DNA of 64,000 nt, taken from Octopus sinensis. Taxonomy: Eukaryota. The translations under genes were made by a program, and so were the position numbers. Below the pieces are notes generated by a model, which saw only the letters and a program-made list of their open reading frames with translations, ran no database searches and was not told where the DNA came from. The stretch covers positions 128,898,001 through 128,962,000 of the forward strand of contig NC_043000.1 in assembly GCF_006345805.1 (NCBI RefSeq). Reading direction: 5' to 3'. Below, one piece after another: positions 1-64,000 of the stretch (position 1 is its first letter; the number at the start of each line of letters is the position of its first letter).

Positions 1-619
1 TCTACTTCAATTATTTCCTTTAGCTCATTATTAGCTCATTTTGTTTTTTATAAATTTATCTAGGGCTACATTAGAATGTAGCCCTAGAATGTGCCCTGCC
101 TTATATAAGACGGTATGGTGTGATTTGGGGGAGATTTAGTTGCTATTTCTCGCTGAGATAGGGAAGCTAAATAAAAGAGTAATGAAGTTAAAATCTGTTT
201 GGAAGCAAAAAAGCTTTTACATCACTTTCTGGGACGTTAAGCGACAAAGAGTAAAAATCTTACCACTGGACCAGACTCCAGTCAGTCGCAAGGTTAACCT
301 TCCCATCCGGTCGAGGAATCGTGTTCACAAGGTTATGATCATGAGTTCAGCATCTTAACCACCTGATATTATAGGTTCATACCTAGGGGCAATTTTATAT
401 CAGTTTCCAGGAGAATAGAGAGCATTAGCCCAACTAACCATACACACCTAGCGAGATTTTAATCCAGAATGAAGAAAGTAACTAAATACTTCAACACCAC
501 CGATTTTTATTTCAGCTGTTCCAAAAAATAGATGGAGAAAATACGAAGGATTACTTTGGTATAATGGTAGAACATTTGTCATGTTTACAGATGTTCTACC
601 ATTATACTTTTTTTGTCCA

Positions 620-1018
620 CGGATTTTTTAACCCAATATTCTACTCGCTATCATTATAGCCCCTCCCCGTCTCTCTGGCCAGGTAACCGTGTACCTCCTC
701 TGTAGCAAGACACCTATTTCTACCTCTCTGTTATACTCTAACCTTTCATCATCTGACACAAGATCACCTTCTCCAATGTTCCCTCCCCCTCTCAAAAATT
801 CCTTGTCTTCCAAGTTACTTGGTGATCCTGCCGGTGTTGGTGGTATGTAAAAAAAACATCCAGTCCATACTGTGAAGTGGTTGGCATTTGAAAGGGCATC
901 TAATTGTAAAAACCATGCCAAAACAGACAGTAGCCTGGTGTAGTCTTCTACCTGGCCAGCTCCTGTCCAACCGCCCAACCCATGCCAGCATGGAAAGCGG
1001 ACGTTAAACGATAATGAT
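620..1018 (+). mobile_element. SINE-like retroposon remnant with RTE-type 3' tail
   Basis: Ends in ACCCATGCCAGCATGGAAAGCGGACGTTAAACGATAATGAT (stem-loop plus GAT-type tail), recalled as a cephalopod SINE 3' end. 5' boundary approximate. Confidence 0.55.
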
Positions 1019-1149
1019 ATCTGTGTGTGTGTGTGTACATACAAATATATATACATATTTACATAGTTACACACACACAAACACTCTCACACACACAAAT
1101 ACACATACATGACATGAAACTGAAGCAATTTATGTTAATAATAATGTAA

Positions 1150-1712
1150 GCTCTGTGCATAAAATTTGTCCTACAAAGGAAGTCCAATGGTCAAAAGATA
1201 TTATACCCAAAGTTAGAAAAGTTCTGAGACGAAGAACAAAGCTCATAAATCGTTTAAATGTACACCAAACTATGGACAGTGATGCATCTCACTTAAAAGT
1301 ATGCGTTCAGAAATCGAGAAAAATATTTTCAACATCGCAAAGGAAGAACTCAGAACAGGAATCCAAGGGTGTAGAAATTATAGGTTTAAAGACTCTAACT
1401 TTTGCTATAAATTCATAAAAGAATCGATTTTAGAGCCTCTAAAGGATCAAGTGAAATACTGAATGAACGAATCAAAAACGTTTGCATAGCCCCGATGCGA
1501 CACAGATAAATAAAGTAGAAAAACTCTACAACACTCAATACGAGGAAGTGGCAACCATCAGTTACATCGATATAAAGGAAGTTATAATATGAGAAATATA
1601 ATATCAGAAATTAAATGACCTGATATTAGTGAGAAGGTTTGAAGGGTTCCCAAATAATTCTATTGAAACATGTAAAAAGGGCCTAGCAAAACCAGTTAGA
1701 ATACTTTGCATG
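1150..1712 (+). pseudogene. Decayed CR1/L2-group LINE ORF2, linker region upstream of RT
   Basis: Frameshifted translation gives IIPKVRKVLRRRTKLINRL ... GFEGFP ... TCKK.LAKPVRIL, resembling the GPDGFP..LKxCKxxLAxPL segment before the CR1 RT domain. Confidence 0.55.
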
Positions 1713-2115
1713 TATAAAGAATTTCAAAGAAATGTTCTATGCACGAGGGAAGAAGTAGAGAAGGATGCAATACACGCATACGCACGCGCACTTTGTATAT
1801 ACAAAAATACACGCACACTCTATGTTGTAATATATACGTATGCTCGACAAATACTATTTGTGTGTCTGATGAAATGTTGCATAGAGGTTCTGAGATATTG
1901 CATTAATGAAATGCACGTTGGAATGACTCTGTTGAAATATCAATGATGTTCTCCTGTTGTTTTTCTTGTGTGTGTTTGTGTGTGTGTGAGTGTGTGTGTC
2001 TGTGCGCATGTGCCTTTTACTTGTTTCAGTCGTTTTTTAGCCCTACATACATACGTACGTACATACATACATACATACAGTCATTCATACATACATACAT
2101 ACATACATACATACA

Positions 2116-2149
<34 letters not shown>

Positions 2150-2652
2150 CATACATACATACATACATATATATAAAGAGGCCCAGATGTTGATGTTGAA
2201 ATTCCAATGACGAAGCCTTGGATCTAGGTTAGAAACAGGCTCTTTCTCTAGAAAGAAATTGAACAATGATATATATATATATGATATATGATATGATATG
2301 ATGTGATATGCCCCATATAAGATGAAAGATGACCAATAACACATGTAAGGAATGTATTTATATGGAAAGATGCTTTTTCAATTTAGAAGTTTGATGTTAT
2401 CAAAAGACTTGACCACATCATATAAATACATTCCTTACGTTTGTTATTTTTTGTGTTTATTTCTTATGCCATACGTGCTCGATGATGATCGCTCTTATAG
2501 TCAACTCTCCACCTCTGCACTGCCTAACCTTAATGAAAAAGCTGGAGTTGAAGATTCGTATTTCTTTGAGCACTACTCGGTGACTATGCTTCGCATACAT
2601 AATCATTTTATAACCCATTTTTCACACACACACACACACACGAACTTACTCC

Positions 2653-3070
2653 TCTGACTTCGTATCAGGAAAGTCATGGAACAAATTATCAAAGGGTAAC
2701 TAATTACGTTCTTAGAAGAAAATGATTTATTAGCTGGTGCTCAGCACGCTTTCGGTTCAGCTAGTAGCTACCACAAACAGGTCTTATACCATCATTCAAA
2801 TATAGATGCCATATATCTCGACTATGGAAATACCTTCGACAACGTTGCTCATGAAATGATGTATTCTAAATTACGTGATCTCGAAATGGTTTGACAAGTA
2901 TGAGAATAGAATGGCCGCATGTCTTTTTAAGAGACATAAGTCAGGCGGTTGCATCCAACGGTGCTCTTTGAAACGTGGCATTGCCTCTGAGTGAATCCAT
3001 CTAGGGGCAATCATAAGACCATTACTCTCTCTCTAGTAGCTTCCTCAGACATGCTCTCAGTTAAACAAGC
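2653..3070 (+). pseudogene. Decayed CR1/L2-group reverse transcriptase fragment
   Basis: Reads GKVMEQIIK..LITFLEENDLLAGAQHAF ... NIDAIYLDYGNTFDNVAH, matching KVMExII / QHGF / DAIYLDFxKAFDxVxH motifs, with stops and frameshifts. Confidence 0.8.
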
Positions 3071-3399
3071 AATCAGTTTAGCTTGTCCTCGTGAGAATGA
3101 ATATTTTCAGTTATATGGGGATATTTATTCTCATTGTGTAGAGAACTGCTCCCAAAAGAAATAACACATAAGAAAGCAAAACAATAGAATCAAAGAATTT
3201 TAAAACAAATATTAACGAGCACAAACAAACAGTAAATCGAAAAGAAAATGACATTTTAACAAAAAAAAAAAAAAAGCCTAAAAGACAACACAGTTGCGAA
3301 GCGCCATCGTTCGCTAACGTACTTTTGAACAAGAAAACCCTAGATATGCAACTTTTTGATGAAAGAATCAAAGCATGTCAATCTTTTGTCTACAAGACG

Positions 3400-3930
3400 G
3401 ACACCAGCATTTCACAATTTATCAAAATTGCGCGAAATGATGAAAGTAATGCAATTGTGCCTTGTTAAAGGCACGGAGGATTTCCTTGTTCCATTGATAA
3501 GAGATTTAAAGAAAGCCTCAGCGGACTTGTTAAGTGAAATCTCCTTTATTGGGATGGAAGAGGGAGTATGGCATCATAAGCATCACTTTTGATTTTAGCC
3601 GAAATTGTACATGGCACACCTGCCCATGAGCTAGTTCCTCAATATTTGATAAGAAGAAGCGCAAGAGTCACAATCAGAGACATCGGCAGCAGTTTTGATC
3701 CCTGGCTCTCAGTCACTTTTGTGGTACAATATTGTCAGGTGATTAGCACCGGTGTAATGTTTCGTGGTATGCTGTGGGAAGGGGGTCAGCATGAACATGC
3801 AAGTCCCCGTGTCTTCGCTAGACCACAAGGCAATACCAGAATGGTATCCTGTGGAAGGAGTTGAGAGAAACTTGGCATCCAAAGCAGAAACCCCTGTTGC
3901 GACAAATGCTGCGGTAAAAACCAAATTAAA
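3400..3930 (+). mobile_element. Possible decayed L1/Tx1-type ORF1 fragment
   Basis: Non-repetitive segment; ORF 3589-3864 (LVPQYLIRRSARVTIRDIGSSFDPWL..FVVQYCQV) loosely resembles LINE ORF1 RRM-like regions. Weak resemblance only. Confidence 0.2.
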
Positions 3931-4697
3931 AGCTTTCTAGCAATAAAGAGTAAAAGGACAAAGACAGCAACAAATCCTGAAGACTGGTGGTTCTATGCAG
4001 CAGTGCAGCATTAAGTGGCACAGATAAAACTCTTGAGTAGTCAAAATGATTAATTAAATAAATAAACGTCCCGTCCTCATTACCAGGCACTAACAGAAAA
4101 ACCTAAGGACTCTTCTAGATTAAAACCAGTGGAGATAATGAGCGATCGAAAACAACACAAGCAACAGCAAGAACTAAATTATCGGGAAACCACACTTCGT
4201 AGCAGAATCACCGCATTCATTTATAGAAACGGGGAACAGAGACCGAAAGAGACGGGAAAACTTTTCCCGAAAGAAAATAGATTACCCAGTTCCTCTCATT
4301 TAGTCAGTTCTTCTTTCACTGGTCCTAATCGTTGGATTGGGGTATTGCATTCAATTAGTTGGATGATTATTGGCCCCAGTACTTATTCCAGTAGGGTGCA
4401 TATTTTATCTAGATTTCTATTGGGCGAACAACTGATGTGTAGGACACACATAACCACGATACAGCATAAACGAAACACGCAAATATTTATATATTTTGCG
4501 CAACATAGCGTGAATATAAAGGAATGAAATTATTTTTTTAGATATTAGGAAAGACTAGCTGTGAGTGTAAACACATTCTTCTTATGCTTTCGATGTTCGG
4601 AAAAAAAAAGAGGGGAGTATCTTCAAGGTGAAACACAGTATGGCTGCGATTAAATAACTGGAATATCTAAATGTGTGTGTGTGTGTGTTTATATATG

Positions 4698-4923
4698 TTT
4701 CTGTATTACCTACAAGAGGCTAAACATAGAGGGGACAAACAAGGACAGACAAACGGGTTAAGTCGATTACATCGACCCCAGTGCGTAACTGGTACTTAAT
4801 TTATCGACCCCGAAAGAATGAAAGGCAAAGTCGACCTCGGCGGAATTCGAACTCAGAACGTAGCAACGGGTGAAATACCGCGAAGTACTTCGCCCGGCGT
4901 GCTAACGTCTCTGCCAGCTCGCC
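4698..4923 (-). mobile_element. tRNA-derived SINE, family A
   Basis: Reverse complement of GGCGAGCTGGCAGA...GAGTTCGAATTCCGCCGAGGTCGACTTTGCCTTTCAT..; flanked by direct repeat GTGTGTGTTTATATATG (4681-4697, 4924-4940). Confidence 0.9.
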
Positions 4924-4938
4924 GTGTGTGTTTATATA

Positions 4939-4977
<39 letters not shown>

Positions 4978-5569
4978 TGTGTGTGAGTGTGTGTCTTTCT
5001 GAAAAGTTTACATTTACTAAAATCTACACGCAAGACATTTATCAACTCGCGATTATAGTAGAAAAAGCTGACTCAAAACCCTGTGCAGTGGTATTGAACC
5101 CCAAATCACGTAGTTGTCAAGCAAACTTATTAACCACACAGCCAAGAATGCTTCGAATTCGAAAATGCATTCCAGTTTCGTTATCGCTTAGTTGGTCCTT
5201 GTTACCATGCATGTTATTCCAGTTGACTATATTATGCTAATGAGGTCTAATAGACTGAAACATGCCTACAGTTGCCCCATGCGTGCAAACAAAAGTGAAT
5301 ATTTCTTTCCCCTTAGCTTACCAATAGACTTCAAGAAACTAATTTCTAATTTCTTAAAATCATCTCCCCTTTTCTGTGAAGCTTATTAATAATTACTGCA
5401 ATAATTCGTTTTCTTTCTGAAACTAAGAAGGAAATTTCAACTAAACTAAAAAGAAACAAAAAACAAAAACAAAATCTTTTCTAGAGCGGCATTCATTCCA
5501 GCACCTCAGCTTTTTAACTGATTTATCTATAGTGTATTTTGTTGTGATTGTTGTTGTTGTGCTTCTTTT

Positions 5570-5576
5570 CTTCTTC

Positions 5577-5642
<66 letters not shown>

Positions 5643-5760
5643 TTCTTCTTCTTCTCTTCTTCTTCTTCTTCTTCTTCTTCTTCTTCTTCTTCTTCTTCTT
5701 CTTCTTCTTCTTCTTCTACTTCGTCGTCGTCACCACCACCACCACCACCACCGCCACCAC
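5570..5760. repeat. Compound trinucleotide microsatellite (CAT)n-(CTT)n-(CAC)n
   Basis: Directly visible; explains the poly-I/S/M/L ORFs. Confidence 0.95.
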
Positions 5761-6144
5761 CTTCATATTCTTATCTTTCTCCCCCCCCACTACCATTGCA
5801 TTTCTTTCTATCTTCTTTCTACCATGAGTTCTCTTTTAATTCATTAGTGGAAAACTAATTACCCTTCCTCCTTTTTCCCCCACCTCCACGAGCTCCCTCC
5901 CCCCCTCCAACGCACCGCCATAATTACAGTAGTGCAACAACATAAGCAATGGCAGCAGCTATAGCAACAGTTGTAGTAGTAGTGGTAGTAGCAGCAGCAG
6001 CAACAACAACAACAACAACAACAATAACAACGGCAGCAACAGCAGTAGCAGCAGCGGAGCCTCCTTATGGTCATACGACCTGTTAGAAACAGCAACTAAA
6101 ATCTCTCTGAATAAAGTCTCATCTTAAAATACAACCTCACATAC

Positions 6145-6179
<35 letters not shown>

Positions 6180-6229
6180 CACACACACACATGTGCATGT
6201 GTATGTATGTGTATATGTATATACATACA

Positions 6230-6261
<32 letters not shown>

Positions 6262-6613
6262 AACACACACACATATATACATGCATGCATACATATATAT
6301 ATATTCATATATGTATGTGTATAGTATAAATATATATATGTGTGTGTGTGTGTGTGTGTTTCTGCATATATACATGTATATATATAAACACACCGTGTGT
6401 ATGTGTGCACAGATATACAGGCTTACACATGCATATATTTATACATATGGACACATACAAACACTTCGCAAAAAGTGAATGAATCATATTGGAAACGCGC
6501 GCGCGCAGATGCATGCACACACATATATGCATGCATATATATGTATGCAAGCACACACACGAACACATTTATGAACAAAGAAAACAAGAGAGAAAGAGAG
6601 GGAGGGGAGAGAA

Positions 6614-6649
<36 letters not shown>

Positions 6650-7459
6650 AGTTTCATTTTGTATTTCATCAGCTCTGCCAGTTCTCGTCCCATTAATGAA
6701 TGATGCAAACCATATATGGAAGTTACTGGCCGACATCGACAATAACATCGCATCAACATAATAACAAAAATAACAACACTCTCAGCTTCAATTAAGACAG
6801 TGCCTGCCTGCTAGAACTAAAATATACACTTGCTAGGCAATATGCATGCGCACGCATGTGCGCACGCACACAGGCACGCATTTAGACACGCATGCGCGCT
6901 TGTGTGCATGCATTGAAACTAAAGGCGGAGGCGTAGGAAGTCCCTAGATATAATACAGCAGGATGGTAACAAGGCAAGCTAAGCAAGATATCGACTCATA
7001 TAGACCCAGTCGCAACATCAATGAATGTAAACTATTTCACCATTCATAATGTGCTCGGCGCTTTCACTTGAAAGATTCGCCTGGAAAATAAAAAAGTAGA
7101 AAAAAAAATTATGAATAGAACTACGCACGTGCGCGCGCATGCACGAAAATTAATGAATTGAGGCAGCTAGGGTTCGGGGTTCGGTGTTCAGTGCTACGCT
7201 GCTACTCTGCTGTGTATCACCACACTTTTGGGTGCGTGTATAATAAATGAATGAATAAACAGAATGAATAGTTAAAAGAAAAAAATATATATCTCTGGGT
7301 GTAGGGGTATGTGCGTGCATGCATGCGTGTGTGCATGTGCATGCATGCATGCATGTACGCACCGCGTTCAGGTGAATGTAAGCGTGTGATTGCGATCTGT
7401 CTTTTAGGTATTAAGGGTAATTCTAATCGCGATCTTTAACTACCTTCTCCCCCACCCCA

Positions 7460-7650
7460 CCCCAGGTTAAATCTAGGTCGAGCAGACTTAAGATATTCTA
7501 GCCGTGACCATTCCATCATTTTTTTTTCTACATACTTTATCTAGCACTACATTATCCAATGCGTCTTTCCTTTTTTCGCCATTTAATAAGGTGGCAACAG
7601 GATATGGTATAAGCAACATTTGACTGCAATTTCTAGCAGGCTGTGAACTC
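7460..7650 (-). mobile_element. Old dispersed SINE-like repeat, family C (degenerate copy)
   Basis: CCCCAGGT...AGCCGTGACCATTCC...CTACATTATCCAATG...TTTGACTGCAATTTCTAGCAGG; related pieces near 60-160, 8130-8480, 8810-8900, 12500-12870, 13170-13480, 18650-18850, 21130-21200. Confidence 0.7.
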
Positions 7651-7753
7651 TATAAAGCCTTCTAAGTTGAAGTGAGTTATTAAAATGACTGAAATTTTGT
7701 ATGTAATTGATAAATTTAAAAAAATATCTATAGCTGATACTTATCCATGGAAA

Positions 7754-7965
7754 GGCGGCGAGCTGCAGAATCGTTACTACGCCAGGCGAAATGCTTTGCG
7801 GCATTTCGTTATCTTTACGTTCTGAGTTCAAATTCTACCAAGGTCGACTTTGCCTTTCATCCTTTCGGAATCGATAAAATAAGTACCAGTTAAGCACTGG
7901 TGATCGATGTAGTCGACTTACCCCCGTCCCGATCTTGCTGGCCTTGTGCCAAAATTTGATACCAA
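7754..7965 (+). mobile_element. tRNA-derived SINE, family A variant with alternative 3' end
   Basis: Family A head and core, then tail TTGCTGGCCTTGTGCCAAAATTTGA instead of the TTGTCCCCTCT..AAGAAATAGG tail. Confidence 0.85.
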
Positions 7966-8081
7966 TATTTGTCCCTGGTGGGTATAGTCTACAGCAACCT
8001 ACAGCCGTTTGAACCGAACTCACATACAAAATATGCACTGTACCAAACTCAATATTTTTTTACAAACTGATGCACAAGTTC

Positions 8082-8115
<34 letters not shown>

Positions 8116-9273
8116 ATGTATGTCGTAGTGGTTTAGACTCAATTCAGTCCTCATCGACCAAACTTACAATTAAAGATATTCCAGTTTCTACCTTCCCATC
8201 TTCTATCCAGTTATTGTATATCTTCGACTAGATTATCTAATGTTCTGTTTTAGCCCCAGTTCAGATCTGACCGAGCAAACCTGCGACCAGGGACTTTCCA
8301 ACCTTGGCCACCGTAACTTTTATGAAGAGATTTTGTGTATCTAAAACTACAGAGACCTTCCTCATTGTTGGTCTGGCATAGCCCCAGGTCAATTCTAATT
8401 AAACGGACTTACCAACCTTGACAGTCGCAACTTTTATTTGGTCATTGTGTACCTAAGACTACATTATCAAATGCAGCGATCTTTAACCTTTATCTTTTCT
8501 CAGCATACTGAACAAAGTGCTTAAAGTGTTAGGGTACACCATCATCTTTTTACAGGTGCATGTGTGTGTATGTGTGTTTGAATGTGTGAGGGATGTGTAT
8601 TAAAACGGATTTAAAACCGAGATGGCCGCTCCACGTCTTTTATTTCGCCACAAAGGAATAAACATTCAACGCCGCGGTGTCATAGAAACAATAAAGTTTT
8701 CCAATTCATTTGATATTTTCTGACTTGCCTGAAAACCTCGCAGCACACCTGTTGACCATATGCGGCATAATAATTAAAAACATCTGATCTAATGTGTCCT
8801 TCGTTGTTTTTGAAGATTGTTGTGGTGTTGGTTTCGTTCCGAGTTTGCTCTGAGCAAAAAGACCAAGGATCAAAGGCGGTTTAGCTGTCACAATTCATCC
8901 CAACATTTATTTAAACATAATGTATTGCATTATTATCTTTTAAACTGGAGGCAGTATCTATTGCCCCTTTAGAGACGTTCTAAGGCTGGTGTGAAAGGGA
9001 GAGGACGGTATCCTCAGACTGGAGACCTATTGTGAATGCTTGCAACAGGGTACTCCCTTAAAGGCACACAAGGTACCAGGTGGTATTGTTAAACTGGTCA
9101 ACGGGATTTTATTATTTTTATGATTATATTACTTTATGCACCCCCTCGTTGTTCTAGTTTATCCTTAGGCTAGACGCGACTCAGTACGCCAATGGTTAAA
9201 GGTATTTCAAGTCTAGTTTATTAAGAACATGAACTTAGACTGTAATACTAGTTCAAGGTACATTAGGCCCGAA

Positions 9274-9503
9274 GGCGGCGAGCTGGCAGAATTGTTAGCA
9301 CGCCAGGCGAAATGCTCAGCGGTATTTCGTCTGGCGCTACGTTCTGAGTTCAAATTCCGCCGAGGTCGACTTTGCCTTTCATCCTTTCGGGGTCGATTAA
9401 ATAAGTACCAGTTACGCACTGGGGTCGATATAATCGACTTAATCCGTTTGTCTGTCCTTGTTTGTCCTCTCTGTGTTTAACCCCTTGTGGGTAGTAAACA
9501 AAT
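9274..9503 (+). mobile_element. Full-length tRNA-derived SINE, family A, with 18-bp TSD
   Basis: A-box-like TGGCAGAATTG and B-box GAGTTCAAATTCC; perfect flanking repeat AGGTACATTAGGCCCGAA at 9256-9273 and 9504-9521. Confidence 0.95.
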
Positions 9504-9845
9504 AGGTACATTAGGCCCGAAGAAAAAAAGAACGCTTGGTGTAGTGATTAGGATGTTCGGTTCACGATCGTAATGTCACAGGTTCATTTCTTGCTCCAGT
9601 CTACTCAATTGAAATGAATACTAGCCACCATGCACGGGTACAACTCCCTCTCTCTCTCCTTCCACTTGTTACACTCAGTATGTGCCACTAGATCAAAGGG
9701 TGGGAAAGCCAAGAGAGTGTCTACGTCTGCTTGCAACTACATAAACATCTAAAGCCATATGCGAAAGTTAGGTACATTGTTACCGAGTCACACTCGCTTA
9801 CGGGTGACCACTCTCTATCTGTCTGTGTCTGTATGTCTCTCTTTT

Positions 9846-9897
<52 letters not shown>

Positions 9898-10563
9898 CAG
9901 GTGCTACTTAGGCACATATGGACCCCACAAGGCTAATCTTAAGTCGTCTAATTGAAGCATTTATTCACTGAGTGTGCTCAATAGTTAGTAATTAGTTGGG
10001 GCTATGACCGATGTCACAGTGAAATAAACGGAAAAAACTGAGTTTCGAATATACCATATATAGAAAATATACGCCTATTTAAATTACGGTGATGCAGTTT
10101 TGTGTGTGTGTGGTGTGTGTGTGTGTGATAATGGCAGTGAAATAATTTAGAGAAAGAAAGACTGAATGAGAGATAGAAAGAAGAATGCAATAAGTGACTT
10201 GTCTGTGAGCGAAAAGTGATCCTCTGAAAACCCTATTTTCGTCTCTTTGCTCCTTCTTCCTTCTTTCTTTTTCTCTCTCAGACTCACTCACTCTCTCTTT
10301 CTCCGTCTATTTCTCTTCATCTCTCTCTCTCTCTCTCTGTACTTCTCTCTTTCTCTTTGAATATATTGTTTACTAAATACGTTCTTTTGCTTCTTTTTCC
10401 CTACTACATGTCTCACCTCTCTTTCTTTCCTCACTATCTCACAACACTCTCTTTCTATTTCTCCCTCATTTTTCTCTATTTTTCTGTCTCCCACCATCAT
10501 TGCGCCACATTACTCTGTTTCTGTTTACATCTCACTTCCTCATATATTTTCCCTCCTCATCCG

Positions 10564-10601
<38 letters not shown>

Positions 10602-10744
10602 AACTTGCTCATTCACATTCTCTTCAGTTTGTTTATATCTCTCCAACTATCTCTCAATCCCTACTCACGCTTCTTCACTTTATCAATCAATCGATCAATC
10701 AGTCAATCATCCAACTAATCAAGCAGTCCATCCATCCATCCATC

Positions 10745-10749
10745 TATCC

Positions 10750-10825
<76 letters not shown>

Positions 10826-10839
10826 GTCTATCTACCTAC

Positions 10840-10878
<39 letters not shown>

Positions 10879-10935
10879 CCTATCTATCTATCTATCTATC
10901 TATCTACCTATCTATCTATCTATCTATCTATCTAC

Positions 10936-10982
<47 letters not shown>

Positions 10983-10983
10983 C

Positions 10984-11048
<65 letters not shown>
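10745..11048. repeat. (TCTA)n microsatellite, about 300 bp
   Basis: Directly visible; explains the IYLS-repeat ORF 10357-11058. Confidence 0.97.
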
Positions 11049-11050
<2 letters not shown>

Positions 11051-11891
11051 CCTGCTAAACTGTTCACTTACCTACTCTGTTACATATTCCATTCAATCTC
11101 TCTCTCTCTTTTGCATGTGTGCATGCTCGTGTGTGTGCATGTATTTCTATACGCGTATGTTGTGTATACATTTATCTTTCTATCCATTCACGCGCGTGCG
11201 CGCATATAAAGATATATATGTGCACGCTCACACGCTCAGTTTTGCAATTATTTTCCTTCCTTCATTCTCAACTCCTCTTACTCTCCCTCTTTTCCGTTCT
11301 CCACCTTCCACACTTCTGGTCAGTCCTCCCTCCTATGCTCTACCATGTACATATTGTCTCAACAGGCATAAGTTTCATTCTCTACCCTTGACTGCTCTCC
11401 TCCTGTATTATGCCCAGACAACTGATGGCGAAGGACGAAGGACGACTACAGTGTTATTTTTCTGATTTCTCGTTCAGGCCTCCAAACGTCCAATCAATAT
11501 ATTAGCTATGTTATCATTCACTTGATGCAGTTTATTGATAACGACTGAGCTGCTTTTGTGTGATTTATTGACAAGACCCAAACGCAAACCTGTGTAGTAA
11601 AAACATTACCCAATGACACTACATAACGGATATATATATAAGTTAGTTGTCTACGAAGCCGAAGTCCAAGTTGTTATTCATAATGTTGATGAGCTGGTAA
11701 ATACTGAAATTTACTCGGTGTTGTAGGGGCTCAGTTGTCTTCATGTTGTTCATTAAGGGCGGTGATGACGAAATTATGACGTGTATTACTAGCAAGCAAT
11801 GACAGGTCGCGTGTTTTTTAGGCAACCCGCGATGGGTTGCCTAAATAAAAATCTCCCTGAAATATCGTGTCATAAAATTATTTTCTATACA

Positions 11892-12275
11892 CAGACATGG
11901 CTGTGAGGTTAAGAAGCTCACTTGGCGAACACAAGTTTCGAGTTCAGTTTTACTGTGCAACATCTTAAGCAAGTATTTTATAATATAACCCGGGGTCGAC
12001 CAATGCTTTGTGAATGAATCTGGTAGACGGAAACTGCGTGGAAGCCCTTCATAATATGTGTATAAGTGTTTGTCCCCCCACCCACCAGTGCTTGGAAACT
12101 TGTGTTAGTTTATTTATGTCAATGTAATTTAACAGTTCTGGAAAGGGAGTCGATAGAATAAGTATGAGACCTAAAAAATAAGTACAAGGGCCAATTTGTT
12201 CGACTAAACCCGTCAAGGTGGTGCCCAAAGAGGGCATGGTCGCAGTCCAATGACTGAAACAAGTAAAAGATCAAA
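11892..12275 (+). mobile_element. tRNA-derived SINE, family B (older copy)
   Basis: ATGGCTGTGAGGTTAAGAAGCT...GGTAGACGGAAACTG...ATGACTGAAACAAGTAAAAGA, homologous to 33656-34126. Confidence 0.85.
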
Positions 12276-12899
12276 GACAATCATGTAACCAGAACTAAAT
12301 TACATGTTTTCATATAAGTAACACTCCCCTATCAACTTTATTGACGGAATTAATACAGAGCAAAATTTCATTTAATCGGGCTGAAAAGGTTCGCGCCTTA
12401 ATTGATATAGGTGCAAAGTGTTTTGCTGTTTACATTCCTCTCCAAACTATATCCATGGCAGGAACTGAACTTAAAGATGCAAATTAATGAGGCAATCCTC
12501 ACTTTTACTGCGCTTCTGTAGTTGTTTTTATTCTCGATCAGACCTGACTGAAAAGACCTATGATCAAATATCTAAGCCTCAATATCCCGTCTTTTTACAG
12601 GGACCAAGGACTCTATTATGTTATACTCCCATTCTTTCATCTAAGACTGCAGATATAATGTTTTTTCTGGGAATTTGGCTGCTATTTCTTGCAGGTCAAG
12701 CGACAATTTAGAGGATATATTATTGTTGCTGTTGTTGTTGTTTAGTACCTGGTCAGTCCTAATCGGGAAAACCTATGAGCAAAACCATTTCAGCCGTGAC
12801 TATGCCATTCTATTTTTTGTTTTTTCATGTTAGGGACTATATTGCTTAATGTGCCCTTCCCTATATTTATTTGCTAATTTTTAATTACTGAATCTGGAG

Positions 12900-13160
12900 G
12901 AAGGAGTAATGCCCATGGTCGTCGTAGACCCCTCACCCTTAGACTGGTAAGACTGATACAAATAGATGTTCTTAACTCTTTGTAAATCAGCGTTTATGGG
13001 AAAGACATGAGTGGTGGGCCAATATTCTGGGAAAGAAGGACTATGCGTAGTGGGTAGTATGGAGCCTAGTTGGCTTGGAAACAGCAATAACTGAATAGTG
13101 CAGAAGCTATTATAGTAGCAGCATAAAGCAGAGTCTGGAGCAGGTTTGAGAATGACTTTA
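12900..13160 (-). pseudogene. Decayed 3' end of CR1/L2-group LINE ORF2
   Basis: Minus strand gives CYYNSFC ... SFFPRI ... HVFPINADLQRVKNI, resembling the C-terminal SFFPRT..HVFP..LQxFK pattern. Confidence 0.55.
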
Positions 13161-14680
13161 TATCAAACAGTACCCCTTTTTTTATGACGGTATGTGATTT
13201 GAAGATTTGGCTGATGTTTCTTTATGGGTAGAGCGACCAATTTCATCTTGTCATTGTTGTCGTTCGTGTTTAGCCTCTAGGCTACCTTGATTATTACAAA
13301 ATCAGAGGTTTTGTTTGTCCCCTTGTCCTCTTGTTTTTTTTCTTTCTTTTTTTGCTGAAGCAGTATATACAGATTACATTATTTAATGTGTTCTTTCTCT
13401 TTTTAAGGTAGTAAGGTGCGATTTTAAATGGATTTGGCTCTTGTTTATTGCAGATTGTACGACCACATAGAAGTACTCAAAATGACTCACGGAGCGAAGT
13501 GTCTATCTGTTTGGATTACCAGATGGTATTTTGTAACAAATCTTGGTGTCTCGTTCAGCATTAACTCCCTTTGTTCTAGCTACACTAAGGAAGCATGAAT
13601 AACTTTTGTTAATGTCTGGTTGCTCAACTAATTAAATAATTTACGAGTATTTAGATCGTGTTATTTAGAATCCCCAGTAAGATGAAAAGACAAGCTAATG
13701 GGGAAAAGATTTGTTTTCTCAGGTCTTAAGACGGTTTTATTCGAGACTTTGTTGAAAGTACCCCAACAACCTCAAAAATGTTATTGCTGTTATTTGTTTC
13801 AAAAGGCAGTGGCCAGGTTGGAGCAACGATATTTATGTGATTACTAGTTATTACTTTTCACTTCAACAGCCCTCCTTCCGTATGCAGTTCTGGTGTTTAA
13901 GTGTGCTGTATAACATTGCCATTATTTGCGCTTTTTGCCTCGGTGGAGGTTCATAGGGGTATATCAGATAAAAATTTGTCTTTTGAATTCATTCACATCT
14001 ACGCCTCGTATATCTTTTGCAACGAATTGAAAAGCTTGAACCCTAAGCTGTTACAATGTTGGTCCTTACTCTAAATGGAGAGGTGGAATCTTTGGTACTA
14101 TGCTGTGACGTTCAGTCCGGGAGTCGAAGATACTGAGATTTCTCTGCACGAAAAAATAAGACCCCAACAGCCTCACACAGAAAATAGGTCGACTCTGACA
14201 CGTCACTATTTCCTTCTACGTGTGTGCGTGTGTGTATGCGTGTGTGTGCGTGCGCGTGCATACAGAGAACGAGGGAGAGAGAAAGAGAGATGCATGCGTG
14301 CATGTGTTTCTATTTACAGTTTTCTTCTTTTTCCCAAACTCCGCCAATGTTCTAGAATGAAGCTATTTCCTCAAAATAACTTACTATACGAGGTCTTGGT
14401 AAATTTTAAAATTGAGAAATTTCTAAAATAATATAAACTTCTATATTTATATTATTTTATTTATTCATTTATTTATTATTCTTCATTTTTAAAATTCTAT
14501 CAAATTATTGAAAAGAAGTTTTAAAACTCTCAAAGGGAAACCAGGGAAATAAGGTTAAGTGGGAAGCGAATACTGAATAGATCAGAAAACAGAATTCGAC
14601 CGTTCCTGAGATTGTTTACAGGGCGGATGCCGTCGAAGTATACGTTTATATACAAATAGCATACACAAATATATATATAT

Positions 14681-14909
14681 ATTTCTTTATTGCCCACAGG
14701 GAGCTAAACATAGCGGGGACAAACAAGAACAGACAAACGGATTAAGTCGATTACATCGACCCCAGTGCGTAACTGGTATTTATTTAATCGACTCCGAAAG
14801 GATGAAAGGCAAAGTCGACTTCGGCGGAATTTGAACTCAGAACGTAATGACAGACGAAATACTGCTAAGCATTTCGCCCGGCATGCTAACGATTCTGCCA
14901 GCTCGCCGC
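14681..14909 (-). mobile_element. tRNA-derived SINE, family A
   Basis: Near full-length reverse complement of the 9274-9503 copy. Confidence 0.9.
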
Positions 14910-15120
14910 TGGTAAGTCCAGGAACGGAGGTTATGGTATTACATTTATTTTTTCATTACGGTTGGTTCAACAATATATGGTCCTATATATCATGAATATA
15001 AATATAAATATGAATATAAATATAAATGTTTGTGCAATATTACAACATATTACATGTGATTTATCTTCGTCTCATCAGACGAAATTCAAAACGCAACATA
15101 CATATCTGCATCAAGACCAC

Positions 15121-16140
15121 TATCTCTTGGCATAAATCACATGTGGTGGTCTTGATACAGAGATATACTATCGCACAGAGAAGGGAAGTGTTGCATTTGG
15201 AAAGCTCGAAAAGAGAGTATGGGCGGATAGAGGTATTTCCCTGCAGACAAAAACCAGTGTCTATGAAGCGTGTGTATTGACTGCACTTCTTTATTCAAGT
15301 AAGACGTGGACCACTTACAATCATCATATAAAAATGCTGGAGAGATTTCATCAAAAGTGCCTCAGACGTATCTTAAGAGTAAAGTGGGAATGTTTCGTAC
15401 TAGATACAGAAGCTTTGCGCATGGCACGTTGTAACTCAATTGAACAACATGTATTCTTGGCTCAAGTGAGATCAATTGGACATATTATTAGAATGACAGA
15501 TGAGTGATTATTAAAGCGTCCTTTTTATGGTGAGCTTAAGTTTGGTAAGCGACCACAACATAATCCGAGGAAAAGGTATAAAGACTGTGTGTAGGAAAAC
15601 CTGAAGAAACTAGATATGAACAAAAGCGATTGGGAAAATGTGGAGAGGTGCTGTTAGGACTGGTTACAAATCCTGGTAGGAAAAGATGATACAGCTGTCT
15701 GAGCTTAAAAGGGCCTGTCGCAAAGGAACGACTGGAGCTGTAATCATCAGTAAACATTGGAAATGTATTATATGTGATCGTATTCTGTTGTCAAAAGCAG
15801 GATACGTAAATCATGAAAATTGAAATGGTAATAATCTTGGACACCAACCGCCTCTTACTACTTGTGTCATATGTCACAAAATTTGAAAGACAATATCTGA
15901 ACTTAAAAGACATACGCTAGTTCACAAAAATGTTCCTTCACAATCAGATTCCAAAAGGCAAAGATATAGAAGAAACTTGAATAAATATCTGTCACTAGTG
16001 TTGTAAGCCCTGTCAGTCAGCAGCTGGTCTTAAAAGACATCTGAGGGCTCATCAGCGGAGTGATTGTGCTGTGTGATGGGGTGTGGTGTGTGTGTTAATG
16101 GGACGGCTATCATCTGTCAAGATGAAGCAATCATCATTAT
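15121..16140 (+). pseudogene. 5'-truncated decayed RTE-clade LINE (post-RT region plus three C2H2 zinc fingers)
   Basis: AFGKLEKRVWADRGISLQTKTSVYEACVLTALLYSSKTWTTY..LERFHQKCLRRILRVKW..IGHIIRMTDE..FYGEL; then CIICDRILLSKAGYVNH, CVICHKI*KTISELKRHTLVH, CH*CCKPCQSAAGLKRHLRAH; short CAT-type tail. Confidence 0.92.
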
Positions 16141-16415
16141 ATATACAGATGTATTTCGCTTGGGCACTGCGAGGCTAGTAACCTAGTATAGAGCTCAATA
16201 TACATTTGCTCCAGAACGAATCGTTAGTCGAGTACAGAGCGGTAATAAGAAAATGAGATGACAAAGGAAAAAGCAATTATCTAATGAACTACATTAGCTT
16301 TCAGCGGTTTCTGCTTTAAGATGCTGTGGACTCATAGTTGAGTGCTTGAGTAACGCCGTATAGCTTCGTCGGAGCCTCGAATATGTTTCATAAGATAATC
16401 ATTCACTCCTTTACC

Positions 16416-16464
<49 letters not shown>

Positions 16465-16885
16465 ACGTTCTAAGGACTGGACGTCTCCTATTTCTCTCTC
16501 TTCTATCTTTTCTCTTTTCAAAGAAAATATTTCTCTCAGAGTTCACTATTTTTCCCCTCATTCAGGTCTAACGACCCTCCATGTTTGTTTTCATTCGGTT
16601 TCCTTGTATGTCTCCACCGTCCTGTTTTTGTTCCTAACTTTGACCTTCCATAAATCCAAAATTTTATTTTGCTATTTATGGGAGCAGCTGCCTTCGAAGA
16701 CTCATATTGTCGTTGATAGCTCGAAATGGGGAGTAGATAGACAGCCGACAACTGATGAAGGGTCATTCTTTGGATTACTTGTCCTTTTCTCTCTCTCGTT
16801 ATTTGCGTATTTAACTCATTTGTTTTCGTATTTCATGTTGTTTACTGTTAATGACGTCCTGTACCTATATATGCTTATATATATA
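16140..16885. mobile_element. Two short non-coding inserts either side of a (TA)n tract, probably Penelope pseudo-LTR-like remnants
   Basis: Bounded by TA runs near 16140, 16419-16462 and 16866-16885; left insert has a decayed HHR-like motif on the minus strand (16296-16376). Confidence 0.35.
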
Positions 16886-17150
16886 TTCTTTGTTTGTGAA
16901 TTAAGGCTACCATTGTTTTCATGTTAAGAAGAGTAGGAAAATAGCCAAGTATCTTAACAGTTTTTGAAGCCGATCACATGGAGAAAGATGATTGTATGTA
17001 TAACTCTCTGTGTGTGCTTTGTATACGTTCGAGCTATAGCATTCTTGCTTTCATTTGAAGAGCAACTTTCACATTCATATAAAGTGTGATCCAATTTTAC
17101 AATATTATTTCTACATCTTAAAAGAACATGAAGATTAGATGCATACATGC

Positions 17151-17209
<59 letters not shown>

Positions 17210-18230
17210 AATCACACTCACGCACATTATAATAAGAATAATAGTTAATACATGATATTAGCGAAAATATTTCTGTTGTATTCAATGAAGTTGGAAAAGT
17301 GCTCATTCCTGTTAATTAATTTTACATTCTAAATTAATCCGAAAATTCTAACATTTTTTGTAAATTCTTTTACAAAGTAAATTTTGAGTATTTGTTTTCT
17401 TGACTCCTGGCTCTTTCCCTGTATCACCGGTTCTTACACCTCGGTGTATAGACACAATGAAGATTTCATATAACTCTGTCGTTCCGCTGATGGAGTATCG
17501 TGTATACATTACATATATTCTAGAAGCACGGTAGTGTCCGATGATACGAGAGAACATATGTATTTATTGTATTATGTAGCATTGATTTTGTTTTCGATTG
17601 TGTTTTTCTTTTAGCTGTACATATATATTATAACACACACATATGTATGAATGTGTATGTATGTATGAAAGCATGTAGGCATGTATACATACATACATAC
17701 ATACATACATACATACATACATACATACATGTATGTATGTATGAAACCGCGCGCGCGATGTGTGTGTTTATATACATACATGACGACTCTCAACTTGTTG
17801 ACGAGCATGACCATCACAGTGAAAAATTTTAGGTCTGACAAAGCTTGTACAACACCTCACAGACCCTCTCCACCCTACTGACTTGATTCTGAGACAGGCC
17901 AGACAAGATCTCTAGTAAGGCTCAGGGGCGTAGGAGTTCCATGATCCCATGCGCATGTAAAAGATCCCCAAAATGTCTCATGCCATTCCAAGCTGAGGGC
18001 TGTCTCACTCCCAGTGGGCTTCCAGCTCGGAGAACACCAGCCCGGAAAATTCTGAGAGTCCATGTTATTGTTAGATAGTCGTCGAACCTACACCGTATTC
18101 ATCCGTCCTTTTGACTGGTCTTGTTTATAGCTTTGCTGGGTTTTCTCACCAGGCTAACCTAGTGAGGCTGCCGGTTTAGACCCTGCAACAGATTGTACTA
18201 GATTCCATGTTACCAGTAGCACGCGTGATC

Positions 18231-18267
<37 letters not shown>

Positions 18268-20099
18268 AGAGAGAGAAAAAAAGGAAAGAGAAAGAGAGTC
18301 GTATATAGATGTTTACACATGAATATAATATTATCTGAATATAAAATTATTTCGGTTTATGTATTTTGGCTTATATCCATGAGAACGAGATGTTACTAGC
18401 TAGAATCTGAGGTTAAGAACTTCTGATGTAGTAGTAGTAGCATTTCTGATTCTGGGATGTGTAACATCCTTGCCTTTCCCAATGAGAATTGGCATCCAGG
18501 TAGGAATTGAAACAATATTACAGAATCTCTTCAGTGAGAGTTTATCTCTTTCTTTTCATTCATTTGCCACTCTAGAGTTGCAAATTTTGACTTGATAATC
18601 CAAATAAACTGCGTTTTTTTTTTGGTCTTCTTTTTTTAGACATTTTGTCGTTGTTTCAACGTTTTGTCAGTTCCTTTCCAGCTAGCATGTGATCAAAAAC
18701 AATCAAGCCGTGGACATTTCGTACATTTTGTTCGTCAGGTATCTAAAACATTAGACAACATGTTCCTTTTTTTATGGCGTAGAATAATGACATAAGGAAA
18801 ATTTGGCTGTTATTTCTTACAGGTCAAGTGACGACTTAGATACTCTTCTGTTTAACGATCAACCAGTTTAATACATTTCTGCATTCAAATACCGTCAGAG
18901 TCGATTTTATCATGATGTTTTCAAGGTTGGACTTAAAATATGTGGTTCGCCCTCTTCCTTGTTGGTTAAGGGTTTTGCAGAGACACTAACTTAACCACTT
19001 CTACTTCGCCTAGTCTGTTTCCAAAAGCAAGTGCACTGCTGCAAGTACATTTACCATCTCTTCACCCATAAGTATGCTATGAAGGTAAAACAAGACAATG
19101 CGTTCGCAGCATTCATGGAATCGCAGGGGCTACCCGAATTAAGTTAAGTATAATTGGGCATATTTGCTTTAGGATCCCTCCCAGATTTTCTTCACTTTTT
19201 AGCCTTTTTTAAGTGCTCAGTAAATTACTCTACAAAGCAGATAGTATGTATTATTACATACTATCTCTTGTCCTTCAAACTAGTATTGGTCTTGCGCAAC
19301 AAGTGTCACGAGCGCAGTTGTTAACAGGATGCCGGAATCGTATGGAGTTGCCTTCTCTTAGATGAGCAGCCAAAGAAGTGAAGGGCTTCATCTGCCTTAT
19401 AAAATATGTATAAGTGATAAATTGGATTAGAGGTGAAACGTGGTTACAGTATTGGTACAAGTGGTTACAAGTGATTACAGTGTCAGTCTTCCGAATCTCC
19501 TGCAGGTATTTCGTTATTGTTTCTGTAATGGTCTACCAAATCTCCTACAGGCATTTCGTTATTGTTTCTGAGCAGCTCACACCATTCTAAATCACACATA
19601 ATTTATATCATCCGGTTTAATGATTTAATTCATTGCCCGGTTCATCGCCACGACCTGACGATTTGGTATCTTTAATGGAGTCCGTTAAATACTTTTAAAA
19701 CATTCGAAACAGGTGTCAGTTTGAGAATAACTTCCTCCTACCAACCTTCTAACTGCGAAGTTATTCTTGGAACTGGATACTAACAACAGAATAGACCCTG
19801 TTAAGGAATACCCACGAGTGAGGTGGGGGTAGGTTAAATCGAGTTACAGATTAAGTCTATCATCCAAGAAATTTCACTGACAATGTTTTGGTCTTGGTCG
19901 ATCTGAGGCTGTAAAAGAAGACACTTAACCAAAATGCCATGCAACAAAATCGAACCTCAAACCACGTATTGTTGCAAACAGAACCACGCGGTTATACGTT
20001 CGTGCATTTTGTTACTTTGTACATTTGAGTTAAATTGTTTACTTTGCTGGAACCCAGAAAGGGAAGGACTGAGCCTAACTTGAAGACAGAGCTTCTATG

Positions 20100-20287
20100 T
20101 AATCGTTCGATTTATGAGAAATAGGTGTTGATTCTCTCTCAGATCACACCTTGAAAAAAGATTGCACCACATCGGATATGATCTTTTGTGCCTCATGCCC
20201 AGGGAAAAAGACATGATGTTCACAACCTGAACACTTTTGATCATAGGTCTTATTCAACCAGGGGCTGAATTATGGCTAAACAACAAC
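20100..20287 (+). mobile_element. Family C SINE-like repeat with (AAC)n tail
   Basis: ATCACACC...TTTGATCATAGGTCT...GGCTAAACAACAAC; homologous to 28330-28525 and 33395-33626. Confidence 0.7.
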
Positions 20288-20383
20288 ATTTCTGTGATGC
20301 AGGGTAGACATAATGTGTTGTGTTGAGTCCTCCATGCGTGTGTGTGTCTGTGTGTGTGTGTGTGTGTATGTGTGTGTGTGTGT

Positions 20384-20432
<49 letters not shown>

Positions 20433-22886
20433 GTGTGCGTGCGTGGTTATCCTTACGTATTTACGCACGTCTCTCCCCACAATATATATTTTGGAAACTC
20501 AGTCTTCGAAATTTAACAACGGCATCGAATAAATGTAGTCACACTCTACATTATGTATTGAGTCCTTTTATTATTATTATTTACGAACGACGTGTGTGTG
20601 TACAAACATACATACATACATACATGCAAACATACATACATACATACGTACATACATACACACATACATACGTACATACATACATACATACATACATACA
20701 TACATACATACATACATACATACACACACATACTGGAATAGAAGTATTAAAGTCGTGAGTAATTTAGTTTTTAGGTATTAAAACCTGAAAACGGTATTTA
20801 TCATATTTAAACAGGAGAATGAAGAACATGGCTGTTGAGACATAAATGACACAGGTTCGAACTCAATATACGGTGACTCAAAGAATCTATACCTAACGGC
20901 TTTGCTATGCCTCCTTATATTTACATTGTTGCTGTTAGTGCTGTGAGAAGTAATATACCCATGTCTTTGGCTTTATGCTTAATAATTCTTCGGTTAGGTC
21001 TTTGGTGTAGGTAAAAAACCCTCAATTCCCTCCACCATTCAAGGAGGTCCTGAGATGTGTTACAGGAGATCCATGACTACCATTTTCCCCCAGTCATTGT
21101 GTGCACCAGATTTCATTACCCAATGAAACCCCTGCTTAAGACGGCAGGTATAGTTTGGGGGAGATTTGGCTGTTATATCTAGCAGGTAGCGCTACCACGT
21201 AGAGTTGCATCACTCGTTCACTTAGGAGCTGACGTCTCCATGTGACATGTGACATGTCTAATTATAATGTAGCTCAGCACATGAGAAATAAACAAACCAC
21301 TAAAGAATCCTCTCAGTGGTCTCAGTTACCTGCTAGAAATAGCAGCTTAGTTTTCATCAAATCACACTGTACATTTTTTAAAAGGGGTGGAGAGACGGAG
21401 GAATGGTCCAACAAAGAGCCTTAATATGGCTCAATGAGTTTTATTCTCTTTTTACATGGCTTGCAAGAGGAAGAACAACATTCATAACCTCTTTCATCAC
21501 CACTGAGATTGACGTGAAGAAAGGAGGAATTAATTATCCTCAGATGAGACACCTGGCCCCAAGGTCTATAACAGGGACCAGGTTCAGAAATGGCGTCAGT
21601 TCGGGGCCCATAACTGAAAAAGGAAAGGCCTCAGAATATTTGACAAGGCCTTCCTTCAAAAACAACTTAAAAACAAACAATTACAACTCATAATTCCCTT
21701 GCTATTTGAACGGGCCACCCTTTTTCCTATCGAGGCCTGAAAGTTGTATCATTTCACCTCGCCACAGATGAGCCTCTACGAAAGGTATCGAAGGAGCAAG
21801 GGATGGTGCTACAACAGGTTACATTTTAAAACGGCAACAGTCTGTCTAGAGGCCTTTCACGTAGTATTGGTCTACTAAATCCCATTCACTATGCTTTGTT
21901 GGACAAGAAACAGCAGTCAAAACTACCTCAAATCTCACCATACCATCTTAAATAATAAAGAAGGACATAGTAAATAAGGTAGTCAATAACAACCCTAAAG
22001 ATACCAACCCAGTACCTGGTACTGTGTTAAAAACATCACTACTTAGGTATTAAAGCATAATCTCATGTGTGTATAAATATAGACATAGTCTTGTGCGTAT
22101 ACAAACGTTTATGTATAGTTTTCAATAAATATTTAATCATATACTTCGCATCTATCTATATATATATATATCTATCTGTCTGTCTGTCTATCTGTCTATC
22201 TCTATCTATTTATCTGTATGTATATATATATATATATATACAAAAAAATAGAACAAGAATATATATGTAACAAGTATATATACATATATACTTCTGTGCA
22301 TTCATTTCAATGAATATTTAATCATACGCAGTGCATGTATGTATAAACAGTTTCTTGTATGTGTATACATACGCATACGTACATTTTTCTAAAAATTTTT
22401 CTTTTTTATTCATTGTATTTGCTTATACATTCTCATGTGCATATATATTTTTATGTGTCTTAACACACGCACCTTATGCATATTTTTAGAATCTACTTAA
22501 TCCGATGTATATATAAACATTCATATTTGTGCACACACGCGCACACGTATGTATATTTTTCAATGAATACTTAATCGTATGCATTGGTCTGTAGAAGACA
22601 TGCGTACATACATATATATTACTATATAAATCAGATGCAATTATAATGCATCTAGGTTTGTTAGTATTTATATGCATGCATCAGCACCAATGTGCAGCAA
22701 CTAATTGCAGCATGCATCTTTGGATACATGCAGAAATGCTTGCTGAAATAAATATGCATTATTATCCGTGTATACATCATATGACAGCAGCGTCTGCATA
22801 AATTGATATCCTTGTTCCCACGCAAAAAGTGCAGTCACATTGTCTATCTATTTTCTATCCATCTATCTCTGTCCGTCTGTCAGTTT

Positions 22887-22935
<49 letters not shown>

Positions 22936-23115
22936 TATTTCTGTATACGTATGTATGTATGTATGAATGTATGTATGTATGCATGCATGCATGCATGCAT
23001 GGATGTATGTATGTATGTATGTATGTATGTATGCATGCATGCATGGATGCATGCATATATCTGTCTATATGTGTGCATGTGTGTATACACACACACACAC
23101 CACACACACACATAT

Positions 23116-23159
<44 letters not shown>

Positions 23160-24148
23160 TGTATATATATATATGTGTATCTGTATATACACACGCACAG
23201 CATACTCAAAAAAGTGCACGCCATAAATAGCGATAAACGTACACACGCATGTATAACCCCATGCAGATACGTCTGCATGTACCTAACTACATTCATATAT
23301 CCATACATTAAAATACAGACATATGCACGGGCATGCAAGGGTTAAACAGGAGAAAGTTTTGTGCATTTGTAAACACATGTGTATGCGCGCGTGTATGCAT
23401 GCTCGCTCGCACGTTAATGAAAGTGAAAGTAAGAGAGAAAAGAAGAGTGGGATATATATATATATATACATATACATATATGTATGTATATGCATCAAGG
23501 CTGCTAGTTAGACAGATAGACTGATCGACAGTTACATGATTACGATTGTACATTCAGAAATCAATTTATGTACATATATGGAAGAATGCTGGGAAATATT
23601 GCGAATAGAAACTGCAATTCATGTTGCTGGAACGGTTTTAAGAATGAAAGCAAGCAACCATCATAAATTACACAGCGATGCCAAAACGTGAACGAAATGG
23701 AAGAGGCAAGGCTAAACCGGGATAAAGGCAGAGTGTAGAGTGTTGCCTTTTAAGGAAGTCCTAATAATTTATTTACATTTTTTTGAAAGGCACTTCGGAA
23801 CACCTCATGATGCTACACGTGTTCTTTATTGCACAACACTTTCCATATCTGGAAGCACGCATGCGCAGAGCATGATTGCTTGCTTTACCTCTTTATTTGT
23901 CTTTGCTTTCCTTTCATTTCTTCTTTCTTTTTATTTCATGTTTTCTTTCTATCTATCTTTCTTTCGTTCTTTTCGTTATTTTCGTTCTTTTCCTTGCTTT
24001 TTATTTAATATAGTTTTTCGATTCTTTCTAAATTTCTCTTAATTTTTCTCCAATTCAAATCCTGCAATTTTTTGCAAGTACTTCTTAGTACCATTACTGC
24101 CACACATCCTCCCAGATTTGCAACAACAACAACTACTACTACTACTAT

Positions 24149-24217
<69 letters not shown>

Positions 24218-26879
24218 ATTTATCTTTCTGGGGCACACAGTGACAAATTGGTAGGTAAGGTTTTAACTAGATTAGCTTGATTCTAGTATTTCAGTGGTAC
24301 GTTTGTTTGCAAGGATTAATAGTAAATTTGACTGAGGCGGGATTAGAACTCATTTTAAAGGTTTATAACTAAGAATCGAAAGGCATTTTGTCCAATGCTC
24401 AACTGATTCAGACAATCCACTACACTATTTTTCCGGGGCTCTACTGGAACGCCGGATAGCGAAGGGTGGAGGACGAGTGACAAATTTTATGTAGCACATG
24501 AGGGCGAGTCTAAAAGTCAATGGTAAATGAATTTACACTGAATAATTAAAAGATTATGATTAAAAGCATACTAATTAAAACGATATTGAGTTTCAACGAG
24601 GCAATCACTGACACGTTGGTAAGAAGCTGCCATCTGCATTAACCATGGCACCCCACTGATCCCTTCTTATATCTGTTTGACGTGTGACACCACTTCTTCC
24701 TAGATGAACACTCATCTGGAGAGTATGGTGTCTTTCATTTAGGGGTCTTGTTAGTCTTGCGTAAAGTTGAGAATTTCATTTTATTCAGAGGAGAATGTTC
24801 CTTCTCACGAGATATAACCCCAGCCTTCATTGGAGATGAGTTCTTCCTCAATGGAGGGCGGCTCTGTTTCATGAAATGTTTAGCTTCCCTCCTGCATTTT
24901 TATTGCTCTTTCGATTGTTTTATATGAACCTTTTTGTTATTTTTTTAAAACATGTCTGACGATATCATTCTTTCACCAACTGGTTCCAATCTTTATAGTG
25001 GATGGGGTGGCACTCACTGTGAGGGAGTACTTCTGGGCCTCTTAGTTCCAGCTGTAGTTACTGATTTGTGTGTGACTCTCATCGTCGTTGTTGGGAGGGA
25101 AGTTAGGGAATTATTTCATGGAAATGAGTACGAGGTGATTTTTTTTTATGATTCTTAAACTGCATCCAGTGACGTTGTATACTGGGATAACCGCCTTAGG
25201 ACCAACAAACCCCGGAATTTGTTATTATTTTTGCCCTTAAATGGTTCCCATTATTGACTTGAGCAACGGGATGAAATAAAATTGCAATCTCATAAAAAAA
25301 GAACCCCGATCTTCATGACTAGCTTTGGTAGACTTCCAAAATGTTCAATAAAAAAGCCTGTCCCACTATAAAGCAGTGGATTGATCTCCACGCTGGACGC
25401 GGTTGATAGTCGAATCCGACTCGTATGATAAAAAGCACTTCATGAACCCATATATCGACAATGGATGGACACTGAACGTATGAGTGTCGGAAGATTTCAT
25501 CACTCTACGCGCAACTTGAGTAGGTTCGCTTGTAAGCGGTCCCAAGATGACCAAGCTTGTAAAGTTTATCTTGGACAGACTCCCCTGTCTCCACTATCAC
25601 CAACCTTGTAGTACAGCTCTGCGGAAAAAAACTATTGAAATTTACCCATAATCCTCAGCCTGAAACTTCTAGAAGAAATTATTCTGATTGTCTTCGGCGA
25701 CACTCGAAATAGTTCCCATGCCTTTTGTGTCTGAGACGCCCCTTTAATATGTTGAATGCGATGATTGACGTTCTAACTACCATATTGCCTAGGTGGTATC
25801 GTCCAGTGATTCACTTGCAGCATTCATGGTGCCGAACGTCTAACTTCGGCCTGCACCTGACCCAGGACTTAAGCTCGGTCAAAGAAACGTGCTTCAGAAA
25901 AACTTGCCACTTGAACGGCAGCAACACCTGCACACTGTCGTCTTTAGATTCTCACATAAGAAAAACATTACAGCTCTATCAAGCTATATATGGTAACTAA
26001 AGAAGACACATACTAATTTTTAAATTTCATGAACTATCTTGGTCTTCAACAACGAATGAATTCATAAAAGAAAAATATATTGACACTTAACGAGAAGCTA
26101 TTTCAAATGTTACTAAAAAAAAATTAAACATTTAAATGTCATGAGATCGAGCTTATATCTATAAAAATAAGCTCACTTGATCGGATAATTTGTCAGAGAA
26201 GCCAACTAACTGACAACGCAGATGAAGGCAACAGGAAGATCACAATAAGGGTTTTCAGTTGCCTTCGATATTTCGGCTTAAAAAGCTGTCTTGAGAAAAT
26301 AGAATTTTCGTTCTTATATGCTTAGATATGTGGGCATATGGTGACAGGATTGTGAGACAAGCAAAATGGTAGAGTAACATTAACCAGTTAATTATGTCTG
26401 CATACGCGGTTGTTTATGTATGTATTTATATAAGTATGTACATAGACACCCATAAATATATGATTCTTGAACTTTACAAAATAAATAAAATAACTCGAAT
26501 CATAATAGAAATATATCTTCAAAGAAAAGAGGGACAGCCACATAAGATTGATTAGGGCACACCATGAAAGAGCGATAGCCTTTAAACATACAACTAAATA
26601 TTTTCTCTCAGTAAATCCGACTACAAAGGAACCTTATAGAGAAAATTCACAATTTTTGCCCATCATAAACGAGTCAGTGAAGTAATTGCTATATGGTCAC
26701 TCTAATTTCACATATAAAATCACGAAATGGTCACGGCTGGAAAGCCTTTGCTCATAGATCTGTTGGTTCATAGCTGAGATGGAGTTAAACAATAGAACAA
26801 CATTTTGCAAAATTTGCTATATTTACTTGAGGTGATGGACGAAGTGCTTTTAATAGTAGTAAGAAAAGGAGATATTAAC

Positions 26880-27225
26880 TAAAGGGAGTGAAAAGGGGAA
26901 GTTTTCAGAGATTGAATGCAAGGATACGAAGGGAAAAAGTTTACGCGCAAAGTTTTTGCGAAGTACTGAGGGGTACTGATTCAGAAGTTATTTCAGTAAC
27001 TAAAGTTGGAAGCTTATAAGAAAGAGATAGATGGCGTGTTCCCAGCTGCACGGGACCAAGCAATCGAAACAATATACGTCATGAAGAATATAGCTAAAAA
27101 AGACATCTCGGCTGCATGTATATTATGTGGTAAAAGAGCGGAGACAGCTGCACATGAAGTCTCTGAATGCAAAATGCTTACTGAGACGGTCTATAACAAC
27201 TGGAGATACGACTAATTTGACACAT
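26880..27225 (+). pseudogene. Decayed R4/Dong-like non-LTR retrotransposon fragment (CCHC knuckle before REL endonuclease)
   Basis: ORF 27006-27215 KKEIDGVFPAARDQAIETIY..CILCGKRAETAAHEVSECKML..WRYD matches K.ETEG...AAQDQA...CRLC...ET..H..S.C...RHD. Confidence 0.8.
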
Positions 27226-28779
27226 TGATACACTGATGAATCTGTACAAAATAAGAATTTGAACATTTGAAAAAAATGTAATGATATAGACTGCATACAC
27301 AAACATACATAAATAGACACAGGCTCAAGATACATTAGGGCTTGTGTTTGCAACAATAGTGACATACGAAGTTTATAAAAGAAATATCTAGAAGATATTT
27401 TCAAGTATTTAAATACCAACAGACATATGTGTTATTGAAATTCCCAGAATATTTATTGCTACATTCTTTTGACACACATATAATTATATGTTGAATGACC
27501 ATTATTTCGTGTCTATTATTTTTATTGTTTTGTAATGCCACATTCTCTTTAGAGTGATACACATGAGTACAATGAAATATTGTGGGTAATGTCTAGAGAG
27601 TTCTTGTTAGAACTCCCATGTTTCCTGCACTGGAAGGGCCTGGTTAAGAGCCATACGGTGATGTCACACTACTGTACACCATGTAAATTTCTATGGTACC
27701 AGTTAGCATGTTACAGAGAGTGTTTAAAATCTCAGCAGTGCATAAAAAAGCCTCACAAAAAGTCAGAAACAAAGTGAAGATTATGCTTACTTCACACAAG
27801 TCTTTAGATGTTTGGATGAGCCCCATGGCCCATCTATACCCAATATTTTTACCATCTCAAGAAACTTGTAAGTGGAAATCCACAAATCTGAGTCTCTAGC
27901 CATCAAAGAAAATGGTTGGACACTGGAAATGTTTTAAACTCAAAGTTAATTTATAACATTTTTTGAATAAGTGTTACCAATATTGTGAAGTTGTAATGAC
28001 AACATGGAAGAGTTAAAATTCTTTGGACCAAACGAATGATTTTAAATTAACTTAACACATATACACAGACACACATAGGAGGAAGGTGGGATGCTTAAGG
28101 AAAGAACACCTTTTGACTATTTGCTCTGCTTTGCTCGATCAATATTAACCTGAACAACAACATCATTGGCATTAACAACAACAACATCAGTAATACAAGA
28201 AGAGCGACCCTGACATATAAAATGTAAGTTCAGTGGAGATTCTTAGGAAGATGAAATAATGAACAAGAAACATTGACAACCTGTAGGTTTACTAAGATCA
28301 CCGCCATTTTCACTGGAGGGAACCTTTGCTTGGTCGGGCAAACTGCTAGAAATAATAGCTCAAATCTCCATTAAATCACAAACGACCGAGGAAGGACACA
28401 TTGGATAGGTATAGTCCAAGATGCACCCTGCCTGAAAAACTGAAGGGATGGCAACTGCTGGAATGCCTTCCAGAGACATTCCAGTCGTTTCCAGCTAGAT
28501 GAGTACTGACACGGGACTAAGCAATATCACCATTTCCACAACTATCACTTTGTTGTTGCTCGATCTGCTTGAAATAATAGTCAAGTGTCGATCAAATCAC
28601 ACCCTTTTGTCTTAAGCAACATTGGATGATATAATCACTGACAATAATCCCACTAGAAGGACAAAAATAAACATAAATGGAATACCTTTATTCAAGGGGC
28701 TAAGCAATACCTGCAATACCATTATCACCACTGTCGCAACAAACAATGACACCACTACAATAAAGAAAAACAATAATTT

Positions 28780-29615
28780 CTAAAATTGGCACAATGCCAG
28801 GAATTTTGAGACTGTATCAGTGGTGGTGGTTATCGAGTTGATCACCCCCCCTGCACTTGACTGTTCTTTATTTTATAAACTCCTAAAAGATGAAAGAAAA
28901 GGGGATCTCAGCGGAATCTGAATTCAGAACGTAAAAAGCCCAACTAAATACCGCAAGGAATGTTCTTCAATGCTTTAACCATTCTACTAAACCAACGCTT
29001 TCACTACAAAAGACAATAAAATCATCATCACCGACAAAACAACTACTACTGCCACTTAGACCTCTACTCCTACTATCACCACCAAAACTACAACCACTAC
29101 CTCTACTACCAATTGTAACAACAACAACAATAATAAATCAAGCATTTTTAATCTTTCAACAATAGGTTACAATAACATCAACACCACCAACAACAACAAC
29201 AACAACACAAACAGCAACAGAAATAATGATAATTACTAACTTTGGCCCAAGAGCAGTAATTTGAGGGGAGAATGCTATTCGTACTTAGTCCTTCACTGGT
29301 TCTTTGTTTTATCGATTTCGGAAGAATGAACGGCTAAGTTTGGCCTTGGCGGGATTTAAACTTTGAATGTAATGAGCCGGGAAAGTACCGCAAGGTATAT
29401 CTTTCGATTCTGTCAGTTGACTGCCCTGATAGGAAGAACAATAATAACAACAACAACAATGAGATATAAAATGTCGTTGGAGGTTTAAGAACTACAACAG
29501 CAACAACAACTACAGCAGCCGCGGCAGCAGCAGCAGCAGAAGAAGAAGAAGAAGAAGAAGAAGAGAAGAAGAAGAAAGAAGAAGAAGAAGAAGAAAGAAG
29601 AAGAAAATGATGATA

Positions 29616-29646
<31 letters not shown>

Positions 29647-29970
29647 ACTTTAAGTCGAACAATAACAAAGAAGATGAGGAGGAGAAGTAGGAGGAATGCA
29701 CATCAAGCAAAGTAAAACAATATCTCTACGGCAATTAATAATCTTTTCTTCTACTGGTGCAAGGCACAAAGCCTGAAATGTTGCGGGGGGGGGGGCGTAA
29801 GTCGATTACATCGACCACCGTACCCAGCTGGTACTTATTTTACCGACCCCGAAAAAAAATGAAAGGTAAAAGTCGGCGGCGGCAACAGAATTTGAACTCA
29901 GTACATAATAGAGACGGACGAAATGTGACTATGCATTTTGTTCGGCGTGCTAAACGATTCTGCCAACAAT
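28780..29970 (-). mobile_element. Three degenerate family A-like SINEs among (CAA)/(GAA) repeats
   Basis: Copies at about 28780-29000, 29240-29430 and 29745-29970, each with remnants of TGGTACTTATTTTATCGACCCCGAAAGGATGAAAGG. Confidence 0.7.
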
Positions 29971-30078
29971 TAATGACAACATCGACAGCGGCGGTGGCGG
30001 AGGCGGCGGCGACGACAGCAACGATGAACCAACAAAAGCAACAAGTACGACAAGGAAAAACAATAATAATCTTGTCAA

Positions 30079-30815
30079 GGCGGCGAGCTGGCAGAACCGT
30101 TAGCACGCCGGGCGAAATGCGTAGCCGTATTTCGTCTGCCGTTACGTTCTGAGTTCAAATTCCGCCGAGGTCGACTTTGCCTTTCATCCTTTCGGGGTCA
30201 ATAAGATAAATACCAGTTAAGCACTGGGGTCGATGTAATCTACTTAATCCGTTTGTCTGTCCTTGTTTGTCCCCTCCGTGTTTAGCCCCTTGTGGCTAGT
30301 AAAGAAATAGGTATTTCGTCTGTCTTTAAAGGGCAGCGAGCTGGCAGAACCGTTAGCACGCCGGGCGAAATGCGTAGCCGTATTTCGTCTGCCGTTACGT
30401 TCTGAGTTCAAATTCCGCCGAGGTCGACTTTGCCTTTCATCCTTTCGGGGTCAATAAGATAAATACCAGTTAAGCACTGGGGTCGATGTAATCTACTTAA
30501 TCCGTTTGTCTGTCCTTGTTTGTCCCCTCCGTGTTTAGCCCCTTGTGGCTAGTAAGAAATAGGTATTTCGTCTGTCTTTAAAGGGCAGCGAGCTGGCAGA
30601 AACGTTAGCACGCCGGGCGAAATGCGTAGCCGTATTTCGTCTGCCGTTACGTTCTGAGTTCAAATTCCGCCGAGGTCGACTTTGCATTTCATCCTTTCGG
30701 GGTCGATTAAATAAGTACCAGTTACGCACTGGGGTCGATGTAATCTACTTAATCCGTTTGTCTGTCCTTGTTTGTCCCCTCTATGTTTAGCCCCTTGCGG
30801 GTAATAAAAAAAACA
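30079..30815 (+). mobile_element. Tandem trimer of family A SINE
   Basis: Copies start at 30079, 30332 and 30584; whole array flanked by TAATCTTGTCAA (30067-30078, 30821-30832). Confidence 0.95.
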
Positions 30816-30985
30816 AATACTAATCTTGTCAATAACAACAGCAGCAACGACCGACAACAACAGAGTTAGGTGTGCAAAAGGTGGGTGGGGCACTATAAGC
30901 GTGAAGAATGTCATATAATGTGAGATTTTGTGAATGACAACTGCCATATATAGCATTGAACATATGGAAGTAGTAGTAGTAGTAA

Positions 30986-31018
<33 letters not shown>

Positions 31019-31073
31019 AGCTGTGACATACAGCTCTGCGCACCTGCACACACATGTCGATTGTTTTTTTTAT

Positions 31074-31114
<41 letters not shown>

Positions 31115-31281
31115 TCTCTCTCTTTCTCCCCCCCTCTTCCTCTGAAAGATATGGGCTGTGGTCAGAATTGGAGAACTTGGCGAGATGGTCTGCAACAGGT
31201 TTAACATATCCAAAAACACGCCATATGTGACGGAGGCAACCCTGAGACTCAATTAGAAACTGAGCGATCAAAGACAAGGAC

Positions 31282-31785
31282 ATGTATGTATGTATGTATG
31301 TATGTATGTATGTATGTATGTATGTATGTATGTGTGTATTATGTATGTATGTATGTATGTATGTATGTATGTATGTGTATGTATGTATGTATGTATGTAT
31401 GCATGTATGTATGTATGTATGTGTATATGTGTGTATTATGTATGTATGTATGCATGTATGTATGCGTGTGTGTATGTATGCGTGTGTGTATGTATGTATT
31501 ATATACACACACACATATACAAGTATACATATATATATATATGTGTATGTGTGTGTGTGTATGTGTATTTAGAAAGATAGACACATACATGCAAGCACAC
31601 ACACGCAGACATACATACATACACACATACATACACACACACACATACACACATACATACATACACACACGCAGACATACATACATACATACATACATAC
31701 ATACACACACGCAGACATACATACATACATACATACATACATACATACATACATACATACATACATACATGCATGCATACATACA
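31282..31785. repeat. (TATG)n followed by (CATA)n compound microsatellite
   Basis: Directly visible; explains the MYVC/HTYI ORFs. Confidence 0.95.
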
Positions 31786-32227
31786 TCAGTTAGTGATGTT
31801 ACAACACCATCTCAGCTGAGGAAGATATGCTGATAATCTCCTTTGCCTATCTGACCAATCACAGCTCACAATCTGCTACAGCTGCTTTCGTTGCTGCTGC
31901 AGCTGTTGTAGCAACAACAAATGCTTCAGTGACAGCAGCAACGGGCAAATGCAGCAGCAACGCACTTGCAATGTTCCTTCTTTCACCCTCACAGCGTGCG
32001 AAAGAAGTGTATCTATGTAGTCGTTTGACCCGCTAGAAATAGCAACTAAATCTTCCTCATATTATACCCTGTTATTCCTCGTTTATTATCTTGACTTTAT
32101 TCCATAAAAGTTAGTGATTTTCTTTTTTTACTTCCACAAATCATCTGTCACTCTCGATTTTTCGGGTTTTCCGGGGATGGCAACTCTATCAAATTCCTTT
32201 AACTTTACTTTTAGGGTTCATCTAGAG

Positions 32228-32424
32228 CAGTGCTTTTCAAACTTTTTGCTGGAGCGGAACCACAAGGAAACATTCCACTTGCTCGAGGAACCCCTGTGCA
32301 ATAATTTAATAATCTTATGCACACATATCTGCACAGGAGAATTATAAATTACTACCGATTTTTGCAGTTTTGTAACTTCTTGCGGAACCCTAAGGTTCCG
32401 CGGAACACTGGTTGAAAACCACTG
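32228..32424. mobile_element. Non-autonomous hAT (Charlie-type) MITE, 197 bp
   Basis: TIRs CAGTGCTTTTCAAAC / GGTTGAAAACCACTG (13 of 15 match); perfect 8-bp TSD ATCTAGAG at 32220-32227 and 32425-32432, fitting the Charlie NTCTAGAN preference. Confidence 0.92.
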
Positions 32425-33394
32425 ATCTAGAGTCACCTTTATATTCGCTGTCACAATTAATTACACCGAATGGAATACATACAATTCTTGGTCGTGTTCC
32501 CTTCTGATTAAACCCAGAAAATTAACTTATTTTTGAATACTCACCTGAAGTATGAACTCCAAATCTGAAATCGTTTCCCAGCATGCCTCTAATGAAAGAC
32601 AAAATATGCTTTTTTACTTACTTTTTCGACCCTTTTATCTCTACCTTTTGAAGCTGATGCTATGCTTGCAGGGTAGTTATTACTCTGAAGGGTCTTTCTA
32701 ATCCTGATCACCTCTTGTTGGTTTGTGTCCAATTCATCACGAATTTTACTCGATGCTACTGACTGCAAACAATCCTTTGCTTCCCACGCTATGAAATATA
32801 GGAATCAAAGTTTGAGTATTATCCCTTAATGTGGGCTTGCGGAAGAAAATCCCTATGGAACACAGTCAAGATAATAAATAGGGAACAACCTCTGAATATA
32901 ATCCGACTGAAAAAAACAGTATATTCGATAACATTTTCATTAGGCCTTGCATAGGGAAGAACTGGTGTTTGTCTCTATGCGGGGTCCCTTTAGTTAAAAA
33001 AAATATAGAGAGTCATTAAGCTTCTAATTTACACTACCTTATGTTCATGCTGATTAATTGGATAATTAATACAAGCTCTAATTACGCGTTAAGTACTGGT
33101 TAATGTGAATTTAATACTTGGGTCAAAAACTCCTTCTTTTAGTAGAACGAACTAACAGTATCACAAGTAGAATTACTAATCAGTTATGGACAGCGAAATA
33201 AGAATTTAATATGGGGTTCAATTTGAAATTCTGAGATTTAAACTGGTATGATAGTTATCTGAAGGGCTGGGTCCAACTGCTGGCACGTTGTGAACCTAAA
33301 GACCAAAATGCACCAACATGAATATATCAGTATAATTCCTCATCTCAACAATTCAAAGATAATATGGAACAACTAGAGAGTCTTTATACAAACG

Positions 33395-33626
33395 CTCTAC
33401 TTGCTAGAAATAGCAGCCAAATATATCTCGCATTATATCGCACCGTCCAAAAAAGATTAAAAATAATAATGAAATACGGAAAAAAATAGCCCAGAAAAGA
33501 GACACGGTTCTGCACACACCGTCTGAAATACTAAAAAGACTGGATGGTCACAATTGGGATTACTTTTGATCGTAGTTTTGCTACATCAAAACTGAAATGG
33601 ACCTAAACAACAACAACAACAACAAC
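33395..33626 (+). mobile_element. Family C SINE-like repeat with (AAC)n tail
   Basis: TGCTAGAAATAGCAGCCAAAT...GGATGGTCAC...CTAAACAACAACAAC. Confidence 0.75.
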
Positions 33627-33655
33627 ATTAATCTCTGAAATAAATGTAAACTATA

Positions 33656-33846
33656 GGCGTAGGAGTGGCTGTGTGGTAAGTAGCTTGCTTACGAACCACA
33701 TGGTTCCGGGTTCAGCCCCACTGCGTGGCACCTTGGGCAAGTGTCTTCTACTATATCCTCGGGCCGTGGATTTGGTAGGTGGAAACTGAAAGAAGCCGTC
33801 GTATATATGTATATGTGTGTATGTGTGTGTGTGTGTGTGTGTATGT

Positions 33847-33900
<54 letters not shown>

Positions 33901-34126
33901 TGTGTGTGTGTGTGTTTGTGTGTCTGTGTTTGTCCCCCCAACATCGCTTGACAACCGATGCTGGTGTGTTTAACACGTCGTAACTTAGCGGTTGGGCAAA
34001 AGAGACCGATAGAATAAGTACAAGGCTTACAAAGAATAAGTCCTGGGGTCGATTTGCTCGACTAAAGGCGGTGCTACAGCATGGCCACAGTCAAATGACT
34101 GAAACAAGTAAAAGAGTAAAAGAGTA
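33656..34126 (+). mobile_element. Full-length tRNA-derived SINE, family B, with internal (GT)n
   Basis: Head GGCGTAGGAGTGGCTGTGTGGTAAG..GGTTCAG.CCC, CORE-like GGCACCTTGGGCAAGTGTCTT, tail (GTAAAAGA)n. Confidence 0.92.
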
Positions 34127-34849
34127 CTATTCAGTAGTAATTCTGATTCTGAAACCTGGTCGATGTCATTTCAAAAGAAGCAAGAAGTAATTTGAGGACG
34201 GTTTGACTAGTTTTTCTCTCAAGTAGGTGACCCAATAGAGCCATCATCGTGTACTATTTTAGAATGCTAGAATCCTAAGTTCATATTCATTCTGCTCCTT
34301 TGTTGCTATTTACCATATTTATGTCCCCAAAGACTGGATTATGATTTCATATAACCAAGAAACGTTTATATTTGCTCTAGAATTTAATCTAACGAAAACT
34401 TATTGTTTGATGATATGTTGACTGAAACACTTGGATCTCTTTGTTATACAATATTGTTTAATAAGCCAACATTTTATTAGTTATGTATGTATGTTTGAAG
34501 TGTAGTTTTCGTCATTTAAACTCCCGAGTCTACTTTGTAAATATATTGATTATAACGCTTGATGATATTTTCCTTGACACACGAATCCTTATTCATTTCC
34601 CTATCTCAACACCCATATTCTATTCCTAAGGTTCTCAACATTATGGTTTTTGACACAGTGACCATACTACTGACACTGATATCAAATGTGGCTAAAAATT
34701 CTCTATAGGGCTACGTGGTTTCGCGTTCTATCCCACTAAACGCCACTTACCTGTATCTTTTGTTGTAGCCGCAGGTCTTTCAAAGCTTTCTTAGAGGAAA
34801 TTGGTAGACGGAAATTGTGCGAAAGGCTGTTGAGAGGAACATACCGGTT

Positions 34850-35449
34850 TCTGAATGGCAGATTTGATTCGATATACGGTCACTCGTGACACCTGGCATG
34901 TGGAAGATCTTAGCGGAGTCCATCTTGTTGCTAGAATTTGGGTGAAATAAATGATCTGAGGACAGCTTTCACCCTTCTAAACTTTTACGAGGAAGCTGAA
35001 AAGATCACAGTCCGTGCCGGTCCCTAGTCAGTGACAGGAAACCAGGAAAGGTAGATGGATGCTGTCCTTTCTCCTGACAGTTAGGAAGCTACAAACAGTC
35101 GGTCAGCACTGATTGTCTTGTCGCCAATCTTGAAGGATCTGTAAGATAGTGATGGACACTGACCTTACACCCGCCTTTTTAGAGAACCTCTAAAAGTTGT
35201 TCCTGACCGTTTCCATCACATCTGCTATGTTGAAAGTGATTGCAATAGGAAACAAGTTGGCAGGATCAGAAAAGGTTGCGCTCCTGACCCTGCCAACTAT
35301 CGTCCTATCGCAATATCATTCTATAATGTGTTCAAATCCCTATATTGCGATTGGAAGACTGTGTGATCTCGAACATCAGCAAATAGCTTTGTAGATAGAT
35401 CGATCGATAAATAGCTGGATGGATGGATGGACGGACAGACAGACTGATT

Positions 35450-35546
<97 letters not shown>

Positions 35547-36870
35547 GTGGACATAGAAATAAGAGTGAGATTTAAGGGAAGAGATGCTGTCAAGACCACT
35601 GTTTTCTTTTTTGAAGCGGCCAATAGCGCTTTTGTCCTTGGCCTGTATGTGTGGTGGTCACCTGGTGGAGTGGAAATGAATAGTTTGGGAGTAGATTAAC
35701 ATAGTGTATTTAGTGTGGAATTGGATGCAGCAACTGAATAATTTTGAGTAACGGAAGGGCTTGCGAATTATGCAACGAAGAGAAGCACCCTTCGCGATTC
35801 ATATAAGGATCTTTCAAGAAATATTGTCTGTTTTGTAGGGTAGAAGATTTTTCTGAATATTGTGGATAGTGTCTTTTATGTGAACTGCTGCAGTGCAGTT
35901 ACGAATGAAGTATTTGGGAGATTATATGATGTGAGTTTTGTTTGTGTGTTGGATGTGGATGGACATCGTAAGATGATTGTTTTAACCATTAACTCAGCTA
36001 TTTCTAATAGGTCAGATCATGTGATGCTATGAATAGTTAGCATAAAAAGGCAGAATTTTAACCGGTTAGTAAACTTGAAATACCACATGGTCAGTAGCGT
36101 TGTGTGGTTTGTGGGTGTGTAGTGATTAGGTAGTGGTTGGGTGACTTGATAGGTGCAGAGACAGTTAAGGTCCGACAAAGGTTTGGTTTTGGGTTAAGAA
36201 AGAGGTCAAATGTGTTTGTCAGAGATGTGTAAGGGATAAAAGGTGTTGATGTAAAAAAGCTGAGGATAATGAAAGATTTGGTTTCCTAACCAACGGCATT
36301 TGTATGAGATGACTGTGAGAGTGAAGAAGTTTTATGAGCATAGAAGTCACTGACAGTGATGACCTTGAAGACGAGTGAAATGAGATAGATATATTCGGTG
36401 CAAGAAGAGATATTATCAAATAGATCTTGGTGGCTGGAGACGTTTGGAGAATGACAGACGATGCAAATGTATTTGAAGGAGTTGAGGAAAGAAGACTTTG
36501 AGCCAGAGTTACTTATATCTAAGTGAGAAAAAGGTTACTGATAGACAAAATTGAATCTGTGTATGTGCAGACATCTTTGAGACCCAAATATGAGTAACGA
36601 GTATAAACCCGGACTGCAAAGATGAATTATAGGTAAAGATTGAGAGATTTGTGTCTCGGGGAGGAATAGGATGTATGGCTGGATGGCTGATTGTATTTCA
36701 TTTTGTTTGGTGTTGCTAGTAAATAGGGAGGTGAGAGATTTTGTAGGTGTTACTTTAGTCTATTATTTTAGAGTCAAGGTTCTAGGTACTTGATATAAGG
36801 GTGAAATAGTTTTGAAGAGCTATGTCTGTAGAATGGTGAAATGCTGCGAATGTGATGTTACTTGTTTATG
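34850..36870 (-). pseudogene. Decayed CR1/L2/Jockey-group LINE: APE endonuclease plus start of RT, split by a (GACA)/(GATA) tract
   Basis: Minus strand: PETQIS, LWLK, YICIVCHSP, ITVSDFYAH, NTFDLFL (cf. ETQI, YRSP, GDFNAH, LDLFLT) at about 36200-36660, and SDPANLFPIAITFNIADVMET at about 35205-35270. Outer boundaries approximate. Confidence 0.7.
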
Positions 36871-38974
36871 GGACTAATTAATATCTATTATTTAATAATG
36901 TTTAAACTTTATTGCATTTACAATATTTCTCTTTTAAATATTTTATCAACACTCTTTGTTTTTCCAATTTTAAGTAACAATTTGGATTGCTTGAATCGAT
37001 CCAGAACAATTACATCACACATATCTATAACAGTCTGTACATATTCTAACCTCATATATATCGTCTACAGATACTCTCAACCATATTCAGCTCTATGATT
37101 CAGAAATTAACAGACAAATATATGTTTATGTTTTTTTAAGGGAAATACTCTATGGTTGATTGTAAAACACGTTTATATATTAATACTAGCTAGAGATTAT
37201 AGGCAGAAAGAATATATTAGGTAAGATTGTAAATTAAAACTATATATTGTATGGGGCCGTAGAGATAAAGAAAAGGAGATGTGCGTAATGAGGTTGTAGA
37301 CAGGGAGGACATTTTAAATAGGTTACTCACAGAAAAGAACATTGGTGAGATTGGAGCCTCTCTGTCATATGCAGGACTCATGAAAGCGAGTCAAACAGGA
37401 AAAGTTGCATCTTTAGTGCATTTAGTAAATAATTAGAAAACGCGTGCTCGATTACCTCTGGTTTTTATTCGCGCTAGATACCTTTCCACTTGCCCTTTGT
37501 ATCTACATCCACACTTGAATATTAAAAAGTGTTACAATTTTGCAGTTTATAAGCATTTTCTGGAGAGGTCTTGTCATATCAGTTATACAGCGTAAACGAT
37601 TTTTAACGGTTGATTAAGCTATAACTAATAGTATGTAGAATATTGGATTGAAAAACCCTGGGGTAGAAAAGAGTTCGAAGGCTGTCCGTGGAACTCGAAG
37701 CCACATCTTCAGTTAACATGACAAACAGTCTAATGTTATACGAAAGTTGCCCTCCGAATTCTCTCTGTCCATTCTAAAAACTCAGCTAGTACCAACGAGA
37801 ATTGTATGTTGTTTACATTACAAGAATTTAGAAACTTTGAGGTATGAAATGAACCTAAAGCTATAGATAATAACATTTAGAATACTGGATTTTAGAACTC
37901 CTTGGATACAAAAAAGTCGATGGCTTCCCGGGAAAAAATTCGAAGAGTTGCTTTGGTATAAGGGTTAGGACATCATGTTTACAGAAAATATGATTTAGTT
38001 TCAGGAGCAGCCTTGTTTTTTTTTTTCATCCAAAGGTTATAGTTTTCTTTAGCCCAATTTTCTTACGCACTGTTATTCGTAGCTTTATCTACTTCGGGTT
38101 CCACCGTTAAACATGATTTATATCTCATGAAGTTTCTAAATTCTTATGATGTATACAAGGAAAGAATTGGCAGCGCGACGCACAAATATTTTGTGATATT
38201 AAGTTATGTTCTTTTACATTATGAGTTCAAATTCTGCGGAGATAAACTTTGAGTTTCACCATCTCTCTCAGTCAAGTTTTAGGCTCGATTAAAATCAACT
38301 TTACTATGTTCCCTTATTTACGACATTGAGTTTATACAAAAAAAAAAAAAACCCATTCGATATGCAGTAGCGGTAAGGGTGATTGTGGAAGTCGTCCCTT
38401 TAGGTTCTGTGTTTTAATCCTGCTACGATCAATTTTCGCTTTTCCTCTTTGTGGGATTGATATAGTAAACACTAGTCAAATACTAGGACCATTTGTAACC
38501 CAGCCTCCTCCGGAAAATATAAAAAGATATCAACATTGTATGGCTTTCTGAATATGTTAGAAGCAAAAATTCATGATGTTATATTTTCAACCATTAACTA
38601 AGATTTGCTGGAAATTTATAATCTGTGACAATTATTATAAACTCTAGTTACGTTGTGCAACTTGGTTCACTTCTTGCGAGAGGTACTTACAGGTTCCTTA
38701 CATGATTCAAAAATATAGGACAAAAAAAACCCATAAATATAGAAGACAAAATAATAATTAAAAAAGCTAAAAACAAAAATCAACCAATAAATAAACAAAA
38801 ACACCTCCATTTTCTGTACTACTTCTAACATCTGCTCTTACACAGTCCATATAGATTCTGAAGCGTTTTCACATAAAGAAAAGCCCTCCTTTGTATATTG
38901 CTCATACTTCTTTAGTCGTTGTCATTTATATAGGAATATAGGAGGCATCAATGATGCTTGTACGTATTATATGA

Positions 38975-39190
<216 letters not shown>

Positions 39191-40206
39191 TGTGTGTGTG
39201 TGTGTGGTGTGTGTGTGTATACAGCCTCTTTGTATGTGTATATGTATGTGTGACTCTCTCTCTGTCTGTGTTTGAATGTAAGTATGAATATACATGTATG
39301 CATAAAGATGCTTATATGCTCGATTCGGTATGAATGCTCACAACAATAATATAACAGAGTAGTGGTGGTGGTGGTGGTAATGATGGCGATGGTGGTGGGT
39401 AATAAATAACAACAATAACAAGAACAACAAGAACAACAGCTACAATGAAACCAGCAACAGCAACAACAATACAAATGCGTTCTTACTGCGCAAGCATGCA
39501 ACAGTTGAAGTCTGCTAATGCGCACTTATGCTCATTCATCTCTCTTCCCCCCCTCTCTCGCTCCGGCTCTCTTTCTTTCTCTCTCTCTCTCTCTTCCTTT
39601 GCCTCTCCTCCTCTCTTTCTCTTTCGGCACATTTATCTCACGCATTAGTAATGAAATAATTTGTTATCATTCGGTAAATCAAATGTAAACCGCGCGCGCA
39701 CGCACGCAAAGATACACACACACACACACACACTCACACACACACTCTCGCACACACACGTTCATACACACAAGCATTCATACACGCGCGCGCGCACGCA
39801 ACAAGTGCAATATCCGGGTTACTATGTTGATATTGTAAATGACGTTTGCTTTTGATTTTATTTGTTGATAGGTGTTTTATGTATAAAGGAAAGCAAGAAA
39901 GAAGCAAGCAAAGACAAAAAAAAAAGGCAAAAGAAAAAAAAAAGAAAAGCAAAAGTCGAAAAGAAAGAACAAAAGCAAAAAAAAAAAGGAAGAAGGAATA
40001 CAAAAAAGGAAACAACAACAACAACAACAAATAGTTTTAAAACAAAAGAAAAAGAAAAAGAATGATAAAAATGACGGCAAATTTAACTCATTGAAAATTG
40101 GGAAATTCATGATGAGATTTGATGAAGTAATCCCAGAAACCCTCATTTCACAAATATTGTGCGGTGATGACGATGATGATAATGGTGCATATGTACTGTA
40201 TATATG

Positions 40207-40276
<70 letters not shown>

Positions 40277-40316
40277 TAAATAAATAGATAGATAGATAGA
40301 TAGGTAGGTAGGTAGG

Positions 40317-40382
<66 letters not shown>

Positions 40383-40462
40383 GTAGATAGATATGTGTGT
40401 ATGTGTGTGTGTGTGTGTGTGTGTGCGCGACGCGTTGTGCGTGTGTATACACATACACACAC

Positions 40463-40545
40463 GCCGCCGCAACTCCAAGTTTCAGTCCCAGTTATCGCAC
40501 ACGAGTTGCTACACGCGCACTCAACTGGGCGTCATCAGCGTCAAC
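40463..40545 (-). ncRNA. Divergent hammerhead-ribozyme-like motif (type I order)
   Basis: Minus strand GTTGACG CTGATGA cg CCCAGTT...AACTGGG act GAAAC ttgga GTT g CGGCGGC; core intact, 7-bp helix II, imperfect helix junctions. Confidence 0.35.
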
Positions 40546-40981
40546 CAAACACCACCACCACCACCACCACTACCGCCATAGTCACCTGCACCAGCACTAA
40601 CAACAACAACAACAACACATCGCCTGCACCACCTCTGTCGCTACTACTGTCACCATCACCATCATCATCATCATCGTCACAATGTCATCATAATCATCAT
40701 CGTCTTTGTCGTCTTCGTCGTCGTCATTGCCACTGTCAAACTAATCACCTTCGTATCACACAAATTGCTTGCTATGCATGTTTGCCAAAACAATTCGACT
40801 GCTAGAAAAAAGTGTTCGTGCATGTGTATGTATGCGCGCGTGCATATGCATGCGAATGCACGACTGTGTATGCGCTTTCAAGACTGCGCGTGAGTATGAT
40901 TGTGCGTTAATGTATGTCTCAGAGAGAGGGGGAGAGAGAGAGTGAGAGAGAGAAGGGGAGAGAGAGAGTGAGAGAGCATCA

Positions 40982-41016
<35 letters not shown>

Positions 41017-41172
41017 TGAAAGTGACAGTGAGAAGGGGGGGGGCTATCGGGTGGATAATGGCGGTTGACTATGTTTATAGTTTGACGTCCATTGAGAGAT
41101 ATATTCTCCCATCATTCATTGCGTCGACAATGTTTGAACAACCGATATGTACGTCATTTCACATCTTCACGT

Positions 41173-41207
<35 letters not shown>

Positions 41208-41507
41208 CACAGACTCGTATGCACACTCACACACATGCGTATTTACATGCTCACACAACAGGCATACACATACACATACACACCTGTACACGTCTATAGA
41301 CGCGCTCGCGCACGTACCTGCATACAAAAAAATAATGAATGAGAAACATCACTCATAAACTGCAAAATGAAAAGCTTATTTGTTGTTGTTGTTGTTGCAG
41401 ACGATGATGAAGATGATGACGGCAACAATGACAACAATGATGAGGGCAATGCTGATAATGAAATGATGATAATAACTATGACGACGTCGATTACGATGAT
41501 AAAGGCA

Positions 41508-41657
41508 GCGACGATGACAACGACAACGATGGTGTGGATGATGACTACGACGATGATGATGATGATTATAAGGAGGAGGAGCGACGATGACAACGACAAC
41601 GATGGTGTGGATGATGACTACGACGACGATGATGATGATGATTATAAGGAGGAGGAG
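41508..41657. repeat. About 73-bp tandem duplication within GAT/GAC low-complexity DNA
   Basis: GCGACGATGACAACGACAACGATGGTGTGGATGATGACTACGACG...ATTATAAGGAGGAGGA occurs at 41508 and 41581. Confidence 0.85.
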
Positions 41658-42329
41658 TAAGAGGAGGGAAGAATAATGACACTGATTGGGATGCTACTGA
41701 TGATGACGATGATGATGACGAAGACAGTGTAAATGTGTATGTTATTAATGAAAATGCAAATATTCAAAACTGACGGCTGAATGCAAGCATCACATATCCC
41801 ACAGCCCCCCCTCTATACACAGTCCTTAAATAACTGAATACATATAAATATGCAATATGTAGACATACGCAAACATCATGAAAGTATTCTAATATGTACG
41901 TAGTTTTGGCTGCCTATATAGACTCATACACAATCAAACTTTCGCACGCACAAATACACACACATATCCCAATATTTATAAATACAATCAAATACGCACG
42001 CACAAACACGCACAAAGCTGGCATATACACAATGCCAAAATATCCACATATGCATAAAAATATGTGTCTATGTGTATGTATGCATTGCAGTGGTATACAC
42101 AAATACGTGTATATATATATGCATACATATACGCACATACACACACAAAAAATGCAAAACTGGCGTGTTTGTTCATAAAGTAAAGTTACATCATCTTACA
42201 CATATTTCATTAATAATAGTTTCCGTTTTATGAAGAAAAAATCTCATAATTACATTGTCGATTCTTCAGAGATTATGTAACAAAGTAAATAACCTTTAAA
42301 ATTTATGATGGACATCGAACAAGATTAGA

Positions 42330-42980
42330 GTATTAACGACCACAGTAGTTTCAACTATGCTAGAATATGTCAAAAAATTTACTTAAGCAAGGGAAAAGGG
42401 TAGTGTATTTTTTTAAACATTGTAGGGAATGAGCCTATTCTGATCTGCTGAAATCTAGTGATAGGAGATGAAAGATGTGCGTAAATTTACGGTCCGGAAA
42501 CGAAGACTCACTCCATAGAAGGGCGTGACCTCTTAAAGATTTCAGAAGTTCAAGAACCAGCGATCAGCACCGAAAGTGCATGGCGGCTGATTTTTTTAAG
42601 ATGACAAGTGCATCATTTACCACGAAATTCTGGAATATGGCTGTTCCAAGAAAAGCTTAGTGAAGCCACTAGGAGGAAGAAACTATAGAAAACTATTCAC
42701 ATTCTCCATGACAATGTGTGACCACAAATGTCATTGGCAAGAAACCAAGCAATGGGCAAATTGGACTATTCAGTGGTATCCCTTTCATCGTACAATCAGG
42801 ATCTAGCTCTCTCTAAATTCCACGTGTTCAACTCAATGAAATCTTAAGGTACAATGGTTTGAAAACACAAACGTGTGACTAGAAGAGTACACACCTGAAT
42901 ATTTTCAAAGAGAATTTAAGAGTTGGGTTCAGCGATGACGAGAATGTTTCTTTTGCGATAGAAATAATATGTAATAACTT
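42330..42980 (+). pseudogene. Decayed mariner-family transposase
   Basis: LVIGDERCA*IYGPETK, KFKNQRSAPKV, HILHDNV*P, SYNQDLALSKFHVFNSMK, WVQR*REC match GDE.W..Y.PETK / HDNA.PH / YSPDLAPSDFHLF / RW.KC. Confidence 0.88.
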
Positions 42981-43048
42981 TGCAAATGAGGAAGAGTTAG
43001 TCAATTTGAACGACCTATGTCAGTTAAAAGAAAGTTATGCCAACTTTA

Positions 43049-43082
<34 letters not shown>

Positions 43083-43984
43083 TAATAATAAAATAATAAT
43101 AATAATAATAATTTTGCACATTACTTAATCATCGTTATATTTTTATCGTATATTTAATACTTCTATTATATGTAATTTTCTTAGATGGTGTAATTTAATT
43201 TTTCATTTTGAATTGTTAAAAGGTGTTTTTTTAATCTATCTATCTATCTATTCTATCTATCTATATATTATCTATCATCTATCTATCTATCTATTATCCA
43301 TCCATCTATCTATCTATCTATATCTATCTCTCTCTCTCTCTCTCTCACTCTCTCTTCTCTCTCTCCTCTCTCTATATATATTATATAATTATATATATAT
43401 ATATATATACACGCATACACACACAGCGTCGCACACACGCACACAAACACACACACACAAAATAATGGAGAGAGACAGTAATACGCTTATCACTATTGCT
43501 TAGAATGGACATTTTAAGGGAGATAAATGGCAGTGAAACTAAAAATCCCACCTGTCAACTTGAAGAGTTTATGACAAAATTCCCACCCCATTTAAACTAT
43601 TATCGACCAATTCAAATACATAGAGGAGGTATCTAGAAGCAACTTATTCAGTAGATATATTATCATTTAGGGCATGATGGAAAAATATTTCATCAGTATT
43701 AATTCTAAGACTAGGAGAAAACATGTTGAGTTAATGAGAGTTCTAAGGAGAAATAACCAATATTATTCACTAAGGAAGATATACTTCATAAAGAATATTT
43801 CCCTTAAAAAATTAAATATTTAAAATAATAATATTTGTAATATGATAAGATAAATTTTGAATTTATAAAACAGATAAAAAAGTTTAAAAAATGCATTAAA
43901 AATTTGTTAAAAAGAAATATAATAATTAAAAAATAATTAATCTAATTACAGAATTAAAATTACAATAATATAATAACAAGCATT

Positions 43985-44158
43985 ACTGTAGGCACTTGAC
44001 CTGAAATTTGTTGGGACGGGCCAGTCGATTATATCACCCCTATTGCTTGACTGGTGCTTATATCGAATCCGAATGATGGAAAGCACAGTCAGCATCGGTG
44101 GAATTTGAAATCAGAACATAAAGACGGATGAAATGATGATTAGCATTTAGTCCGTCGT
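43985..44158 (-). mobile_element. Degenerate family A-like SINE
   Basis: AGTCGATTATATC...GGAATTTGAAATCAGAAC remnants. Confidence 0.65.
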
Positions 44159-44213
44159 ATACATACATACATATATGTATGTATGTATATATGTATATAT
44201 GTATATATGTATG

Positions 44214-44244
<31 letters not shown>

Positions 44245-44751
44245 TATATATATATCTGTATATAAGGCAGGATGTGTATGTGTGTGTATGTGTGTGTGTG
44301 TGTGTGTGTGTACGTGAATGTAGTTTATGCACATCCACAAATTAGCATGCATGTCGCTCAAATTTTAGGAGGACATTTGTCACGATCCTAGCTGTATTTT
44401 GGTCAAATTATTTTCCCCCGAGGCACCCGCGAATAGTGGTAAATAATTTTGAGCCATAACTTTTCATGGCGGAGAAATCCACTGTAGTGACGCCATTGTT
44501 GTTTACAAACATGAGTTAAGTCCCCTTCTAGCGACGGTGTAAAGAGAGGGAGAGAGAGAGAGAGAGTGAGAGATAACAGATTTTTAAATTTCGTCTTTTT
44601 ACTGAGTGATTAACAGGCAAAAACAGACAGACAGGTGTTGTTATGTATGTATGTATGTATGTATGTATGTGTGAATAGCTTCAGTCACACACACACACAC
44701 ACACGAGCATGTATGCGTACAAAACACATGCATGCAATGTGTGTGTTGCCC

Positions 44752-44788
<37 letters not shown>

Positions 44789-45080
44789 CAATTTAGGGTA
44801 GCAAAAAATTCAGTAAAAATTTATCGCTACCAGCGGCCTGATGGAAAAGAGAAAATAGTCAAAGACTAAATATGTATAAATGTAACAATTTAGGAATGGC
44901 CTAAACAGGCCATTCGTCCACCAGAAATTGATAATTTTCTGACTAATTCTGAGATTGAATCGGCAGTTTATATTTGCTGCCGATAAGTTTGGCGCGAATG
45001 CGTTGGTCTTGAAAATTTTAAGACAGATATTCCCGAGGCATTGATACAGTCGCCTCGTGTATATCCGTCTCTCCCAGGTT

Positions 45081-45180
45081 TCTTTTACTGATGAAGTGTG
45101 ACCTATGGTAGACTAGCTTAATTTAATTTAATTAAGCTGGTCTATCATTAAAGACACTAAACGATGCATCGTATAAAAGA
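45081..45180 (+). ncRNA. Type I hammerhead ribozyme, copy 1 (G of GAAA missing in this sequence)
   Basis: TCTTTTA CTGATGA AGTGT...ACACT -AAAC GATGCATC GTA TAAAAGA. Confidence 0.75.
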
Positions 45181-45550
45181 TGAATTAGGGTAAATGTTTT
45201 TAAATTTTCACCTTATTTCCGAATTACACTACTTGGCGGTTGGAGTTCTGGCTGCTCTTTCTGGTGGACGAATGGCTGTTTAGGCCATTCCTAAATTGTT
45301 ACATTTATACATATTTAGTCTTTGACTTTTTCTCTTTTCCATCAGGCCGCTGGTAGCGATAAATTTTTACTGAATTTTTTGCTACCCTAAATTGATTAAT
45401 TGATAATTTTCTGACTAATTTGAGATTGAATCGGCAGTTTATATTTGCTGCCGATAAGTTTGGCGCGAATGCGTTGGTCTTGAAAATTTTAAGACAGATA
45501 TTCCGAGGCATTGATACAGTCGCCTCGTGTATATCCGTCTCTCCCAGGTT

Positions 45551-45651
45551 TCTTTTACTGATGAAGTGTGACCTATGGTAGACTAGCTTAATTTAATTTA
45601 ATTAAGCTGGTCTATCATTAAAGACACTGAAACGATGCATCGTATAAAAGA
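45551..45651 (+). ncRNA. Type I hammerhead ribozyme, copy 2 (intact)
   Basis: Helix I TCTTTTA/TAAAAGA; CTGATGA 45558-45564; helix II AGTGT/ACACT with 19-bp extension; GAAAC 45629-45633; palindromic helix III ACGATGCATCGT; cleavage triplet GTA 45642-45644. Confidence 0.93.
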
Positions 45652-46021
45652 TGAATTAGGGTAAATGTTTTTAAATTTTCACCTTATTTCCGAATTACAC
45701 TACTTGGCGGTTGGAGTTCTGGCTGCTCTTTCTGGTGGACGAATGGCCTGTTTAGGCCATTCCTAATTGTTACATTTATACATATTTAGTCTTGACTATT
45801 TTCTCTTTTCCATCAGGCCGCTGGTAGCGATAAATTTTTACTGAATTTTTTGCTACCCTAAATTGATTAATGATAATTTTCTGACTAATTCTGAGATTGA
45901 ATCGGCAGTTTATATTTGCTGCCGATAAGTTTGGCGCGAATGCGTTGGTCTTGAAAATTTTAAGACAGATATTCCCGAGGCATTGATACAGTCGCCTCGT
46001 GTATATCCGTCTCTCCAGGTT

Positions 46022-46121
46022 TCTTTACTGATGAAGTGTGACCTATGGTAGACTAGCTTAATTAATTTAATTAAGGTCTATCATTAAAGACACTGATGAA
46101 AACGATGCATCGTATAAAAGA
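46022..46121 (+). ncRNA. Type I hammerhead ribozyme, copy 3 (indels)
   Basis: Same motif with ACACTGATGAAAAC in place of ACACTGAAAC and a deletion in the helix II extension; GTA at 46112-46114. Confidence 0.7.
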
Positions 46122-46242
46122 TGAATTAGGGTAAATGTTTTAAAATTTTCACCTATTTCCGAATTACACTACTGGCGGTTGGAGTTCTGGCTGCTCTTCT
46201 GGTGGACGAATGGCCTGTTTAGGCCATTCCTAAATTGTTACT

Positions 46243-46274
<32 letters not shown>

Positions 46275-47519
46275 ATATAAACGATATTCTCCGTTTCTCC
46301 ACAACTAATTTCCAAATTAGCTGAATCCGTTGCTCTACTCATAGCGATATATAGCTGGTCGTGCGTGAACATGGGAGAGAGCAGAGGTTACCAAAGCAAA
46401 AGACCTACGTGTTGACTGTAGACACGCTCCTTCGCAAACGATCAGCTATTATTTTGTAAACAATGTTTCGAAACTGTTCATGTTTTCGAAAGGAGATATT
46501 TGACTCTCACATCTCTGCGGGAGAAGGTAGGTTTCTCTATTCCTGTTACAAAACTTACACCCAGGTGCCAAATTTGCTTCAATTGATGGTATTACTTGGG
46601 TAGGAAGTGGTGGTGGGATAGGGGCAGGGGCAAAGGCGTGCAAAAACATGTATGCAATAGGTGTATGTACGTATATGTTTGTGTGTGTGTGTGTGTGTTG
46701 CCCATATATATATATATACTTAGTTGTGATCTGAATGTAACCGCTTCTCGTACAGAGGATCGGGGGCCCTTTTGGGCGTTCTTTTTCCTTGCTGGAAGGG
46801 TTCCCAACCCATAGGCAAAGTGGGGTTACATGATGGGGGGTGGGGTCCAAAAGGGTTGGCATATGCAACCTGATCACTCTGCCGATCAAACTCCCAACCC
46901 ATGCACTCCCGTCGCGACACTGATTCTGCAGAACTGGGTTGGGTAAGAAAACCAGCTTTAAAGTATAAATATAGATGTTTTTGAATCAGCAATGTTCGAT
47001 TAAGTCCTATTTGGAGTGAAAAATCAATAAACTGATTCTTTATGGGGTTTTACATTTAATCAGAATATAAAACAATCGATAAACCGATTCCTTATAGGAT
47101 TTCCCACTAAAATTGGCTACACCCCATTTTCAACCATAACGTCTACCAATTTTGTTCAAACTTGATGCCAGCATTACTTAGAACTCATGGGATCTTTGAA
47201 TGCTTTAAGTTCTCCAAAAACGAAAAAAAAAAAACAATCGATGAGCGGAAAAAATCGATAAACCAATTCCTTATGGGATTTCCCAATCAAATTGTCTGCA
47301 AAATTTCCGCGAAGAGTTTACCAATTTCAACGGATTTCACTCAAATTCGACGTCGGGTTACTTAGTTTGTTTTTAAACAAAGAGCTTGATTGGCTTAATA
47401 ATCCTAACTTAATCCCGAGCAAATATGTTGCTCGGGATTACAAAGAAATTATGGATTACATTAAGATCTCTTGCAATTGCAGATCATAGCATTTAGCCGT
47501 TTGTTTTTCGTAGTAGGAA

Positions 47520-48140
47520 TGATAATGGGTTTAACGCCAAAATTAACAAAAGTGACTATCTCCGTGGAATGTTCCCATTGAAATTTTTATGGCACTGGAG
47601 ACGTTTGTTCCACTCTGTGTTCTAAGTGTAAGGATTGTGATTCAGGTCTTTGCGAGCCTCTCAATGGCAGCAATTAATGTAGCAGGCACTTTTACCAAAT
47701 GGAGACACTTCATCAGCCATGAGTGGGGAATAGACTCAAATGTCTTCCTATAATCAAGCCATACTACTGTAAGGTTCCTCCGATGTTTTTTTTTAAACCT
47801 CAGACATTACAGCTTTATTTATCAAAAGCTGTTCTTTCCACCGGCTTGCTCATCAGTCACTATATTTTTGGACTCACAATGATCCTTGAGAAATTGGTTG
47901 AGGCAGCTTGTGTGCAGTTTGTACATAATATTTAGGCAAGTAATGGTCCTGTACTTTTCAGGCAACTCGATGGTTTCATTCTTGGCCACGAGATTGGTCC
48001 GTGCTATATATAGCAAGCCAATTTGGTTTTTCAATCTGGCCTTCCATAGTACTTTTGAATACTGTATTGTGGGTTTTTACTTTTTTGCCCTTGGGATTAT
48101 CCTTCCGACGGATTTCATTATAGAGTGTCCTAGCTAAAAC
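47520..48140 (-). pseudogene. Decayed R4/Dong-like reverse transcriptase N-terminal fragment
   Basis: ORF 47822-48034 ARTNLVAKNETIELPEKYRTITCLNIMYKLHTSCL..HCESKNIVTDEQAGG matches T.LIPK...YRPITCL...YK..T...EQ.G. Confidence 0.82.
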
Positions 48141-48166
48141 ATCATGTCTCATCGGTAGATAATACC

Positions 48167-48398
48167 TATTTCTTTATTACCCACAAGGGGCTAAACACAG
48201 AGGGGACAAACAAGGACAGACATAGGTATTAAGTCGATTACATCGACCCAAGTGCGTAACTGGTACTTAATTTATCGACCCCGAAAGGATGAAAAGCAAA
48301 GTCGACCTCGGCGGAATTTGAACTCACAACGTAACGCAGACGAAATACCGCTAAGCATTTCGCCCGGCGTGCTAATGTTTCTGCCAGCTCGCCGCCTT
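48167..48398 (-). mobile_element. Full-length family A SINE with TSD
   Basis: Flanked by ATCGGTAGATAATACC (48151-48166) and ATCGGTTGATAATACC (48399-48414), one mismatch. Confidence 0.93.
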
Positions 48399-48501
48399 AT
48401 CGGTTGATAATACCGTGATGACATTTGTATGTATGTATGTATGTATGTATGTATGCATTTGTGTTTGTGTAGACAAAAAAGTTGTTAGCTAGCTAGCTAG
48501 C

Positions 48502-48557
<56 letters not shown>

Positions 48558-48837
48558 TAGATAGATAGATACATACATACATACATACATACATACATAC
48601 ATACATACATACATACATACATAGAAGGGAACGGTTGTATTATTTCTTTTTTATTCCAGAATTTTGCAGCAAAATTCATGTAAGTTAAAAATTGTTAAAA
48701 GAGTTACTCCCCTTGTATTTTCTCTGTCGTAGTTTAGAAGCCTCAGTGATCAATTAATGCAGAACTCACCATTACTAAAACAGATCTAGTTTTGCATGCA
48801 TCTGTGTGTTTGTGTAAGTGTGTGTGTGTGTGTGTGT

Positions 48838-48875
<38 letters not shown>

Positions 48876-49149
48876 TGTGTGTATGCATGTGCGTGTGTGT
48901 GTGTTTGTACGCGCGCGCACGTATGCGTCTACGATACTTATATAATGTTATATTCACTCTTTTTTGTTTTCAGGTACTATTCCAATGTCAAAAACTATTC
49001 CAATGCACAAAACCACAACATCACACAAACACACACACACACACAACACACACATACACGCACGCACACACACACATACATACATACATACATACATACA
49101 TACATACATACATACATACATACACACATATACACACATACATTTATAT

Positions 49150-49201
<52 letters not shown>

Positions 49202-49237
49202 GACAGAGAGAGATACAGACAGACAGACAGATAAGAC

Positions 49238-49322
<85 letters not shown>

Positions 49323-49563
49323 CATTATTATATACAGCACAATTGTGTCATTGATCATGTTTTGTAGATGAACACAAAAGTATGTGACATTCCATCAGAT
49401 ATATTTACATCTACCACATAATAAAGCAAAGGTGTATATGATGGTGTTAGTGCCTTATAAATCGTTAAATTGACTCTTCTACGAAGTAAGTTTCAGATTC
49501 AACACACGTTTCCAGATCAAGTTACTTACCAAACAAGTTATGCTGATATGCAGCTGATATATA

Positions 49564-49652
<89 letters not shown>

Positions 49653-49856
49653 ATTATAATTAAGGGTATCCAAAAGATAGCATCATGCTAGATGCTAGAT
49701 AAAGCAGTCTAAACTTGACTCAAAAACCACATCAAAAATTCATGAGTACCGCCTTTTGTCGAACAAATCGACAGCAGGACTTATTCATACATACATGCAT
49801 ACATGCATGCATACATACATACATATATACATGCATGCAAGCATACATACAGACAT

Positions 49857-49887
<31 letters not shown>

Positions 49888-49929
49888 CACACACACATAC
49901 ACACACACACATAGATACCATATACTAAC

Positions 49930-50813
49930 GAGTTGAAGAAAATAGCATGCAATTTGACGCAGGAACATTCCAAATACTCCACTACCAGCCAGGTTGTGCT
50001 AACATGCCACAACCAAAATACTTTGGATCAAAAGGATTAGCAATGCCATAGTCAACCACAGTGCGGGATCTGGGAATTGGTATGGGCAACGAACCAGCGT
50101 CTCTTGTACATACTATCAAGATGGTGGCAATATGCAGATGAATGGCCGTGTGAATTCTGAGAACTTTCAGAACAAGGGACCAGGAAACTATGCTCGTCCT
50201 ATTGGTCTTATGAAGGACATATGTTTTAAGCCGTCTAGGCTACTGTTCTCAACTCTCGTCACTCCACAACGTCAGTTTAATAGCTTAACTCGAGACAGTT
50301 TAGCGGTGCTACACATAGATGTTTGCATCTATGAAACATGTGAGCGAATAGGGGCCATCGAAAGAATTGCGGCTCTACTCTTTGAAGCGAAGGCGAGAAA
50401 GATATACGTTGATATACATATGGAAGATCCTATAAGAGACGGCACCAAACTTGGCATCAAGAGTTATACAAGACACCACTGTTCTGTTCCAAAGATCTCA
50501 CCCATCCCGTCTTGACTTAGACTTGGGTTCTACAATAACTTTGGATTCAAAGGCCTGCGATTATTTAACATCCCCCCAAAAAATAACTGAGTGATCTACA
50601 CGAGAGTAAAATATTTTCAAGAAGCACCTTGACCCTCTGCTGTCCAAGATCCCAGATGGTCCTACATCACGGCAAGAAACTCAAACGAAGGCTGCAATAT
50701 CGAACTTCCTCATCTATTAAAAGCCAACAACAGAGGAATGGGTATTGAAAAGGTGAATGTACTGACAATGCCCCAGCAATTTACAGCTTTGGGCTGAAGT
50801 ATATAAAAAAAAA
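49930..50813 (+). pseudogene. Decayed 3' part of CR1-group LINE with A-rich tail
   Basis: EENSMQFDAGTFQILHY, VRDLGI, ILRTFRTRDQETML, YVLSRLGYCSQL, KHLDPLLSKIPDGP match CR1 ORF2 C-terminal motifs. Confidence 0.85.
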
Positions 50814-51210
50814 TGTGGTAAGTAGCTTGTTTACCAACCACATGGTTCCGGGTTCAGTCCCACTGCGTGGCACCTCGGGCAAGTGTCTTCTACTATAGCC
50901 TCGGGCCGACCAAAGCCTTGTGAGTGGATTTGGTAGACGGAAACTGAAAGAAGCCCGTCGTATATATGTATATATATATATGCGTGTGTGTGTTTGTGTG
51001 TCTGTGTTTGTCCCCCTAGCATTACTTGACAACCGATGCTGATGTGTTTATGTCCCCCGTTACTTAGCGGTTCGGCAAAAGAGACCGATAGGATAAGTAC
51101 TGGGCTTACAAAAGAATAAGTCCCGGGGTCGAGTTGCTCGATTAAAGGCGGTGCTCCAGCATGGCCGCAGTCAAATGACTGAAACAAGTAAAAGAGTAAA
51201 AGAGTAAGAG
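50814..51210 (+). mobile_element. Family B SINE, slightly 5'-truncated, directly after the LINE tail
   Basis: High similarity to 33656-34126; ends in (GTAAAAGA)n. Confidence 0.93.
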
Positions 51211-51701
51211 TATATATATATAAGAATATCTATAAGAATGTACACATGCATATACTTATATTCGTATTTATATGTTACCGTTGCAGGCGATTCTACAATG
51301 TTTACAGTATGCTGCATCAGACTGACCTTGGGACTGGCAGACTAACCTATCCAAGTGATGATTAAAATCTTCAAATAACATCATCTCTTCGTTTCTGATC
51401 ACCTTATGTAAAGAATAGCACAACCAAGGTATTTAAAATGTCAGATGTGTGTGCGTGCGCGTACGTGCTTGCGTGCGTGCATGAATGTGTGTGTGTGTGT
51501 GTGTATGTGTGTGTGTGTGTATTTGTATATCTGTGTTTCAATCTGTCTCTCTGTGGATCAATAAATTTATCTATTTGTCAATCTATCTACACCCCGCGGC
51601 ACGCCCATGTCACACATCAGACACTTTAAAAAAAGGATTAATATGTGTGTATCCAAATGTTTCAAAGATACAATATTTAAACGATTCAGACAAATACACG
51701 G

Positions 51702-51753
<52 letters not shown>

Positions 51754-52043
51754 GTATCAATAATAACAAAGGGTAAAATTAATTAATTAACTAGTAATCA
51801 ATAATTTCACCAAGTAGAATTCGGCATGAAAAAGCACCATTTCGCGGTAAATTAAAGTAATACTTTATAATAGGGTTCAACAAAGATTTGCTTTACCACA
51901 TACCGAAGTTTAGAAATAGCAGCCAAAAGACCTTAGCTATTTCCTCTACCTTAAAAAGAGGCTCCCAGACAAAAACAAATTACTCGAAAACAATCCACGA
52001 AGGCAGAGAGGAAAAATAACGAAAATCAATCGATATTTGATTA

Positions 52044-52126
52044 CCCATGTACGCGTTTCGGAATTAGATCGGTATAAAGAATGTATAATTTATACTTTTC
52101 CCGAACATTTTTTTCATCAGCATGGG
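52044..52126 (-). ncRNA. Type I hammerhead ribozyme, base of helix II decayed
   Basis: Minus strand CCCATG CTGATGA aaaaaatgtTCGG...CCGAtctaattcc GAAAC GC GTA CATGGG; perfect 6-bp helix I, palindromic ACGCGT helix III. Confidence 0.8.
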
Positions 52127-52376
52127 ACTTCACAATATTAAATATTAAAAATATTAAATTCGAAGGCACTGGAAGAATTGAACATATCTCTCCAACTAAC
52201 AGTATCAGACAGATCATATCCAACGTCAGTACCGCCGAATTTCTTTATACTTGTACATTATACAATCCTTAAGCTTGGTGTCAGTAGCCATACCCTAGTT
52301 TGTGAAAAAAATACAAAATTCCTTGTATAGAAATGTGTGCTAGCAGGGGGAACGAACTCTCTAGCGGGTAACCAGA

Positions 52377-52425
52377 TCGCGAGACTTACTCAGTTTCGAG
52401 CTATTTGACTTATCCTCAGTCGCGA
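52377..52425 (-). ncRNA. Minimal type I hammerhead ribozyme, weak helix II
   Basis: Minus strand TCGCGA CTGAGGA taagtcaaatagctc GAAAC tgagtaa GTC TCGCGA. Confidence 0.7.
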
Positions 52426-52990
52426 GCACCTGCATGCCAGAGTGTTGCACCGATAACCAGCTGGTGGAGAATCTGCATGGAGTTAAACCAGTAGTGACAT
52501 TCAACAGCCACTTTGATGTGGCAACTGACTTTACTGTTTAGTACAGTTAATACTATATCTTTTCTTGAGATTTTACAACTAGCTATTTTGCTTTATATAT
52601 ATATATGTAGGCAAACAGATCGAACCATCTCAAGACTAACTGCCCGAAATGGTTGTGACTTCTGAACTTAACTGAGGAAAGAAAGCCACGAATGACCCGT
52701 CTTTTTTGCCTGTCCTAATTGTTGTTTCTCTTGTCCACCTTTGTATCGTCTATCTATCCGAATGTTTTAATGTCCTCTATTATCAGGTGTCCAGCATGGA
52801 ATTAAAACATTCAAAGGTAATAAATGTTATTAAAATTATAATTTAGGCTATCTAAGAGATACCACCACACTGGAAATAGCAGCCAAAACTTGACTCTAAA
52901 ACCACATTAAATGTTCATACAGCACCAGGAGAGAAGACAAAGAGACAAAATAAACTAGCAAAAAAATTACTGGATAATTCCAGATCCCGG

Positions 52991-53021
<31 letters not shown>

Positions 53022-53048
53022 GAAAAAAGCAACAAGAATGGATTAAAA

Positions 53049-53137
53049 TCTCGGTACGATCGTTTCGTACGAGGACATCTTTAATAAGCTACAAAAAATG
53101 CAGTGAATACAGATGGCTCGTACTCGTCAGCCGAAAA
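53049..53137 (-). ncRNA. Type I hammerhead ribozyme (intact, minus-strand copy)
   Basis: Minus strand TTTCGG CTGACGA GTACGAG...CTCGTAC GAAAC GATC GTA CCGAGA; perfect 7-bp helix II, palindromic ACGATCGT helix III. Confidence 0.9.
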
Positions 53138-53152
53138 AACATCAGAGAACAT

Positions 53153-53241
53153 TTTTCGGCTGACGAGTACGAGCCATCTGTATTCACTGCATTTTTTGTA
53201 GCTTATTAAAGATGTCCTCGTACGAAACGATCGTACGGAGA
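53153..53241 (+). ncRNA. Type I hammerhead ribozyme (plus-strand copy, one helix I mismatch)
   Basis: CTGACGA 53160-53166, GTACGAG/CTCGTAC, GAAAC 53224-53228, GTA 53233-53235, then CGGAGA. Confidence 0.85.
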
Positions 53242-53519
53242 TTTTAATCCATTCTTGTTGCTTTTTTCCTATTGTAATCACCCCACTTGTCGTATGGTTA
53301 ACACCATATAGATTTCCGGTGCATCCTAGTTAAGGACCATTTCATGTGAATTCTTTAGAATTCACTAGAATCTCAATTACTTAACCGTATAATATATATA
53401 TATTATATATTATATATATATATATATAAAGATAGATCGATACATAAATAGATCTACATATAACACACATACACACAAATTCTGAACTTAAAGATGCAGC
53501 ATTACTTCCGATTTGAAAA

Positions 53520-54252
53520 TATTTCATACAAGACACTACCTTTCGAGCAGATATACATACAACCAGAGTTGGAGTAGAAACACTGTAAATCAACAAGGTT
53601 TATACATGACAATGTTTCGGGGGAAACTTTTGAGTGATGCGAATATCGACAGACTTTTTGATCTCGATACCGTTTCATCACGTCGCATTTTGAAAGCTTT
53701 GCTCTGCAATCCGAAGATTAAAACACAGCTAAAAATATCTATTGAACGAAGGAGGCATTGAACCCTTCAGACCTCCAAAACGTGATCAAAACATTGTGTC
53801 TCATATCAGTGGAGGTCATTACATATGTCACTGGCTGCTTCCTAATATGTTATGAAGATAATACCTTCTTTAATTGGGTTGACATTACTGCTAAACAATA
53901 TCCATTACTGCTAAACAATATCCGTATGATGGACTGTCCAGGGACAAATGGAAAAACAAATAAATTAACAAATGTTTCTAGCCACTAAATGGAAGCAAAA
54001 CACTCCTGGCGTTGTTTTCTGGACAAATAAAAAAAAAAACCGACTGTTGTAAAGATCAGCTTCTTAACGCATGTGAACCAGTGAAAACATTTCTTGACAA
54101 GTTGTTTTGATACTTACAGCTTATCTGTCCAAATTATTAGTTCACAAATGTACTCATAATCATTGGTGCACTTGATTGTGTTACTCACTATATAAGTAAT
54201 AGTTAGAAGAAGCTGGATTTTACATCTTTTCCAGACAGAAGGAGCGAGAGAG

Positions 54253-54310
<58 letters not shown>

Positions 54311-54960
54311 CATGCTCTGAAAATCCAGTCTGTAATTAAAACAATGCAACGATATAGATTCTTCTTGTTAATGTCTAAATTCTAAATAATGGAACTTTGC
54401 ATATTCTAGGACCAAAAATTCTTAGAGGAAGAATTCATGAAATTAAAAAAGAAAGAGAATATAAATATTAATGTATCTCATGTTGATGCTGACTTCACAG
54501 TTGGAGATTTTGTGCAGTTCATATTTATTATTATGTTTATCGTTTAGAAGAGTGAAAACTGATGAAACCCCTGGTCACTAAATTTATGACCGTGGCAATA
54601 CATCTGCGATGCTAACTCAAAGAAACTAGATAAAACGAATGCAAGAAATATCTCCGCAGATGTTCAAGTATTCTTAGACATTACATTATCCCACTTCAAA
54701 TAACGTTTTTGAAATTCATTTTTCTCAATCACTGATGATTTCTTCAACAATATTTTTTTCTCCTAAACACAGGATTTACTGAATGGGAGACCAAATCCCT
54801 CACATTACTATACATGTTCTGTCTTCAGTTTGTCACTGAAGTGCAGCCCTACCTGATTGCCAAAGCAGACATTAGAACTTGGCATAACTCTTTGGCTCAG
54901 CTGTTCATTTCGGACCGTTTAACCCATGCCATAATGAAAAAGAGGGACATTAATGGATGA
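53520..54960 (+). pseudogene. Possible decayed, intron-containing transposon gene with Ulp1/SENP-like protease motifs
   Basis: GKLLSDANID (53621-53650), HWLL (53829-53840), ALDCV (about 54168-54182) in order across frameshifts; acceptor-like TTTTTTTCTCCTAAACACAG followed by about 60 open codons (54773-54960). Confidence 0.25.
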
Positions 54961-55374
54961 TGCTAATGCTGCTCATGATGAGGATCTCTCTCTCTCTCTC
55001 TCCCTCTCTCCCTCTCTCTCTCTCTCTCTCTCTTTCTCTCTTATGTATATATATATATATTTTTATATGTGTGTGTGTGTGCGTGTATGTTTGTATGTAT
55101 GTATGTATGAATGTATGTATACATGTATGTATGTATGTATGTATGTATGTATGTATGTATGTATGTATGTATGTAGTTCAAATGTGCAGTAAACAAAAGA
55201 CAAAGGGAGGTGAGGGAACAACAACCTGGTGTATTAGTTTGATACTCGGTAAATATGGAAAAGTTTTTGACGTTTCGAACCTACGCTCAACGGCAAAGAG
55301 GAATGAGGTGGGGATGGAGAGAGAAAGAGAAAAAAACGGAGAGAGAAAAAATGCGTCGGGATTAATAGTTCCAC

Positions 55375-56610
55375 ATGTTGAAATCACCACTATATGGCAC
55401 AGACGCACGAGACACTGTAATCTTGTCAGGAAATTAAACACTCAGGGAACATTCCACAGAACCTCTCTGTCTACAGGGGCAAAAGCCTTTTATTAGATTC
55501 ACAAACATAATGAAGAGTTATTGATGTTGTTCTTCGCATTTCTTCTGAATCTGCCTTGCAACAAAGATCATGTCTACTTAGTCTTTATTGTATCCCTAGA
55601 AATTGTGCATACCATGCTTATCTCCATACTTCTCAATCATTTCTTGGAATGTTTGGCGAAGGATTATTCACAGATGCTCTGTGTGCCTTGTGCATGCCAC
55701 TTAGAATTTTCCGGGATTCTTATGGAACCAGGTTAGGTGTTTATCCGTTTCCTATCCGACGGTTTTGACTGTAGCATCATAAAGAACGGAACTTAAAATG
55801 GTCCCTTTATTATGTATGCAAACTTCCGAGGAGTTGGGGATACCTCTGAAACTGGAGAGTGATGAAAGTTCTTACAAGTATCAAGATTGTTGAGATTGCA
55901 ACAGGTGAATTTCTTAATGTCTGATTTTTTTCGGTAATGTAAGGGAAGCTCTTGCGATGTGAGTTTTGCCAATATCATATGATCTATTGAACACTCTACT
56001 CCCCCCCCCAATTGCACAGGGGAACAAAGTGATTTTTACTCTGAAATCGTGTTCTACACACAGAGAGAAGTTTCATTGCATTGCAGTTAGTTTTTCCCAG
56101 GTTTCTTATTCTTCCTTAATCTTGCATTGAAATCACTCATTTTAATTATTACCTGATCTAACCTCTAATAGAAGCAAGCAGTCTTTATCCTGATTATCAG
56201 ATGTCAGAGTTAGTGCCTAGGATATCTGAAACATAAAGTAGCGGCTCTCAGCAAGGAAAATACGGACTGATATCAGCTACTTTAAAGTCATTCGATGCGT
56301 CAGACAGTTTAAAACGCTGACTGTTTCTCACAGCAAAGCCGATGTTATATCAGTGATGTACACACTCGGGTAATTCTTCCAGAAGTTGTAACCCTCTTTA
56401 ACCTTATTAAGCGATCCATCTCCGACTAGCTTGGTCTTACCGATGCAGCAATATCTGTAGCGCTTCACTTCACTAACTTGCAGCGCCATCAACATTCGAG
56501 TCGACTCGTCGAGTTGTCAACATCAGTCAGTATCCGTGTATTTCACGTGACAAGCCCTACTTATATATTATCATATATTTTTCTTTTTACAACTGCTTTA
56601 CTGAACGTCG
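55375..56610 (-). pseudogene. Decayed, internally deleted RTE-clade LINE (APE N-terminus to RT start)
   Basis: Minus strand: LVT*NTRILTD..SEVKRY..KTKLVGDGSLNKVKEGYNFW, DFNARL, LYDATVKTVG..KHLTWF..MHKAHRASVNNPS, VDMIFVARQIQKKCEEQHQ*LFIMFVNLIK.F..VDREVLW. A 5' UTR may extend to about 57420. Confidence 0.85.
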
Positions 56611-58009
56611 TAACAAACGCGGTTTCGTATTCAGGAATTAAGCTGAGTGAACTATTTTAAGCATTTTTTGTGTGTCTTATCCTGGTTGAGATGAGCAGCG
56701 TAGCCGCTAGATAGGGCTGCTCAATAACAGGGTTTAGACAAGGGAAAACTGCTACTCACTGCTAACTGTCAATGACTGATGAGCTGATCTCTGACACGTA
56801 GAATTCTAATTCGATTCTTCCAGTATATTCAGATCTGCTCCTCTTACCAGACTCTCCATCATCACCAGCGTCGTTAGGGATCCAAGATCCATGATCCACA
56901 GTTCAAAATGAGACACTTGTGCAATGAAACTTTATAGTGATGTTGGGTGTGCACATTTCTCAATACACCTGTTGTCTCTGTGAAGAAGACAGATGTGGTG
57001 GAAAAAACCCCACGAGGAACGATATCTCCTCCCAGTTATTAGAAATTGTTGCAAACCTATCCGTCTTAAAGCTGACTGCCACAGCTGGCTTTATTCTCGG
57101 GATGTACTCACCTGGCCTTTTTCTTCCTTGGCTAAATGACAAGGTTGTGGGTTACATTGATCTTAGGATATATTCAACTAGAGAACGCCTGCACGCTATA
57201 TCTAGGTAATTCACTACTGAATCATGTTCCCTCAACAAGTTAGCCGTAAAGCCATAGTTATTGTATGTGTCGACAGAGAGGACTAAGAGAATGTTAGTGA
57301 AGTGAGGAGGGTGTGTACTGATAGGGAAGACTGACTTTAGGTTGCTTTTCGCTTCACCAAATGGGTTAATCATCTGCAGCGAGCTGTAAGCGAGAGGGCT
57401 GCAAGCACTACTGCACAAGATGCATTACATCATCCTGTGTGTGTGTGTGTGTGTGTGAATGGAGGATCTCTCAGCTGTTTAATAGCGTGAAATAGTTGGG
57501 TGGTCAAACTATCTGCCTGTGTGTCTGTCCATCTGTCTGTCTGTCTGCCTGTCAGTCTGTCTGTCTGCCCGTCCGCCCGTCTGTCTGTCTCTCTCTCTAT
57601 ATATATGTGTGTGTGTGTGTGTGTGTATGTGTGTGTGTGTGTGCGTGTGTTTGTGTACGCGTGTGTACATCCTTGTACGTGTAAATATGAATGGATTATA
57701 TATATATATATATTAACGATATTTACTATGCACACACGCGCACAAACAGACGCACACACATACACACACACAGACTACACATACACATACATATGTATAT
57801 GTATGGATGGATGTGTGTATAAGCTTACTTTTGCTTCTTGCCTATAATAGCTTTTGTGTGTTTGTGCGTGTGTGCGTGTTACCTAACTTATTTTCTTAAA
57901 TATCAGCACAACTCCTCAAAGTACGTTATGTATTCAAACGGTTATAGAATAAATGGCTGGGTAAAAATCAGCTCATCGCAGCGTGCCCTGTTTGGCCCTT
58001 GAATTACAG

Positions 58010-58188
58010 AGGGATTCTATTCGACGGCCTTGCATAGTTCCTTTCAACCCTTTTCCCTTCACGAGGTTTGATTCGGACCGAGACTATAGTAAAACATTGC
58101 TGCTTAAAGTGCCGTGCAGTGGGATCAAATTGAGGGCCACAAATCGCGAAGCAGACTTCTTAACTATTTGACCTTGCATGTATTCAAA

Positions 58189-58242
<54 letters not shown>

Positions 58243-58415
58243 ACACAGCACACACACGATTGGCTTCCGTGTTGTTTATGTCCACCAAATTTCCCTCACA
58301 AGCATTGGTCGACCCGGGGCTATACTCGAAGACATCTGCTCAAGGTGCTGCGCTGTAGGACTGAACCCGAAAACATATGGTTGCAAAGCGAGCTTCTTAA
58401 CCACGTTCCCATGCA
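58010..58415 (-). mobile_element. Two degenerate family B SINE 5' halves
   Basis: GACTATAGTAAAACATTGCTGCTTAAAGTGCCGTGCAGTGGGA and GGCTATACTCGAAGACATCTGCTCAAGGTGCTGCGCTGTAGGACTGAACCC. Confidence 0.7.
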
Positions 58416-58963
58416 TGCATTTGTATGAACGTATGTATGTGTATGTATGTATGTATGTATGTATGTATGTATGTATGTATGTAGGTGTGCGTATGTCCGC
58501 GCGCGCACGTACAGAAATACACACGCACATTCCTGTACGCAATACTCTGAAGTGGTCTCAAGCAAATAACCATTATTATTATTATCATTGATAACCTTGT
58601 GTGTTCCCACTCATAAACTTTCATTGTTACACTTACACTAATCCAGGAATCCATTCATGCATCACATGCATATGTACGTGCACACCTATCTAGCTGCATG
58701 CAACACTCACGCGCACGCGCATTCCCCCAAATGACTATGCATACACCTAGCTGTTTATCCATTCACACATATACAAAAAAAACACACACACACACATACA
58801 TATGCAACTGCATACATACATACATAAAAAATCTGCGTGTCCCCCTTCACACACATGCACACACACACACACACTCACACACACATCCATGCATACAGCT
58901 ACTTGATGATCCATTCATATTTTTACATGTACAAGGACGTACACATGCGTGCACAAACACACT

Positions 58964-59001
<38 letters not shown>

Positions 59002-59690
59002 GCTGCGTGCATTTATAAATGCAACAGGGCTACATTCATTGTACATTGCACATTGCACATAACTCAACAGAGTGCACGCACTAACTGCAGGCCTTTTTGT
59101 GAATGACAGAGAGAGAGAGAGTGAAAGAAATATCGAGAGGCAAATAGATAAACAGAGAGAAATACGGAGAGGAGGGGAGGCGTGTCTAGGCGAACTATGT
59201 TATATGGAACAATGAAAGCAATCTTAAGTCAGCCATATATGGTATTGGATCAACAACACGTTTTAATACACGCTCCATTATTTTTTTGTTTCGTTTCGTC
59301 TCACTTCCTCTTTATCTTTCACATTATCCTCAGCTAATTTTTTCCCATTCACACACTTATTCTGCACCCTCTCCTCTTTCTGCATCTCTTGCATTTTACA
59401 TCATCTTTCAATGCATCGTGCATTTTTGTATAGTGTTTTTGCTTTTGTGCTTTTTTCTTTTTCTCTTTTTCTTTCTATTTTCTCATTCACCAAATTTTCT
59501 GTGTCCTGATGTGCTTATATGTTTGCTATATATAAGAATGGCATTACTATTTTAATACTACTATATTACTCATTACCTTGCGTGTGTGCAAGTGTGTGTG
59601 TGTGTGAAGCTGAATGCGTGTGTGTAAGCGTGTGAGTGTGCGTACGTGCGTTTGTGCAACCATATGCATACTTAGAAATATTTGTGTTCA

Positions 59691-59733
<43 letters not shown>

Positions 59734-59735
<2 letters not shown>

Positions 59736-60276
59736 GCCCTGATGCAGTACCAGGCAATGGCTCTCGTAGCTTCTGATCTTAACTGATTGGACGTGTTATC
59801 ATGTACATTGTTTTGTCTTGGTATAAAAGATGGGCTACAGCAAATATTCTGCTCAATACCAGATTTACTTGTCAGTTGTTTGACCATAACCAGTTGAACA
59901 TGTCCCTTAGTGGCTGACGATATGGGCATATCTGATCATGAACAGAAGTAGTGGGGACGCATCATAGCCATGAGTTGAGAGGGATTCTTTGGGGTTTGAA
60001 TAATTCACGTCTGGAAACATGGGTGTTTTGTTCATCATCCTTAAACAAACCTTATTCAGGGACCTTTTGAGCGGGATGCACTACTCGACCAGAACAAAAT
60101 TCTAACTGGGACCCACCTGCAAGGTCATGTGCTGTTTATCTTGATATCAGATCACCATGTCACGCACATATGGTTGTGATGCATGTGCCTTGTATACCCT
60201 TATCAGACGGGTAGTCATGATGGGTATACTGGGCTTCGTATATTTTACCCCAGTGTCACTTTGATGGCATGCACTC
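59734..60276. mobile_element. About 540-bp non-coding element inserted in (TAA)n
   Basis: Sharp boundaries with (TAA)n on both sides (59693-59733, 60277-60340); no long ORF. Confidence 0.7.
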
Positions 60277-60340
<64 letters not shown>

Positions 60341-60344
60341 TAAT

Positions 60345-60730
60345 TTGGACACAAGTTAGTACTTTTGATTAGTCTATTACATTGACCCCAGTACCTGACT
60401 GGACTTTATTTTATCGACCGCGAAAAAATGAAAGGCAAAGCTGGACTTAGCAGCATTTGAATAGAACACCTAAAGAGCCGGAAGAAATGCCACTAAACAT
60501 TTTGTTTGGTATGCTACCGATTCTGCCAACTCGCCGCCTGATTTCATTCATAGGCACAAGGGTAAAAATTGAGAGTGGAGAGGGGTTGGCCAGTTAAACT
60601 GAACCCAGTACTTGATTTACACTGTATTTTATCGATACCAGAAAGATGAATGGCAAAGTTGATTTCGGCAGGATTTTCGCCCAGAACGTAAAAAATCTTA
60701 AAGCACTGCAAATCATTTTGCCAAGATCAA
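60345..60730 (-). mobile_element. Two degenerate family A-like SINEs in tandem
   Basis: TTTTATCGACCGCGAAAAAATGAAAGGCAAAG...CTGCCAACTCGCCGCC, and a second copy from about 60550. Confidence 0.75.
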
Positions 60731-61222
60731 CTTTGCCACTCATCTTTTACCGGCAAGTGTCTCGGCAGCAAATTGAGAAATGCATGCAAGTGGAAAGCAT
60801 CTCAGATTGACGAAGTCTACAATTTCTGACTGAAGTACCTGAGCAGTACTCAAGGGATAATAAATGATAGTAGCATGGGGTAATATATAATTAGACAAAA
60901 TCTACACCTCAATGTCTGCTGGCTGGGAAAACAAATGCAACATTTCAAGACAAAAGTATCAGACCCAACCTCTTTATATAACGAACAATTGGCTCGCTAA
61001 AACGTTGTCTACTCCTTTTGAACTTTCAAACAGAACACCGACACATAGATGTACAAACAGACACACGGGCACACACACATGCACACACACACACACACAC
61101 ATAATCACACACATACGACATATATATGTATGTATGTATGTATGTATGCATGTATGCATGTATGTATGTATGTATGTATGTATGTATGTATGTATGTATG
61201 TATGTATGTATGTATGTATGTA

Positions 61223-62405
61223 TGTGATGCTTACACTGCCTTAGGATTGACAGTCAATCTCAAGAAAACTGTTGTCATGCATCAACCTGCCCCTGGTAAG
61301 CAGTATAGTGTACCAAATATCTATGTGAATGGTAAACGACTTGATGTAGTCGATCAGTTTGTTTACTTGGGAAGCACTATTAATAGATATGGCAATGTGG
61401 ATGATGAAGTTCCATATAGAATTAGGAAAGCAAGTGTTGCTTTCGGAAGGCTAGAAAAGCGTCTCTGAAGTCGGCGAGACATATGCAGAAAGACAAAGAT
61501 AAAGGTGTACAAGGCTTGCGTGCTCCCTTCTCTTCTCTATGCCTGCGAGACGTGGGTCACATATCGATACCACCTTAAACATCTGGAACGTTTCCATCAG
61601 ATGTGCCTCAGACGGATCTATAGCATTAAGTTGAAGGACCGTATCAGTGATCTTGAAATACTCGAAGGCTCTCGGTGTGTAAGTATAGAAGCTCTTCTGT
61701 TGAAGCAAAGGCTCAGATGGAGTGGTCATCTGGTCAGAATGAAGGATTCAAGGATGCCAAAACAACTCTTTTATGGAGAGTTAGCTAAAGGAGAACGACC
61801 TCCACATAAACCAAAAAAGAGGTATAAGGACTTGCTGAAGGCTTCCTTAAGAGATGCTTGCATCTCTCCTGACCCATGGGAAGGCATAGCTATTGATCGT
61901 AGCAGGTGGAGAAGGATTGTGCATAAGGGGACAGCCACGTTTGAGAAATCTTGAGTTGCACATGAGAAAGTAACGAGGGATATCAGGAAGGGCATCGATG
62001 TTAAACTTCCAGAAGGGAAGGGTCTTCCTTTGATTCTGACATGCAATGTCTGTGCAAGACCCTGCCTCAGTAAAGCTGGACTCATGAGTCATCTTCGTAG
62101 TCATAAAACGAGACAGATGATTGACAACCTGGCCACTGGTGGTGGTGTAACACACCATACAAATCATATCTGTCGGGCATGTGGAGGAGAGTGTAATTCG
62201 GCATGAGGACTTAAACGACATGCAAAGGTACATGAATCCCAGTTACAACTACAGCCGGCTATTACCAGTAAAGGTCTTAGTTGCCAATTTTGTACAAGAC
62301 ATTGTAGATCTTTAGCTGGGCTAAAAAGTCACATTCGATCACAGCACCAGTAACAGTTAAGCTTCGTGCAATGGCAATACTCGATAACGAGGGGGCAGCC
62401 ATAAT
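61223..62405 (+). pseudogene. 5'-truncated RTE-clade LINE: end of RT region, three C2H2 zinc fingers, 3' UTR
   Basis: One frame, no frameshift, three internal TGA stops: LGLTVNLKKTVVMHQPAPG..FVYLGST..ASVAFGRL..LLYACETW..RLRWSGHLVRM..PKQLFYGEL; fingers [63 protein letters not shown]; TAA at 62351-62353; 3' stem-loop CTCGATAACGAG. Confidence 0.95.
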
Positions 62406-62410
62406 GTATG

Positions 62411-62483
<73 letters not shown>

Positions 62484-62516
62484 ATATATATGTATGTATG
62501 TATATTATATATATGC

Positions 62517-62565
<49 letters not shown>

Positions 62566-62673
62566 TAGATAGATAGATAGATAGATAGATTCATACATAC
62601 ATACAATCATACATACATACATACATGCATACATACATACATACATACATGCATACATACATACATACATACA

Positions 62674-62706
<33 letters not shown>

Positions 62707-63719
62707 GATGGCTATCCTCTAGTGACTGCAGAAGACCATCACTGACCATTGCCCATGCAAAATACTTGCAATACCCGGGCATGAAGTTATTACACGTGCA
62801 GTCGGCTTCAACCGAGTTCGTACCCACAGCTTCCATGCTCTCTGCGGTGCCCTCTTACTCGACAGGGCATCATAAATAATGGGCTTTATACATTTATTTG
62901 TGCGTTGTAGACTAACACCTGTTTCTGATATCTATTTCGGTTGCGTTCGTGGTAACGTTTACTCAATCGAAAGATTGATCGATTGAAAATAGTGAACGAC
63001 CGTTTAAAATGCTATCCTGTTCAGAATCAGCACATTAAGTGTCAAAGTAAATAAAAACAAAAGTAATAATGATATGGGAGAAGGAGGAAAGAAAGAAAAA
63101 AAGAATAAAGAACGACAGGGCCAGATACGGCAACAGGCGAGTTTCATGCCATTTTCATATTCAAGCGGGAACGGATTCTTGTCTGAAAATGACAGAGATA
63201 TGAAATTCATTTTTGAGAAATAATATACGCAACATGTATTGAGAACTCGCGTCTTTTGCCTAGCGACAAGAACACATGCGTACGTTTGTGTGCATGCATC
63301 TGTGTGTGCGTGAGTGTGTGCCTTCATAAGCACATATACATGTATACATATATAAATATACACACATAAATGCGTTATTTATTCTGGTGTCCGTTAATAG
63401 CACCAAAGCAAACTCTACTTGATGAATTGACAAGTAAAACTTTACGTCCTTGTAAGGGAATTTCATTACTAAAATAATAAATGAAGAGAATGCAATTATA
63501 CAATATACAGTTATTAATACACAAATACACATAGATAGATATACATTCACATTTATGTATGTATGTATGTATGTATGTATGTATGTATGTATGTATGTAT
63601 GTATGTATTATGTATGTATGTATTATGTATGTATGCATATATATAGGTGTATGAACGTGTGGGAGAGGGCTAGCTAGCTAGATATAAATATAGATATAGA
63701 TATATGTGTATGCATGTAT

Positions 63720-63720
63720 G

Positions 63721-63780
<60 letters not shown>

Positions 63781-63825
63781 GATAGATAGATAGATATATA
63801 GATAGATAGATAGATATATATATAT

Positions 63826-63867
<42 letters not shown>

Positions 63868-63896
63868 GGATATATATATATATATTATATATATAT

Positions 63897-63990
<94 letters not shown>
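63720..63990. repeat. (TAGA)n/(TA)n compound microsatellite
   Basis: Directly visible. Confidence 0.97.
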
Positions 63991-64000
63991 ACGGACAGAC

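What the first reader, a model, noticed from the sequence alone, without database searches (positions are those of the whole stretch)
51760..53390. Hotspot: four hammerheads of three unrelated families in 1.6 kb of TA-punctuated DNA
Seen: HHRs at 52044-52126 (-), 52377-52425 (-), 53049-53137 (-) and 53153-53241 (+), with different helices but the same type I topology, among TA runs near 51716-51752, 52593, 52995-53020 and 53390. Established: some Penelope-like clades target TA microsatellites. Inference: repeated insertion of a diverse radiation of ribozyme elements into one TA tract.
Basis: partly seen in the sequence, partly recalled or inferred. Interest (0 to 1): 0.75.

Follow-up and report, generated by a model that had tools for sequence, protein, structure and literature searches.

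The report
Pile-up of Penelope-type insertions at TA
The four ribozyme motifs are real but belong to three separate jumping-gene insertions of different ages (two motifs are the mirror-image arms of one young Penelope-like element), which likely sit together only because such elements are very abundant in this genome and favour TA repeats, so this is an ordinary example of a known kind.

Summary
The last two are a 121-nt, 99% inverted repeat: one insertion (53018-53388) of the 3' end of a young Hydra-clade Penelope-like element, whose full 5.2-kb RT-endonuclease copy I found elsewhere in the genome. The other two belong to older non-coding 592-nt and 360-nt retrozyme-like families. Only one motif (53049-53136) is intact; none reaches an Rfam threshold. 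TA targeting holds (25 of 26 copies of the young family, against 6.5% of random sites). A special hotspot is not shown: hammerheads occur about once per 47 kb genome-wide, and neighbours of other families are no commoner beside these elements (13 of 101) than beside any TA tract (27 of 264). Hydra elements in octopus TA repeats are in print, and this scan reported the same kind repeatedly on other DNA of this genome. Of remaining interest: paired, fixed insertion ends about 117 nt apart.

The parts
51716..51752 (.). (TA)n tract at the 3' end of element A
51757..52242 (-). Element A: 5'-truncated copy (486 nt) of a non-coding family with a head-to-tail unit of about 592 nt (retrozyme-like)
   Evidence: 3067 first-look candidates, top copies 87-94%; period 578-600 nt in most partial tandems; longest ORF in one unit 82 aa
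52044..52126 (-). Hammerhead A, type I, long stem II, palindromic stem III; family has A.C at the base of stem II and this copy has lost the next G-C pair (52112); likely inactive
52243..52337 (.). Segment X: internal fragment of an unrelated repeat with a CAGTGG terminus (DNA-transposon-like, label recalled), no hammerhead, not TA-associated
   Evidence: 645 candidates; flanks; 0 of 11 at TA; rest of X absent from the window
52338..52442 (-). Element B, inverted arm, carrying hammerhead B
   Evidence: X/B junction bridged by contigs of two other runs
52377..52425 (-). Hammerhead B, type I, extra U after A9 as in its family, first stem II pair lost in this copy
52438..52592 (+). Element B, direct arm to the family 3' end; old non-coding family with a unit of about 360 nt
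   Evidence: 1584 candidates; period 343-370 nt; longest ORF 61 aa
52594..52605 (.). (TA)n tract between B and F
52610..52781 (+). Element F: 3' part of another repeat family, lacking its last about 25 nt; carries a conserved hammerhead-core-like word at 52672-52701 that does not fit the descriptor
   Evidence: 1817 candidates
52780..52994 (-). Element E: fourth hammerhead family, lacking about 32 nt at its 3' end and truncated at its 5' end inside the hammerhead
   Evidence: 4575 candidates; full motif in 8 of 14 other loci
52977..52994 (-). Remaining 3' half of hammerhead E (stem III, AUC site, 3' strand of stem I)
52995..53020 (.). (TA)n tract, left target half of the CD insertion
53018..53149 (-). 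Inverted arm of the Hydra-clade insertion, ending at the proximal fixed site 117 nt before the family 3' end
53049..53136 (-). Hammerhead C, identical to the family majority, 7-bp stem II, palindromic stem III; the only intact one
   Evidence: fold z -3.37
53152..53388 (+). Direct arm of the same insertion: pLTR 3' end with the 117-nt tail
   Evidence: 96-98% to both pLTRs of full element L112
53154..53241 (+). Hammerhead D, second copy of C with a private C-to-G change at 53237 that breaks stem I
53388..53428 (.). (TA)n tract, right target half of the CD insertion

Best explanation
This stretch is a stack of five truncated copies of different repeat families (four with a hammerhead motif) plus one unrelated fragment, likely inserted at different times by Penelope-like reverse transcriptase-endonuclease proteins that favour TA microsatellites. 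Shown: the C/D pair is one insertion of the 3' end (pLTR) of a Hydra-clade Penelope-like element; A and B are copies of non-coding head-to-tail units; family 3' ends abut TA repeats; inverted arms stop at a fixed site 112-118 nt before the 3' end. Inferred: the endonuclease nicks (TA)n, both target strands prime reverse transcription at two fixed internal sites of an uncleaved or circular RNA, giving head-to-head arms with a one-sided tail; A, B and E borrow such enzymes in trans; each insertion leaves TA on both sides and so keeps the target alive; later deletions with short microhomologies made the TA-free junctions (A/X, X/B, F/E). The hammerheads are passengers of the elements, and the cluster has no function of its own.
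For: One-event structure of C/D repeated in 16 of 28 copies picked by the tail alone. Full element L112: 483-bp direct pLTRs 99.4% alike around a 1105-aa ORF with DKT, CxCX5C and CxxC motifs; YRDD and CxH in sister copies L113-L115 and L071, matching the Hydra description and Hydra-1_Obim by eye. 19,348 first-look candidates for this endonuclease. TA at 3' ends (26 of 28). No top hit of any family search spans a junction between families. About 58,000 intact motifs genome-wide, range 29,000-92,000. With a 10-20% chance of a neighbour per element, 10-170 chains of five are expected. 27 of 28 direct arms run through the cleavage site and 0 of 28 stop within 5 nt of it, in line with uncleaved templates in vitro (PMC11167929).
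Against: Under a plain Poisson model five library fragments in 1.63 kb are rare (0.01-0.07 expected genome-wide; three hammerhead insertions 7-20), so the explanation needs the TA-sharing effect. The first CD set had more neighbours than TA tracts do (8 of 26, P 0.006), although 15 new loci gave 0 of 15 (where some masks were wide) and the pool P 0.11. B and F abut pure TA in only 8 of 17 and 4 of 11 copies. No partner enzyme is shown for A, B, E or F. Family loci are top-scoring hits, so biased to young copies; the background is only 560 kb and the library 26 entries. No tree of the RT was built; Pfam and PDB sequence searches found nothing.
Confidence: 0.8

Rival explanations
1. True hotspot: one TA tract attracts repeated nested insertions beyond what TA targeting alone gives (for instance an element or its hairpin draws the next one).
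For: Other-family fragments are 3.1 times commoner in element flanks than in random DNA (33 against 10.5 expected, P 2e-8); several CD copies have another family just across the TA tract; B, F, E and CD can be read around one ancestral tract.
Against: The excess disappears against a TA-matched control (13 of 101 against 27 of 264); 0 of 15 in the replicate set; A is separated by non-TA DNA; the window has fewer TA tracts per kb than the sample (0.78 against 1.29).
Confidence: 0.13
2. One or two compound events: the RT jumped between RNAs of several families and captured X as filler, so the array is a chimera made at once.
For: TA-free junctions with 2-3-nt microhomology at A/X, X/B and F/E; the rest of repeat X is absent from the window; template jumps are proposed for Penelope elements (PMC3846280).
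Against: Family ages differ widely; F and E face each other tail to tail and both lack their normal 3' ends, as a deletion of an intervening tract would give; CD has TA on both sides.
Confidence: 0.05
3. Functional locus: a host RNA processed by several ribozymes, or a hairpin source of small RNAs.
For: The C/D arms fold into a near-perfect 118-bp hairpin, -235.6 kcal/mol; the X/B junction is held in two runs labelled as other organisms.
Against: Three of four motifs have private disabling changes; the hairpin would sequester both C and D in a read-through RNA; the same hairpin exists in more than half of the family's copies; no host ORF near.
Confidence: 0.02

Closest known systems
Hydra clade of C-terminal-endonuclease Penelope-like elements, e.g. 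Hydra-1_Obim (Craig et al. 2021, PMC8557442: passages, section 11 and supplement rows read)
   Same: RT then GIY-YIG-type endonuclease in one ORF, DKT, CxCX5C, CxxC and CxH motifs, hammerhead with long stem II near the 3' end, (TA)n target, inverted 5' copy and one-sided tail; already listed for an octopus with (TA)n preference.
   Different: 5.2 kb instead of under 3 kb, owing to a long Asn-rich linker and a 3' UTR of about 1.3 kb; RWR in place of RWK; tail 117 nt instead of 30-40 nt; clear 483-bp pLTRs.
Metazoan non-LTR retrozymes (Cervera and de la Pena 2020, PMC7229834, passages; Li, Clavereau and Pollet 2026, bioRxiv 10.64898/2026.07.22.740005, part 1 of 5)
   Same: Non-coding head-to-tail units with one type I hammerhead; mismatch at the base of stem II also seen there (U.U in axolotl HHR_Amex2); proposed non-autonomous partners of Penelope-like elements.
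   Different: Family A unit (592 nt) is longer than the about 300 nt given; copies seen here are partial tandems with inverted arms in TA repeats rather than long arrays; circular RNA not tested.
Hammerheads in pLTRs of Penelope-like elements (Cervera and de la Pena 2014, PMC4209133, parts 1-2 of 4)
   Same: Extra nucleotide after A9, palindromic short stem III, many divergent families per genome, and pairs 100-700 bp apart on opposite strands are all described there.
   Different: Motifs here are larger, with full stem I and long stem II; many have a non-paired 10.1-11.1 position where that paper reports a conserved G-C.
Poseidon element PAc of Anolis, two internal RT start sites (Frangieh et al. 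2024, PMC11167929, parts 1-2 of 4)
   Same: Two fixed internal ends bounding a tail; hammerhead cleavage not needed for insertion.
   Different: Here the two ends are 112-118 nt apart, lie upstream of the ATG, are used one per arm, and both sit at short TA-like words, whereas PAc starts at a site without homology to the cut DNA.

Membership tests
Type I hammerhead ribozyme | Core CUGANGA / GAAA / NUH with three stems, stem I open | tested here: met
   C fully; A and B have core and stems I and III but a broken stem II base; D has a broken stem I
Type I hammerhead ribozyme | Compensatory changes among related sequences | tested here: met
   Stem I differs but stays paired in sister families of A, CD, E and G; rows were found by a descriptor that asks for stem I, so the shuffles carry the test; no sister family for B
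Type I hammerhead ribozyme | Rfam covariance-model score at gathering threshold | tested here: not met
   Best 18.9 bits against 52 for B; none for A, C, D
Type I hammerhead ribozyme | Self-cleavage | not testable with these tools
   Only contigs, no raw reads, were offered
Hydra-clade PLE (CD family) | Single ORF, RT then C-terminal endonuclease, flanked by pLTRs | tested here: met
   L112: pLTRs 1325-1807 and 6048-6530, ORF from 1855; RT read from motifs and by eye against Hydra-1_Obim; 22 homologues, mostly 35-42% identical
Hydra-clade PLE (CD family) | DKT, CxCX5C linker, CxxC and CxH around E and N | tested here: met
   ADKTG, CNCRIKSKC, CQLC, CIH
Hydra-clade PLE (CD family) | N-terminal RWK motif | tested here: inconclusive
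   RWR at the matching place
Hydra-clade PLE (CD family) | Canonical hammerhead in the pLTR and (TA)n target | tested here: met
Hydra-clade PLE (CD family) | Generally under 3 kb (typical, not defining) | tested here: not met
   5206 bp
Hydra-clade PLE (CD family) | Placement in the Hydra clade on an RT tree | not tested
   Reference proteins were seen only in a paper supplement
Non-LTR retrozyme (A, B) | Non-coding unit with one type I hammerhead | tested here: met
   Longest ORF 82 and 61 aa; Hydra protein hits in 1 of 33 A loci and 0 of 33 B loci
Non-LTR retrozyme (A, B) | Head-to-tail repeats, at least two whole units with hammerheads | tested here: inconclusive
   Periods of about 592 and 360 nt seen as partial tandems; no two whole direct units among the loci examined
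Non-LTR retrozyme (A, B) | Unit-length linear and circular RNA | not testable with these tools
   No RNA holder on record
Naiad PLE | N-terminal endonuclease, no canonical hammerhead | tested here: not met
   Endonuclease is C-terminal and a hammerhead is present (definition)

The most novel reading that the evidence does not exclude
Hydra-clade elements and their non-coding parasites insert by obligatory twin priming: a dimeric enzyme lets both strands of a cut (TA)n tract prime at two family-specific TA-like words about 85-118 nt apart (CD 112-118, A 103-105, E 81-88) on an uncleaved or circular RNA, which would explain the Penelope inverted-arm-plus-tail structure and show base-pair-guided priming, unlike the one element tested in vitro.
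Probability: 0.35. Interest if true: 0.5.

Novelty: new member of a known kind. Interest (0 to 1): 0.25.

Why it matters
The cluster itself matters little: it is what a genome with tens of thousands of TA-targeting Penelope-type insertions should hold in tens to hundreds of places. Its use is as a pointer to a very young, high-copy Hydra-clade family with near-complete ORFs and sharply fixed paired ends, a good substrate for the open question of how Penelope-like elements make inverted, tailed insertions and whether their hammerheads do anything for them. It also shows that Rfam models miss nearly all hammerheads of this genome.

Tried and rejected
Rfam scans: whole window gave only microsatellite-driven microRNA matches among the 150 of 193 rows shown; the interval gave one weak hammerhead match. 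Own covariance model: MAFFT could not align motifs with different stem II lengths; model R1 had 4 pairs, missed A, C and D, scored B at E 1.6 and recovered only training rows at E below 0.1, so it is uninformative. Pfam and PDB searches of the ORF found nothing. First neighbour count used a library contaminated by flanks and was replaced; the E row was on the wrong strand and was replaced. Expression: no RNA holder listed, contigs only; no empty-site allele was seen, which shows nothing. Idea that hammerhead-cleaved RNA is the template: 0 of 28 copies end at the cleavage site. Idea that A and B insert into repeat X: the flanking parts of X are not in the window. F as a fifth canonical hammerhead: core-like word conserved in several families but no stem I. 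The paper on small Penelope-linked hammerhead variants that cleave as dimers (recalled, Lunse et al. 2017) is not held, so whether the F word or the non-paired 10.1-11.1 position is described there is open. Supplements of the 2026 bioRxiv preprint were not seen and may list cephalopod families.

Full report
Setting. The window is G000:C4:128898001-128962000 of a 2.72-Gb animal genome, rich in microsatellites and without an evident host ORF near the finding. Homologue names and earlier notes point to a cephalopod; this is an inference.

Observation. The fourth, 53154-53241 (+), is the same sequence as the third: arms 53018-53138 and 53152-53272 are a 121-nt inverted repeat, 99% alike. It fails the descriptor because a private C-to-G at 53237 breaks stem I. 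A has a private change at 52112 in stem II and B has lost its first stem II pair. Only C folds better than shuffles (z -3.37; A -1.06, B 0.13, D -2.03).

Anatomy. Searching the genome with each piece resolves the interval into TA | A (-) 51757-52242 | X 52243-52337 | B inverted 52338-52442 and B direct 52438-52592 | TA | F (+) 52610-52781 | E (-) 52780-52994 | TA | C arm and D arm 53018-53388 | TA. Each piece is a separate family with 645 to 4575 first-look candidates (not copy numbers), and no top hit spans a junction between families. E is a fourth hammerhead family, complete in 8 of 14 other loci but cut inside the motif here. F carries a core-like word conserved in several families that does not form a canonical hammerhead. 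X belongs to a repeat with 0 of 11 termini at TA. The A/X, X/B and F/E junctions have no TA, only short microhomologies. The X/B junction is bridged by contigs of two runs labelled as other organisms, so it is not an assembly artefact.

The CD family. One copy led upstream into an endonuclease ORF; that protein has 19,348 candidates in the genome. Locus L112 holds a 5206-bp element: 483-bp direct pLTRs (99.4%) around a 1105-aa ORF. Its motifs (RWR, DKT, CxCX5C, CxxC; YRDD and CxH in sister copies) are those given for the Hydra clade (PMC8557442 section 11) and line up by eye with Hydra-1_Obim, listed there for an octopus with (TA)n preference and a long-stem-II hammerhead. The window insertion is 96-99% like the pLTRs. 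The family is very young: 34 of the top 40 hits are 100% identical over about 110 nt.

Families A and B. A repeats head to tail with a period near 592 nt and B near 360 nt; longest ORFs are 82 and 61 aa; Hydra protein hits lie in 1 of 33 A loci and 0 of 33 B loci. They work like non-LTR retrozymes (PMC7229834; bioRxiv 2026); full membership (two whole units, circular RNA) is not shown. A and E share a 16-nt block and, with family G, a 15-nt motif, so 'unrelated' is too strong for them; B and CD show no link.

TA targeting. (TA)3 within -6 to +18 of the family 3' end: CD 25 of 26, A 15 of 18, B 8 of 17, F 4 of 11, X 0 of 11, random 1819 of 28,000, E 9 of 14. Dropped before counting as duplicates or overlaps: L007, L013, L025, L050, L057, L058 and the window's own loci, L233 and L250. 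All are top-scoring copies.

Is it a hotspot? Intact motifs occur once per 47 kb, about 58,000 genome-wide. Fragments of other families are 3.1 times commoner in the flanks of these elements than in random DNA (33 against 10.5), with B (1 against 1.8) and control X (0 against 1.0) showing no excess. Against the fair control, plain TA tracts, the excess goes: 13 of 101 element loci and 27 of 264 tracts have another family within 200 nt (P 0.46); CD alone gave 8 of 26 (P 0.006), then 0 of 15, pooled P 0.11. A plain Poisson model makes five fragments in 1.63 kb rare (0.01-0.07 genome-wide), while a 10-20% neighbour chance gives 10-170 such chains. The cluster is a real local excess explained by a shared target; a special hotspot or a single tract is not shown.

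Mechanism. Shown: inverted arms end at a fixed site, 117-118 nt before the 3' end in 16 of 18 arms and 112 nt in 2; 16 of 28 copies picked by the tail alone have such an arm (only arms ending in the last 200 nt were sought); A uses 103-105 nt and E 81-88 nt in several copies, B varies. Both CD ends lie at TA-like words of the element. 27 of 28 direct arms run through the cleavage site and none stops within 5 nt of it. From the literature: inverted 5' copies and one-sided tails are typical of Penelope-like elements (PMC8557442; PMC3846280 passages), opposite-strand hammerhead pairs were noted in 2014 (PMC4209133), and a Poseidon enzyme starts at two internal sites without needing hammerhead cleavage (PMC11167929). 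Inferred: nicking of (TA)n, priming by both strands at the two sites, use of A, B and E in trans, later deletions. Fold-back self-priming (proposed in PMC3846280) remains an alternative for the inverted arm, but does not by itself explain the fixed outer end. In a read-through RNA the arms would pair into one hairpin, which would likely silence both C and D.

Novelty. Hydra elements in octopus TA repeats, pLTR hammerheads and retrozymes are in print. Searches for octopus plus hammerhead ribozyme, retrozyme plus cephalopod and octopus plus Penelope plus microsatellite returned no paper on these particular families; a 2026 octopus repeat annotation counts Penelope-like families but never uses the word ribozyme (PMC13282606 passages). 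This scan has already reported the same kind, including pile-ups and paired ends, on other DNA of this genome (230 notes fit the look-up, 8 shown); nothing overlaps this place. Verdict: real, ordinary for this genome, new members of known kinds; interest 0.25.

Noticed in passing
window 44785-46256: A second hammerhead array (family G): about three head-to-tail 471-nt units at 95-98% plus an inverted arm at 44785-44927, TA at both ends, intact motif at 45551-45651, longest ORF 68 aa; a clearer retrozyme than A or B.
   Followed up: partly
window 52672-52701; L021, L132, L206: The word CUGA(G/A)GA-N11-GAAUGACCCGUC is kept across several families at a hammerhead-like position but has U at 15.1 and no clear stem I; possibly a core variant.
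   Followed up: partly
L122, L135, L143, L156, L170, families A and E: Many hammerheads of this genome have a non-paired 10.1-11.1 position (A.C, G.G, A.A, U.C): 7 of the 12 background hits scored best that way.
   Followed up: no
L112:1855-5169: The Hydra ORF has an Asn-rich linker of about 400 aa between RT and endonuclease, like the Asn-rich inserts described in rotifer Penelope elements (PMC3846280); Pfam finds no domain in it.
   Followed up: no
L113:86-1522 and L115:8377-9501: Other Hydra-type families (44% identical RT) lie within a few kb of CD copies.
   Followed up: no
window 49649-49743: A further fragment related to family E (74%), just beyond a long TA tract.
   Followed up: no
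window 30079-30812: Three tandem 252-bp units at 96%, SINE-like by recall.
   Followed up: no
window 61330-61954 and 15136-15507: Fragments of an RTE-type non-LTR retrotransposon ORF (label recalled).
   Followed up: no
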